33,307 bases of DNA from a virus (lineage: Duplodnaviria; Caudoviricetes), in IMG/VR virus record IMGVR_UViG_3300025168_018227, positions 1 to 33,307 of that record, one strand, 5' to 3'. Positions 1 through 33,307 of the stretch are shown here, piece after piece. Position numbers and translations under genes: made by a program. Each line of letters starts with the position of its first letter. The stretch's first letter is position 1. Under the pieces are notes generated by a model. The model ran no database searches. It was not told the origin of the DNA and saw only the letters and a program-made list of their open reading frames with translations.

Positions 1-600
1 CTACGGCCGTTTCGGTGGGCCAATACGGTCGTTCTCTGCCATTTTTCCCAGTGGCAGGGTGGGTATGCCCAGGGCCTCGTTTACCTGGCGCAGCTGGCAG
101 TGCAGGTTATAGCGTTCCGCATGGTCTGTAGCGTTGGCCAGCGCCTTGGCAATCGTGCGGCTCTGTTCCTGCAATATGAGTAAGTACTTGAATTTACCAG
201 TGTCCTTTATTCTATTCTTCACCTGCTCGATAGGCTGAACCTGGTTGGCCTGCTCCTGAAGCAAATGCCGAGCATGGGCTTCAGCCTTGATGAAGTAGTG
301 ACGAACGCGCCTACCAATGTCTGTTCGCTCCACCATCGCCAACTCCTTCGCCATGTCGAGAGTCAGCTGGTAATCGGTTGGAGCCCTGCCGTTAAGGGTT
401 TTACTCAGAATTGAGTAAAAGTCGATTCCCTCTATGAAACCGTATTCTTTGATCCGCCTGGATACCCAGTCGTTAAATCGGGTCTCAACTTGAAGGGCTT
501 TGTGCAGATCTCGCGCGTTGCAGTACTCCCCGTCAGCCCCCTTCCAGTGAAATATCTCCACGGGAGTGTTGAACGGGGTGCCAGTACTCGGCATGTTCAT
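1..600 (-). CDS. AntA/AntB-family phage antirepressor
   Basis: Motif NARDLHKALQV..RFNDWVSRRIKEYGF.EG.DF...DYQLTLDMAKELAMVER..IGRRVRHYFI typical of AntA/AntB; starts 1 nt after the integrase stop. Confidence 0.85.
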   Translation of the reverse strand: MNMPSTGTPFNTPVEIFHWKGADGEYCNARDLHKALQVETRFNDWVSRRIKEYGFIEGIDFYSILSKTLNGRAPTDYQLTLDMAKELAMVERTDIGRRVRHYFIKAEAHARHLLQEQANQVQPIEQVKNRIKDTGKFKYLLILQEQSRTIAKALANATDHAERYNLHCQLRQVNEALGIPTLPLGKMAENDRIGPPKRP

Positions 601-601
601 A

Positions 602-1843
602 TCAGGATGTCTCCTTCTTAATTGATTTCAGCGTCGATCTGCTCCGCTCCGGCGGAGTGATCAGCCGGTAGTGCCTGCGCATTGCCTCTGTCTGGTGGCC
701 ACCCTTGTTGTTCTCTCCCTGAGAAACAAACTCATCGGTCAGCCCCTTCTTTCTCAGATCCCTTAGCTGGTACCGGCCACCATACCCTGCATCTTTGCAG
801 GCCTGAGCCCAAGAGAGCTGCATGAACCGGTGCTTTACAGGTTGGTGGCGGCTGCGCATGTCGAAATAGGAGGGATAGACCATCAGGAAAGGGGAGATGA
901 TGCCCTGTTTGCGCTTGAACGTCCTGAACCAGTCCACCAGGTGGCGCAAGTCTTCGTTCATTTCCAGGATGATGGCCACGCCCGTTTTGTGCCTGGCAAA
1001 GTGGATCTCGCCCATTGGGCCCTGGTCATCGTGGATCTGGTCTTCACGCAGCCCGAAAACATCGATCGGCTGCTGGCTCATCATGTAGATCATGTCGCAG
1101 ATCTTCGCGCGCCAGGTGCCATCGTGGGTTTGGCGCTGTAGCTTGTGTTTGAGCAGGTGCGCTGAGATCTCGGCATAGGCATCATCTGGAATGAGTATTT
1201 CCCGTTTGGGCTCTGTTGCCTTCTTTACATCCGGTACCGGGTTTCTGTCGATCAGTCCGGCCTCGACGGCATTGCTGAAAACACGGGAAAGGGTATTTCG
1301 GAGTCCGTTATAGTGAACAGGCTTGGTATTCCAGGGGGAGAGTAAGCGGCGAACCTTTCTCAGGATAGCTGGGTCCGCCAAGGTGAAGTTGGAGTGTTCG
1401 CTGGCTTCCAGCTGCTGCGCGTCGTTCGCGTAATCCCGGCGAGTTGGTATGGCGATTGGCCGGCCACGGTTGCGGCCTCGCTCACTGAGAACGTGGCATT
1501 CAGCCCACTCCACCCGGCCATTTACCACGCGATGACCCAGAACTTCAGTGCGCCAGCGCGTCAAGTATTGCCGCATGGTTGTGCGGTTTGCCGACTGGTG
1601 GGGTCGGGCAACGGACATGTTGCCAGCCATCAGTTGTGCGTCAAAATCGGTGAATGATTGCTCCCACATTTGCTGGAGCATAGCCCAGCGACGAATGGCT
1701 ATTTGCCTGTCTCTGGTTTGGAGGCTGCCTTGCTTGCGGGTAACAGGATGGCGCACATGAAAACCGCCATCGCGGGAATTGATATATAGGCCAGGGTAGC
1801 GGGCAAGCCACTCCTGGCCGGGTTTTCTGCGTGGTGGGGCCAT
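602..1843 (-). CDS. int: Tyrosine recombinase (phage integrase, lambda-Int-like)
   Basis: N-terminal arm-binding-like segment (PGLY...FHVRHPVTRKQGSL); core LSRVFSNAVEAGLIDRNPV; catalytic-domain motifs HKTG, LRDLRKK, GH and HY. Box-I Arg position appears to be Gln. Confidence 0.85.
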   Translation of the reverse strand: MAPPRRKPGQEWLARYPGLYINSRDGGFHVRHPVTRKQGSLQTRDRQIAIRRWAMLQQMWEQSFTDFDAQLMAGNMSVARPHQSANRTTMRQYLTRWRTEVLGHRVVNGRVEWAECHVLSERGRNRGRPIAIPTRRDYANDAQQLEASEHSNFTLADPAILRKVRRLLSPWNTKPVHYNGLRNTLSRVFSNAVEAGLIDRNPVPDVKKATEPKREILIPDDAYAEISAHLLKHKLQRQTHDGTWRAKICDMIYMMSQQPIDVFGLREDQIHDDQGPMGEIHFARHKTGVAIILEMNEDLRHLVDWFRTFKRKQGIISPFLMVYPSYFDMRSRHQPVKHRFMQLSWAQACKDAGYGGRYQLRDLRKKGLTDEFVSQGENNKGGHQTEAMRRHYRLITPPERSRSTLKSIKKETS

Positions 1844-1844
1844 A

Positions 1845-2123
1845 TTATTGCAACTGCTCTGCCAGATCCTGAAGTAATCCTAGCTCCTGGGGGCTCTCGG
1901 GCAAACCCCGGATTCGCCGTTCCATGGTTTCGAAGTAGGTGTCCAGATCGATGCGCCAGCGCCGGCCATCGCGGAACGCGCCCGGGATTTCCGGGCAGCG
2001 CCTGCGAATGGTGGCCAGCGAGGGCGGGTCGTTGTCGTCACAATAGACCACTTCAATGAAGGTCTGTATTGAGACCGGTCTCACTGGGTTGCTGCCTCCC
2101 GCCGAACCTGCCGGCTTTGCCAA
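1845..2123 (-). CDS. Excisionase / recombination directionality factor-like protein
   Basis: Directly upstream of int; PPSLATIRRR...DGRRWRID resembles lambda-Xis-type winged helix. Confidence 0.65.
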   Translation of the reverse strand: MAKPAGSAGGSNPVRPVSIQTFIEVVYCDDNDPPSLATIRRRCPEIPGAFRDGRRWRIDLDTYFETMERRIRGLPESPQELGLLQDLAEQLQ

Positions 2124-2371
2124 CGTTGAAAGTGTGCCTTGATCTGCCTGAACTTCGTGGCCGCGCGGACGTTATGATCCAGTTCTGCCCGGCTGCTGAT
2201 CTGGCAGGCGGTGGTGATCAAGTCTCTGGCATCCTCCTCAGTGTGGGTGCCATCAGGGATATTCACGTTGCCTTTCACGCTTTGAGCGCGATCCAGGTAG
2301 CGCCGGAAGTCCGGATCTTGGCAGAGCATAGCGGCAGATCGAGCAAGGTGGCCGCCTTTCAGTTCAGACAT
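2081..2371 (-). CDS. Conserved phage hypothetical protein (96 aa, start MSELKGG)
   Basis: AGGAGG RBS before ATG at 2371; AAMLCQDPDFRRYL...C.I.SRAELDH pattern recalled from phage early genes. Confidence 0.6.
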   Translation of the reverse strand: MSELKGGHLARSAAMLCQDPDFRRYLDRAQSVKGNVNIPDGTHTEEDARDLITTACQISSRAELDHNVRAATKFRQIKAHFQRWQSRQVRREAATQ

Positions 2372-2687
2372 CAGATCCTCCTGCCTCCAATCCTTGCTTC
2401 CCCGGTACAACCAGCCGGTCAAAAACATGCAGTGCATCTACGCCTCTAGCCTCAGTGCCGTCCTCAAACTGAATGTATGCCTCGCGCTCATGACCATGGC
2501 CGCAACATGCATTGGACACTCCCGGCAAAGTGCCTAAGCATCCATCATGGCCTACCGGGGTTCTTATCTTTCCACAAGCGCCGCAAGGCCTGACGCTATC
2601 GACGGTCTTTATGTGGTTGTCGTTGTATCGCCAGCACTTCCCGTCCCAATAGATTGGCCAGCCTCTCAAGTGGTTTGATTCAATCAC
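2364..2687 (-). CDS. Cys/His-rich hypothetical protein (possible metal binding)
   Basis: CGAC...GHDGCLG.LPGV.NACCGHGH; overlaps its neighbours in operon fashion. Confidence 0.6.
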   Translation of the reverse strand: MIESNHLRGWPIYWDGKCWRYNDNHIKTVDSVRPCGACGKIRTPVGHDGCLGTLPGVSNACCGHGHEREAYIQFEDGTEARGVDALHVFDRLVVPGKQGLEAGGSDV

Positions 2688-2907
2688 CTCGGGCCTCCAG
2701 GTTTCTCAATGCCCGGCGGGCGTGTTTGGCTGCGAGCTTGCGCAGGGTTTTGTGTTCTTCCCGGTTGCAGCCTGAAATGCACCACCAGTTGAAAATCGCG
2801 GCCACGCGGTCCAGGCAATCAACCGGGCGGCGTTCGGCGCTGTTACCGAGATTGATATCTGCTTCGGCTACGGATTGGTTGAACTCAGAGGGGCGCCTGA
2901 TGCTCAT
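2680..2907 (-). CDS. Hypothetical phage protein
   Basis: ATGA overlap with upstream gene; fits the early operon. Confidence 0.55.
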   Translation of the reverse strand: MSIRRPSEFNQSVAEADINLGNSAERRPVDCLDRVAAIFNWWCISGCNREEHKTLRKLAAKHARRALRNLEARGD

Positions 2908-3281
2908 GCTGCCTTCTCCTTGATCTCAACTTCGATCCGCTTGTTCATGGCGATCAGGTGGTCCAGGTAACGAACGAAAACGTCAATTTCCTGCATTCGC
3001 TCATCGTAGCTTTCGTGGCATTCGGTCAAACTCTGCCAGTCGTAGAAATCAAATTTCATGTTCAGCCTTCCCAGAGATTCAGGCCGCTCAAACCCTTCCT
3101 TATGAACGGTGTTTGCCGGCAGGATATCGATGCCCATTAAATCTACGTGCGCATGCATGTAGTACATTGCCTGCACGAGCTTGCGGCGATTCAGGATCAT
3201 GCACTGGAGAGCGATTTCCTCTGCAGCCAGGTACAGGTTTTCAATCATTTCTTCTTTCGTTAGCGTCAGCTTTGTCATCAT
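2904..3281 (-). CDS. Hypothetical phage protein
   Basis: AAGGA RBS; tightly packed in the early operon. Confidence 0.6.
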   Translation of the reverse strand: MMTKLTLTKEEMIENLYLAAEEIALQCMILNRRKLVQAMYYMHAHVDLMGIDILPANTVHKEGFERPESLGRLNMKFDFYDWQSLTECHESYDERMQEIDVFVRYLDHLIAMNKRIEVEIKEKAA

Positions 3282-3288
3282 TATTTCC

Positions 3289-3510
3289 TTACTTTCCGAA
3301 GGATTTATTGTGGTGTTCCAGTACCTGCTGGCAGTCCACGCATGTGGCGCAGCCGGGCAGGGCTTCCCGCCGTTTAGCGGGGATTTCTTCGCCGCACTCC
3401 AGGCAGTAGGGCTCTTCGTTTGCTGGGGCTACCTGGTTGCGCTGTTTCTCCAGCGCGTGCTCGAGGGACTTTTCGATGTAGTCCCCAGCGATATCTGCTT
3501 TATCGGCCAT
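3289..3510 (-). CDS. DksA/TraR C4 zinc-finger protein (P2 Orf82-like)
   Basis: MADKADIA...CLECGEEIP..RREALPGCATCVDCQ. Confidence 0.9.
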   Translation of the reverse strand: MADKADIAGDYIEKSLEHALEKQRNQVAPANEEPYCLECGEEIPAKRREALPGCATCVDCQQVLEHHNKSFGK

Positions 3511-4078
3511 CTCGAAGTGCCTCCGTGGCGTCTGGGTTCAGGTCCATAGAAGGAATCAAGCGAACGGATCCGGCTTTTACGCAGGCCTGGGCTTGTTCCG
3601 GTGAATCGAAAATCACCACCATGGCCACGCGGTGGTGGCAGCGGCCGTGCTCTTCATTGATCACCGTCAGTTCGCCAAGGTCGTGTACGCGGCCAGTTGG
3701 TGTCTGGTTAGAATTGTTGCTCATGTTTTTCTCCGTTATGGGTTCTGAAGGAGCGATAAGCGGGTGTGCGCAAATTTCAAGTTCCTGGCGAGATTTCTTC
3801 TCGCTTTGCCTTTCTGCTTCGGAGGATAGGCAGCTTTTTTCAAAACGGGATTTGATGATTGCCAGCCCTTTTTCCGTGATCAGAGTTTTGGTGTAGGGCG
3901 TTGGCCCGTTGATCGGGTGCGCGTAAGTGCCGGTTTTCACCGCGAAGATGCCCTTGCCCCTGTAAGGGCCTGAAGGCATGTTCCGACGGTCCAGAATCTT
4001 CATCTCCCGAAGCGATCGGGTGAGGCAGTTTCTTCCCATATCCAGCACAGCGGCGGCTTGGTCGAATGTGTAGTCCAC
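3500..4078 (-). CDS. KilAC (ANT) domain antirepressor with C-terminal extension; GTG start at 4078
   Basis: AA.VL.MGRN.L...LR...IL...N.P...Y...G.F.VK.G.Y......YTKTLIT.KG is the KilAC pattern; AAGGAGG RBS precedes the GTG. Confidence 0.75.
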   Translation of the reverse strand: MDYTFDQAAAVLDMGRNCLTRSLREMKILDRRNMPSGPYRGKGIFAVKTGTYAHPINGPTPYTKTLITEKGLAIIKSRFEKSCLSSEAERQSEKKSRQELEICAHPLIAPSEPITEKNMSNNSNQTPTGRVHDLGELTVINEEHGRCHHRVAMVVIFDSPEQAQACVKAGSVRLIPSMDLNPDATEALRDGR

Positions 4079-4091
4079 GGCGTATTCCTCC

Positions 4092-6797
4092 TTACAGCTC
4101 TTTCTCAAAAATCCAGCAACGCACCGACTTGGCGGCCACTACATTGGCGTCCATCCGGAGCCTGGAATTGACGGTGCGGCTGGGTTCGACGAACTTGCGG
4201 CCGCGTGATGTTTTGAGGTGGCGCTTCAGTTCGCTGATGGGTGGTATGCGCAGCTTGTTCTCTGCACACACGTGCTCGAAGTGCTTCAGGTTGACGGCGA
4301 TCAGTTGGCCATCGATGCCGTAGTGGTTCAGGGTTGGCGTTCCGCTCAGGCCCTCGATGTAATCGAATGCTTCCCAGAACTCCTGAACCATGGGGTGGTC
4401 TGCATTAACGGCACTCTGGCGTTCTTGCGCCATCTTCTGGACAAGCTCCCGGGCTGGCTCCAGGAAGGATTCGGGCAGTAGCTTCAAGCCTTCCGGGCCA
4501 AGGCCATCCACCAGGGCCATCATCTGGCCGTGATTTTTTGCGATCCGGTGAATGCGGATGTCGGGAAGTTCAGCAAGGGCGCGCTCGTAGGTCGGAGCCC
4601 TGTCTTTAACCAGGCGCATGATCTTGCTTTCGTTGGTGGTGGCCTGCAGCACGAACCCGCTCACTGTTTCCATGGGCGTACGTTCGAGCCGTTCAGCCAA
4701 GGCCTTGGTGATCTCGCTGTGCCCTTCGCGGGTTATCTTCAGGTGCACTATCCGCTGCAGAACTGCGTCACTTGCGTTCACATCTGCGTTCTGGCTGATT
4801 ACGATCGCGCCACGAAACGGAGGCTCGTAGGTGTCGTTGCCGCCGTTTTTCTGGCCCCGGCTACGAACACTCCGGCCGTTGTAAGCGGTTTTCAGCTCGT
4901 CCCAGTCGAACTGCCGTTGTTTGGATCCGGAATCCTGGTCGCGATCGGACTCGATTAACACCACAGGCAGGTTCGATACCTGGGCAAAGTTGCGCGCCCG
5001 CGCGGCAAGGGTGGCTTTGCTGGGGTCAAAGCCTTCGTAATCCTGACGCCCGACCAGCTTCCAGAGGAATTCGATCAGCGTTGATTTACCGGAACCCGCT
5101 TCACCAACGATTTCCACAAACGGAAACGACTTGTGTTCCTTCCGGATCTGCTCGGCAAACAGCGTGCCCAGCCAGAAGGCGAGGGCAACAATGCCTTTCG
5201 GCCCGAAACAGTTGGCCAAGTCCTGAGCCCAGCCGCGCTGATAGTCCGCTGCGTTCTTGTTGATATTCAGCGACACCGATTCCGACAGCGTTTTAACGCT
5301 CATACGGCCGATGTCGTAATAGTCTTCGTTGTTTAGCTCGTGGGTTTGCCCCGCGTGTACAGCAAGCTCCGGGAATACCCAGGTTTCGTGCTCCTTGCTG
5401 TAACCAATGAAATCGATGGTTTCGACGGTTTTAATACCGCTGATTTGCTGTTTCAGCAGGCGGTCGAGCTGCTGGCTGCTGCCAGTCCAAACCGCACCTG
5501 GTGCAATACCCAGCAACCGCTTTTTAAATTCAGATGCGCTGGCCAGCTGGCCGCCACTGAACGTGTTCTTTACCGGGCGCCCATCGTGGGGAAAATCCAC
5601 ACGGTAGTAGTACCAGCTTTCATCCGTGATCTTGTTTGCCAGGTAATACAGGGCGGTGGGGTAGCAGTTGGCGATCTCGACCACGGCGTTGCACTGTTCC
5701 AGGGCCTTGGCAACGATCTGTTTATCCGTCAGCGGTTCGTCGCTCTCTTCCAGATCGCTCATCGCCTTGTGAAACTCGTCCATGTTCAACCGAAACCAGA
5801 ACAAGCGGTTGTTGAACCCGAACGGGAATTCCTTACGGCTGGTGTGCATATAGATGCGGTTGGCCTTCTCGCCAGCGCTGCGCGCAATAACCAAGTCGCC
5901 CTGGTACAAGAACTCTTCGGTAGTCGGCTCGCCGTGTTCGTTGATCAGCTCACCGCGCTGCCAGGCATCGTTCCAATCCCGTTTGTGTTTGCCCTCCTGG
6001 GGGATGATGGCGGCACCGACTCGCCAGCCTTCTGAACGAGCGATGTTGGCGAACTTGCGGATGTACTTAACGCCGGCATTGTCGCCGTCCATGGCCCAGA
6101 TGATGCGCGGGGTGTTTTCACCGGCCTCTTCGCGGGCTTTCTGTAGCTCGTCCAGAAACCGCTCTGGGTAGTTGTTGCAACTGAAAGCCGCAACCGCCGG
6201 AATGCCTGAGTGGTAGAGCGAAATCGCGTCGAATATGCCTTCTACAACCCACAACTCTTTGCCCTGTGAGAGATCAAGCCCGGGTGGTACCCACGCCTGC
6301 CCCTTGAAGTTGGCGCCTCGGTTGAAATGGGCCTTTTTCTTGCCGAACCGCTGGGGCTTGTCGATCAGGCGCTCCCAGTAGTCCCGATCGTTGATAGCAA
6401 AACGCACCGTGGCACTGCTGATGTTGCGCTCGTAATCCCAGTAGGTTTCCTGTTTGTACCAGCCTTTGACCATGGCCAGGTCAAAGCCGCGACCGTGGGC
6501 CATGTAGGCGTCGGCCACTTCGGTACCGGTAGCTTTTTCACCGGGCTTCAGGTCTTTGCGGGCGTAGCGCTCTGTCCAGCTGTCGAACAAGTCCGGAAAC
6601 AGCTCCTTCACGTGGTGCTGATCACCGCACTTGCTCTCGCGGCCGCACTTAACCATCCATGGGCTCTCTGTGCCCACGAAGGCCTCGCGCTTACCGCAGG
6701 ACGGGCAGCGAAGGCGGCGCAGGAATGCGCCACGTTCTACACCGTCAAAGTCGCTTTGGAGCCTGAGCAGGATGTCGGCCCGTAGTTGGTCTTGCAT
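4092..6797 (-). CDS. Replication protein: Zn-finger + TOPRIM primase + P-loop helicase (P4-alpha-like)
   Basis: CPSC...C..C finger; TOPRIM VVEGIFDA and MDGDNAG; Walker A GEAGSGKST; Walker B-like VVLIESD; 901 aa. Confidence 0.88.
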   Translation of the reverse strand: MQDQLRADILLRLQSDFDGVERGAFLRRLRCPSCGKREAFVGTESPWMVKCGRESKCGDQHHVKELFPDLFDSWTERYARKDLKPGEKATGTEVADAYMAHGRGFDLAMVKGWYKQETYWDYERNISSATVRFAINDRDYWERLIDKPQRFGKKKAHFNRGANFKGQAWVPPGLDLSQGKELWVVEGIFDAISLYHSGIPAVAAFSCNNYPERFLDELQKAREEAGENTPRIIWAMDGDNAGVKYIRKFANIARSEGWRVGAAIIPQEGKHKRDWNDAWQRGELINEHGEPTTEEFLYQGDLVIARSAGEKANRIYMHTSRKEFPFGFNNRLFWFRLNMDEFHKAMSDLEESDEPLTDKQIVAKALEQCNAVVEIANCYPTALYYLANKITDESWYYYRVDFPHDGRPVKNTFSGGQLASASEFKKRLLGIAPGAVWTGSSQQLDRLLKQQISGIKTVETIDFIGYSKEHETWVFPELAVHAGQTHELNNEDYYDIGRMSVKTLSESVSLNINKNAADYQRGWAQDLANCFGPKGIVALAFWLGTLFAEQIRKEHKSFPFVEIVGEAGSGKSTLIEFLWKLVGRQDYEGFDPSKATLAARARNFAQVSNLPVVLIESDRDQDSGSKQRQFDWDELKTAYNGRSVRSRGQKNGGNDTYEPPFRGAIVISQNADVNASDAVLQRIVHLKITREGHSEITKALAERLERTPMETVSGFVLQATTNESKIMRLVKDRAPTYERALAELPDIRIHRIAKNHGQMMALVDGLGPEGLKLLPESFLEPARELVQKMAQERQSAVNADHPMVQEFWEAFDYIEGLSGTPTLNHYGIDGQLIAVNLKHFEHVCAENKLRIPPISELKRHLKTSRGRKFVEPSRTVNSRLRMDANVVAAKSVRCWIFEKEL

Positions 6798-6812
6798 TCG
6801 GAAAGCTCCGGA

Positions 6813-7151
6813 TCAGGCGTTGATGGCGATTGGTTTTACTGCCTGGTCACGCAGCTGCAGTAATTCGCGAACAGAAAAAATTGAGGTGCGCCCGGTGGCT
6901 GTGTCGTGAATCACCACGGAATTACCGGTTGTATGGCTCACATCGATGTAAGCGCTCTTGGCGCCTGCGGCTTCCAGGTCATACCAGGCGGCTGTCACTT
7001 TCAGCACCGCACGGCGGCGGGAGCAGCCGAACTCTTCCATCAGGCTGTCTGTGGTCATTTCGACGCTTTCGGCAGCGCTGGTGTTGCTTTTGCGCAAAGC
7101 GATCAGCTGTGAGTAGGCGGCGTCAGTCATGTTTTTTTGAATGGCGTTCAT
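6813..7151 (-). CDS. Hypothetical phage protein
   Basis: Overlap with upstream stop; located between activator and primase. Confidence 0.6.
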   Translation of the reverse strand: MNAIQKNMTDAAYSQLIALRKSNTSAAESVEMTTDSLMEEFGCSRRRAVLKVTAAWYDLEAAGAKSAYIDVSHTTGNSVVIHDTATGRTSIFSVRELLQLRDQAVKPIAINA

Positions 7152-7678
7152 TTCACGGTGTCCTTCTTTTTGAGTGAGAACCTTTCATGGGCCAGCTGCA
7201 TTTCCTGCTGGCATTGCTCGCGCACTTCCGGCGCAAGCGGTATTTCCCGGACATTGCCTTCTGGATCCAGAGAGAGGCGATCGGTGTGCGTCAGGAACAC
7301 CACGCCTTTGTATCCACAGTGTTCGGTGTCCTGGCAGAACACGTAGAGCTGTCGTTGTGCTGAAATCATCTGAACGCTGGTGCGAACACGGCACACGCCA
7401 ACGCAGTGCGGGCAAAGAATCTTGAGGAACGAATTTCGAACGCCGGCTTGCAGCTTCTGCTGGCTGTCCGGGTCAGGCGCTTTCGGGTTCATTGCCTGGA
7501 GCACTGGCCCGTAAGAAACCTCAACGGATCCGCGATACCCGCATTCAATGTTTCGGCACTGAACAAACGCGTCTTTTCCTTTTTGCTGAATGCTCCTGCT
7601 TGACTGGATCGAGCAGGACTCACCGCATGCAGGGCAACTGATCGTCAGGTAGTTGCGGGTGATTTGATTGAGCTTCAC
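7148..7678 (-). CDS. Ogr/Delta-family late transcription activator with two tandem Zn-finger domains; GTG start at 7678
   Basis: Two copies of CPxC-x22-C-x4/5-CG (CPACG...QCRNIECG; CPHC...FCQDTEHCG); AGGAGG RBS and GTGA overlap with upstream stop. Confidence 0.85.
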   Translation of the reverse strand: MKLNQITRNYLTISCPACGESCSIQSSRSIQQKGKDAFVQCRNIECGYRGSVEVSYGPVLQAMNPKAPDPDSQQKLQAGVRNSFLKILCPHCVGVCRVRTSVQMISAQRQLYVFCQDTEHCGYKGVVFLTHTDRLSLDPEGNVREIPLAPEVREQCQQEMQLAHERFSLKKKDTVK

Positions 7679-7863
7679 TTTCGCGGCCCTCCTACGGCGT
7701 GAAGTGCCCGGTTTCTGCCGGTTAATTTCAGGCTGGCGCCTCGCATGCGTTGTTTGATTAGCCATTCAGCAGCCTGATCATTTGTGTTCAAGCCTTGCTG
7801 TTTCCGGATCGTGTCCAGTAGCTGTTCCTGTTCTTCCGTTAGTTCCAGGGTTATTTCCGGCAT
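7675..7863 (-). CDS. Small ribbon-helix-helix-like protein
   Basis: ITLELT beta strand followed by two helices separated by G (QQG). Confidence 0.55.
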   Translation of the reverse strand: MPEITLELTEEQEQLLDTIRKQQGLNTNDQAAEWLIKQRMRGASLKLTGRNRALHAVGGPRK

Positions 7864-7875
7864 CTTTTGAGGGCC

Positions 7876-8097
7876 TCAAATGGTGCGAATGTGGGCCTCG
7901 GAAAGTGGCGCACCACCGGCCATGCTTGAAGTTGTGGGCAAGAGCGCAGCCTCAGCCTGGGCGATCAGCATCTGCCGAAGCAGGCTGGCTCGATCTGTGC
8001 CGGTGTAATCCACCAGGGCGTTGATCACGGCGGCCTCGTAATCGTCCAGATTGAGGCTTACACGGTGTTTGCGGATTCGTTTCGGGTCCTGATACAT
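7876..8097 (-). CDS. Small ribbon-helix-helix-like phage protein
   Basis: MYQDPKRIRKHRVSLNLDDYE..INAL..YTG..RASLLRQM; AAGGAG RBS. Confidence 0.65.
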   Translation of the reverse strand: MYQDPKRIRKHRVSLNLDDYEAAVINALVDYTGTDRASLLRQMLIAQAEAALLPTTSSMAGGAPLSEAHIRTI

Positions 8098-8117
8098 CGG
8101 GCTACTCCTTCAGGGCG

Positions 8118-8321
8118 TCAGGCAGATTGCTTGCGCTGGTATTCGGTAAGGCCTTGCAGGAAGAAGATGCGGGCTTGGGATGCCATAGAGCGACCCTCTG
8201 CCAGAGCGGCCTGTTCGAGGGCGCCGCGCTCTTCAGTTAGTAGGCGAAGCGCGATGGGCTTCGCAGTTAGCACACCCACCGGGGCGCGGTGGCTGGAGTT
8301 GGGTTTTTTTGCACCGTTCAT
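8118..8321 (-). CDS. First early gene, Arc/RHH-like regulator (Cro/Cox position)
   Basis: Divergent from cI; IALRL..EER..LEQAA..EGRSMASQAR is an Arc-like pattern; GAGGA RBS. Confidence 0.65.
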   Translation of the reverse strand: MNGAKKPNSSHRAPVGVLTAKPIALRLLTEERGALEQAALAEGRSMASQARIFFLQGLTEYQRKQSA

Positions 8322-8330
8322 GGTGTATCC

Positions 8331-8355
8331 TCTGTGTAACGCTGAATTACACAGA
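8331..8355. promoter_or_regulatory. Perfect 9-bp inverted repeat TCTGTGTAA-N7-TTACACAGA (operator or leader hairpin) in the lysis/lysogeny switch region
   Basis: Seen directly, about 10 nt upstream of the 8321 start and abutting its RBS. Confidence 0.6.
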
Positions 8356-8385
8356 ATGATAGACGCATAAACGGTTGCTAGTAAA
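8356..8385 (-). promoter_or_regulatory. Candidate sigma70 early (lytic) promoter TTTACT-N18-TATCAT
   Basis: Consensus-like hexamers in the AT-rich divergent intergenic region. Confidence 0.4.
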
Positions 8386-8421
8386 CAAATATGCGATTGT
8401 ATTTATCTATCGGGAACCAAA

Positions 8422-9090
8422 ATGAATAGCGAAAAATATAATGGATTAGAAATACTAACCAGAATGAAAGATGTTCTGAGGATGGAGCGCGATAAGGACA
8501 TTGCTGCTTATTTCGGCGTTAATCCGCAGATGATTTATAACTGGAAGGCGAGGGGCACCATTCCACTAGACCAATGCGTGCAGTTGAGGTCTGAGAAAGG
8601 AGTTAGCTTGGACTGGCTCCTGCTGGGGCTTGGAGATGGCGAGGTTGATGCAGATTACGCTTCTCAAGCTGGCGATCGGGACTATACCGAGATTCCTTTG
8701 TATGACGTGGAAGCCAGCGCGGGAAACGGCGCCTTCTTCGACCAGGAGCAGATATCGACCTATCTAAAATTCCGGAACGACTGGCTAACCCGTGAAGGGC
8801 TTCATGCCAAAGACCTGGTGGCTGTTCGGGTATCGGGTGACTCGATGGACGGCACGCTCTCCAACGGCGACACCGTTGTGATTGATTGTTCCCGAAAGAA
8901 ACCAGATGGCGTGTTTGCGGTTCGGATGGGTGATGCTCTGAGGATCAAGCGCCTTCAAAAGATGACCGACGGCAGCCTTCGTGTTTTCAGTGATAACGCA
9001 ATGTATCAACCTGAGACAATCCATCCTGAGAACATGAGCCAGATAGAAATTATCGGGCAGTGCTATTGGCGGGCTGGCCGGGTTTTTTAA
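8422..9090 (+). CDS. cI: CI-like repressor: N-terminal HTH + S24 (LexA-type) autopeptidase
   Basis: HTH DIAAYFGVNPQMIYNWKARGTIP..VSLDWLLLG; cleavage site ASAG; catalytic Ser GDSM and Lys IKRL. Confidence 0.92.
   Translation: MNSEKYNGLEILTRMKDVLRMERDKDIAAYFGVNPQMIYNWKARGTIPLDQCVQLRSEKGVSLDWLLLGLGDGEVDADYASQAGDRDYTEIPLYDVEASAGNGAFFDQEQISTYLKFRNDWLTREGLHAKDLVAVRVSGDSMDGTLSNGDTVVIDCSRKKPDGVFAVRMGDALRIKRLQKMTDGSLRVFSDNAMYQPETIHPENMSQIEIIGQCYWRAGRVF
9053..9090 (+). repeat. Direct repeat copy 1 (3' end of cI), 38 bp
   Basis: tcgggcagtgctattggcgggctggccgggttttttaa; 37/38 identical to 10335-10372. Confidence 0.95.
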
Positions 9091-9124
9091 ACTTTTGCCG
9101 ATTATTAATTAGGAGAAGTCGATC

Positions 9125-10228
9125 GTGCGTGGTCAGTGGACAGGGACGTACAAAGGACAAAATGTCGAAGGGGAAATGATTGCCAACATCGATGAGGTTG
9201 GCGATCATTTCGAGTGTGAGATTTACATAACCCCATACGAGAAAGGCGTTCCAACATCAGTTGGGTATGCTTCAACTACCGATAAGGGTGAGCAGCACCG
9301 CATCACGGCGGATGTTTATCCTATTGACCCTAGAAACGCGCGGCAGACTACATGGGAAAATATCAAGAACCTTTATCCCGAAGGGACTTCTCACAATGAT
9401 CGGGTAGAGGTAACTATTAGGGAGGAAGCCGGTAACATCTACATTCAATCGGTGCAGGATTCCTCCCTATTTTCCGGTGTCGCGTCCAAGTTTCACGCAC
9501 CGGAGCGATCGAAGATCCAGTCGTATGTTAAAAACTGGTCTGATTTCAAGGTTTACTTGGCGGAATTTGCTGATTCAGCCTTTCTCTTTCGCGGCCAGGC
9601 GAAAGATTGGCCTCTCAGAACTGCATTTCACCGAAGAGAGCGCTATCGACTGAACGAGTTTGTAAACCAAGATATTTTCACCCTCCATAGACGGTTAAGC
9701 GGTTTGACGGATCACTATTTCGATTTGTCTGTGCCAGATCAAAACGGCGCGTTCCTGAATCTCTTGCAGCACCATGGCTACCCTACGCCGCTTCTTGACT
9801 GGTCATACTCTCCCTACGTAGCGGCGTTCTTCGCGTTTCGCGACGTCAAAAAGAACTCGAAGGAAGATGGTTATGTGAGAATCTTTCTCTTTGACGCCGG
9901 TGCCTGGAGGAAGGATTTTAGGCAGCTCACCCACCTCGCATTACCCAGCCCACATCTTTCAGTTATGGAGTTTCTCTCGATGAATAATCCTCGGCAGTTC
10001 CCCCAGCAGGCTGTTACAACTGTAACGAATGTTGCGGATATCGAGAGCCACGTTCTGTTCCGGGAGCAGATGGGAAATACGAAATACATATATGCGGTGG
10101 ACATACCCTACAGCGAGCGAGAAGCAGCTATGAAGGATCTCAAGTTTATGGGTATAACCGCCGGCTCAATTTTCCCTGGAATCGACGGCGTTTGTGAGGC
10201 ATTGAGAGAACTCAATTTTGATGCCTAG
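9125..10228 (+). CDS. FRG-domain protein with an additional N-terminal domain
   Basis: FLFRGQ; LLQHHGYPTPLLDWSYSPYVAAFFAF; NPRQFPQQ; MGITAGSIFPGIDG; AGGAG RBS before GTG. Confidence 0.9.
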   Translation: MRGQWTGTYKGQNVEGEMIANIDEVGDHFECEIYITPYEKGVPTSVGYASTTDKGEQHRITADVYPIDPRNARQTTWENIKNLYPEGTSHNDRVEVTIREEAGNIYIQSVQDSSLFSGVASKFHAPERSKIQSYVKNWSDFKVYLAEFADSAFLFRGQAKDWPLRTAFHRRERYRLNEFVNQDIFTLHRRLSGLTDHYFDLSVPDQNGAFLNLLQHHGYPTPLLDWSYSPYVAAFFAFRDVKKNSKEDGYVRIFLFDAGAWRKDFRQLTHLALPSPHLSVMEFLSMNNPRQFPQQAVTTVTNVADIESHVLFREQMGNTKYIYAVDIPYSEREAAMKDLKFMGITAGSIFPGIDGVCEALRELNFDA

Positions 10229-10334
10229 GAGTTTGCTTAGAACTTCTTGGTCAACAGCCAGGATAAGAAGGTGGTCTTGAGCGTCGTAAATATCTTGAAG
10301 GCAATAATTAGAATCAATAACCACGTGGATATTT

Positions 10335-10372
10335 TCGGGCAGTGCTACTGGCGGGCTGGCCGGGTTTTTTAA
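10335..10372 (+). repeat. Direct repeat copy 2: orphan remnant of a cI 3' end
   Basis: tcgggcagtgctactggcgggctggccgggttttttaa; from 10319 it reads NHVDIFGQCYWRAGRVF* versus cI SQIEIIGQCYWRAGRVF*. Confidence 0.95.
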
Positions 10373-10399
10373 GGAAGTTGTAGATTAGGGAGGTAGGCA

Positions 10400-11341
10400 A
10401 TGGATCTGATAGTTGTGCTTCTTATGCTGGTTTTTATAGCCATGAGCTGGCGCTTGATATGCCGGTTCTGGGTTGGTCGAGGCGGTAAAAGGTGGGTTGG
10501 GCATGCGCTTGGCTTCATCTTTGGGCCTCTCATTGGCATATTTGCGTCCTTGCCAATGGTGCCGGGTAGTGAAAGCCCAGCCACAATCGGTAACTTGGTT
10601 GCCGGCCTGATCATCCTCGCTGGTTTCGTGTTCCTCGAGTACAGAGCAAATAAATCTGCATTGGTGCCTGCAACGGTTAAGCGTTCGAAGCGGACCGTGA
10701 ATAAGGAGCCCAGCCAAAGTAGTGAGGATCCTGCAGCTTCCTCCGCAGCTGAAACCACCTCAGCGCTCTCCTTCTCCCTTAAAGATACAGCTGAGCTAAT
10801 TCTTGCGGATGACATGGTTGATCAGCGTGAGGCTGAGCTGCTGCTAAACCTGCTTGATAAACAGGACATTATAAGGTTTGACCCAACCTGCAGAGCTCTG
10901 CACCAGGTATTGATTGCCAGCTTGGAAGATGGCGTGCTGGACAATGACGAGGCGGAGGAGATTAAAGCTCTGCTGAGTGAGATCTGCGATCGCCCGATTG
11001 CTCGACCAGAGAAACCTTCGGTCAAGAAATCCAAACCCACCAAACAATCAGCTGCCACCAAGAAAAAAACTGCGCCACCAAAAAAACGTGCTCCAAGGGT
11101 AGCGAGGGAAAAGAGCAGGACTCCACAGCCAGATGACATCTTGGCCTTTACATATACCGACTCCAAAGGCGACAGCTCCGATCGTGAAATTTTATACCGC
11201 AGCGCCTCGCAGAAAGGCGGCGTGACCTACGTGAAAGGCATTTGCCAAACACGGAAGGCTTTTCGCACGTTTCGTGCTGATCGAATTGAAATGCTTTGCT
11301 TTGTTGATACGGGTGAATTGGTAGATAGCTTCGGGCGTTGA
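10400..11341 (+). CDS. Membrane protein: about 3 N-terminal TM segments + TerB-like helical domain + C-terminal WYL-like domain
   Basis: Hydrophobic stretches in aa 1-80; ILADDMVDQREAELL and LEDGVLDNDEAEEI (TerB-like D-G/D-x-x-x-x-x-E repeats); FTYTDSKGDSSDREI...YVKGICQTRKAFRTFRADRI (WYL-like); GGGAGG RBS. Confidence 0.7.
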   Translation: MDLIVVLLMLVFIAMSWRLICRFWVGRGGKRWVGHALGFIFGPLIGIFASLPMVPGSESPATIGNLVAGLIILAGFVFLEYRANKSALVPATVKRSKRTVNKEPSQSSEDPAASSAAETTSALSFSLKDTAELILADDMVDQREAELLLNLLDKQDIIRFDPTCRALHQVLIASLEDGVLDNDEAEEIKALLSEICDRPIARPEKPSVKKSKPTKQSAATKKKTAPPKKRAPRVAREKSRTPQPDDILAFTYTDSKGDSSDREILYRSASQKGGVTYVKGICQTRKAFRTFRADRIEMLCFVDTGELVDSFGR

Positions 11342-11409
11342 GTCTGGAATCCCCGGTTTTCGTCGGATCGCAGGCAGGGCTGGAGTGTTTTGTATGCATT
11401 GGAGCAATA

Positions 11410-12225
11410 ATGAAAAATAATATAGAAGTCCTTCACCAGAGCAGGCTGGCCAACGTTTTCAATGTGGTAGGCGAGGGGAAAACTGCGGTTACCCTGCTGA
11501 CTAGCGTTATTTGGAATGATGGTAAACCTCGCAGAACCTATCTCAAGATGTTCTCAAAGTCGCTGGTTCTTGGGGTGCTGAATGAGATCACTGGTTATCT
11601 ACTGGGAAAATCCTGTGACCTTCCTTTGCCTTCCCACGCAGGAATTATCCAACTACCTGGTGGTTTGCTTAAAAATCAAGATGAATTCCTGCCAGTCGCA
11701 TTTGTGATAAGTGAGGCCCCAGGCCGCACACCCACGACGATCTGCCAGATAACCGATCCGGTCACTCACAAGCAGCTTGACTCCGTGATGAATATGATTC
11801 GTGATTGGCCGAAATTGAATGACACGGTGGCGTTCGATGACTGGACTGCAAACACAGACAGGAATCTTCAGAACATCGTGGTAGATGGCCCCGGGAGAAT
11901 ATTCCTTATCGACCATTCCAATTTGCCGATAAGCCCAACCTGGTCAGCCGCAGATTTGGATGCCGGCGCTGAATACCGAAATGTTCTAGCCGTGATACTG
12001 AAGATTGGCCAGAATGGTACGTTGCCGCAAAAGCGCGCCATTGCCGTAGCTGCAAGCCAGCATACCGATGCCTATAATGGCGTTTTTGATGAGCTAAAGT
12101 ATTGGTGGGATAAATTTCTTTCGGGTGACCCATCCAGGCGCAAGGCTCTTGAAGATTTCCTTCGTATTAGAGCGGATGAAGGGCACAATCGAATCAGTTC
12201 AAATTTTTACCTCATGGCGGTGTAA
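11410..12225 (+). CDS. HipA-like (PI3/4-kinase-like fold) Ser/Thr kinase; start ATG 11410
   Basis: YLK; LNEITGYLLG...LPLP; FDDWTANTDRNLQN catalytic loop; FLIDHS; GGAG RBS before 11410. Confidence 0.82.
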   Translation: MKNNIEVLHQSRLANVFNVVGEGKTAVTLLTSVIWNDGKPRRTYLKMFSKSLVLGVLNEITGYLLGKSCDLPLPSHAGIIQLPGGLLKNQDEFLPVAFVISEAPGRTPTTICQITDPVTHKQLDSVMNMIRDWPKLNDTVAFDDWTANTDRNLQNIVVDGPGRIFLIDHSNLPISPTWSAADLDAGAEYRNVLAVILKIGQNGTLPQKRAIAVAASQHTDAYNGVFDELKYWWDKFLSGDPSRRKALEDFLRIRADEGHNRISSNFYLMAV

Positions 12226-12227
12226 CG

Positions 12228-13097
12228 ATGAACGGCCTCGAAGAACTCTTTGAAAAAGCTGCCGCAAAATCTGGTATCCAGGGAAAATGGTTTGCAGCTC
12301 GCTGGCAGCCCGACATTGCAACCGGAGAAGTCTTAAACATTGGTGTTGGTTTTGTTTCTAATGATGGCGAGCTGACACTTCGACTTCTCAATGAATTCGG
12401 ACGTCTTGAGTGCCTGTTCGACAGCAATAATGCTGCGTTTCATGCTGAGCTTGCTTGTCAGATCGTGGAAGAATGCATGCGAGCAGACCCACAACGAAGG
12501 GGAAATCTTCTCGCCGGGGTGACCATAGAGGAACAGGGATTCGCCCAGGGTTCGGACAACGAAGGCATAATCGGGCGCCTGTACTCAGAAGTTGTGACCC
12601 TCGGTAGGGCTCGACCAACCAAGGGGAAAAAGAAGCCGTTCGTTCCGGTGTCCCGGGACTACGCTTACGAAAACCTAAGAAAGCAGTTAAAAAAACGACT
12701 CAATCTGGATTACGAAAAGCATGTTCCGAAAGACCCCTTCAAAGAAGTAAACGATGAATTTGGCCTCGATCGGCTTTACCTTCCTTTTCAGAGGGAGCAT
12801 GGTGTCGCAACACTGGCATCAGCTGCGTATGCAGACCCTTGGCGTGTTAAAAGCCACCTTTGGGAAGGGTTTAGATCGGTAGAAACTGCCTTGAAAAATG
12901 GCTTGAGCGACGAGGGCGCTCTTTTTGTGGTCATGCCTGGAGAAGGTCTCTCAACGGATGTTTTCAAAACTCTGGAGCACCAATTTGAAGAGTTTTATGC
13001 CTTCGTGAAGCGGCATGATATTCAGATTGAATCCCATGAGCACCTTATCGAACTCGGAGAGTCAATTTCTAATTGGTGTCAGGCAGAAGCGGCCTAA
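12228..13097 (+). CDS. DUF3037-like protein (partner of HipA-like kinase)
   Basis: N-terminal RWQPDIATGEVLNIGVGF resembles the DUF3037 signature; starts 2 nt after the kinase stop. Confidence 0.68.
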   Translation: MNGLEELFEKAAAKSGIQGKWFAARWQPDIATGEVLNIGVGFVSNDGELTLRLLNEFGRLECLFDSNNAAFHAELACQIVEECMRADPQRRGNLLAGVTIEEQGFAQGSDNEGIIGRLYSEVVTLGRARPTKGKKKPFVPVSRDYAYENLRKQLKKRLNLDYEKHVPKDPFKEVNDEFGLDRLYLPFQREHGVATLASAAYADPWRVKSHLWEGFRSVETALKNGLSDEGALFVVMPGEGLSTDVFKTLEHQFEEFYAFVKRHDIQIESHEHLIELGESISNWCQAEAA

Positions 13098-14080
13098 TTC
13101 TGTTGCGTTTCCGCATCGATACTGGTCACCAGACCACTATCACTCAAACTGTGACTCGCGCGCGTAACTACCCAATCCCGGCTGTTGATTTGAGGCTTTA
13201 GCCCGAAAACCTTCAGCCGGTATTCCGGCCCCACTTCTGGCCGCCCCTTGGCCAAAGTGATACCGAACTCAGCTTCCCCTCGCTGGGAACGCTTCAGGTT
13301 TGCCCAGGCCGCCGCTTCCGCCTCTGCAACATTCGGGAATGTTCCCCTCAGTCGCTTTACGCGCTCATTGGTACCGGCGAGCACCTGCATCTGCTGCCCC
13401 AGATCCAGATCATCGTAAAACGCAATCACGCCGGTGTAGCCTTCACGATCGGTTTCCTTGTAGCTGTACTGGTCGCCATCTGCCGGTGAGATGGTGATGG
13501 TGGGGAGTGCGGTACCGCTGATTGTTTCAGCCTCGCCACGGGGTGTGAACAGCAGACGGCTGGATTTCACGGCGGCGATTGCGTCATGCTTTTGGCCCAG
13601 GCGGGTAAGAAAGTTGAGGTCGGATTCGTCGGTCTGGTCCATGTGCTCGATGGTGGTAGCGGCCAGGCGATCTTTTACCACCGCTTCCAGCTCGTTGTTT
13701 GCCGCGATGGTTTTGACAATGTCGCCAATGGTGGTCTGGTGCCAGCTGCGAGTTTGCCGGGTGGGCAGTTGCTTGCCCATATCGGCACTTCGGGCGGTGA
13801 TGCTGATCTGGTCCGGTGGCCCGGTAAAGCTGGCCTCGTCGACGATGAACAGCCCTTTTTCTACCAGTGGCTGCCCGCGCCAGCCAATAGCCAGCTGAAT
13901 CTCTGCGCCCTTGGGTGGGATTTCCACGGCGCTATCGTGATCGCTGATAGTGATGCTAAGGGTGTCTGCCTCGTCGCCCGGGGTTTCATCCAGGGTGAGA
14001 TCGATCAGCCGCCCGTTTATGGTGGGTGTGATGTTGGTTCCGTTAACGACCAGACGGTACGCGGGTGCCAGGTGTTGCAT
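13094..14080 (-). CDS. D: P2 gpD-like late control / baseplate hub protein
   Basis: RLIDLTL.E..G.EADTLSI...D.D; HMDQTDESDLNFLTRLG; position after U. Confidence 0.92.
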   Translation of the reverse strand: MQHLAPAYRLVVNGTNITPTINGRLIDLTLDETPGDEADTLSITISDHDSAVEIPPKGAEIQLAIGWRGQPLVEKGLFIVDEASFTGPPDQISITARSADMGKQLPTRQTRSWHQTTIGDIVKTIAANNELEAVVKDRLAATTIEHMDQTDESDLNFLTRLGQKHDAIAAVKSSRLLFTPRGEAETISGTALPTITISPADGDQYSYKETDREGYTGVIAFYDDLDLGQQMQVLAGTNERVKRLRGTFPNVAEAEAAAWANLKRSQRGEAEFGITLAKGRPEVGPEYRLKVFGLKPQINSRDWVVTRASHSLSDSGLVTSIDAETQQN

Positions 14081-14565
14081 CAGGCAATCATGCCTCCGCC
14101 GTTATTGCTTCGCCGTGGTGAATACAGGCCCAAGCCTACGGCGGCATCCCGGCTGGTTGCCGCGCGATCGCGCAATGATTGGAAGTCCGAATCGTCCACG
14201 CGCACCAGCTGGATGGTGAAGTCGATCTTGCGGGGTACGCCATCACTGAAGAATACGCTGTTGGTTTCCTGCACGTCGGTGACGCTCCAGAATCCGTACA
14301 CCCGTCCTGATCCTTCGATGAGTGGCCAGGCTTTGCCCTCATCAGCCATTACGCGCACGTCGTCCAGAGTCATGGGGCCGCCGGTGATCTCCGGCACCAA
14401 GGTTCCGGATAGTGTAATCCGATCTTCGCCCGGGCCCAGGTATTGATAGGCAGGGCGTTGGCCAACACGGTTCTGGCTGCTGTGGCGCCATTGGGTGGAT
14501 CGCTGCAGCTGTTGGTAGGGCAGTGACTTCACTTCAAACACGAACATGCCCAGCGTCATCATCAT
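14080..14565 (-). CDS. U: P2 gpU-like tail protein
   Basis: MMMTLGMFVF...LPYQQLQR...WRH...RVGQRPAYQYLGPGEDRITLSG. Confidence 0.93.
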   Translation of the reverse strand: MMMTLGMFVFEVKSLPYQQLQRSTQWRHSSQNRVGQRPAYQYLGPGEDRITLSGTLVPEITGGPMTLDDVRVMADEGKAWPLIEGSGRVYGFWSVTDVQETNSVFFSDGVPRKIDFTIQLVRVDDSDFQSLRDRAATSRDAAVGLGLYSPRRSNNGGGMIA

Positions 14566-14571
14566 TGTGGT

Positions 14572-16680
14572 CTACTCCCGATCATAAAGGGCGCTGCCTG
14601 CGCGGGTGGCTTTGCGGCGATCGCGTTCCTGGAGGATGCGCTGCACCTGTGCGGCAATTTCTTGAGCGCTCTGCCCGGGAGCGGCGTACACGTTAAATGT
14701 GTACTGATCACCTGCGCCTTGGGTTGCTGACGACGCTTGGGTGGCCACGGGTGGCCGTGAATCAAACTGTATGCCAGCTGCTGCAGGCAGAGTTGCGGCT
14801 CCAATGGCGATGCCGGCACCGGCCCGGCGAACGCGCTTACCAAACCCGCTGACCTGCTTTAGGGTGTTCGGTTCCTGTTTTTTGAGGCCTTGCCGGTAGC
14901 CTTCAAGCGTGTCCTGCCCGGCGCTCATGAAAACACGGGATGGGGACTTAATACCGAGCACGTTTTTGAACCAGCCGATGGTTTCTTTCCCGGCATTGAC
15001 GATGGTGTCCTTGACCTTTTTCAAGCCACCGAGCAGGCCGCCTACCAGGCCATCCATGATCATGGAGCCGAAGCCTGAGAACTTGGCCGGCAGGCCTTTG
15101 AAGAAGTCCATGATGGCGCCCCAGTTCTTGTAGATCAGGTAACCAGCACCGGCAATGGCCATAATGATCAGCCCGATGGGGTTTGCAGTGAGCGCCAAGC
15201 CGATCGCTTTTATACCTGCAGCCACAGCGGGGAGACCGCCTGCCAGCCCAACGATTGCGGAACCTGCCATGAAGATAGCTTTGCCGAATGCCAGAATGGC
15301 CAACACAGGCTTTAGTGCAAAAATGAACGCCAGAATCATGCCCAGGTTATCAAACCCGCCAACCATTGTGGCCAGGTTGCTGGTGATCATGCCCAGGGTT
15401 TTTGCGGTGGAGGCGGCTCCGGTGGCGATGTCCCTCAGTATTGGAATCGCGTTCTTCAGTTTCGTGCCGAAGGTGGAAGCAAAGGCGCTGACCTGATCGC
15501 GGTTCTCGCGCATCCAGGAGGACAGGTCGCCCATCATCTCGGTGACCGCAGGCATCAGTTCAGCGCCTATGGTGTTTTTCATGCCTGCCATGCCGAGCTG
15601 GGCGTCGAGCAAGGCATCTTTGAAGGTTTCTGCGTCGCGTGCTGCACGTTCGCTCAGAACATAGCCGGTGGCCCGCGCATCTTTTCGAAGTGCCTGCAGG
15701 CCCGCGCTGCCGTCTTTCATCATATTGACCATGGCCACGCCTTCCCGGCCAAAGAGCTGTGCAGCAAGCGCTACCCTCTGGGACTGGTTCTCTACGCTGG
15801 CGAGGCGATCAGCCACAATGCCCAGGCTGTCTTCTGGTGTCATTTTAGTGAGCTCATCCGCCGATAGGCCAAGCTCGTCGTATGCCTTCTTCGCGGCCCC
15901 GGTGCCTTGTGTGGCTTCGCCCAGGCGCTTTACGTATCGCTCGAGGCTGGAATCGAACTTCTGTGTGGACACACCGGATCGTTCAGCGGCATAACGCAGT
16001 TCCTGGAACGGGCCCAGGGCGATGCCAATCTTGTCGCCGGTCTTCGCGACTTCATCGCCCAGTGATGCAGTGGAGTTGGCCACGCCAAAGATACCGGCTG
16101 CAGCACCGCCGGTGACGAACAGGGCCCGCCGCCCAAATTTGCCTACTTCACTGTTCATGTTATTGAACTTGCCGCTTACATCGGCCTTGCCAAGCTGCTC
16201 CAGGTACTTCTTTTGGCGCTGGATGCGACTGTTCGCTGTTTTCATCTGATCAGCCATCTTTCGCTCTTCCTCAGCCAGGTTGCGGGTGCTGATACCGGCA
16301 TCTTTCAGGCGTTTACGAACGGCACCCAGCTCTTTTCGCTGTTTCTGGCCTTTGTCGTTGAACTGCTCTACTTCTTTGCGGGCCTTGTTGTATTCGGCTC
16401 GCAACTTGGCTGTGGGCTGTGCAGTAGACTTGAGCTCTTTGCCCAGTTCGCGAACGCGCTGCTGCGAGGCAGACAGGGCAGCGGCGTTGTCTCTCAGGGC
16501 CTTGTCGGCTTTGCGGTAAGAGGATATGTCCTTCTGGGCCCGCTGCAGATTGCGGGTTTCAGCCTGAGCCTGTTTTAAGGCCCGGGCTGTGTTTCCGGAA
16601 GTGGCGTTAATCTTTTTGAGGGGGCCTGTGACTTTGTCACGAGCGGCGAGGATGACCTTCAGGTCGAGGGACTTGGCCAT
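14572..16680 (-). CDS. T: Tail tape measure protein (gpT)
   Basis: 702 aa, helical Ala/Gly-rich; ANPIGL.I.AIAG.GYLIYKNW; LGIKSPSRVF; position between E' and U. Confidence 0.92.
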   Translation of the reverse strand: MAKSLDLKVILAARDKVTGPLKKINATSGNTARALKQAQAETRNLQRAQKDISSYRKADKALRDNAAALSASQQRVRELGKELKSTAQPTAKLRAEYNKARKEVEQFNDKGQKQRKELGAVRKRLKDAGISTRNLAEEERKMADQMKTANSRIQRQKKYLEQLGKADVSGKFNNMNSEVGKFGRRALFVTGGAAAGIFGVANSTASLGDEVAKTGDKIGIALGPFQELRYAAERSGVSTQKFDSSLERYVKRLGEATQGTGAAKKAYDELGLSADELTKMTPEDSLGIVADRLASVENQSQRVALAAQLFGREGVAMVNMMKDGSAGLQALRKDARATGYVLSERAARDAETFKDALLDAQLGMAGMKNTIGAELMPAVTEMMGDLSSWMRENRDQVSAFASTFGTKLKNAIPILRDIATGAASTAKTLGMITSNLATMVGGFDNLGMILAFIFALKPVLAILAFGKAIFMAGSAIVGLAGGLPAVAAGIKAIGLALTANPIGLIIMAIAGAGYLIYKNWGAIMDFFKGLPAKFSGFGSMIMDGLVGGLLGGLKKVKDTIVNAGKETIGWFKNVLGIKSPSRVFMSAGQDTLEGYRQGLKKQEPNTLKQVSGFGKRVRRAGAGIAIGAATLPAAAGIQFDSRPPVATQASSATQGAGDQYTFNVYAAPGQSAQEIAAQVQRILQERDRRKATRAGSALYDRE

Positions 16681-16796
16681 TATTCCTCCGTCTGGCTACG
16701 TTTGCGGGCCCGTTCCCGCCACGCCATGAGTTCGCTGATCGGCATATCGTCCATATCTGCGGGCCGCCAATGGAAGATGGCGGCCACGTCAGCCAT
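16680..16796 (-). CDS. gpE' tail assembly chaperone extension (not in ORF track; made as E+E' by -1 frameshift)
   Basis: MADVAAIFHWRPADMDDMPISELMAWRERARKRSQTEE*; TAATG overlap with T. Confidence 0.88.
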   Translation of the reverse strand: MADVAAIFHWRPADMDDMPISELMAWRERARKRSQTEE

Positions 16797-16819
16797 GGCG
16801 TCTTCAACGCGGCGGGGGA

Positions 16820-17104
16820 TCAGCCCTTGTGCCGCTTCTGTAGCAAAAAACCGGCGATCTCCTTACCAAACTCGGTCAGGTCTGCCGGGTCCATGTTGCG
16901 TACTTCCTGCTCGGAGAGCGTAGGGTTGCTGATACGGGGCACCAGCTTGGTGATGCTGTCCACATCCAGGTTGATGACCTCGGCCAGGCTCAGGCCTCGC
17001 AGCTCGCCAGCCATTGGCTTGCGCAGTGTCACCTTATCGATTTTCTCGCCTTCACGGGCAATGGGCGTATCCAGTGCCACGGTAATGGTTTCAGGTTTGC
17101 TCAT
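16820..17104 (-). CDS. E: P2 gpE-like tail assembly chaperone
   Basis: LDTPI.R....I..VTLRKP.AGELRGLSL...VPRISNPTL..MDPADL. Confidence 0.92.
   Translation of the reverse strand: MSKPETITVALDTPIAREGEKIDKVTLRKPMAGELRGLSLAEVINLDVDSITKLVPRISNPTLSEQEVRNMDPADLTEFGKEIAGFLLQKRHKG
16844..16850 (-). other. Programmed -1 ribosomal frameshift site TTTTTTG in gene E
   Basis: GGT TTT TTG near the end of E; the -1 frame is open (FATEAAQGLIPRRVEDAMADVAA...) into E'; same motif as P2. Confidence 0.85.
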
Positions 17105-17118
17105 GACTCAGGGGTTCC

Positions 17119-17628
17119 TTACAGGCCGATGTTGTTGCGGTGTTCTTTCAGGCGATCGACGCCACGTATCTTCTCGACCATGCCGATCACGTCGATTTCC
17201 ACCACTTCTTCACCGGCGATGGTGAGCTTGTAGTAGCTGACGGTGGTGGTGATGCTCTGGGTGTTGTCGCTGCCAGACTCCGCATCGCCCATGTTGATTT
17301 CGCGGTGACGTCCACGCACAACAATCTCTACCGGCACGGTTTCGGCGGTGTCGTCGCGCTGGTAGCTGCCAGCAAAGCGCAGCATGTCTTTGTCCAGCTG
17401 GCTGGTGCCGAAGTTGTCGAACAGCTCCGGGATCAGACCGGCCGGTGTCCACTGGAACTCCAGCTTCTCCATGCCGTGATCGATGTCGACCGGTGCGTTC
17501 ATGCCACCGCCGCGGAATTCTTCCATCTGGCGTACCAGGGGCGGCAGGGTCAGCGATGCAATTTGGCCTTGCCAGTTGTCACCGTTGCCGAACAGGTTGA
17601 AGTGTTTGAGCTTCTTTGGGAGTGCCAT
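17119..17628 (-). CDS. FII: Major tail tube protein FII
   Basis: MALPKKLKHFNLF; RGGGM; LRFAGSYQRDDT; VRGRHREI. Confidence 0.95.
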   Translation of the reverse strand: MALPKKLKHFNLFGNGDNWQGQIASLTLPPLVRQMEEFRGGGMNAPVDIDHGMEKLEFQWTPAGLIPELFDNFGTSQLDKDMLRFAGSYQRDDTAETVPVEIVVRGRHREINMGDAESGSDNTQSITTTVSYYKLTIAGEEVVEIDVIGMVEKIRGVDRLKEHRNNIGL

Positions 17629-17641
17629 GGGTCAGTGCTCC

Positions 17642-19156
17642 TTATGCGTTCACGCGGCTGGCGAAGTCGACCAGGTACTGGTCTGTGATGCGCTGGCGCA
17701 GCATCAGGTTTTCCAGTGGCGGTACCGGGGTGTAGTCGTAGTCGATGTACAGCTTGCCCGCCTTGAGTGTGTCTTTGGTGTTGATCTCACCATCGAACCA
17801 GGCACGGGCATCGATGATCAGCCCCAGATTCTTCAGTTCACGGAACTTGGCGTTGATCCCTTCGATGATGTCCTTGGCCAATGAGGGGTGCATGGGCTTG
17901 TCTACCGCCCACATGTGCGCCTCGGCGATTGAGTCGGCCAGGATCTGGGCGGTGCGGGTGTAGTTCTCGAACGCGAACAGCGGATCAGAGCTGCAAGTGC
18001 GCGAGCCCCAGAACCGGAAACCGTCACGTTGAATCAGGGTGGTGACATCGTTCGCGTTCAACAAACCGGCATCGGTGTTTGGATCCTGCAGATCCCAATA
18101 GATGTCTTTGTCGATACCAGTGACGCCATTCACGGCAACGTTGGACAGGGTTTTGTGCCAGCCCACGCTTTGGTCGATCTTCGCACGCATACCCATTGCC
18201 CGGGCGACGGCATGGGCAGTGCCAATACTGGCGCTGTTTACGTCGAACGAGGTGAAGTCTGGCCAGATCAGCATCAGCTCACGGGCGCCGAAGCCATCGC
18301 GGTACAGGATCGCATCGGAGATAGTCTGGCTTTCGTGGGCGTAGGCGTAGCAGAAGGCGCGAAGCTTCTGGGCGATGATGACCAGCTCGGCGGTGACGTT
18401 CTCGGTATCTAGACCAGGAACACCCAGAATGCGGGGTTTCACGCCAAGGTTCTGTTCGGCCACCAGAAGCGCCTGCAGGCCGGTCTTCTTGCCCTCGGCG
18501 GTGGTGGTACCAATGATGTTGGCTTCGTTTTCCTGCTCAGTCTCGCCCTCGGCAACGCGGACGATGACCATGACGGGTGATGTCTGGTCGCCGATCGCAT
18601 CCAGGACGCCAGGCAATGTGCCAGTGGTGCCGGCGTTGCCGATGGCTTCGCTGACCGTGGTGACCAGAACAGGCGTGTTCAGCGGGAAGGGCTCGGACTC
18701 GCCACCGGCCAGGCGGGTGAAGTCGATGGCGTTGACGATTCCGGAGCCGTCGTTGCCTGCTTCCAAATCTGCCAACACGAGGGCTGAGGCTTCCGCGCTT
18801 TCGTTCACCGCAGTGATTACCTGGTTCGCGGTGCTGGAAATATCACCCTGGGCATCGGTGGCGAGGGATACGGTGATGTCTTTGCCGCTGACGATCACTG
18901 CAATCACGGAATCTGCCGCGCTTGGATCAACGTAGCGAACTCGAATGCTATTGCTTGCCGTGCCAACGGAGACAGCTGTGTAGATGGCGTCTCCGTTCTC
19001 GGCAATGGACTGAACAACGGCTTCAGCGGCCACGCCGGGCAGGGCGTCTGGGGCTGTCGCTACCAGGCCGATAATGGCGGTTGAGACAGTGCGAATGGTA
19101 CGGGTGCCTTCGTTAATCTCAAGCACCCGAACGCCGTGGTGATATTGATCGGGCAT
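17642..19156 (-). CDS. FI: Tail sheath protein FI with an internal insertion domain; start ATG 19156
   Basis: [15 protein letters not shown]; [11 protein letters not shown]; GWHKTLSNV; [11 protein letters not shown]; AGGAGG RBS. Confidence 0.95.
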
Positions 19157-19232
19157 GACGCCTCCTGGTCTGGTTTTGCCGGGGTATAGGTGCCATGATG
19201 AACGCTCCGACAGCACATGCTACGCCCGGTAT

Positions 19233-19253
19233 TTGTCTGTATAGCCGTCACAA
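19233..19253 (-). promoter_or_regulatory. Late promoter pF activator site TTGT-N13-ACAA
   Basis: ttgtctgtatagccgtcacaa upstream of FI; same dyad precedes V and O/P; candidate -10 CATCAT at matching distance. Confidence 0.75.
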
Positions 19254-19328
19254 TCGCGGGGTAACACTGGATAATGGCGCGTTAGGGTGTTAGCGCCGAT
19301 TAGGAGGGGTTTGGTAGTGGATTAAGTC

Positions 19329-19352
19329 GGGCCCCGAATAAACCAAGGGCCC
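19329..19352. terminator. GC-rich hairpin after the tail-fibre operon, possible terminator
   Basis: gggccc-N12-gggccc dyad just downstream of the 19366 stop; U-tract weak. Confidence 0.35.
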
Positions 19353-19365
19353 TGTTTCTCAGGTT

Positions 19366-19980
19366 TTACCAGGTAATCACCTCGATAGCCTCCCGATCCG
19401 CCGCCGCAAGCGTAGCACCCACCGCATCCTTCAACTGCCAGGACTTCTCATAGATCGTCTTCACATGCATCAGCGCGGCGTTGGTCATGTCGATGGCCTG
19501 GTTGGGCGTCAGGTGATAGGTGATGTTTGACGCTGCCCGGAAGTCGATGACCGGGTTGGACTCTCCGGCGGCTTTCAGATCGCGGGCTTCTATGGCGATG
19601 GCTAGAAGGTTGGATTTATCCTCCGGGCGAATCTGGATGTGGTCCTGGTTGGGCCCGGGAAACTCGAAGGGGGTGCCTAATGCGAAGGCCTCGTCACGGG
19701 CTCTGTCCAGTTCCCGGCGTTTATCATCGGCCAGCTGCTCTATGCTTTTCGGCTCCGGCTCGATAGGTTCGTGGAACCACTCGCCATCCTGCCACACTGG
19801 CTCTTTGTGGTCGGGGAGCTTTTCCGGCTTCTCGGTCAGGAACATCTGGCCGTCGCGCACCTTGACTAGTTTATCGCCTACCAGAAGCTCGTCCCGGGCC
19901 TGGCTGTATTCCTGTTCTGATATCTCCACGCCACCGGCAAGAGGCGCTTTGCTTATACGGTTGTCTGCTGCATAGGGCAT
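19366..19980 (-). CDS. Tail fibre assembly/chaperone protein (DUF4376-like)
   Basis: Follows tail fibre; KRRELDRARD...FRAASN.TYHLT..Q.I.M...IYEKSWQLKD..IEVITW. Confidence 0.75.
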   Translation of the reverse strand: MPYAADNRISKAPLAGGVEISEQEYSQARDELLVGDKLVKVRDGQMFLTEKPEKLPDHKEPVWQDGEWFHEPIEPEPKSIEQLADDKRRELDRARDEAFALGTPFEFPGPNQDHIQIRPEDKSNLLAIAIEARDLKAAGESNPVIDFRAASNITYHLTPNQAIDMTNAALMHVKTIYEKSWQLKDAVGATLAAADREAIEVITW

Positions 19981-21440
19981 TAGGCAATCCTCATATAGTA
20001 GGTGGCCTGGGCGTGTTTGACGTTGGTGTGGTCGCCAGTGCGGGCGTTGGGGGAGTTTGCGGAATCGAAATCTAGTGTATAGAGAGAATCTTCATTTGAG
20101 CCACTTCCTATGTCACTGCCTGACCCTTGAATTCCCGTGGCAGATAAAGCACCGCTGAATTGATCGTTTGAAAAGTTGTTGCCTGCACTGTAATTGCCAA
20201 TGATGCCTGTGTCGCCCGTAATCTGCTGCATCTGGTCATTAGCAATTGCACCGCTATTTTCACCAGGTGCTAAATATCGTTTCTCGGAGTTGATTAGATT
20301 TACAATTTGACCAGCCATTGGACCAGTCGCAATTTCACCAGTTATTTCAATAAGAGACCCGCTTCCTGTAATGGTTTCATTGGTCAACAACCCCTCATTG
20401 TATTGACCAGAACCGTCCTCTCCCGCACTAAGCTTAATAAACTTCGCAGAAGCGCTATTTTCTGGCTCACTAGATCCGACTAAGTGATCCCATATTGGAA
20501 ACAGCTCGCCAATACCTTTGCCGCTGTATGCAGCGTTTTCCTCAATCCAGGCACCCCACTCCGAATTATATTTACGTATGAATTTTCGAGGATTCGAAAC
20601 ACTACCGCCTGCTATAATGAATCCTTGGCAGGATACATTTGTCGCACCAGACGGATATACCTGAAGATATCCGTTTTCGGCTGTTGGTGTGTTCAGGGCG
20701 TTGACGGTGTAATAAATACCACTCGTGAATAACTCGTCAAGATCACCCTCAAACCGATAACTAGAGCCCGGCATCTTACCAAGGCCAAATTGCTTAAACG
20801 CTTCGTGGACATCAGCTGAATCTGGGAATTTTTCCGCTTCACCCGATTTAGCCTCTGATGTCGTGGCTTTTTCTACTATTCCCGCTTTACTTGTAGTTGC
20901 AATAGAGCCTGTGTGAATTAAGGCCTTTCCCGTTGGTATTCCGTGGACTCCTTCGGTTTCTTCACCGTGTTGTTCTATGGAAGTGTCCGAGTAGGATCGT
21001 GTGGCCAGCACAACAGAAGGATCCACCTTTAGTGTTACCGCCTCTGTTTCAGACACTTCCATCACGAACCGGATGGTCTGGGTGCGGCTGGAGCCTTCGG
21101 CTAGAACCGGCTTGTAGGTTTCCGGGTAATTGCCGTAGCCGATCAGGTCGCCTGCGACGTCGAAGACGCCGATTTCCCGAATTGTCCAGCCCCCCACATC
21201 GGGTGGCAGCACCTGCTCCACCACCACCCAGTTTGGGTTCTCGTCCTCCACCTCGCTCAGATTGATGGGTGCCCGGCGCACTTCGTTGACCAGGGTGGTA
21301 CGTGATGTGTCCGGCACGGGCAGGGCGCCGTTGCCGTCACCCACGGCCAGTTCGGTGATCTCTATGGTCTGGCCCAGGGCGATGGCGTTGGCCAGTTTGG
21401 CCTGACCCACGTCCGTCAGTAGTGTGTAGAAGGTTGGCAT
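19980..21440 (-). CDS. H: Tail fibre protein (gpH-like N-terminus)
   Basis: FYTLLTDVGQAKLANA...MA/LAVGDGNG..GGWTIREIG..N.PETYKPVLAEGS..DPSVVLATR. Confidence 0.92.
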   Translation of the reverse strand: MPTFYTLLTDVGQAKLANAIALGQTIEITELAVGDGNGALPVPDTSRTTLVNEVRRAPINLSEVEDENPNWVVVEQVLPPDVGGWTIREIGVFDVAGDLIGYGNYPETYKPVLAEGSSRTQTIRFVMEVSETEAVTLKVDPSVVLATRSYSDTSIEQHGEETEGVHGIPTGKALIHTGSIATTSKAGIVEKATTSEAKSGEAEKFPDSADVHEAFKQFGLGKMPGSSYRFEGDLDELFTSGIYYTVNALNTPTAENGYLQVYPSGATNVSCQGFIIAGGSVSNPRKFIRKYNSEWGAWIEENAAYSGKGIGELFPIWDHLVGSSEPENSASAKFIKLSAGEDGSGQYNEGLLTNETITGSGSLIEITGEIATGPMAGQIVNLINSEKRYLAPGENSGAIANDQMQQITGDTGIIGNYSAGNNFSNDQFSGALSATGIQGSGSDIGSGSNEDSLYTLDFDSANSPNARTGDHTNVKHAQATYYMRIA

Positions 21441-21448
21441 GCGCGCTC

Positions 21449-22075
21449 CTATAGCGGATAAACCGTTGCTGAGTCGTTGCTGTCGGTGGCCATGCCTACG
21501 TATGTGGCACCGCTCACCGCAATGGTGCCGGGCTGGTAGGGCCAGATGGCGGTGACGTCGCCGTCATAGACCGCGATGCCGGCGAAAAACTTTCCGTAGG
21601 ACTCGCCCGCCAGATCCAGCCCAGTGATGTGTCTGCTGACCGGCTTGGCGTCATCCACCAACCGTTCCAGCTCCAGGTACATTGCCTCGGTGATGCCCTT
21701 GTCCAGCACGCCGATCTTCAGGGCGAAGGTGCCGGGGGTGCCCATCGGGGCTGTTTCCCACCACTCGATGACGTTCAGCAGGTAACCCAGGGGCTCAACC
21801 ACCCGGCGCAGCGCGCTGATGGTTCCCTTTTTCTTGTGGACGTAGAACGATGAGGCGATTACTTCCCGCTTCGCTTCTTCCGTCCAGGTGGGATCCCATC
21901 GGTCAACGCTGAATGCCCAGGCCAGATAAGGCAGCAGGTGTGCAGGGCAGGTATGAGGATTCCATAACTTGCGCAGGGGCACTGGCACGCGCTGTATTTC
22001 GGCGAGAGCTTCAGCCGCTGCGCGTTCAAGCGGTGTGGTGTTGTTGGGTAGTACAGGCTGTTTCTGGTTACTCAT
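21449..22075 (-). CDS. I: P2 gpI-like baseplate/tail protein; start probably 22075
   Basis: LWNP.TCPAHLLPYLAWAFSVDRWD; HKKKGTISALRRVVEPLG; AKPVSRH. Confidence 0.93.
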   Translation of the reverse strand: MSNQKQPVLPNNTTPLERAAAEALAEIQRVPVPLRKLWNPHTCPAHLLPYLAWAFSVDRWDPTWTEEAKREVIASSFYVHKKKGTISALRRVVEPLGYLLNVIEWWETAPMGTPGTFALKIGVLDKGITEAMYLELERLVDDAKPVSRHITGLDLAGESYGKFFAGIAVYDGDVTAIWPYQPGTIAVSGATYVGMATDSNDSATVYPL

Positions 22076-22979
22076 CGCTGCCACCGATCACAACAGCGGA
22101 GGATGTGCAGAAAGCTGCCTCTGTTTCATCGAGCACTACGTCAACTGTCGGCTGCGCCAGTTCTACCCTTTGGACTCCTTCGACATGCAGCGCCGCATGA
22201 ATCGCCGATATGCGAATATCCCGGCCAATTCGGCGCTGAGTGCCGATGTATTTCTGCAGGGAGGCTTGCGCAGCCTGAAGGATCGGCTCTTGTTCCGGGC
22301 CGGGATAAACAAAAAGGGTGGCATCTACCTGGTAATTCACAATCGTTGCCGACTGGACAGTCAGCCGGTCGCCAACTGGACGTGTGTCCTCGTCAGATAG
22401 TGAGGCTTCAACCCGATCTATAACTTCCTGGCTTACTGTGCCATCACCCTCGTTTGCCAACAGCGTAACAACGACCTGGGCGGGTGAAGGGCTTTTAGCC
22501 GTGGCATCCGAAACGCGCCCATCGGCAGACAGTGCTTTGTACTCGTAGGCACCACGGGGCCCCGCCACGCTCAAACCTTCCCAGGCTTGCTGCGCTCGCA
22601 ATCTCAAATCTTCGTCAGATTCCAAGGTGGCCGGTACCGGTGGAAATGCGTCAGGGTTGCCAGGATCAATAACCAGCCTTTCCACATCGTAATTGGCAAC
22701 CAGGTTATCAAGGTCTGCCTGGCTTGCATGGGCCAGCATGACGGCTTTTGCCGCCTCGTTTACGCGCTGCCTCCACTGAATTTCGCGGTAGGCGTTCTCC
22801 TGCAGCAGTTTGGTTAGCGGCTCGCTCTCTATTTGCAGCGTGGCTTCAACGCTGGACCTCTGTTCGTCGCTGACCAATGAGAGCAGGGATTGCTTGCGTT
22901 CCTCGAGGATGGTCTCGAAATCCAAGGTTTCGACAATGCTCGGTGCGGGCAATTGCGCCAGGTTGATCGTACCTGCCAT
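22068..22979 (-). CDS. J: Baseplate assembly protein gpJ
   Basis: INLAQLPAP.IVE.LDFE; ESEPLTKLLQENAYRE; EGLSVAGP.GAYEY; RPVGDRLTVQSA. Confidence 0.95.
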   Translation of the reverse strand: MAGTINLAQLPAPSIVETLDFETILEERKQSLLSLVSDEQRSSVEATLQIESEPLTKLLQENAYREIQWRQRVNEAAKAVMLAHASQADLDNLVANYDVERLVIDPGNPDAFPPVPATLESDEDLRLRAQQAWEGLSVAGPRGAYEYKALSADGRVSDATAKSPSPAQVVVTLLANEGDGTVSQEVIDRVEASLSDEDTRPVGDRLTVQSATIVNYQVDATLFVYPGPEQEPILQAAQASLQKYIGTQRRIGRDIRISAIHAALHVEGVQRVELAQPTVDVVLDETEAAFCTSSAVVIGGSDE

Positions 22980-23341
22980 CAGAATACCCCTCCGTTGCCC
23001 AAAGAGACGTTGATGCGATCAGATGTTTGCCTGGCGCCATTAACGAGCACAACATCCATTTCCAGCAAAGCCGTTCCGGGCTTTTCAGAATTTATCAGGT
23101 TGACGATGCGCTCCAGCCTAATACGCGGCTCCCACTCGTTGATGGCCACGACCACCGCAGAATAGGCGCGCAGGAGGTTGGCGCCATTCAGCGGCTGATC
23201 GATGAGCGAAGGAAGCAGGGAGCCGTATTCGCGGCGCATCACACGGCTGCCAATGGGCGTTGTGAGAATGTCGGCAACGCTCTGCTTGATGTGATCCATA
23301 CCGCTTATTGATTCGCCTGTTGCGACGTTCATCCCGGTCAT
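22979..23341 (-). CDS. W: Baseplate protein gpW (gp25-like)
   Basis: HIKQSVADILTTPIGSRVMRREYGSLL..LIDQP; WEPRI. Confidence 0.95.
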   Translation of the reverse strand: MTGMNVATGESISGMDHIKQSVADILTTPIGSRVMRREYGSLLPSLIDQPLNGANLLRAYSAVVVAINEWEPRIRLERIVNLINSEKPGTALLEMDVVLVNGARQTSDRINVSLGNGGVF

Positions 23342-23348
23342 TTCTGCC

Positions 23349-23546
23349 TCACGTTATTGGCCATGTGCCGGCGCTTGATCCGCTGGCAACATTGGCGTTA
23401 GCGTTCGCTTGAACTTCATCCACAACGGCATTGGCGATAGCTTCAGCCATTCTCTCTACCCAGCTGTGCGGCCCGGCAGGCTGTGCGCCTATGGCAACCA
23501 TTTCGGCGATGATTCGACCCTTGAGAGAATCTTTGCTTAGAGCCAT
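23349..23546 (-). CDS. Small hypothetical protein between V and W
   Basis: 65-aa ORF packed 1 nt after the V stop and 7 nt before W. Confidence 0.65.
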   Translation of the reverse strand: MALSKDSLKGRIIAEMVAIGAQPAGPHSWVERMAEAIANAVVDEVQANANANVASGSSAGTWPIT

Positions 23547-23547
23547 A

Positions 23548-24108
23548 TCACTTACCTGCCGATACGGTTTTAGAACCGTCAGAGTGCGGGGTACCGGTGA
23601 AATGGCAGATGTGGGCAGTGGTCACCACGGGCGCGCCATCATTTAGGAGTACTTTCAGCGCATTAACCTTGCAGGTACCCGCAACGGCGGTCGTCGCATT
23701 GCCACCGATGTTTACGGTCGCGTTGCCGGTGATGTTCACATTCACCTTGCCTACCAAACTTGCGACCAGCTCTTTTTTGGCGTGGTCATAGGTAATCTCG
23801 CTGCCGTCTGGATACACACGCTTGTGCTCGTCTGCGCTTGTCGACGGGGCGTTCTGGCAAAACAGACCGGTGATAATGATGGCTTGAGCCAAATCGCCGG
23901 ACGGTGAGATGAGAACGACCTGCTCTCCCACAGTTGGTGGATCCCAGTCGACGGTTGTCCCGGCACGCATGGTCATCCAGGGCTGCCAGCCAGTGAGGTT
24001 GTCGCCAGCTTTCACACGGGCCCGGGCACGGGAATGATCCACCTCGGAGACGGTACCGATTCGGATCAGGTTGTTTATCAAGCGGAAGGCTTCAGCAAGC
24101 GTATTCAT
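23548..24108 (-). CDS. V: Baseplate spike protein gpV
   Basis: RLINNLIRIGTV; W...RAG....W.PPTVGEQV...SPSGDL; YPDG..I.YD; beta-helix repeats. Confidence 0.93.
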   Translation of the reverse strand: MNTLAEAFRLINNLIRIGTVSEVDHSRARARVKAGDNLTGWQPWMTMRAGTTVDWDPPTVGEQVVLISPSGDLAQAIIITGLFCQNAPSTSADEHKRVYPDGSEITYDHAKKELVASLVGKVNVNITGNATVNIGGNATTAVAGTCKVNALKVLLNDGAPVVTTAHICHFTGTPHSDGSKTVSAGK

Positions 24109-24154
24109 GGTGCCAGTTTGTGCGGGAGTGCTCGCGTACGTGAAGGCGGGGCAG

Positions 24155-24175
24155 TTGTCTGCGAGTGCGTTACAA
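24155..24175 (-). promoter_or_regulatory. Late promoter pV activator site TTGT-N13-ACAA
   Basis: ttgtctgcgagtgcgttacaa centred 57 nt upstream of the V ATG; candidate -10 CAAACT 6 nt before ATG. Confidence 0.75.
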
Positions 24176-24181
24176 AATCCG

Positions 24182-24640
24182 CTAGGGTTCTATGTGCTCG
24201 AGGACGCGATCGGCGATTAATTCCAGGTCGTTTCGACTAAATCCGAGCAGGCGCCGGGCGGGGTAGTCGTAAACTGGGCCATTCTTATCGACTTTGGCTC
24301 GCAGTCCGTAATGATGGATAGCAGCAATTCGTCCTGATAGTCCGGTAAAGGCCAGACCTGCGCTTTCTGAATCTGTTCTGATCTTGAGATATTTGGCTGT
24401 GCGCAGTTTGGTGAACATGGCCTTTTTGCGGATGGCGCCTTTTTTGCTTCGCAGGTTTTGTGGCTTACGAGGTGCCCATTTATCACCGTCTGGGCCCTGC
24501 TGCTGTTTCATCCGCTCCTGGTTGGCTTTCCGAAGGTCTCGGGAGACCAGTTTCATCAGCTTGCGGCGTTCAGCAGGCTCCATTTTTCGGAGCAGCGGTT
24601 CCATCCAGCCTGAAAGGGTTTCGATGTCGTTAGTGGTCAT
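24182..24640 (-). CDS. S: Tail completion / virion morphogenesis protein gpS
   Basis: QQGPDG..WAPRK; MFTKLRTAKYLK; RIAAIHHYGL; YPARRLLGFS. Confidence 0.93.
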   Translation of the reverse strand: MTTNDIETLSGWMEPLLRKMEPAERRKLMKLVSRDLRKANQERMKQQQGPDGDKWAPRKPQNLRSKKGAIRKKAMFTKLRTAKYLKIRTDSESAGLAFTGLSGRIAAIHHYGLRAKVDKNGPVYDYPARRLLGFSRNDLELIADRVLEHIEP

Positions 24641-25094
24641 TTTCTACGGGCTCGTTCAGGCCGTGAAGATCGCTGATGATTTGCCATTCAGCATCGTCGT
24701 TCATAACCAAGGGTGGTTCTGGTAAAACATGCTCAACGTCCAGGCCGGCTGGCGTCGCCTTTACGATCACGCGCTCAGTGATATTCACCGTCACACTGAT
24801 GTCGTAGCTGTCGTTGTTCAACAGCTCAACTTCAAAGCTAAGGGTAGTCATTGGGTCGTGACCAGGTTCACGAACCTGCAGCCAGGAAAGAATGGGGATG
24901 ATGATATGGTCGACTTCACCGGCGTAGTCGGTGACGATCAGCCGCACGGGTAGGGTGTAGTTGTGGCTCAGGTTCGCGCCTTGCCAGAATTCGATGTTGC
25001 CGTCTTCGATAAACGTCAGCAGCTTGTCCGGGTTACGCTTCAGGCTCGGCACATTGGCAAGGATATGAGCACGCAAATCCGCGAGTTTTTTCAT
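24630..25094 (-). CDS. R: Tail completion protein gpR
   Basis: MKK...LRA....VP.L..NPDKL..FIEDG; ITERVIV. Confidence 0.9.
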   Translation of the reverse strand: MKKLADLRAHILANVPSLKRNPDKLLTFIEDGNIEFWQGANLSHNYTLPVRLIVTDYAGEVDHIIIPILSWLQVREPGHDPMTTLSFEVELLNNDSYDISVTVNITERVIVKATPAGLDVEHVLPEPPLVMNDDAEWQIISDLHGLNEPVENDH

Positions 25095-25390
25095 GATGAT
25101 CCCTGTTTGTTCATCTGCTGCGCTTGATTCTCACAGCTGTCGATTTCGTCCCGGATTTCGCCCATTCTTACGTTGAGCATTTCCAGCTTGGCGTCGTAAC
25201 GGTCAATCAGATCCAGCAGATCGCCGTTTTTCCGCATCCATTCCCGCCCCGGTGGATTCTCCGGTGTTGCCAGTGCTTTCACGTTTCCGCATACCAGGTA
25301 GTCCGTTTTCTGAATGTACTGAACCTTTCCGGAGCAGGCTGATAACAACATCAGGCAGGTCAGTAGTAGACCAGAGGCGATAGGTTTCAT
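25091..25390 (-). CDS. Outer-membrane spanin (Rz1/LysC-like lipoprotein); start ATG 25390
   Basis: Signal peptide with lipobox LLSA-C; starts within the Rz-like gene in another frame; NGDL motif. Confidence 0.75.
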   Translation of the reverse strand: MKPIASGLLLTCLMLLSACSGKVQYIQKTDYLVCGNVKALATPENPPGREWMRKNGDLLDLIDRYDAKLEMLNVRMGEIRDEIDSCENQAQQMNKQGSS

Positions 25391-25673
25391 TTTCTCTCTC
25401 CAGCCGGGCGCGGGTGGCACGCTCAGATTCCAGTTGCGACTCAAGCCGTGCTTCTACTGCCCGGATTTGATCGATACGTTTTGCGAGGCGGTTGCGGGCT
25501 TCAGTCATTTCCGTAAGGCGGGTATTGGTATCGGTGGCCTCTTGCTTCTGAAGTTCCAACGCTTCTGAGGTGGATGCCAGTTTGGTGCTGGTTTCGAGGT
25601 TTCGCTCGATGCTGTACCAAAGGGCGCCACTGAGAGCGGTAACCAGCAATCCGATTACCAGGTAAACCTTCAT
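25203..25673 (-). CDS. Inner-membrane spanin (Rz/LysB-like); start ATG 25673
   Basis: N-terminal TM, long coiled coil, LERENET.R.WS.T.LPD.V..L as in LysB. Confidence 0.8.
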   Translation of the reverse strand: MKVYLVIGLLVTALSGALWYSIERNLETSTKLASTSEALELQKQEATDTNTRLTEMTEARNRLAKRIDQIRAVEARLESQLESERATRARLERENETYRLWSTTDLPDVVISLLRKGSVHSENGLPGMRKRESTGNTGESTGAGMDAEKRRSAGSD

Positions 25674-25879
25674 TCCTGCCTTCTCCCGCTGTTTACGTAG
25701 AAAGCGAACCACGCCGCTGCGCCTGTCCAGATCACGTTTGCGTAGAGCTGCTGCGCGGTGGTTGGGTCTGGCAGGGTGGTGAACCATTGGTGAGTGTCCA
25801 AACAGAGCCAGCCGTACAAGACCACCAAAAAGCGGGGAACGACCCTCCAGGCGTCCAGCTGGTCAGGCGTCAGTTTCAC
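25670..25879 (-). CDS. Small two-TM protein, holin or antiholin candidate
   Basis: LDAWRVVPRFLVVLYGW and VIWTGAAAWFAFYV hydrophobic segments with a basic C-terminus; inside the lysis cassette. Confidence 0.65.
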   Translation of the reverse strand: MKLTPDQLDAWRVVPRFLVVLYGWLCLDTHQWFTTLPDPTTAQQLYANVIWTGAAAWFAFYVNSGRRQE

Positions 25880-26676
25880 GAAAGGCGCCCCATGGATCGA
25901 AATCGGTCATACGCGGCAGCCATCCGGATGTCATATTGGTTTCTGGCATAGGCGGGGCCGTTGTAACGCTCCGCGAAAGCTAGCCAATCTCTATCCTTGA
26001 GCGCTTGATGCAGGATCTTGTCCTTTTTGATGAACCGGATGAAGGCCTCCAGTTGCTCACCTTCACTGCGGTGCATGGCCTCGTAAAACACAGCAGCTGA
26101 GTGATAGCCCAGTGACTTCCAGTGGAAACCCATGATCTGAAACAAACCCCAACTGGCTGATTCAATGGCGGTGGCGTTATCGATGGTGTAGGCACGGTTC
26201 AGGCGGCGCCATTCCGTTTCACCGCCGACATAGCCACCGGGTTTTCGATTCACCAGATCAGGGTAGGCGTCGGCCAGCTGCTCGCGCTTATGGGCTGGAA
26301 GGCGGCGGTACATGATGTGCCTTTCGAAGAGAATTACGGGACGGCCAGATGGCAGAAAACCAGATTCTTTGCTTTCTACCTCAGTTACCGCCTTAATGGC
26401 GGCCAGCTGCACGCCTAGCGCACGGGCTGCGTATTTCAGATCGGATTCGGTGAGCAGCTTTTCCGGATCGCTGTTGTTGACTGGATGCAGGTTTTCTAGG
26501 GTGGCAGGGCCAGCGATACCGTCGACCATTAATCCCTGCTGGCGCTGGAAACGGATAACGGCCTTTTCCGTTGCATCTCCAAACCAACCATCCGCTTCAA
26601 TTTTCACGCCAGCGGCAATTAGCCTCTGCTGGAGAAGCATTACCTGCTGACCAACATCACCATGCCTTAGAATCAT
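25876..26676 (-). CDS. Modular endolysin: peptidoglycan-binding domain + N-acetylmuramidase (DUF3380-type)
   Basis: ADGWFGDATEKAV..FQ...GL.VDGIAGP.T; AV.EVES...GF..SGRP.ILFERH; SASWGLFQIMGFHW; YNGPAY. Confidence 0.92.
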   Translation of the reverse strand: MILRHGDVGQQVMLLQQRLIAAGVKIEADGWFGDATEKAVIRFQRQQGLMVDGIAGPATLENLHPVNNSDPEKLLTESDLKYAARALGVQLAAIKAVTEVESKESGFLPSGRPVILFERHIMYRRLPAHKREQLADAYPDLVNRKPGGYVGGETEWRRLNRAYTIDNATAIESASWGLFQIMGFHWKSLGYHSAAVFYEAMHRSEGEQLEAFIRFIKKDKILHQALKDRDWLAFAERYNGPAYARNQYDIRMAAAYDRFRSMGRLS

Positions 26677-27116
26677 GAGCCAATCCCTCCAATCGCGATT
26701 GCCAATACCCTCAACACTTCACTTCGAAAGGCGATAATTAGCCCTCCAATACCAAGCACCATCCATATTGCCCCGGCCGCAAACGCCACCTTCGTGACCA
26801 GCCTCTCGACCTTCTCGGTCAGCTTGGTGATCGCCCTTGTTGTCGCTGTTGCCGTGTCGTTAAGTGCTTTTACAGTGTCACGGTTTTCATGATCCATCCG
26901 CTTTCGAAAAGCATTCAGAGCGGCGTGGGTTTCTTTGTGTGCTTCCTGTTGCTCAGATCTGGACTCGCGAAAGTCATGCCTGATTTCGGTGAACGCATGC
27001 TCCAAGGCGTTAACACGCGGATGCAGCTTCTCCAGATCTCTCAGCCTGGCAGCCAGATCTTGAGCCACGACCTGGTAGAGCCTTTCCTCTGAGGTTTGGT
27101 CTTGCTCGGATGCCAC
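26673..27116 (-). CDS. Coiled-coil protein with a C-terminal TM segment (lysis-associated); GTG start at 27116
   Basis: GGAG RBS before GTG; coiled coil then VAFAAGAIWMVLGIGGLIIAF; occupies the P2 holin position. Confidence 0.6.
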   Translation of the reverse strand: MASEQDQTSEERLYQVVAQDLAARLRDLEKLHPRVNALEHAFTEIRHDFRESRSEQQEAHKETHAALNAFRKRMDHENRDTVKALNDTATATTRAITKLTEKVERLVTKVAFAAGAIWMVLGIGGLIIAFRSEVLRVLAIAIGGIGS

Positions 27117-27118
27117 GG

Positions 27119-27328
27119 TTACTCCCAAAGCTGAACTGTTGTGGTGGTGGGTTGTTCGGCCACCTCCGGCATTCTGACCAAGGTTCCTGTGGGTAATACC
27201 GGGCCAAGATCGGCCAGGCCCGGGTTTGCCTGGTAAACCGCCTCGGTAACGCCCGCCGTGTATCCATAAAACCGATAACATATGCGGTCGACGGTATCGC
27301 CTTGGATCGCGCGTACATCGGCCATCAA
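27119..27328 (-). CDS. X: Tail protein gpX (LysM-like)
   Basis: VRAIQGDTVD.IC.R.YG.T.GVTEAV..ANPGLA.LGP.LP.GT; VQLWE. Confidence 0.95.
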   Translation of the reverse strand: MMADVRAIQGDTVDRICYRFYGYTAGVTEAVYQANPGLADLGPVLPTGTLVRMPEVAEQPTTTTVQLWE

Positions 27329-27786
27329 ATCAGCTCCACGGTTGTTCGATGGTGCCCTCGAATATCAGAAAGTGCCCACGAGGCATTCCGCCTGAGGTCG
27401 TCGCTGGTTAAATCCATGGCGTCAGCCTGGTCGTGACCAGATCCGGTGGCATCGTAATCCCGGTACCGCTCGATAAGATCTGCTTTTGCCAGGCACCAGA
27501 CAGCCCGCAAGTAAAGGCGCACGCCGGTTCCCAGCGGTTGCCAGTCGGGATCAGGCACGTCCTCCAGCGTTTCAAACCCCTGTTCTTTGCGGGCCTTCAT
27601 GAACACCGATAACGAGCGGTTAACGTCGAACATGGCGGCCTCCAATGCGTGCACTGCGCGCGCATCCGTAACAGTGCCATCAAGTCGCATGGAGTCTCGG
27701 AACTCCTCCAGGCTAAGGTCCGGGAAGAACGGGGCGTTGGTAATGGTGACGGGTGCGGTGCTGCCGCCGGCTGCAATCAGGCTCAC
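27325..27786 (-). CDS. L: Head completion/stabilisation protein gpL; GTG start probably 27786
   Basis: FFPDLSL..FR..MRLDGTVT..R; YLRAV...AKA.L.ERYRDYD.T; TVELI; GGAG RBS. Confidence 0.92.
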   Translation of the reverse strand: MSLIAAGGSTAPVTITNAPFFPDLSLEEFRDSMRLDGTVTDARAVHALEAAMFDVNRSLSVFMKARKEQGFETLEDVPDPDWQPLGTGVRLYLRAVWCLAKADLIERYRDYDATGSGHDQADAMDLTSDDLRRNASWALSDIRGHHRTTVELI

Positions 27787-27800
27787 GGTATGCTCCAAGG

Positions 27801-27862
27801 AAGGCGGTGAACGGGGCCGTAGAGTGTGGGCAAAGCCTCAGCTCATGGCCCCGTGCCGCCTT
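27801..27862 (-). promoter_or_regulatory. Long nested stem-loop in the M-L intergenic region (putative cis-acting RNA structure)
   Basis: mRNA strand AAGGCGG-ca-CGGGGCC(a)...GGCCCCG-ttca-CCGCCTT with further inner pairing. Confidence 0.6.
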
Positions 27863-27888
27863 GGCGTCGGGGGCCGACTCGGTAACGG

Positions 27889-28551
27889 CTATTCGCCGGA
27901 TTCTTTCAGCTCACGCTCAAGGCGTTCTATGTCCTTTTTCACGCCTACGCGCTCGTTCAGTTCCAGAGCACGGTTGAGGGCTGCGAGTGCCTGCTCATCG
28001 CTGCCTTGTTCGCGCAGAATATAGCCATAGGCCTTGAACAGTTTTGCCTTTACTTGGTCTTGCATGTCGGCATCAGCAAACAGATCGATTGCCCTTTGAA
28101 GTTGCTCCGGGAGATCGTCGGTTACGGTTTCGTTGGCTATCGCCTGCAGGCTGAGCCCTGCTACTTCCTCTGCTGCCAGTGTCGCTGTGGTTCGGGCATA
28201 CTTATCCGGGGTTTCCAGCCCATTCGCCACGGCGTATTCCGCGATATCCAAACCGGTTTTGATATCACCGGTGTCCAGATACCAAACCATCAGTGTTACC
28301 AGGACATCATCTTGCTGCCCGGTACCGGCTTCAAGAACACCCTGCACGTAGCTTTCATACTTCGGCAGCATTTCGCGTTTGGCGTCAATTTTGCGCTCGA
28401 TGCTCTGCAGGTCATGTAAACGGCGCGAGTCTTCAACCAGAGCAATACGGTGCAGCTCGTGGGATTCGCCTTGCGGGCGTTCCGGCGTAGTCTGCGCCGC
28501 CTCCTGGGCGGCGCGTACTCGCAAGAAGTGCTTTCTTGCTGGGCTTGTCAT
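27889..28551 (-). CDS. M: Terminase endonuclease (small) subunit gpM
   Basis: MTSPARKH..RV.A; L.ED.RRL..LQSIERK...KRE.LP.Y; QDDVL...MVW..D.GD; GVKKDIERLER. Confidence 0.95.
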   Translation of the reverse strand: MTSPARKHFLRVRAAQEAAQTTPERPQGESHELHRIALVEDSRRLHDLQSIERKIDAKREMLPKYESYVQGVLEAGTGQQDDVLVTLMVWYLDTGDIKTGLDIAEYAVANGLETPDKYARTTATLAAEEVAGLSLQAIANETVTDDLPEQLQRAIDLFADADMQDQVKAKLFKAYGYILREQGSDEQALAALNRALELNERVGVKKDIERLERELKESGE

Positions 28552-28562
28552 ATCAACCTCGA

Positions 28563-29567
28563 TCAGACGATGGTGATGTTTTCAACGAGGCAGCCCGCGC
28601 CGAAATCTTCGATCACGTAGGCTTCGTTGGACGACTCGTAGTTCTCAATGCGGTTACGCTTCGGGTTGTCGATAACCTGGCGACGACGAGCACCGGTCTG
28701 GTAGTAGATCGACAGGTTTTCCATGGTGGTGATCATCAGCGCGCCCGCCGGGAAGAACGGTGCAGCTACAGCAGGCAGGCCGCCCATGCGCTTCTGGGAA
28801 ACAATCATATCGGTCGCTGATTTTTCGGACGGGGTCTGATTGTTGTTGATCAGCGGGAAGTACTTGTCCTGAAGCAATCCGCTGCCAAGCATAACAACCA
28901 GATCGGGGTTTCCCTGGTGCCATGTGTCGATCATGTTGCCCATCGCGTCGTAAACCAGAGCATCCAAGTTCAAATAGTCGCCACCGGTGCCCACATTCAC
29001 TACGCCAGACGCGCTCACTACTTCGGACATCACTCGCTCGGGTGCACTGGTGCGGTAGTGCTGAAGCCAGCCAATGTTGACGTCTTGCAGCAGCTGGTTG
29101 GTAGCGCGGTTTGTTTCCGTCGCAGCCGACGTACCGTTGAAGCCGATCATGATCCGATCCAGAGCCTGCTGGCGAAGGATGGCGTCGCGAACCAGCGCCT
29201 GGAAGTTCGGGAACTTTGCCCAGGCATCAATTTTGGCGTAAGGCAGAGCGGTGTCGAATTCAGTCAGCACGCACTCATAGCCATTTTTACCCAGATCGCT
29301 AACGTCGCGCGGGTTGCGGTCTTTGTTGGCCACATTGGTGCGGCCGGCGATTGTGCCTACTCCCAGCCCGATTTTCTCGCCTTTGATTTCGTCCACGCCA
29401 ATCATGTTGATGGCCTGAAGCAACGCGCTGGATTCCTGAATTCGTTTTTCCAGGGTTTGCTGCACAGACGGTGTTACGTTGAACTGTTCGGCTGGGTTCT
29501 CCGCACCATTCAGCGTAGCGATCTGCTGGCGAAGCTTGTTAAAAAGTACTCGGGATTCATTACGCAT
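28563..29567 (-). CDS. N: Major capsid protein gpN
   Basis: F.V.PSVQQTLE..IQESS; DAWAKFPNFQ; ALDRIMIGFNG; LLQDVNIGWLQ; IENYESSNEAYVIED. Confidence 0.97.
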   Translation of the reverse strand: MRNESRVLFNKLRQQIATLNGAENPAEQFNVTPSVQQTLEKRIQESSALLQAINMIGVDEIKGEKIGLGVGTIAGRTNVANKDRNPRDVSDLGKNGYECVLTEFDTALPYAKIDAWAKFPNFQALVRDAILRQQALDRIMIGFNGTSAATETNRATNQLLQDVNIGWLQHYRTSAPERVMSEVVSASGVVNVGTGGDYLNLDALVYDAMGNMIDTWHQGNPDLVVMLGSGLLQDKYFPLINNNQTPSEKSATDMIVSQKRMGGLPAVAAPFFPAGALMITTMENLSIYYQTGARRRQVIDNPKRNRIENYESSNEAYVIEDFGAGCLVENITIV

Positions 29568-29579
29568 GGTTTTGCTTCC

Positions 29580-30395
29580 TCAGCAGTCGGTCAGAATTTC
29601 TTCCTGCCCACCGGTAGCCGGTGCGCGTTGGCTATGGTTGTGGGGGCTGGACTCAATCTCGCTTTTCAACGACTTGAAATTGGTTTTAAGCGAGTCCAGT
29701 TCGGTTTTCATCTGCCGGTACTCGCCGCTCATTTCATCCATTGACGCCCGCAGCTGCTGGCCATCGGTGACGAAAAGCTCCAGGGTTTTCTCGAGGTCTG
29801 CGCGGAAGTCGCCAAATTTCGCCGCGCTGACGTCGCGATGCTTGGAGAACAGGGCCTTCACCTTGGTAAACAGGGTTTCGGTATCAGCGGCTGCCGGATC
29901 TTCGGCGGTAAAGTCCAACTCCGCTTCCAGGGCGGCAGAAAAGAGGTTTTCCGGGCGCTGTTTACGCGCAGTCAAAGGGCTGTTTTTGGCGGTGCTGCTG
30001 AATTGCAGCATTTCGGTGCCCAGAGATGCAGGGGAGTCCGTAACAGCCAGACCGACAAAGTAGGCCTCACCGCTGCCGGCGAAATCTGGATCTACTTCAA
30101 TCGAGGTATAGATTTTCTGGCGATCTTTCGACATTTTCACCAGATCGTCCGTGGGATCGATTTCCGCGAAAAGCTCCAGCTTACCTTCGGCGTTCTCGCG
30201 GGTTTCCAAGCCCGTCACGTCGCCGAATGCTTTAAAGACGCTGTCTGGAAGCATGCCGCGCATGTGCTCAAGCCAAATCCGTGCGCCGTATTTCGCTGGA
30301 TCGAAGTTGGCAGCCATCTGTTCAATCCAGGTGCGGCTAATTGCGCGGCCATCGGTAGTGGCTCCTTCCGTTGCCACTCGAAATTTCTTTTTCAT
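29580..30395 (-). CDS. O: Capsid scaffolding protein/protease gpO
   Basis: FRVATEGATTDGRAI; YGARIWLEH; QKIYTSIE; GLAVTDSPASLGTEML.F; LTDC end. Confidence 0.96.
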   Translation of the reverse strand: MKKKFRVATEGATTDGRAISRTWIEQMAANFDPAKYGARIWLEHMRGMLPDSVFKAFGDVTGLETRENAEGKLELFAEIDPTDDLVKMSKDRQKIYTSIEVDPDFAGSGEAYFVGLAVTDSPASLGTEMLQFSSTAKNSPLTARKQRPENLFSAALEAELDFTAEDPAAADTETLFTKVKALFSKHRDVSAAKFGDFRADLEKTLELFVTDGQQLRASMDEMSGEYRQMKTELDSLKTNFKSLKSEIESSPHNHSQRAPATGGQEEILTDC

Positions 30396-30488
30396 GTTGC
30401 CACTCCAGTGCTTTATGGGCGATTCTGTAAAACCTCGTCATTGGCCCACAGATTCACGGCACAGCCGATCAATTCCAACGTCTTCCAG

Positions 30489-30509
30489 TTGTGCCGTTTC
30501 ATGCCACAA
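30489..30509. promoter_or_regulatory. Late activator site TTGT-N13-ACAA between divergent pO and pP
   Basis: ttgtgccgtttcatgccacaa centred 56 nt upstream of the P ATG; candidate -10s TACGCT (+, 30543-30548) and GAATCT (-, 30450-30455) symmetrically placed. Confidence 0.75.
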
Positions 30510-30554
30510 AACCCGCACCGATAATGGCGCCGCCGCAGCCATTACGCTGGCTGC

Positions 30555-32318
30555 ATGGATAAAACAGTCGAATCGGATTACAGAGAACACTTTGTCGAAG
30601 CTCGCACCCTGTATTGGATGGGCTGGCGAGCTGTGCGCATTTGTGACCGCCTGGGCATCAGCCCGCAGCTGTTCAATAACTGGAAGAAGCGCTTTGGCTG
30701 GGACGATTCAGAGCCCATTCAACGTGTGGAGAGTTCCATTGAAGCCCGAATGCTGCAGTTGGTCTTTAAGGACGAAAAGGAAGGCAAGGATTTCAAGGAA
30801 ATCGACCTTCTAGGCCGACAGATAGAGCGGCTGGCGCGGGTGCACAAGTACAGTGAAACCGGACGCGAATCAGACTTGAACCCGAACATTCTGGAGCGTA
30901 ACAAGGCGCCGAGAAAATCGAAAAACGACATTGGCGAAGAAGGCCTGGATCTGATCACCACAGCATTCAATGAATCGCTTTTCGACTATCAGCACCGGTG
31001 GAGCGTCGCAGCTGGCACACACCGAATACGGAATATTCTCAAATCACGGCAGATTGGCGCTACCTGGTACTTTGCTCGGGAAGCGATTGTTGATGCGTTC
31101 CATACTGGCAAGAACAAAATATTCCTGAGCGCATCGAAGGCCCAGGCACACGTTTTCCGGCAATACATCGTCCAGTTCATCAAAGATACGTGCGACGTAG
31201 AGTTGAAGGGCGACCCGCTGATTCTGCCCAACGGGGCAACGCTGTATTTTCTCGGTACCAACGTGCGCACCGCCCAAAGCTATCACGGCGACCTGTTTAT
31301 GGATGAGTACTTCTGGATACACGACTTCCAGCAGTTCCGGAAAGTGGCCAGCGGCATGGCGATGCATAAACGCTGGAGCCAGACCTACATTTCCACGCCG
31401 TCGGCGGTAACCCATGACGCATACCCTTTCTGGACCGGAGAGCTGTTCAACAAGCGCCGTGCAAAAGACAAGCGCGTCGTTGTTGAAACCTCCCATGCGG
31501 CGCTGGCCAATGGCCTGGCTTGCCCGGATGGCCAATGGCGACAGATCGTAACCGTTGAAGATGCTATTGCCGGTGGTTGCGACCTGTTCGACATCGATCA
31601 GTTGCGCATGGAATATTCAGAGGACGAATACGCCAACCTTTTGATGTGCCAGTTTGTTGACGACACACACGCGGTGTTCCCCCTTGCGAAACTGCAGCGA
31701 TGCATGGTGGATAGCTGGATTGAATGGCGCGATCTAAAACCCTATACCGATCGGCCGCTCGGTGACAGCCCGGTCTGGATTGGCTACGACCCATCAGGTA
31801 CCGGTGAAGACGGAGATGGCGCGGGCCTTGCCGTAGTTTCTCCATCCCACTCCAACAGTCGGCCACACCGGGTGGTAGAAAAAATACGACTGCGTGGGCT
31901 GGATTACGAGCAGCAGTCTGAAGAAATCCGAAAGCTGACCTTCCGATACAACGTTGAATTTATCGGCATTGATGTGACCGGATTGGGCGAGGCGGTGGCC
32001 GAACTGGTTGAGAAGTTTTTCCCGGGCGTTACCAGGTACCAGTATTCAATGGACGTGAAAGCGCGCCTTGTTATCAAAACCCAGAACATCATCGACCGCG
32101 GTCGACTCCAGTTCGACGCCGGCGACACCGCGATCGCCCAAAGCTTCATGGCTATCCGCCGTGTGATGACTGACTCCCAAAAACACATAACCTACGCTGC
32201 AGGGCGCCGGGGCGACATCGGGCATTCGGATATAGCCTGGGCAATTATGCATGCCCTCGCTCACGAACCCCTTGAGGGCCCGGCCAAGCACGGCGGCAGC
32301 ATAATGGAGATTTATTGA
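30555..32318 (+). CDS. P: Terminase ATPase subunit gpP
   Basis: ARTLYWMGW; KEIDLLGRQIERLARV; RNILKSRQIGATWYFAREA; DEYFW; VWIGYDP; H.D.AWA.MHAL..EPL. Confidence 0.97.
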   Translation: MDKTVESDYREHFVEARTLYWMGWRAVRICDRLGISPQLFNNWKKRFGWDDSEPIQRVESSIEARMLQLVFKDEKEGKDFKEIDLLGRQIERLARVHKYSETGRESDLNPNILERNKAPRKSKNDIGEEGLDLITTAFNESLFDYQHRWSVAAGTHRIRNILKSRQIGATWYFAREAIVDAFHTGKNKIFLSASKAQAHVFRQYIVQFIKDTCDVELKGDPLILPNGATLYFLGTNVRTAQSYHGDLFMDEYFWIHDFQQFRKVASGMAMHKRWSQTYISTPSAVTHDAYPFWTGELFNKRRAKDKRVVVETSHAALANGLACPDGQWRQIVTVEDAIAGGCDLFDIDQLRMEYSEDEYANLLMCQFVDDTHAVFPLAKLQRCMVDSWIEWRDLKPYTDRPLGDSPVWIGYDPSGTGEDGDGAGLAVVSPSHSNSRPHRVVEKIRLRGLDYEQQSEEIRKLTFRYNVEFIGIDVTGLGEAVAELVEKFFPGVTRYQYSMDVKARLVIKTQNIIDRGRLQFDAGDTAIAQSFMAIRRVMTDSQKHITYAAGRRGDIGHSDIAWAIMHALAHEPLEGPAKHGGSIMEIY

Positions 32319-33307
32319 TGAGCGACGGCAAGATCGAAGCATTCACATTCGGCGAGCCTACGCCGGTGATGGATCGGTATGAAATGCTGTACACCGGCTG
32401 CTGGATGGCAGGCCAGGACTATTACGAACCACCGGTTGACCTGAGTGCTCTGGCAAAATCATATCGGGCTACTGCGCACCACGGCAGCGCGCTGCAGGTT
32501 AAGCGCAACATATTGGTGAAATCCTTCCAGCCCACTAAGTATCTCAGCCGTCAGGACTTTGCCCGCATGGCACTGGATTACCTGGTGTTTGGCAACCTTT
32601 ACGGCGAGATGATTACCAACAGGCTGGGTGGATTGGTAAAAGTCAAACCTGTACTGGCTAAGTATTGTCGCCGTGGAATCAAGCCAGAAACCTATTGGTG
32701 GGTGCACGGCTGGCTTCAAGCTGAAGAATTCTCACAGGGCAGCATCATCCACCTGATGGAGCCCGACCTGGACCAGGAACTTTATGGGGTGCCTGATTAC
32801 ATCGGTTCGTTGCAGTCGGCCTGGCTGAATGAAAGCGCGACACTGTTCCGGCGCAAGTACTACCAGAACGGAAGCCATGCCGGATTCATCATGTACATGA
32901 CCGATGCCGCGCAACAGCAGGGCGACATCGATGAACTGCGAACAGCTTTGCGCAACAGCAAAGGCCCAGGAAACTTCAAGAATCTGTTCATGTATGCGCC
33001 GAACGGGAAAAAGGATGGCTTGCAGGTAATACCGGTCAGTGAAGTCGCCGCCAAAGATGAATTCTGGAGCATCAAGAACGCGACCCGAGATGACCAGCTG
33101 GCAGGCCATCGCGTACCGCCTCAGCTCATGGGAATTATACCAACCAACAGCAGTGGCTTCGGTGATGCTGAAAAGGCCGCGAGGGTGTTTGCTGCTAACG
33201 AACTGGAACCCTTGCAGGAGCGTATGCTTGAAATGAACGACATCGCCGGCAAAGAGGTGCTGAAGTTCAAGCCTTATTCTCTGGGGGAGGTTGCTCCAGA
33301 ATCTTAG
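32315..33307 (+). CDS. Q: Portal protein gpQ (PBSX family)
   Basis: EAFTFGEP.PV; YEPPV; HGSAL.VKRNIL; QELYGVPDY; LNESATLFRRKYY.NGSHAGFI; HRVPPQLMGIIP.N..GFGD. Confidence 0.97.
   Translation: MMSDGKIEAFTFGEPTPVMDRYEMLYTGCWMAGQDYYEPPVDLSALAKSYRATAHHGSALQVKRNILVKSFQPTKYLSRQDFARMALDYLVFGNLYGEMITNRLGGLVKVKPVLAKYCRRGIKPETYWWVHGWLQAEEFSQGSIIHLMEPDLDQELYGVPDYIGSLQSAWLNESATLFRRKYYQNGSHAGFIMYMTDAAQQQGDIDELRTALRNSKGPGNFKNLFMYAPNGKKDGLQVIPVSEVAAKDEFWSIKNATRDDQLAGHRVPPQLMGIIPTNSSGFGDAEKAARVFAANELEPLQERMLEMNDIAGKEVLKFKPYSLGEVAPES

What the first reader, a model, noticed from the sequence alone, without database searches (positions are those of the whole stretch)
9125..13097. Four-gene accessory cassette between cI and gene D: candidate undescribed anti-phage island (FRG; TM/TerB-like/WYL-like; HipA-like kinase; DUF3037-like)
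Seen: four non-core genes, visibly AT-richer than the structural genes, co-oriented with and directly behind cI, so positioned for expression in the lysogen. Established: P2-like phages and P4-like satellites carry variable loci enriched in antiviral systems; WYL domains bind nucleic acids; HipA-type kinases are toxins; TerB-like domains occur in defence contexts. Inference: this is a defence hotspot. It may hold 2-3 independent modules or one sensor-kinase-effector pathway. I do not recognise this combination as a named system.
Basis: partly seen in the sequence, partly recalled or inferred. Interest (0 to 1): 0.85.

Follow-up and report, generated by a model that had tools for sequence, protein, structure and literature searches.

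The report
Patchwork defence genes behind prophage repressor
Behind its repressor gene, a marine temperate phage carries three gene modules that also occur apart from one another and likely protect the host cell from rival phages: a distant relative of a known kinase toxin-antitoxin defence pair, a predicted NAD-destroying enzyme flanked by a likely insertion scar, and an untested membrane-anchored predicted DNA sensor, so it is a patchwork, not one new system.

Summary
The four genes are real, intact, co-oriented with cI and AT-richer than most core genes. The phage is phiCTX-like (Peduoviridae), probably of Marinobacter. The cI-gene D interval is a true variable locus: 0 to 4.0 kb among 25 complete intervals, this one the longest.

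It is not one new system.
- The last two genes are a divergent HipA-kinase/DUF3037 pair, the architecture of the validated DS-6/HipAD (PDC-M66) toxin-antitoxin defence.
- FRG matches PADLOC candidate PDC-S15 and is 90% identical to a chromosomal-island gene.
- The membrane/acidic-helix/WYL gene sits directly behind cI, without the other three genes, in five relatives. Its middle domain is related to K139 Orf2; 'TerB' was not confirmed.

Expression, toxicity and protection are untested. This scan has noted both a kinase/DUF3037 pair behind cI and a duplicated cI end on other DNA. Verdict: new members of known kinds; the FRG and membrane-WYL genes are worthwhile untested candidates.

The parts
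8422..9090 (+). cI repressor (HTH + S24 peptidase); likely first gene of the lysogenic transcript
   Evidence: Pfam PF07022 E 1e-13, PF00717 E 2e-19; phrog_4
9039..9090 (+). cI 3' end, copy 1 (coding)
   Evidence: 52-nt direct repeat D1
9125..10228 (+). FRG-domain protein, 367 aa (about 130-aa unassigned N-terminal region + FRG); predicted NAD-consuming effector
   Evidence: Pfam FRG E 1e-19; PADLOC PDC-S15 E 6e-40; 90% aa / 89% nt identical over 9124-10231 to an island gene in G109
10229..10320 (.). 92-nt spacer of unknown origin, inside the inserted segment
   Evidence: no match in any fetched locus other than copies of this same phage
10321..10372 (+). cI 3' end, copy 2 (non-coding): likely insertion scar, the older cI-WYL junction
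   Evidence: 46 of 52 identical to copy 1; with the following 27 nt it aligns without gaps to the cI stop/spacer/start of L005, L031, L060
10400..11341 (+). 313-aa protein: three membrane helices (2-86), acidic helical domain related to K139 Orf2/phrog_3989 (127-199), basic linker, WYL-like domain (240-305)
11410..12225 (+). HipA_2-family kinase, 271 aa (ORF open from TTG 11338); predicted toxin
   Evidence: K46, E59, D150, N155, D168 invariant in 30 of 30 aligned homologues; HipA_2 in 29 of 30, PDC-M66A in 9 of 30
12228..13097 (+). DUF3037-like partner, 289 aa, two domains; predicted antitoxin
   Evidence: DUF3037 in 10 of 13, PDC-M66B in 9 of 13 homologues; model pLDDT 85; weak nuclease-fold hits
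13094..14080 (-). gene D (tail/baseplate hub), conserved right boundary, convergent, 4-nt overlap
   Evidence: Pfam Phage_GPD E 8e-13; phrog_52

Best explanation
This is the variable cargo slot behind the repressor of a phiCTX-like prophage, holding three modules that also occur apart from one another and are likely co-expressed with cI in the lysogen, where they likely act separately against incoming phages. Module 1 (11410-13097) is a divergent HipA-kinase/DUF3037 pair: by analogy with DS-6/HipAD the kinase is predicted to be held inactive by its partner and released on infection to phosphorylate a host target and abort the infection. Module 2 (FRG) is predicted to be a stand-alone NAD-consuming effector; it was likely added last at the cI end, by a recombination that duplicated the last 52 nt of cI and pushed the older cI-WYL junction downstream. 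Module 3 is a membrane-tethered, enzyme-free protein whose WYL domain is predicted to bind single-stranded nucleic acid, a WYL-bearing variant of the K139 Orf2-type genes that sit behind repressors, most likely acting in superinfection exclusion. Shown: gene anatomy, variability of the slot, separate occurrence of the modules, intact kinase motifs, the duplicated cI end and its colinearity with relatives. Inferred: co-transcription, all biochemical activities, protection, and the order of events.
For: Slot variability: 34 de-duplicated cI loci, 25 complete to gene D, 0-4.0 kb, 14 protein clusters. Membrane-WYL gene directly behind cI with neither FRG nor the kinase pair in 5 relatives, all complete intervals. 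FRG homologues at 90, 74 and 66% identity in 18-kb chromosomal stretches with no kinase, partner or phage structural hit, one beside a Shango helicase gene and Tn7-like genes. Kinase followed at once by a partner homologue in 6 of 9 other kinase loci, with no FRG hit in the lambdoid ones; directly behind the repressor in phages D14P and Mcat22. Family links. DS-6 defence needs kinase activity (PMC13092281, passages); deleting the kinase removed defence and deleting DUF3037 was toxic in the Retron-Sda1 operon (PMC12548924, passages). FRG named a potential antiviral ART-superfamily NADase (PMC9503650, passages). Scar; the window's cI is closest to that of L005 (86%) and L031 (84%), which carry the membrane-WYL gene directly behind it. 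Orf2 link: hhalign E 3e-8 to the phi1 protein and 5e-6 to K139 Orf2, both directly behind their repressors.
Against: The window's own kinase has no PADLOC hit at E<=0.1 and both genes score below the Pfam cut-offs; similarity to canonical PDC-M66 proteins is confined to the N-terminal halves (E about 5e-5). The only other P2-type prophage found with this kinase pair (G002) also carries an FRG gene, a WYL gene and a membrane-protein gene in the same slot, which one would also expect from a linked pathway. Both cI-end copies contain a weak hairpin plus T-run (5 found, 5.1 expected by chance) that could limit read-through. Most cargo of relatives has no PADLOC match (1 of 10, partial). In 2 of 9 kinase loci the downstream ORF was not recognised as a partner, and 1 is cut by a contig end. 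No experimental test of an FRG gene turned up in searches.
Confidence: 0.7

Rival explanations
1. The four genes form one pathway: the membrane WYL protein senses injected DNA, triggers the kinase pair, and FRG is the effector.
For: Co-orientation and tight spacing. In G002 the same slot holds WYL-BRCT, FRG (45% identical), a 150-aa membrane protein and the kinase pair (77/74%), so the same functional types meet in both P2-type prophages where the pair was found.
Against: Each module occurs without the others. The two FRG genes are not the same acquisition: the window's is 90% identical to an island gene and 45% to G002's. The WYL proteins of the two loci have different architectures. The Sda1 pair defended without its neighbours.
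Confidence: 0.1
2. The cargo mainly tunes lysogeny or host stress: the membrane-WYL protein senses DNA damage, and the kinase pair acts as an addiction module that stabilises the prophage, with little anti-phage effect.
For: WYL folds matched are DNA-damage and ssDNA sensors (PafBC, DriD, CapW). WYL-BRCT genes are the common occupants of this slot (9 of 34 loci). Toxin-antitoxin pairs can stabilise mobile elements (established knowledge).
Against: Two members of the kinase/DUF3037 class have shown anti-phage activity. Rapid turnover of the slot fits conflict genes (PMC13586616, abstract and passages). The protein lacks the DNA-binding helix-turn-helix of WYL regulators.
Confidence: 0.13
3. The genes are silent or neutral passengers, and the second cI end is kept as a terminator that isolates the downstream genes.
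For: Terminator-like pattern in both copies; no promoter-like site above chance in the region (3 found, 5.0 expected).
Against: All four ORFs are intact with conserved catalytic residues; FRG and the WYL gene have clear ribosome-binding sites. The hairpin is simply the last cI codons and is at chance level. Copy 2 is colinear with a normal cI-WYL junction of relatives.
Confidence: 0.07

Closest known systems
DS-6 / HipAD / PADLOC PDC-M66 (HipA-like kinase + DUF3037 protein)
   Same: Two adjacent genes, kinase first; HipA_2 family with intact catalytic residues; partner with a DUF3037-type N-terminus and similar length; kept as a pair across genomes.
   Different: Divergent clade: the window's kinase is missed by PADLOC, similarity to canonical members covers only the N-terminal halves, DUF1829 is not detected; no direct comparison with the DS-6 sequences was made; activity untested.
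PADLOC candidate PDC-S15 (FRG-domain protein; Frg clade of the ART superfamily)
   Same: FRG domain, E 6e-40 over 230 residues; stand-alone gene in islands.
   Different: Extra N-terminal region of about 130 aa, shared with other FRG clusters (Atlas score 0.77, a lead only); no validation found in the papers searched.
Vibrio phage K139 Orf2 / phrog_3989 (acidic helical repeat + BRCT), lysogenic operon cI-orf2-glo-int
   Same: Related acidic helical domain; gene placed 25-30 nt behind the repressor in a temperate phage.
   Different: Here one copy of the domain, three membrane helices and a WYL domain in place of BRCT.
Defence hotspots of P2-like phages (PMC9122126; PMC13586616) and the lambda cI-rexAB position
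   Same: Small locus with rapid gene turnover between two conserved genes; co-oriented behind the repressor (rexAB arrangement recalled).
   Different: The cI-gene D site of phiCTX-like phages is not among the P2 sites named in the passages read (A-Q, downstream of L, int-att, int-primase, tail genes); growth here by insertion with a cI-end duplication rather than a clean swap.

Membership tests
DS-6/HipAD/PDC-M66 | First gene is a HipA-family kinase | tested here: met
   HipA_2 in 29 of 30 homologues (best 1e-7), PDC-M66A in 9 of 30 (best 3e-4); window protein itself E 0.035 and no PADLOC hit; hhalign to a canonical M66A E 5e-5
DS-6/HipAD/PDC-M66 | Catalytic residues intact | tested here: met
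   K46, E59, D150, R151, N155, D168 invariant in 30 of 30; their roles are assigned from recalled kinase motifs
DS-6/HipAD/PDC-M66 | Second gene with N-terminal DUF3037 | tested here: met
   DUF3037 in 10 of 13 (best 4e-6), PDC-M66B in 9 of 13 (best 2e-6); window protein E 0.016 and 0.0015; hhalign E 4e-5 and 5e-4
DS-6/HipAD/PDC-M66 | C-terminal DUF1829 domain in the partner | tested here: inconclusive
   No DUF1829 hit in 13 of 13; model shows an alpha/beta C-terminal domain with weak Foldseek matches to EndoMS, Mus81-Eme1, ERCC1, Can2, none at E<=0.001
DS-6/HipAD/PDC-M66 | Kinase and partner adjacent and conserved as a pair | tested here: met
   2-nt gap here; partner immediately downstream in 6 of 9 other kinase loci, 2 unrecognised neighbours of similar size, 1 contig end
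DS-6/HipAD/PDC-M66 | Kinase-partner binding, toxicity of the free kinase, anti-phage activity | not testable with these tools
PDC-S15 / FRG family | FRG domain over the length of the profile | tested here: met
   Pfam 2-92 of 94 positions; PDLC04937 15-244 of 254, E 6e-40
PDC-S15 / FRG family | NAD-consuming activity and defence | not testable with these tools
   Prediction only (PMC9503650 passages)
K139 Orf2 / phrog_3989 | Acidic helical domain | tested here: met
   phrog_3989 E 4e-9; hhalign E 3e-8 and 5e-6
K139 Orf2 / phrog_3989 | C-terminal BRCT domain | tested here: not met
   C-terminus is WYL in 16 of 17 homologues, no BRCT hit
WYL transcription regulators (BrxR, CapW, DriD, PafBC) | WYL domain | tested here: met
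   Pfam E 1e-6; Foldseek E 9e-5 to 9e-4
WYL transcription regulators (BrxR, CapW, DriD, PafBC) | N-terminal winged helix-turn-helix and WCX domain | tested here: not met
   No HTH or WCX hit in 17 homologues; N-terminus is membrane helices
TerB-like domain | Match to the TerB profile or fold | tested here: inconclusive
   0 of 17 full-length and 0 of 3 excised domains hit Pfam TerB; no TerB structure in the Foldseek rows shown; the wider structural search did not finish
P2-type defence hotspot | Small variable locus between two conserved genes | tested here: met
   0-4.0 kb, 14 protein clusters among 34 loci
P2-type defence hotspot | Enrichment in recognised defence systems | tested here: inconclusive
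   1 of 10 representative cargo proteins of relatives hit PADLOC, partially (PDC-S48)

The most novel reading that the evidence does not exclude
The membrane-anchored acidic-helix/WYL protein is a new kind of injection-site sensor that detects incoming phage DNA at the inner membrane and either blocks it or licenses a neighbouring effector (the kinase pair or FRG), and the conserved 3' end of cI works as a reusable docking site through which such effectors are stacked one after another behind the repressor.
Probability: 0.12. Interest if true: 0.7.

Novelty: new member of a known kind. Interest (0 to 1): 0.37.

Why it matters
If the reading holds, it extends HipAD-type defence to a divergent clade that PADLOC misses in this phage and that recurs behind repressors of unrelated temperate phages (Marinobacter-type, Pseudomonas, Moraxella). 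It offers two compact untested candidates in a natural context: an FRG protein, predicted to be an antiviral NADase, and a membrane-WYL protein family (17 homologues). It also preserves a footprint of how cargo enters such slots, a process that PMC13586616 calls still to be elucidated. None of this overturns current views.

Tried and rejected
Excision of FRG between the repeats: no joint in the contigs of 4 of 6 listed runs; contigs drop rare variants and two runs may be the source of this DNA, so this shows nothing. Expression: no RNA holder listed. Kinase-partner complex prediction: not available. Profile search of representatives: not available. PDB sequence searches for the kinase, partner and FRG gave nothing meaningful. 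NCBIfam gave no family for the four genes. TerB label: not confirmed. ESM Atlas: no usable feature hit for the membrane-WYL protein, only WYL-domain look-alikes. Gene D and kinase as single-protein queries in viral contigs found only this phage or distant ones. D14P kinase as a bridge to E. coli phages found only itself. Promoter and terminator scans were at chance level. TTG 11338 as kinase start rejected in favour of ATG 11410. The second cI end as a decayed whole cI gene rejected: similarity stops 52 nt before the stop. Brenes and Laub 2025 is not held; only its reference entry was seen. PMC4870250 says nothing on K139 Orf2 (its matches are orf22-28). The supplementary PDF and Table S1 of PMC13092281 could not be read and may bear on DS-6 homologue ranges. 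No look-alike earlier finding by place.
Full report
Context. The window is a whole 33.3-kb virus record with integrase, antirepressors, primase, double Ogr, cI, and P2-type tail, head and terminase genes. Its primase is 58% identical to that of Halomonas phage vB_HboP_4908 and 47% to phiCTX, so it is a phiCTX-like member of the P2 group. The closest cI relatives in named genomes are in Marinobacter (78 and 73%). An identical cI lies inside a 357-kb contig (L028), which fits an integrated prophage. The host genus is inferred.

Observation. The four ORFs exist as described, on the strand of cI, ending against convergent gene D. GC is 0.48-0.51 against 0.54-0.59 for ten core genes, but cI (0.50) and the tail fibre gene (0.51) are similar. 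The kinase probably starts at ATG 11410. The stretch is assembled in one piece without differences in two runs that may be its source, and is covered in pieces in a third.

The slot is variable. I gathered cI relatives from viral, metagenome and genome collections (4 of 191 genomes of the genus matched). After de-duplicating on the first 300 nt behind cI and dropping loci with cI under 50% identity or lacking its end, 34 loci remained, 25 complete to gene D; several are near-identical, so they are not 34 independent events. Intervals run from 0 (L064) to 4.0 kb (this phage). Contents fall into 14 clusters: a zinc-ribbon membrane protein (14 loci), DUF7338 on the other strand (13), WYL-BRCT (9), the membrane-WYL gene (6, this phage included), FRG (2), the kinase pair (this phage only, among these 34). 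Of 10 representative cargo proteins from relatives, 1 gave a partial PADLOC hit (PDC-S48).

Kinase pair. The window's kinase hits HipA_2 only at E 0.035-0.043 and no PADLOC model, and its partner DUF3037 at 0.016 and PDC-M66B at 0.0015. Homologues close the gap: 29 of 30 kinases hit HipA_2 and 9 of 30 PDC-M66A; 10 of 13 partners hit DUF3037 and 9 of 13 PDC-M66B (alignment A1 holds the query and 29 of 31 hits, A2 the query and 12 of 13). K46, E59, D150, R151, N155 and D168 are invariant. Against a canonical pair fetched with the PDC-M66B model (3 of 401 genomes; confirmed) hhalign gives E 4-5e-5 over the N-terminal parts only. The partner model (pLDDT 85) has two domains; Foldseek gave no match at E<=0.001, with weak recurring matches to nuclease-type folds. 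In 6 of 9 other kinase loci a partner homologue follows at once; 2 have an unrecognised ORF of similar size and 1 is cut off. In D14P and Mcat22 the pair follows the repressor directly; in G080 an upstream repressor-like frame was read by eye only. Literature: DS-6 is a HipA-like kinase plus a DUF3037/DUF1829 protein, defence needs the kinase, renamed HipAD (PMC13092281, passages and supplement rows). In the Retron-Sda1 operon the pair, called PDC-M66, defends alone, and loss of DUF3037 is toxic (PMC12548924, passages). Brenes and Laub 2025 was seen only as a reference. So this pair works like HipAD, and I file it as a divergent member with DUF1829 unconfirmed.

FRG. Pfam FRG E 1e-19, PDC-S15 E 6e-40. 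Homologues occur in 6 of 191 genomes of the genus. Three close ones (90, 74, 66%) lie in chromosomal stretches with no kinase, partner or phage structural hit, one near a Shango helicase gene. DNA similarity to the G109 copy (89%) spans the gene alone, 9124-10231. PMC9503650 (passages) names Frg an ART-superfamily domain, a potential antiviral effector and possible NADase. Searches listed no paper that by title tests one; the two PDC-S15 papers were not read.

Membrane-WYL gene. Three membrane helices, a four-helix acidic domain and a WYL domain joined by disordered linkers. WYL is supported by Pfam in 16 of 17 homologues and by Foldseek; there is no HTH, so it is not a BrxR/CapW-type regulator. 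TerB was not detected. The acidic domain matches phrog_3989 and the N-terminal part of BRCT proteins that sit directly behind the repressor in Pseudomonas phage phi1 and Vibrio phage K139. The K139 record annotates PL, cI, orf2, glo (exclusion), int as the lysogenic operon. One search (TerB, WYL, prophage, defense) listed 3 papers, none on this architecture by title.

The scar. The last 52 nt of cI recur at 10321-10372, well beyond chance. A profile of 29 distinct cI ends found a second copy only in records of this phage, among 68 loci with cI, plus an orphan cI end in front of a WYL-BRCT gene in the G109 island and a weak partial hit in G189. Copy 2, the next 27 nt and the start of the WYL gene align without gaps to the cI stop, spacer and start in L005, L031 and L060 (27 nt each; 30 in L032). 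So copy 2 is the older junction and 9091-10320 came in later. Whether by single crossover of DNA carrying its own cI end or by an illegitimate event cannot be told; the closeness of this cI to those of L005 and L031 mildly favours insertion into the resident gene. The repeats predict that FRG could be lost again leaving cI intact; contigs showed no such join, which is uninformative.

Against the simple picture. In G002 the slot, split over two contig ends and joined here by inference from the FRG halves, reads cI, WYL-BRCT, FRG (45%), a membrane protein, kinase (77%), partner (74%), D. The same functional types thus meet twice. With two cases, different FRG lineages and different WYL proteins, I take this as shared sampling of one gene pool, but it keeps a linked pathway alive at about 10%.

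Comparison and verdict. Variable antiviral loci in P2-like phages are established (PMC9122126, passages; PMC13586616, abstract and passages); the cI-D site is not among those named in the passages read. Earlier notes of this scan report a kinase/DUF3037 pair behind cI and a duplicated cI end in other genomes; they are unchecked and not independent support. The finding is real and probably defensive, but it is a patchwork of known or catalogued kinds. Interest 0.37; novel case 0.12 at 0.7.

Noticed in passing
L095:6930-9233 (G109 chromosomal island next to urea-transport genes): An orphan cI 3' end (about 27 codons) stands in front of a WYL-BRCT gene, a 180-aa membrane protein and the 90%-identical FRG gene, with no phage core genes within 18 kb: prophage cargo has moved into an island together with the cI end.
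   Followed up: partly
L078 and L094 (G002 contig ends): A relative whose cI-D slot holds WYL-BRCT, FRG, a 150-aa membrane protein and the same kinase pair; its FRG is split at the contig break.
   Followed up: partly
L026:3286-5571; L027:3474-5607; L098:5118-7470: The same divergent kinase/DUF3037 clade sits directly behind repressor or repressor-like genes of unrelated lambdoid phages and is annotated only as hypothetical.
   Followed up: partly
L001, L004, L008, L016, L030, L036, L050, L059; L106:2923-3573: Genes behind cI shuffle three domains: WYL+BRCT, acidic helix+BRCT, membrane+acidic helix+WYL. Several are annotated as NAD-dependent DNA ligase though the phi1 protein showed only a weak BRCT match and no ligase domain in Pfam.
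   Followed up: partly
L005:9857-10891; L031:9691-10620: Unassigned 344-aa and 309-aa genes occupy the kinase pair's place behind the membrane-WYL gene; no Pfam or PADLOC hit. Further defence candidates.
   Followed up: partly
L064:8678: A relative with an empty slot: cI abuts gene D.
   Followed up: no
window 7148-7765 (-): Ogr/Delta activator with two zinc-finger repeats (205 aa), conserved in relatives.
   Followed up: no
window 1-600 (-) and 3500-4108 (-): Two antirepressor-type genes (AntA family beyond the integrase; KilAC/ANT domain).
   Followed up: no
window 19366-21440 (-): Tail fibre gene with low-GC C-terminal part (0.47 at 20-21 kb) and a DUF4376 chaperone: a second variable region.
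   Followed up: no
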